NCBI GenBank assembly: GCA_038874655.1
Contig: JAVZBY010000007.1
Coordinates: 14,609-24,812 of the forward strand
From: Candidatus Woesearchaeota archaeon
Lineage (GTDB): Archaea > Nanobdellota > Nanobdellia > Woesearchaeales > GW2011-AR15
Length of the DNA: 10,204 nucleotides
Direction: 5' to 3'
Below the pieces are notes generated by a model. It was not told the origin of the DNA, did no database searches, and was given only the letters and a program-made list of their open reading frames with translations. A program made the position numbers and the translations under genes. Positions 1-10,204 of the stretch are shown here, in pieces. How positions within the stretch are numbered: the stretch's first letter is position 1; each line of letters opens with the position of its first letter.

Positions 1-383
1 AGACAAATAATGAAATTAAAGCTTTAACTGAAACATCAAGTTTAATGGAACCTTTTAATAAAGAAGATATTGAAATAATAAAAGAATTAAATTTTAAACC
101 TACTTTATCTAATACATTCACATTAAAAAAATTCATTTATGCAAGAGTTAAAGAAACAAATTCAACATATACAGATGATTTTTTTACGATGGCAGTAATT
201 TCTTACAATTCACCTAAAAATTATTATACTAATTTAATTAAAAGACTAAATCTAAAATACTTAATAACCCTTAAAACTGATCTACAATCTCTAAAAAATT
301 TAGAAAGAATAAAATCAAAATATGATGGAGATATGAATCAAATATATAGTAATAATAAATTTTATTTACATACTTTTAATTAG
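1..383 (+). CDS. 3' part of a gene truncated by the window edge; possibly the extracytoplasmic C-terminal domain of a GT-C/STT3-like membrane glycosyltransferase
   Basis: The frame of the 45..383 ORF is open back to base 3 (TNNEIKALTETSSLMEPF...), so Met45 is probably internal. The C-terminal pattern LIKRLNLKYLI...NQIYSNNKFYLH resembles the 'lk.y.i.YI ... iY.N..v.iy' ending of GT-C-associated domains. It lies directly upstream of a GT4 gene. The product is weak inference. Confidence 0.45.
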   Translation, partial: TNNEIKALTETSSLMEPFNKEDIEIIKELNFKPTLSNTFTLKKFIYARVKETNSTYTDDFFTMAVISYNSPKNYYTNLIKRLNLKYLITLKTDLQSLKNLERIKSKYDGDMNQIYSNNKFYLHTFN

Positions 384-391
384 GATTTAAA

Positions 392-1444
392 ATGAAAATT
401 CTACTTTTATCATCAACTGTTCCAGAATATACAAAAAGTTTATTCTTAGCTTTAAAAAAAATAAATAAAGATACTTATCTAATATATTTAAATCAAGGAG
501 AAAGAGGTATTTTTGAGGATATAGAAAATTTAATAAAAATAAATAGACCTAAAATTAGATCTATAAAAAACATATTTTTACTTTTAAATTTAAAAAAAAT
601 AATTAACAATATTAAACCAGATATAATACACATTCAAATTAGCTATCCTTGGTTTTTATTATTATTACCTTTTATTAAATGTAAAAAAATATTTACTAAA
701 CATGATGTTTATAAACATCCTGGTGATGTAGATAAATCTTTTTATTTCAATGAATTTTCTATAATGCACCAATCAAATGGAATAATAGTCCATAGTTCTA
801 AATTAAAAGAAGAACTAAGAAAAAAAAATATAAAACAACCTATATATGTAATTCCACATGGCAATTTCTCTATATACAAACCAAAAAAAATATACAAAGA
901 AAAAAAGAATCATATTTTATTCTTTGGCAGGATTTATGAATATAAAGGATTAAAATATTTAATTGAAGCAGAACCATTGATTAAAGACAAGATTAAAGAT
1001 TTTAAAATAGTTATTGCAGGAAAAGGTGAAGATTTTTCAAAATATGAAAAGATGATAAAAAATAAGGATAGTTTTATTATACATAATAGATATATTCCTG
1101 ATGAAGAAATGATGAAATTATTTCAAGAATCTAGTGTGGTTGTTTTGCCTTATATAGAAGCAAGTCAAAGTGGGGTTATTCCCTTAGCATATCAATTTAA
1201 AAAACCTGTTATTGCAACAGATGTTGGTGCTTTATCAGATGTAGTGATTAACAAAAAAACAGGTTTATTAATTGAGCCAAAAAATGTAAAATTATTAGCA
1301 GATTCAATAATTTATATACTAACTCACCCAAAAGAAAGAAAAAAAATGGGAAAGGAGGGGTATAAATTTGCTCAAAAAGAACTTTCTTGGGATAAAATTG
1401 CAAAAAAAACAATAGAGGCATATAAAGATGTTCTCAACAATTAA
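392..1444 (+). CDS. GT-B fold glycosyltransferase family 4 (Glycos_transf_1)
   Basis: Motifs MKILLL, KPDIIHIQ, VIPHG, ILFFGRIYEYKGLKYLIEA, LPYIEASQSGV, KPVIATDVGAL, TGLLIEP and SWDKIA are typical of GT4. The SQSG variant replaces the usual E-x7-E. Confidence 0.93.
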   Translation: MKILLLSSTVPEYTKSLFLALKKINKDTYLIYLNQGERGIFEDIENLIKINRPKIRSIKNIFLLLNLKKIINNIKPDIIHIQISYPWFLLLLPFIKCKKIFTKHDVYKHPGDVDKSFYFNEFSIMHQSNGIIVHSSKLKEELRKKNIKQPIYVIPHGNFSIYKPKKIYKEKKNHILFFGRIYEYKGLKYLIEAEPLIKDKIKDFKIVIAGKGEDFSKYEKMIKNKDSFIIHNRYIPDEEMMKLFQESSVVVLPYIEASQSGVIPLAYQFKKPVIATDVGALSDVVINKKTGLLIEPKNVKLLADSIIYILTHPKERKKMGKEGYKFAQKELSWDKIAKKTIEAYKDVLNN

Positions 1445-2603
1445 AAAAACTACTTATTTAACAATATCCAATATTCTTATTAGACTATCCTCTGTTCTTT
1501 TTTTCATCATCTTAGCCCGTTCTCTCTCAGTCTCCAACTATGGCTCTTTCCGTTATCTTTTAACTTTATCAATGATGATTGGTTTATTTTTCACAGGAAT
1601 TCCAACTGCTTTAACTAAATACTTAAGTGAAAAGAAAGATCACAGCTATACATCAACATCTTTATTTTTAATGTCTTTTATATTCATAATTTTACTAATC
1701 CCAAGTTTATTTTATGATTATAGATTATCTTTATTCCTTTTTGCATTATTAGTTGATGCATTTTATTTAGGCTTCATAAGAGGCTTATTAAATTACATAA
1801 AATTAGCTGGTTTTAAGTTATTAGAAAATATTATTCAATTAATTATTCTAATAGTAAGTTATATTTTATTAAAAGAAATTAATTTTGATTTTGCAGTTAT
1901 TTTTTACAGCTTTTCAGGAATTTTATCATTAATTATCTTTGAAATAATAAAACCAGAAATAAAACTTACAAAAATAGATAAACAAAAAATAAAACAAATA
2001 ATAACTTATACAATTCCAGTTACATTAGGCTCAATTGGATGGACACTTATGTTTGGTATTAATTCTATTTTTATAAAAATGTTTCATGATACAGAGCAAT
2101 TAGGATATTTTAGTGTTGGAACAACAATAGTTCAAGTATTTACATTTTTGCCTGAGGCAATAACCACAATCCTAATGCCTAAAACATCTTCTTTAAAAGA
2201 CAAAAGCAAATTAAAAAAACCATTGAAATTAGCAATACTAGGAACAATAATAACATCAACAATAGGATTAATACTTTTATTAATCCTAAACAAATTTTTA
2301 ATTACATTACTATTCGGAGAAAAATATATAAAAACTAGTTTAATAATATTACCCTTATCATTAGGCCAAATCTTTATTTCATTACATCAAATCTATGCTT
2401 CTATTTTCCAAGGCCTTAACAAACCCCAAATCCCCTCAACAACAATCTCAATAGCAGCATTCTTAAACATCATAGGCTCTTACTTCTTAACAAAAAATTA
2501 TGGAATATTAGGTTCATCAATCTCTAATGCAATCACTTCTTTTATTGCATTAATCATAATCTTAATAATTTTCAAAAAAGATTTTCAAAAATTTTTTATC
2601 TAA
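1428..2603 (+). CDS. Wzx/MOP-superfamily polysaccharide flippase
   Basis: About 12 hydrophobic segments. Motifs LARSLSVSNYG, GIPTALTKYLSE, LGYFSVG, FQGLNKP, NIIGSYFLTKNYGILGS are typical of Wzx flippases. It overlaps the GT4 stop by 17 nt, consistent with an operon. Confidence 0.88.
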   Translation: MFSTIKKTTYLTISNILIRLSSVLFFIILARSLSVSNYGSFRYLLTLSMMIGLFFTGIPTALTKYLSEKKDHSYTSTSLFLMSFIFIILLIPSLFYDYRLSLFLFALLVDAFYLGFIRGLLNYIKLAGFKLLENIIQLIILIVSYILLKEINFDFAVIFYSFSGILSLIIFEIIKPEIKLTKIDKQKIKQIITYTIPVTLGSIGWTLMFGINSIFIKMFHDTEQLGYFSVGTTIVQVFTFLPEAITTILMPKTSSLKDKSKLKKPLKLAILGTIITSTIGLILLLILNKFLITLLFGEKYIKTSLIILPLSLGQIFISLHQIYASIFQGLNKPQIPSTTISIAAFLNIIGSYFLTKNYGILGSSISNAITSFIALIIILIIFKKDFQKFFI

Positions 2604-2610
2604 AAACCTT

Positions 2611-2626
2611 GAAAACTTTTATAAAT
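2611..2626 (+). promoter_or_regulatory. Putative archaeal BRE/TATA promoter of the archaeosortase gene
   Basis: GAAAACTTTTATAAAT: an A-rich BRE-like run, then TTTATAAA (2618-2625) ending 22 nt before ATG 2648. Confidence 0.6.
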
Positions 2627-2647
2627 AAAAATATTTAACATTAAACA

Positions 2648-3625
2648 ATGCAAAAAAATTTTAAGATTTTTCTAAAAACTTCTATTTTTTTTATTATTTT
2701 TGTTCTATCAATTTCTTTATTTATTCAAGTTTATTTCTCAAAAACAGAATTTTATAAAAATTATTTAACAATTCCGAAAGATTTTTCCATAGAGCCGCCA
2801 AATTTTAGAACAAATTTTATAAGCGGTTTATTCATAGGATTTATTGCTTTTTTGATACTTAGCTATGATAAATTAAAAAACATAAAACAACCAAAAACAA
2901 GTTTTAAATTATTTATTTTACCTGTTGTTTTTATAATCTCACAATATCTATTAAAATACACAATTTCACAAAACTTAGACTTTTTTTTGCAAAGCCCTAA
3001 ATTATGGGGGTTTTTAAGATTTTTTATTAACCTGCTTTTTGTAAGTTCTACGGCATTAGCTTTTTATGGGATTGATTTTATTAAATATTTTTTTAAGAAA
3101 TTTAAAAAAGAGGTTTTTATTTTTTTTACATTAAGTATTTTATTCTTTTTTATTATATTGTTATTCCAAAATTTATGGCTTTTTTTATCTTCACTAATAA
3201 GCAAAATACTCTATGTTTTTTTCAAATTATTTTTTAAAGATATTATTTATCAAGAATTTGTTTCTGTTTCCAGTATGTCCGAAGGTGGGGGTCCTTTGTT
3301 AGGAATAAAAAATTTTTCTGCAGTCATAGGAAAACCCTGTTCTGGAATAGATTCTTTGTTATATTTTAGTGCAATTTTTACTCTGATTATTTTTGTTGAT
3401 AGAAAGAGATTGAAAAAAATTCCAACAACAATAGCTTTTATCTTAGGGTTAATAGGAATGTTTATAACTAATATGATTAGAATCTTACTTTTATTTATAA
3501 TAGGTGCTTATCTCTCGCCAAATTTTGCTTTGGGAATGTTTCATAATAATATTGGCTGGATTTTATTTATAGTTTATTTTTATGTCTTTTTCAAAATAGC
3601 AAGGAAGTTTATATATAATAATTAA
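2648..3625 (+). CDS. Exosortase/archaeosortase family membrane cysteine transpeptidase
   Basis: Multi-pass membrane protein with the family triad in the expected contexts: Cys231 (VIGKPCSGIDS), Arg278 (NMIRILLL), His299 (FHNNIGW). It sits in a glycosylation locus, as is established for exosortases. Confidence 0.9.
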   Translation: MQKNFKIFLKTSIFFIIFVLSISLFIQVYFSKTEFYKNYLTIPKDFSIEPPNFRTNFISGLFIGFIAFLILSYDKLKNIKQPKTSFKLFILPVVFIISQYLLKYTISQNLDFFLQSPKLWGFLRFFINLLFVSSTALAFYGIDFIKYFFKKFKKEVFIFFTLSILFFFIILLFQNLWLFLSSLISKILYVFFKLFFKDIIYQEFVSVSSMSEGGGPLLGIKNFSAVIGKPCSGIDSLLYFSAIFTLIIFVDRKRLKKIPTTIAFILGLIGMFITNMIRILLLFIIGAYLSPNFALGMFHNNIGWILFIVYFYVFFKIARKFIYNN

Positions 3626-3633
3626 GCAATGTT

Positions 3634-4017
3634 TTAAACCCTAATCCAATACTTATGGAATAAATTTGAGTTATAAGAAATTAAACCTAATATAGAATAG
3701 CAAAGTGCTCCTAAACAACCAAATAAAATATCATTATAACTGAAAACTCTATAAGTAGTTTGTGCTTGTAATATTTCAATAACAAAAGCAATAAAAAAAG
3801 AATACAAAAAGCTTAAAGTGAAAGGTGCAGGCAAACTAATTTTTTCATGTACTAATATCAAACTTAAAAAAAATGATAACCCAAAAAATGCAATAAAATG
3901 CATATGATAACCACTGCTTATTATTCTTAAAGAATTATCTACTTTTGAAAGAGCGAAATAAAAAAGAGCTATATTTGCAGTAATGAATAGAAACAATGCT
4001 AAGTATAATCTTTTCAT
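3634..4017 (-). CDS. VanZ-like family membrane protein
   Basis: 127 aa with about 4 TM segments. Motifs HFIAFFGL and IEILQAQTTYRVFSYNDILFGCLG match the VanZ pattern H..F..L / E..Q....R..s..D....G. Confidence 0.82.
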   Translation of the reverse strand: MKRLYLALFLFITANIALFYFALSKVDNSLRIISSGYHMHFIAFFGLSFFLSLILVHEKISLPAPFTLSFLYSFFIAFVIEILQAQTTYRVFSYNDILFGCLGALCYSILGLISYNSNLFHKYWIRV

Positions 4018-4059
4018 TTAGAACAAAAAAATTAAAAAAATAATAATTTAAATAATTTT

Positions 4060-4179
4060 TTATTTTTTTCTTAAAAGTACAAATAATCCTGCAACACCTA
4101 AATTTTTCCATTGATTATTTTTCCATTTATATTTTGCTACTGTAATTAACGCATTATTATATATTTTTAAGTAGTAACT
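4060..4179 (-). pseudogene. Start-less 39-codon frame ending in a sortase-substrate-like C-terminal tail (possible gene remnant)
   Basis: The minus frame reads SYYLKIYNNALITVAKYKWKNNQWKNLGVAGLFVLLRKK* with no in-frame ATG/GTG/TTG. It ends in a hydrophobic Gly/Ala-rich stretch plus basic RKK, followed by T-tracts. The first codons overlap the transketolase 3' end. Confidence 0.35.
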
Positions 4180-5119
4180 TTATTTCTTTGATTATTCTTT
4201 TTTCATTTAATTCATATTTTTCTAATAAGTCATTAGCATTTCCAGATTCTCCAAATTTATCTTCCATACCTATAATCTTCAATCTTTTAGGATTGTATTG
4301 ACTTAGTATTTCAGAAACAGCGCTTCCTAATCCACCATAAATTTGATGTTCTTCTGCAGTAATTATTGCTTTTGTTTCTTTTGCTGCTTTAATAATTTCT
4401 TCTGAATCAATTGGTTTTATTGTATGCATATTTACAACCCTGAGAGAAATATTTTCTTTTTCAAGAATTTCAGATGCTAACAAAGCATAATAAACCATTA
4501 TTCCTGTTGCTATAATAGTTATATCTTTTCCATCTCTCATTACTATTGATTTTCCTATTTTAAACTCATTATTTTTGTAATAATCAGATGTTAATACTGG
4601 AATTTTTTCTCTTCCTAATCTTAAATAAAAAGGACCATATTCTTTTGCAATTGTATAAGTTGCTTTTTCAGCTTCAATTGCATCACAAGGAACAATAATT
4701 TTTAAGTTTGGCAATGCTCTTAACATTGCTATATCTTCCATCATTTGATGTGTGGCTCCATCTGGGCCTACAGTTAAACCAGCATGTGTTGCTATTAACT
4801 TTACATTCAAGTTAGAATAACAAACACTTTGTCTTATTTGATCGTAGCATCTTCCTGGTAAAAATGAAGCAAAAGCAGTTGCAAAAGGAATTTTTTTTGT
4901 CAATGCTAATCCAGCAGAAACTCCAATCATGTTTGCTTCTGCTATACCTGTTTCAATATATCTATCAGGATACTTTTTTTTAAAGTCAAATGCTTTTGTA
5001 CTATCGCCAACACTTGCAGATAAAACATAAATATTCTTTCCAATAAAAGGATCATTACCTAAATTAACAATTGCTTTTCCAAATCCATCTCTTGTTGCAA
5101 TCTTTTCTTTTATTTCCAT
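4157..5119 (-). CDS. Transketolase, C-terminal subunit (pyrimidine-binding and C-terminal domains)
   Basis: Motifs ATRDGFG, GIAEANMIGVSAGLA, YDQIRQSV, VGPDGATHQ, PFYLRLGR, TIKPID, AEEHQIYGGLGSAVSE, DKFGESG. Confidence 0.95.
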   Translation of the reverse strand: MEIKEKIATRDGFGKAIVNLGNDPFIGKNIYVLSASVGDSTKAFDFKKKYPDRYIETGIAEANMIGVSAGLALTKKIPFATAFASFLPGRCYDQIRQSVCYSNLNVKLIATHAGLTVGPDGATHQMMEDIAMLRALPNLKIIVPCDAIEAEKATYTIAKEYGPFYLRLGREKIPVLTSDYYKNNEFKIGKSIVMRDGKDITIIATGIMVYYALLASEILEKENISLRVVNMHTIKPIDSEEIIKAAKETKAIITAEEHQIYGGLGSAVSEILSQYNPKRLKIIGMEDKFGESGNANDLLEKYELNEKRIIKEIKLLLKNI

Positions 5120-5124
5120 ATTAA

Positions 5125-5130
5125 CCCCTC
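5125..5130 (-). promoter_or_regulatory. Shine-Dalgarno-like site for the downstream transketolase subunit
   Basis: The minus strand reads GAGGGG-TTAAT-ATG(5119). This is the only G-rich patch in the 13-nt gap, consistent with an internal cistron of an operon. Confidence 0.6.
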
Positions 5131-5132
5131 AA

Positions 5133-6011
5133 TTATAATTTTTCAATTTCTTCTAATGCCTTTTTCATTTCATCATCATTTGGAGCTTTTCCATGCCATT
5201 CATAATTATTTTCAATAAATGAAACACCTTTTCCCATTGTTGTTTTGAATATTATAACATTAGGTTTTTCATTTTTTTCAGAATTTTTGCTTGCTTCTAT
5301 AAATGCTTTTTCAATTTCATTTAAATTATGACCATCAGATTCTATAACATTAAAACCAAAAGCTTCAAATTTTTTATTTAATGGCTCTAATGAAAGCATT
5401 TCCTCTGTTTTTCCAGATTGTTGAACAAAATTTCTGTCAATGAAAACAATTAAGTTATTTAATTTGTAGTGAGAAGCAAACATAAATGATTCCCAAACAG
5501 AACCTTCTTGGAGTTCACCATCACCCATAGAAACATAGATTTTACTTTTCTTTTTATCTCTTTTATAGCTTAATGCTAAACCAACAGCAACTGAAATTCC
5601 TTGTCCTAAACTGCCAGTTGAAACTTCTGCAAATTCAAAGTCATGATTAACAGGATGTCCTTGTAATCTTGAATTTATTTGTCTTAATGTTAATAATTCT
5701 TCTTTTTTTATAAAACCTTTTTCTGCTAAAGTAGCATACCAAACAGGGCATATATGTCCGTTAGATAAAATAAATCTATCTCTATCTTCTATTTTTAGAT
5801 TATGTATGTTTTTTAATATCTTGAAATACAATACAGAAAAAACATCTGTCATTCCAAGAGAGCCACCAGTATGGCCGCTTTTTGCTTTGTTAAGCATGAT
5901 TATTATATTTTTTCTTATGCTTTTTGTTATCTCCTTTAAATTACTATTATCAAATTGCTTTTTTTTCTCACTAATTTTAGTATTAGAATTCTTTTTATTA
6001 TTTTTTTTCAT
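5133..6011 (-). CDS. Transketolase, N-terminal (TPP-binding) subunit
   Basis: Motifs SGHTGGSLG, DRDRFILSNGH, LQGHP, STGSLGQG, TPP-binding GDGELQEG...DRN, DGHN, TTMGKG, WHGKAP. Confidence 0.95.
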   Translation of the reverse strand: MKKNNKKNSNTKISEKKKQFDNSNLKEITKSIRKNIIIMLNKAKSGHTGGSLGMTDVFSVLYFKILKNIHNLKIEDRDRFILSNGHICPVWYATLAEKGFIKKEELLTLRQINSRLQGHPVNHDFEFAEVSTGSLGQGISVAVGLALSYKRDKKKSKIYVSMGDGELQEGSVWESFMFASHYKLNNLIVFIDRNFVQQSGKTEEMLSLEPLNKKFEAFGFNVIESDGHNLNEIEKAFIEASKNSEKNEKPNVIIFKTTMGKGVSFIENNYEWHGKAPNDDEMKKALEEIEKL

Positions 6012-6020
6012 AAATCAATT

Positions 6021-6047
6021 AAAATTATAAATCTATAAAAGTTTTTT
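6021..6047. promoter_or_regulatory. Interlocked divergent TATA-type promoters (MazG on +, transketolase on -)
   Basis: Plus strand: AAAATTATAAAT at 6021-6032, ending 21 nt before ATG 6054. Minus strand: AAAAAACTTTTATAG at 6047-6033, ending 21 nt before ATG 6011. Confidence 0.5.
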
Positions 6048-6053
6048 GTTTAT

Positions 6054-6428
6054 ATGAAAGAATTTGATGAGTTTTTTTCACTAGTGCAAAAAAGCATTAA
6101 ACTTGATCCTTGGGCAAAGAACAAAAAAACAATTGGCTATTGTAAAGAAATAATTAATGAATCAAATGAATTAATTGAAGCAATACAAAAAAATGACCTT
6201 GCAAACATAAAAGAAGAATTAGGAGATATTTTATATGATTGGCTTCATGCTATTGCTTATTCAAAGGAAGAATATAATATCGAGATTAATGAAATTATTA
6301 ATTTAGCTAAAAACAAATTAAAACATAGAAAACCTTATTTATTAGAAAATAAAGAAGTAAGCTTAGAGGAATCTTTAAGAATATGGAAAGAACAAAAGCA
6401 GAAAGAAAAAAATCAAAAGAAACTTTAA
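6054..6428 (+). CDS. mazG: Single-domain MazG-like nucleotide pyrophosphohydrolase
   Basis: DPW, EIINESNELIEAI, IKEELGDILY, KLKHRKPY and W.EQKQKEK match the MazG N-terminal domain with its acidic E..E...E..D metal-binding residues. Confidence 0.88.
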   Translation: MKEFDEFFSLVQKSIKLDPWAKNKKTIGYCKEIINESNELIEAIQKNDLANIKEELGDILYDWLHAIAYSKEEYNIEINEIINLAKNKLKHRKPYLLENKEVSLEESLRIWKEQKQKEKNQKKL

Positions 6429-7054
6429 ACAAAGCACATCAACAATTTAATCAAAAGAGTATTTTTGATAGACTATGGTTTAAAAATTTGATATATGATA
6501 AAAATAAAATAAGAAAATTTCTTATCACATTATTAGTAATATTTACATTATTATTTTTATTAGGGATTCATAAAAAAATTATATACTTATTTGTTTTTTT
6601 TATATTTTTTTTTATAAATTTTTTATTTGCATTCTTTAAAAGATTTTTTTTTAGGTTTGGGATTGCAAAATATTTATACGGAATAGAAATTGTTATGTTT
6701 TCAACTGTAATGATTAGTTATTTTTATGGCTCTACAATTGGTTCTATCAGCGGTGCTTTTTTTATGATAATCAATTATTTGTCTGAGAGAAGATTTTCAA
6801 AATTTTTTATTATTACTCTGCCTCTTTACTATGTAATCGGATTAACAGCATACTATTTTAAAAGTTATGATATAAGATTAGTAGGTATTATTTACTCAAT
6901 TTTTTATAACATCTTATCTAATTTTCTTTCAAGAATTTTAGAGCCTAATATTAAGTCATTGTTTGTTTTTAACTTAATTAATTTTTTGTTTAATTTTTTT
7001 ATTTTTATGAGTTTATCAAAAAATGTATATGACTTATTGAATTTGATATTATAA
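6383..7054 (+). CDS. Integral membrane protein, ECF S-component-like
   Basis: About 6-7 TM segments. GIEIVMFSTVMISYFYGSTIGSISG resembles the 'G..G...G' helix-2/3 signature of ECF S-components. The start is uncertain because of a 46-nt overlap with MazG. Confidence 0.5.
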   Translation: MERTKAERKKSKETLNKAHQQFNQKSIFDRLWFKNLIYDKNKIRKFLITLLVIFTLLFLLGIHKKIIYLFVFFIFFFINFLFAFFKRFFFRFGIAKYLYGIEIVMFSTVMISYFYGSTIGSISGAFFMIINYLSERRFSKFFIITLPLYYVIGLTAYYFKSYDIRLVGIIYSIFYNILSNFLSRILEPNIKSLFVFNLINFLFNFFIFMSLSKNVYDLLNLIL

Positions 7055-7092
7055 AATAATTTAATTTTTGATTTTTCTAACTAATATTATTA

Positions 7093-8412
7093 TTATTGAT
7101 TCGGCTCACTAAATACATATTTAATTATTCTTCTTAACATTTCTTTGCTCAATAGATAAACTATTATTATATATATCAATTTTCCAATCATAATTATCAA
7201 AATAATGTTAATGATTGTTGTTGATAAATACTCTTTAAGAAAAAGCATTATCAAAGTGCTAATGCTAACTGCAAAAAAAACATAAAAATAATCCTTTGTT
7301 ATTATGTCTAAATCTAAATTGTTTTTCATAATTAAGATGTTTGTCAATTTTATTAAAAGGCTATAAATGAAAAAGGAAATTATGAAAATTTTTAAACCAA
7401 AAATAGAAGTTAATATTACAAATATGAATAGGATTAATTTCAAAAGGTTTAGGTTTTTAATGGCTTTTGTTTTTTGTTTAGCATATAATATCATGTTTGT
7501 AAAGTCAATATTTAGAAAACCTATTGCTAATATTATATAAGCTTCTAATGTGTATTTTTCATATGATAGGAATTTCAAGAACTCATTTAGAAATGTTAGC
7601 AATATCGCATAATAAGGCATACTAAAAAAATAGATGTATTCATGCAATCTTATGTAATTGAGTTTTAATAATTCTTCTTTATCTTCTGTTGTGCTAAAAT
7701 TATTATAATAACTTATTAAAAATGAGAAAACATTTTTTACAAAATAGGAAATTTCTATCAATATTAGATTAAACGCAAAAAAATCAGCGCCGAATATTAT
7801 GAAAGTAAATATGTAATATAAATACTTTATAGAAGGTAATTTTAGAGTTAAATTTATTTTTCCTTTTTTTGGTTTTATTGAAATTGGTAATGTTTTGTAT
7901 AATTTATATACATAGATAATATAATACATAATGTAAGCATAAAATATTGCTTCTGGTATTTTTTTATAAGCTAAGAATAATCCTAAAATAAATCCAAGTT
8001 GAGAGATTAATCTTGAATAGAATAATCTTTTATAATCTTTTCTTGATTTTAAAAATGATTCAGGCACAATTGAAAAACTTGATAAGAATAAAAGTATAGC
8101 AGTAAATTTGAGTATTTCGCTGTATTCTTCTATAAATATTGATATAATTATTAAAAAGAGGCATAAGATTGTTGATATTATGATTATTGAAAAATTAGCA
8201 TTTGAATAAAATTTTTTTACTTTCTCTAGATTATTTTCATTAAAATTTATTAAGAATAATGACCTATAAAAAAATATCAAGGTTAACCAAAAAAACATGA
8301 TTTTAAAATCATTTGGGATTAAGTAATAAATTATGATTAAAAAGAGTAATTGTAATGATTGAAGTATAATGTTGTATTTTATTGCTTTTAATGTTTCTTT
8401 TATAAACTCCAT
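7093..8412 (-). CDS. Divergent WzxC-like polysaccharide flippase / MOP-family membrane protein
   Basis: About 12-13 TM segments. LSSFSIVPESFLKSRKDYKRLF and the C-terminal IIMIGKLIYIIIVYLL resemble WzxC-type flippases, but many usual motifs are eroded. Confidence 0.55.
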   Translation of the reverse strand: MEFIKETLKAIKYNIILQSLQLLFLIIIYYLIPNDFKIMFFWLTLIFFYRSLFLINFNENNLEKVKKFYSNANFSIIIISTILCLFLIIISIFIEEYSEILKFTAILLFLSSFSIVPESFLKSRKDYKRLFYSRLISQLGFILGLFLAYKKIPEAIFYAYIMYYIIYVYKLYKTLPISIKPKKGKINLTLKLPSIKYLYYIFTFIIFGADFFAFNLILIEISYFVKNVFSFLISYYNNFSTTEDKEELLKLNYIRLHEYIYFFSMPYYAILLTFLNEFLKFLSYEKYTLEAYIILAIGFLNIDFTNMILYAKQKTKAIKNLNLLKLILFIFVILTSIFGLKIFIISFFIYSLLIKLTNILIMKNNLDLDIITKDYFYVFFAVSISTLIMLFLKEYLSTTIINIILIIMIGKLIYIIIVYLLSKEMLRRIIKYVFSEPNQ

Positions 8413-8434
8413 TAAATTTGAATATACCTATTTC

Positions 8435-8450
8435 CTATAAAAAACTTTTG
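8435..8450 (-). promoter_or_regulatory. Putative BRE/TATA promoter of the WzxC-like gene
   Basis: The minus strand reads CAAAAGTTTTTTATAG, ending 22 nt before ATG 8412. Confidence 0.5.
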
Positions 8451-8495
8451 ATATTTGATTGTTATTTGATATAATTTTATATTTTTTAAGGATTT

Positions 8496-8504
8496 AAAGA
8501 AAAA
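8496..8504 (-). terminator. Oligo-T terminator-like tract after the tRNA pair
   Basis: TTTTTCTTT immediately follows the tRNA-Glu discriminator base on the minus strand. Oligo-T tracts are the established archaeal termination signal, but such tracts are common in this genome. Confidence 0.45.
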
Positions 8505-8518
8505 TGCCTCGCACGGGA

Positions 8519-8550
8519 ATTTCATATGCTTTTTCTGTAAAAAAGCTATT
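8519..8550 (-). other. 32-nt non-canonical tRNA intron at position 59/60 (T-loop)
   Basis: TTCA(54-57) pairs with intronic TGAA. The 3' bulge AT|T sits next to G53-C61 and the 5' cut falls after A58-A59. The intron contains the hairpin GCTTTTT-TACAG-AAAAAGC. This is a relaxed BHB (BHL-type) motif. Confidence 0.85.
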
Positions 8551-8571
8551 TTTGAACCCGTGTCTCAGCCT

Positions 8572-8586
8572 TACCCTACAAATGTA
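8572..8586 (-). other. 15-nt canonical tRNA intron at position 37/38
   Basis: Intron TACATTTGTAGGGTA. CTCT(32-35) pairs with AGGG (one G-U), the bulges are CG|T and TA|A, and there is a short outer helix AC/GT. Confidence 0.88.
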
Positions 8587-8629
8587 CGAGAGGGCTGAAT
8601 GATTGGCCGGACTACACTAGCGAGGCATC

Positions 8630-8725
8630 TGGGCCCAGCGAGATTCGAACTCGCGACCCTCCGCTTAAGAGGCGGATGCTCTAATTGCATAACACTTTTG
8701 TGTTTCCATGCTGAGCTATGAGCCC
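8630..8725 (-). tRNA. tRNA-Lys (anticodon CTT) with a D-loop intron (19/20)
   Basis: Minus strand: acceptor GGGCTCA/TGGGCCC+A, D-stem GCTC/GAGC, anticodon arm TCCGC-CT-CTT-AA-GCGGA, T-arm GCGAG-TTCGAAT-CTCGC. Removing 8685-8705 (21 nt) gives a 75-nt tRNA with D-loop AGCATGGTTA. No CCA is encoded. Confidence 0.94.
8685..8705 (-). other. 21-nt non-canonical tRNA intron directly after the conserved D-loop GG (19/20)
   Basis: BHB with central helix GCAT/ATGC, bulges GG|A and AA|T, and a perfect intronic hairpin AACAC-AAAA-GTGTT. Confidence 0.88.
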
Positions 8726-8750
8726 ATCTGAAATTAAAAATTTTCAGAAA

Positions 8751-8765
8751 TTTAAAAAGTTTATT
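8751..8765 (-). promoter_or_regulatory. Putative TATA promoter for the tRNA-Lys/tRNA-Glu transcript
   Basis: The minus strand reads AATAAACTTTTTAAA, ending 25 nt before tRNA-Lys G1. It shares the AAACTTTT(T/A) core of the promoters at 2611 and 6047. Confidence 0.55.
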
Positions 8766-8815
8766 AATAAATATGACAAGAACATAAGTTAATTTTTAAA
8801 TAATTTATTAACCTT

Positions 8816-9109
8816 TTATTTACCCCAACTCCACTTAGGTTTTTCGCCTTTTTTAAAGCAGATAATTATTAGAAGGATAGAGGATAATGTTAAAATAAAA
8901 TAAAAGATAAAACAATCAATAAAGGTTGTATTATTTTTTAATAAAATTCTTTGATTAAATATTAAGGCATTGAGAAAATTTATTAAAATAAATAAAAAGG
9001 TTGTTAGCCATCCTTGCCATGTTATTGGATACCAACCAAAACCATATAATTTTCTTTTAAACCAAATATTATTTTTTTTAGATTTTTTAATTTTTATTTT
9101 AGTTTTCAT
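8816..9109 (-). CDS. Small two-TM hypothetical membrane protein with WFKRKLYGxGWxPxTWQGW and KGEKPKWxWG motifs
   Basis: 97 aa with two hydrophobic segments bracketed by Trp/Gly-rich motifs, which are unlikely by chance in such AT-rich DNA. Confidence 0.8.
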   Translation of the reverse strand: MKTKIKIKKSKKNNIWFKRKLYGFGWYPITWQGWLTTFLFILINFLNALIFNQRILLKNNTTFIDCFIFYFILTLSSILLIIICFKKGEKPKWSWGK

Positions 9110-9199
9110 CTTTCTAGTTTTTTATTAGTTTTTTATATTTATTAATAATTCATTAAGATTTCAAAAATATTAAATACTTATTTATTTAACTAATTGTTT

Positions 9200-10003
9200 A
9201 TGAGATTTTCAGAATTTTTGTATATCTTTTCAAGAGCATTTAATCCTGGAGAATATAAAAATTTAGTTTTAAGAAAAAAAAGAGATACAATAAACTATTT
9301 TTTTTTACTATTGTTTTTTTGTATTTTTCTTGGATTAATTTTGTCAATACCTAAATTAATTAATGTGCCTAATAAGATTCAAAGTTTTTTTTCAAATTTT
9401 GAAATTATTAATGTTTCAATGGATGTAAAGGCAAATGAAAAAATTGTTGTTATGGATTTCCCAAAAATTGTAATGGATTTTACTGGAAATTATAGTTATA
9501 ATGATACAAAGATTACCGATGAATTTATTTTAATTACAAATTCAGATATTTACACAAAAAAATTTAGACCAAGTTTTTCTGGATTTTTTCAAATTGAAAA
9601 TAAATCCTTTGATCAATATAAAAATTTAAAAGATGATTTTTCAAAAATAAAAAACGGAACTTATTGGTTAATATTTTTATTAATGCTTCCATCAGCAATT
9701 TTGTTTATTTATTTGTTTAATTTAATAAAATATGTTTTGATAATATTTTTATTTACTATATTAGGATTTATTTTTATAAAAATAAAAAGAAAAAAACCCT
9801 CACTTATTCATGTTTGGAAGACAGCAGTTTTTTCTTCAACTATAATTATATTTATGGATATAGTTATTTTGCCATTGTTTAAGTTCTCTATATATTTAAG
9901 TTTGTTGTCATTTTTGCTTTATGCTTTATTATTTGTTTTATCTTTAATGATTTTATGTGAAAAAGAAATAACATTAAAGCATAAGGAATTAGATGAAGAT
10001 TAA
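9200..10003 (+). CDS. DUF1189-like membrane protein
   Basis: N-terminal FNPGEYKNLVLRKKRDTINYFFLL, one TM, a soluble insert, then about 3-4 C-terminal TMs, which is the DUF1189-type layout. ATG 9200 is preferred over TTG 9194 because TATTAAAT (9168-9175) lies 24 nt upstream. Confidence 0.6.
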   Translation: MRFSEFLYIFSRAFNPGEYKNLVLRKKRDTINYFFLLLFFCIFLGLILSIPKLINVPNKIQSFFSNFEIINVSMDVKANEKIVVMDFPKIVMDFTGNYSYNDTKITDEFILITNSDIYTKKFRPSFSGFFQIENKSFDQYKNLKDDFSKIKNGTYWLIFLLMLPSAILFIYLFNLIKYVLIIFLFTILGFIFIKIKRKKPSLIHVWKTAVFSSTIIIFMDIVILPLFKFSIYLSLLSFLLYALLFVLSLMILCEKEITLKHKELDED

Positions 10004-10004
10004 T

Positions 10005-10172
10005 ATGAAAAAGAAGAAAAATAATAATACAGAAAAAAATAAGGATAAAATAATTGAAACCTTATATAAAGAATTAGAAAGAAAAGATAAAATAATTGAA
10101 AAACTAAAAGAGGAAAATTATGTCTTAATGAGGACAGCTTTGAAGAGAGAAGAAGAAAGAGTGAAGAAATAA
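10005..10172 (+). CDS. Small 55-aa charged coiled-coil protein (not in the ORF track)
   Basis: The ATG lies 1 nt after the upstream stop. Translation: MKKKKNNNTEKNKDKIIETLYKELERKDKIIEKLKEENYVLMRTALKREEERVKK*. It has heptad-like hydrophobic spacing and purine-rich coding-like composition. Confidence 0.65.
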   Translation: MKKKKNNNTEKNKDKIIETLYKELERKDKIIEKLKEENYVLMRTALKREEERVKK

Positions 10173-10204
10173 TAAAAAAGGAAAAAAATAATAAATTAAA
10201 AAGT

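What the first reader, a model, noticed from the sequence alone, without database searches (positions are those of the whole stretch)
8505..8626. tRNA-Glu(CTC) interrupted by two introns, one in the T-loop at 59/60
Seen: two insertions (15 and 32 nt) whose removal restores a 75-nt cloverleaf, each with a 4-bp central helix and cut sites after the second bulge base. Established: multi-intron tRNAs and non-canonical intron positions are best known from Thermoproteales and some DPANN lineages, and need broad-specificity (alpha-beta)2 or epsilon2 splicing endonucleases. Inference: this organism has such an enzyme, and standard tRNA scans may miss the gene or call it a pseudogene.
Basis: partly seen in the sequence, partly recalled or inferred. 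Interest (0 to 1): 0.75.

Follow-up and report, generated by a model that had tools for sequence, protein, structure and literature searches.

The report
Two-intron tRNA-Glu gene, Woesearchaeota-like archaeon
A glutamate tRNA gene of a small DPANN-type archaeon is interrupted by two short introns, one in the T-loop, an arrangement that is real but is common in its relatives and already described for archaea.

Summary
On the minus strand, 8626..8505 encodes tRNA-Glu(CTC) with a 15-nt insert at 37/38 (8586..8572) and a 32-nt insert at 59/60 (8550..8519). Removing both gives a 75-nt cloverleaf that ARAGORN calls tRNA-Glu(ctc). A motif-free MAFFT alignment with 11 intronless archaeal tRNA-Glu genes opens exactly these two gaps. 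Both inserts sit in bulge-helix-bulge motifs with 4-bp central helices; the T-loop motif has a one-base irregularity.

It is not rare. 64 of them are tRNA-Glu, 13 carry a Woesearchaeota label and 11 have a second insert. Position 59/60 is listed in a 2014 review.

The window's transketolase is 81-83% identical to Woesearchaeota proteins.

The claim that the host needs an (alpha-beta)2 or epsilon2 endonuclease is untestable here and too narrow: DPANN alpha4 enzymes with an L3 loop are also linked to disrupted tRNA genes.

The adjacent tRNA-Lys(CTT) carries a 21-nt D-loop intron. Verdict: a new member of a known kind, of low interest.

The parts
8505..8626 (-). tRNA-Glu(CTC) gene, 122 nt unspliced and 75 nt after removal of two introns. 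No CCA is encoded.
   Evidence: ARAGORN on the in-silico spliced product; model R1: 35.1 bits, E 2.5e-9; alignment with intronless homologues.
8587..8626 (-). Exon 1: acceptor 5' strand, D-arm, anticodon stem 5' strand and loop up to G37.
8572..8586 (-). Intron 1, 15 nt, at the canonical position 37/38. Its BHB has central helix C32-U35/AGGG, bulges CG|U and UA|A, and a 2-bp inner helix with a 4-nt loop.
   Evidence: all listed pairs are standard; 398 of 100000 shuffles pass; 16-nt insertion after model position 37.
8551..8571 (-). Exon 2: A38, anticodon stem 3' strand, variable region, T-stem 5' strand, and T-loop U54-A59.
8519..8550 (-). Intron 2, 32 nt, in the T-loop at 59/60. The outer helix is the T-stem, the central helix is U54-A57/UGAA, and the bulges are AA|A and AU|U. 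The inner hairpin carries one unpaired A beside the central helix.
   Evidence: (380 of 100000 shuffles pass).
8505..8518 (-). Exon 3: U60, T-stem 3' strand, acceptor 3' strand, and discriminator A73.
8630..8725 (-). Upstream neighbour: tRNA-Lys(CTT) gene, 96 nt unspliced, separated from tRNA-Glu by 3 nt (8629..8627).
   Evidence: Rfam tRNA 28.9 bits, gathering score 29, partial; ARAGORN tRNA-Lys(ctt), 75 nt after removal of 21 nt; 25.1 bits, with 25 nt in place of 5 D-loop positions.
8685..8705 (-). 21-nt D-loop intron of tRNA-Lys, after G18 G19. Central helix GCAU/AUGC, bulges GG|A and AA|U, inner helix of 5 bp.
   Evidence: centroid fold shows D-stem, central and inner helices; 72 of 100000 shuffles pass.
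8496..8504 (-). T-run (TTTTTCTTT) directly after A73 of tRNA-Glu. Likely an archaeal oligo-T terminator of a Lys-Glu transcript (inference).
   Evidence: Sequence. Not tested, and weak evidence in a 77% A+T window.
8748..8758 (-). TATA-like A/T box centred about 28 nt upstream of G1 of tRNA-Lys. Possible promoter (inference).
   Evidence: Sequence. Not significant on its own in this A+T-rich DNA.

Best explanation
This is a functional, doubly interrupted tRNA-Glu(CTC) gene of a Woesearchaeota-like (DPANN) archaeon.

Proposed pathway:
1. It is probably transcribed together with the tRNA-Lys(CTT) gene 3 nt upstream, from an A/T-rich promoter to the T-run after A73 (inferred).
2. In the precursor, each insert pairs with the neighbouring exon to form a bulge-helix-bulge motif. 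At 37/38, the anticodon stem is continued by C32-U35 pairing with the intron's AGGG. At 59/60, the T-stem is continued by U54-A57 pairing with the intron's UGAA (shown by sequence and folding).
3. The archaeal splicing endonuclease EndA cuts after the second base of each 3-nt bulge. RtcB-type ligase joins the three exons. RNase P and RNase Z trim the ends, and CCA is added, because none is encoded. These steps are inferred from established archaeal tRNA processing.
4. The two motifs lie in different arms and can form at the same time, so no order of splicing is imposed (inferred).

The T-arm itself supplies the outer helix and one strand of the central helix. That explains why the intron only needs UGRR-NN before U60, and why this site is occupied in many archaea.
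For: - Removal of both inserts gives a 75-nt tRNA-Glu(ctc) by ARAGORN; the unspliced form is not recognised.
- A motif-free alignment with 11 intronless tRNA-Glu genes gives gaps of exactly 15 and 32 columns.
- All pairs of the cloverleaf plus both BHB motifs are standard pairs. The constrained fold is -36.3 kcal/mol.
- The unspliced RNA folds better than all 200 shuffles, z = -4.31.
- Shuffled inserts rarely satisfy the BHB rule: 398 and 380 of 100000.
- Exons are 60% G+C against 33% and 22% in the inserts and 23% in the window.
- The spliced sequence matches 70 of 75 positions of the T-loop-spliced tRNA-Glu(TTC) of two Woesearchaeota-labelled genomes, L015 and L061. The intron body has no close relative: best 58% identity against a median of 42% over 861 pairs. 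This is the pattern expected of exons under selection and introns drifting.
- Of 121 D-arm/T-arm hits (119 loci plus the window), 67 carry an insert at this T-loop site, 50 are uninterrupted and 4 are neither. 65 of the 67 are tRNA-Glu.
- 42 of the 67 have UGRR exactly 6 to 3 nt before the intron end. 24 have the helix shifted by one base. 1 has neither.
- The host is archaeal: the transketolase C-terminal subunit is 83% and 81% identical to proteins named Candidatus Woesearchaeota.
- Position 59/60 is a listed archaeal intron position (PMC4090602, passages).
Against: - There is no expression or splicing evidence of any kind. EndA, RtcB and the rest of the genome are not in the window.
- The unconstrained minimum-free-energy fold (-43.0 kcal/mol) is not the cloverleaf/BHB conformer (-36.3 kcal/mol). 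It pairs the D-loop with the variable region instead.
- The T-loop motif is not strict: one unpaired A beside the central helix. Only 16 of the 42 genes in this register fold into the strict 3-nt-bulge geometry under my constrained folding.
- The intron boundaries used in the shuffle test were chosen with the BHB rule in mind, so those fractions are somewhat favourable.
- The 67 genes are related to each other, so the binomial figure is illustrative only.
- Whether another, uninterrupted tRNA-Glu(CTC) exists in this genome is unknown.
Confidence: 0.87

Rival explanations
1. The gene is a decaying pseudogene. The two inserts are junk insertions that are never removed, and another gene supplies tRNA-Glu(CTC).
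For: ARAGORN and Rfam do not call it. No expression data exist. The remainder of the genome is unseen, so a second copy cannot be excluded.
Against: Every stem of the spliced product is intact, and 70 of 75 positions match relatives. Exons hold 60% G+C in a 23% G+C window. Both inserts sit in BHB motifs that shuffles reach in about 0.4% of trials. The same two-insert architecture recurs in 11 other loci.
Confidence: 0.05
2. The 32-nt T-loop insert is an assembly or binning artefact, not part of the real gene.
For: The source appears to be a metagenome-type contig: the window's own protein is listed on 1 contig of 54997 nt. No reads are available to check.
Against: 66 independently assembled loci carry an insert at the same site, 13 of them labelled Woesearchaeota. 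The insert ends in the UGAA-AU motif needed to pair with the T-loop, which a random misjoin would not supply.
Confidence: 0.02
3. The inserts are true introns, and because the T-loop motif and the neighbouring D-loop motif are relaxed, splicing depends on a broad-specificity endonuclease. That could be (alpha-beta)2 or epsilon2, or alpha4 with the DPANN L3 loop.
For: The T-loop motif has one extra unpaired base. The tRNA-Lys D-loop motif has only a weak outer helix. [quoted passage not shown] Its section 16 links L3-loop alpha4 enzymes of DPANN to tRNA disruption.
Against: The 3' cleavage sites are canonical, with a 4-bp helix, a 3-nt bulge and a 5-bp T-stem. The departures are one base. No EndA sequence of this organism was available, so the architecture is a guess. 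The same paper says subunit type contributes least to specificity.
Confidence: 0.45

Closest known systems
Non-canonical BHB introns of archaeal tRNA genes at position 59/60 (listed with 20/21, 22/23, 25/26, 29/30, 30/31, 45/46, 53/54 and 56/57 in Yoshihisa 2014, PMC4090602; passages read)
   Same: Same position, same motif logic (exon-intron pairing forming bulge-helix-bulge), and sometimes accompanied by the canonical 37/38 intron.
   Different: That review names Crenarchaeota and Nanoarchaeota as the rich sources. Here the host is Woesearchaeota-like. I did not see a printed statement that tRNA-Glu in particular carries this intron across phyla (searches found none).
T-loop-interrupted tRNA-Glu genes of Woesearchaeota-labelled genomes fetched here (for example L015, L061, L026, L031, L084, L114)
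   Same: Same isotype, same insert site, and the same UGRR-NN motif before U60. L026, L031, L084 and L114 also have a second insert between the D-arm and T-arm. Exons are 64-70 of 75 identical to the window for L015, L061, L114 and L026.
   Different: Intron bodies are unrelated in sequence to the window's: best 58% identity. The closest two, L015 and L061, are the TTC isoacceptor and lack the 37/38 intron.
Multiple-intron tRNA genes of Thermoproteales (Sugahara et al. 2008 and Fujishima et al. 2010, as summarised in PMC4033280; passages read)
   Same: Two or three BHB introns in one tRNA gene, combining canonical and non-canonical positions.
   Different: Different phylum, and a host with (alpha-beta)2 EndA. 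In Thermoproteales, similar intron sequences recur in different tRNA genes (transposition signature). I did not test this for the three introns in the window.
[quoted passage not shown]
   Same: [quoted passage not shown] D-arm inserts are the ones annotators miss. T-arm inserts form canonical BHB motifs most often.
   Different: Different superphylum. That study's genes average 2.2 inserts, whereas the two genes here carry 2 and 1.
Nucleomorph and red-alga tRNA genes with introns in the D and T arms (Kawach 2005 and Soma 2007, as summarised in PMC4090602)
   Same: Short inserts in the D and T arms of tRNA genes in A+T-rich genomes.
   Different: Those are eukaryotic. Here the D-arm is of the archaeal tRNA-Glu type (invariant in 32 of 32 archaeal genes), and the proteins match Woesearchaeota.

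Membership tests
Archaeal BHB (EndA-spliced) tRNA intron | Removing the insert restores a complete cloverleaf collinear with intronless homologues. | tested here: met
   ARAGORN calls tRNA-Glu(ctc), 75 nt, only after both removals. MAFFT gaps of 15 and 32 columns against 11 intronless genes.
Archaeal BHB (EndA-spliced) tRNA intron | The 37/38 junctions form a 3-nt bulge, a 4-bp helix and a 3-nt bulge. | tested here: met
   C32-U35/AGGG (one G-U pair), bulges of 3 nt, inner helix of 2 bp. All pairs are standard. 398 of 100000 shuffles pass.
Archaeal BHB (EndA-spliced) tRNA intron | The 59/60 junctions form a 3-nt bulge, a 4-bp helix and a 3-nt bulge. | tested here: met
   U54-A57/UGAA, a 3' bulge AUU closed by the 5-bp T-stem, and a 5' bulge AAA. 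There is one unpaired A between the inner and central helix, so it is near-canonical rather than strict. 380 of 100000 shuffles pass.
Archaeal BHB (EndA-spliced) tRNA intron | Cleavage by EndA and ligation by RtcB yield the mature tRNA. | not testable with these tools
   No RNA data. No EndA or RtcB among the 13 window ORFs.
Non-canonical position 59/60 | The insert lies between T-loop nucleotides 59 and 60, so that the mature loop is the conserved UUCAAAU. | tested here: met
   U60 and the T-loop are invariant in 32 of 32 intronless genes. By reading the sequence, shifting the 32-nt deletion by one base either way gives a different loop.
Non-canonical position 59/60 | The same site is occupied in other genomes. 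| tested here: met
   66 further loci. 41 of them are in the same register.
Multiple-intron tRNA genes (Thermoproteales type) | Two or more BHB introns in one gene. | tested here: met
Multiple-intron tRNA genes (Thermoproteales type) | Similar intron sequences shared between different tRNA genes (transposition signature). | not tested
   The three introns of the window were not compared with each other. Across loci, only the T-loop intron bodies were compared.
Split or permuted tRNA gene | Halves are encoded at separate loci or in reversed order. | tested here: not met
   The exons are contiguous and collinear on one strand.
Self-splicing group I/II intron in a tRNA gene | An insert of hundreds of nucleotides with a ribozyme core. 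| tested here: not met
   The inserts are 15 and 32 nt. There is no Rfam family at gathering score in the window.
tRNA pseudogene | Broken stems or lost invariant residues in the exons. | tested here: not met
   All listed stem pairs are standard. 70 of 75 positions match relatives. Expression was not testable.
Host with (alpha-beta)2 or epsilon2 EndA | The genome encodes separate alpha and beta subunits or a three-unit epsilon protein. | not testable with these tools
   EndA is not in the window. The literature allows alpha4 with an L3 loop in DPANN.

The most novel reading that the evidence does not exclude
The 59/60 intron of tRNA-Glu is not a lineage oddity. It is a pan-archaeal, ancient or repeatedly re-gained feature that exploits the T-arm as a ready-made half of a BHB motif: the T-stem is the outer helix and U54-A57 is one strand of the central helix.

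In one truncated scan it appeared in genomes labelled Woesearchaeota, Nanobdellota, Aenigmatarchaeota, Thermoplasmata/Methanomassiliicoccales, Heimdall/Hodarchaea, Nitrososphaerales and 'Methanosarcinales'. Some of these lineages are classically credited with strict endonucleases and few non-canonical introns.

If so, the textbook link between non-canonical position and broad-specificity EndA is wrong for this site. Woesearchaeota would then process D-loop, anticodon-loop and T-loop introns with an alpha4-type enzyme.
Probability: 0.25. Interest if true: 0.4.

Novelty: new member of a known kind. Interest (0 to 1): 0.2.

Why it matters
For annotation, both tRNA genes in this intergenic region are invisible to ARAGORN and to Rfam at its gathering score. 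Genomes of this lineage will therefore look as if they lack tRNA-Glu and tRNA-Lys unless an intron-aware archaeal mode is used. Kaneta et al. 2018 already noted incomplete tRNA sets in DPANN and Asgard genomes.

Biologically it adds one more example to a known class and changes no concept. The wider pattern seen on the way, the same T-loop site occupied in tRNA-Glu across several archaeal phyla, is the part that might repay a proper census.

Tried and rejected
- A deletion scan of the tRNA-Lys gene with ARAGORN was uninformative. ARAGORN accepted very many deletions, and my coordinates were off by one. It was replaced by the single BHB-guided removal.
- The genome pattern was less specific than planned. 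50 of 121 hits are ordinary tRNA genes with a chance TCCCG downstream, mostly from haloarchaea. 3 of those are bacterial tRNAs with a different anticodon and were left out of alignment A1. 4 hits fit neither class (L012, L059, L086, L115).
- Rfam E-value-mode hits to a Tetrahymena snoRNA, an HIV frameshift element and a plastid 5'UTR lie far below their gathering scores. I rejected them as chance.
- Weak R1 hits at 8011-8066 and 4647-4682 (E 1.4 and 9.7) were rejected as chance.
- Small ORFs of 23-40 aa over the region were rejected as coding, given the tRNA evidence.
- A eukaryotic nucleomorph origin was considered and rejected. The D-arm is of the archaeal tRNA-Glu type and the proteins match Woesearchaeota.
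- A box C/D RNA inside the intron was considered and set aside, because 32 nt is too short (my knowledge, not tested).
- Sugahara et al. 2007 (PMC1852824) is not held. Sugahara 2008 and Fujishima 2010 are cited only through reviews.

Full report
**What is in the window**

The window is very A+T-rich: 23% G+C overall, and 19-32% in 500-nt windows. Its genes include a glycosyltransferase, two flippase-like proteins, an exosortase-like protein, a VanZ-like protein, a MazG-like protein and a split transketolase. The transketolase C-terminal subunit is 83% and 81% identical to proteins named Candidatus Woesearchaeota, followed by Nanoarchaeota-named proteins at about 70%. I therefore treat the host as a Woesearchaeota-like DPANN archaeon.

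Between two minus-strand ORFs (7093-8412 and 8816-9109) lies a 403-nt spacer. Apart from two short stretches inside the transketolase gene (4709-4797), it holds the only 60-nt windows with at least 45% G+C, at 8542-8731.

**The observation**

Read on the minus strand, 8626..8505 is a tRNA-Glu(CTC) gene whose cloverleaf is broken by 15 nt after G37 (8586..8572) and by 32 nt between A59 and U60 (8550..8519).

- ARAGORN finds no tRNA in the window.
- Rfam finds nothing at gathering score.
- In E-value mode Rfam finds only a partial tRNA match, 28.9 bits against a gathering score of 29, on the neighbouring gene.
- When both inserts are removed by coordinate slicing, ARAGORN calls a 75-nt tRNA-Glu(ctc) with all four stems. 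With neither or only one insert removed, it finds nothing or miscalls the gene.

**A check that does not use the splicing motif**

MAFFT opened exactly two gaps, of 15 and 32 columns, at 37/38 and between UUCAAA and UCCCG.

I also built a covariance model from 32 uninterrupted tRNA-Glu genes. It finds the gene at 35.1 bits (E 2.5e-9) and bridges the first insert. It cannot span the T-loop insert and ends inside it. It also finds the upstream gene at 25.1 bits, with 25 nt in place of 5 D-loop positions. This shows directly why ordinary scans fail here.

**The motifs**

- At 37/38, the anticodon stem is continued by C32-U35 pairing with AGGG of the intron. The bulges are CG|U and UA|A, with a 2-bp inner helix.
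- At 59/60, the T-stem is continued by U54-A57 pairing with UGAA of the intron. The bulges are AA|A and AU|U, with an inner hairpin.
- All these pairs are standard.
- The T-loop motif has one unpaired A between the inner and central helix, so it is near-canonical rather than strict.
- The cloverleaf-plus-BHB conformer has -36.3 kcal/mol against an unconstrained minimum of -43.0 kcal/mol, which pairs the D-loop elsewhere. This is a point against the reading, though it is common for tRNA precursors in nearest-neighbour models (my knowledge).
- Shuffled inserts meet the same fixed-register rule in 398 and 380 of 100000 trials.
- Exons are 60% G+C and introns 33% and 22%.

**Relatives**

One pattern scan of species-representative genomes looked for the D-loop motif, then GGGTTCAAA, then 20-50 nt, then TCCCG.

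- Of 121 D-arm/T-arm hits including the window, 67 have an insert at this T-loop site followed by the matching T-stem and acceptor strands. 50 are uninterrupted genes with a chance downstream match. 4 fit neither class.
- 65 of the 67 are tRNA-Glu (37 CTC, 28 TTC). 2 are other isotypes.
- 42 of the 67 have UGRR exactly where it must pair with U54-A57. 24, all labelled Nitrososphaera-like or Thermoproteota, have the pairing shifted by one base. 1 has neither.
- Under constrained folding, 16 of the 42 show strict geometry. The rest, including the window, deviate by 1-3 bases or extend the central helix.
- By record title, the 41 loci in the window's register are labelled as follows: 13 Woesearchaeota; 3 other DPANN; 8 'uncultured Methanosarcinales' (labels not verified); 7 Thermoplasmata, Thermoplasmatota or Methanomassiliicoccales; 2 Asgard; 3 Nitrososphaerales or Thaumarchaeota; 4 unclassified archaea; 1 'Aminicenantes bacterium'.
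- 12 genes including the window carry a second insert between the D-arm and T-arm.
- The window's spliced sequence matches 70 of 75 positions of L015 and L061. Its intron body has no close relative: best 58%, median 42% over 861 pairs.

**The neighbour**

Three nucleotides upstream, 8725..8630 is a tRNA-Lys(CTT) gene with a 21-nt insert (8705..8685) after G18 G19 of the D-loop.

- Its centroid fold already shows the D-stem, a GCAU/AUGC central helix and an inner helix.
- After removal of the 21 nt, ARAGORN calls tRNA-Lys(ctt), 75 nt.
- 72 of 100000 shuffles meet the rule.

So three BHB-type introns lie in 221 nt. The T-run after A73 of tRNA-Glu and a TATA-like box about 28 nt before G1 of tRNA-Lys suggest one transcript. 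In DNA this A+T-rich, that is only an inference.

**How it most likely works**

EndA recognises the three motifs and cuts after the second bulge base. An RtcB-type ligase joins the exons. RNase P and RNase Z separate and trim the two tRNAs, and CCA is added. All of this is inferred from established archaeal tRNA processing; nothing here shows expression.

The endonuclease type cannot be read from this window. The abstract of Kaneta et al. [quoted passage not shown] However, its section 16 reports L3-loop alpha4 enzymes in DPANN lineages associated with increased tRNA gene disruption, and says that subunit type matters least.

**Comparison with what is known**

- Yoshihisa 2014 lists 59/60 and 20/21 among the known non-canonical positions and notes combinations with the canonical intron.
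- Fujishima and Kanai 2014 summarise multi-intron genes.
- tRNAscan-SE 2.0 models such introns, but from Crenarchaeota, Euryarchaeota and Thaumarchaeota.
- A 2026 preprint finds T-arm introns common, and D-arm inserts often missed, in Asgard archaea.
- My searches found no paper describing this intron in Woesearchaeota tRNA-Glu specifically.

**Verdict**

The finding is real and precisely described. It is a new member of a known kind and is common in its own lineage. The enzyme inference is unproven and too narrow. Interest is low.

Noticed in passing
window 8630-8725 (minus strand), intron 8685-8705: A second interrupted gene lies 3 nt upstream: tRNA-Lys(CTT) with a 21-nt BHB-type intron in the D-loop after G18 G19. 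ARAGORN and Rfam at gathering score both miss it.
   Followed up: yes
24 loci, e.g. L001, L006, L009, L022, L073 (T-arm of tRNA-Glu): In Nitrososphaera-like loci the intron's pairing partner is shifted by one base (G53-C56 against GRAY, with the intron ending in A). This would place the cut at 58/59 with the same mature loop and a weaker outer helix.
   Followed up: partly
L074, about 190 nt upstream of its tRNA-Glu: A Woesearchaeota-labelled locus has a tRNA with a Lys-like acceptor and D-arm, and about 80 nt of extra sequence in its anticodon region, ending 8 nt before tRNA-Glu. The Lys-Glu tandem may therefore be conserved. I could not resolve its introns.
   Followed up: partly
L028 and L048: The same T-loop site and UGAA motif occur in two non-Glu tRNA genes, with anticodon regions reading GAG (Leu-like) and GTG (His-like). 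The site is therefore not specific to tRNA-Glu.
   Followed up: no
L031 and L067: The T-loop intron bodies are 78% identical between a TTC gene and a CTC gene in two different Woesearchaeota-labelled genomes. This suggests isoacceptor conversion or intron transfer.
   Followed up: no
L050; also L002, L003, L010, L016, L025, L036, L062, L068: An archaeal-type interrupted tRNA-Glu sits in a record labelled Aminicenantes bacterium, which is probably misbinned. Eight records labelled 'uncultured Methanosarcinales' carry DPANN-like interrupted tRNA-Glu genes. These labels were not verified.
   Followed up: no
L012 and L086: Two Thermoplasmata-labelled tRNA-Glu genes have a long insert at the anticodon loop that itself contains a GGGTTCAAA string. 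This is why they matched the pattern without having a T-loop insert.
   Followed up: no
window 4157-6011 (minus strand): Transketolase is encoded as two adjacent genes: an N-terminal subunit (292 aa) and a pyrimidine-binding plus C-terminal subunit (320 aa).
   Followed up: partly
window 392-3625 and 7093-8412: A cell-surface glycan cluster: a GT1-family glycosyltransferase, two polysaccharide-flippase-like proteins and an exosortase-like membrane protein (possibly an archaeosortase). Pfam evidence only.
   Followed up: partly
window 3-383, 6383-7054, 8816-9109, 10000-10203: Four ORFs have no Pfam match. ORF 6383-7054 overlaps the MazG-like ORF by 46 nt.
   Followed up: no
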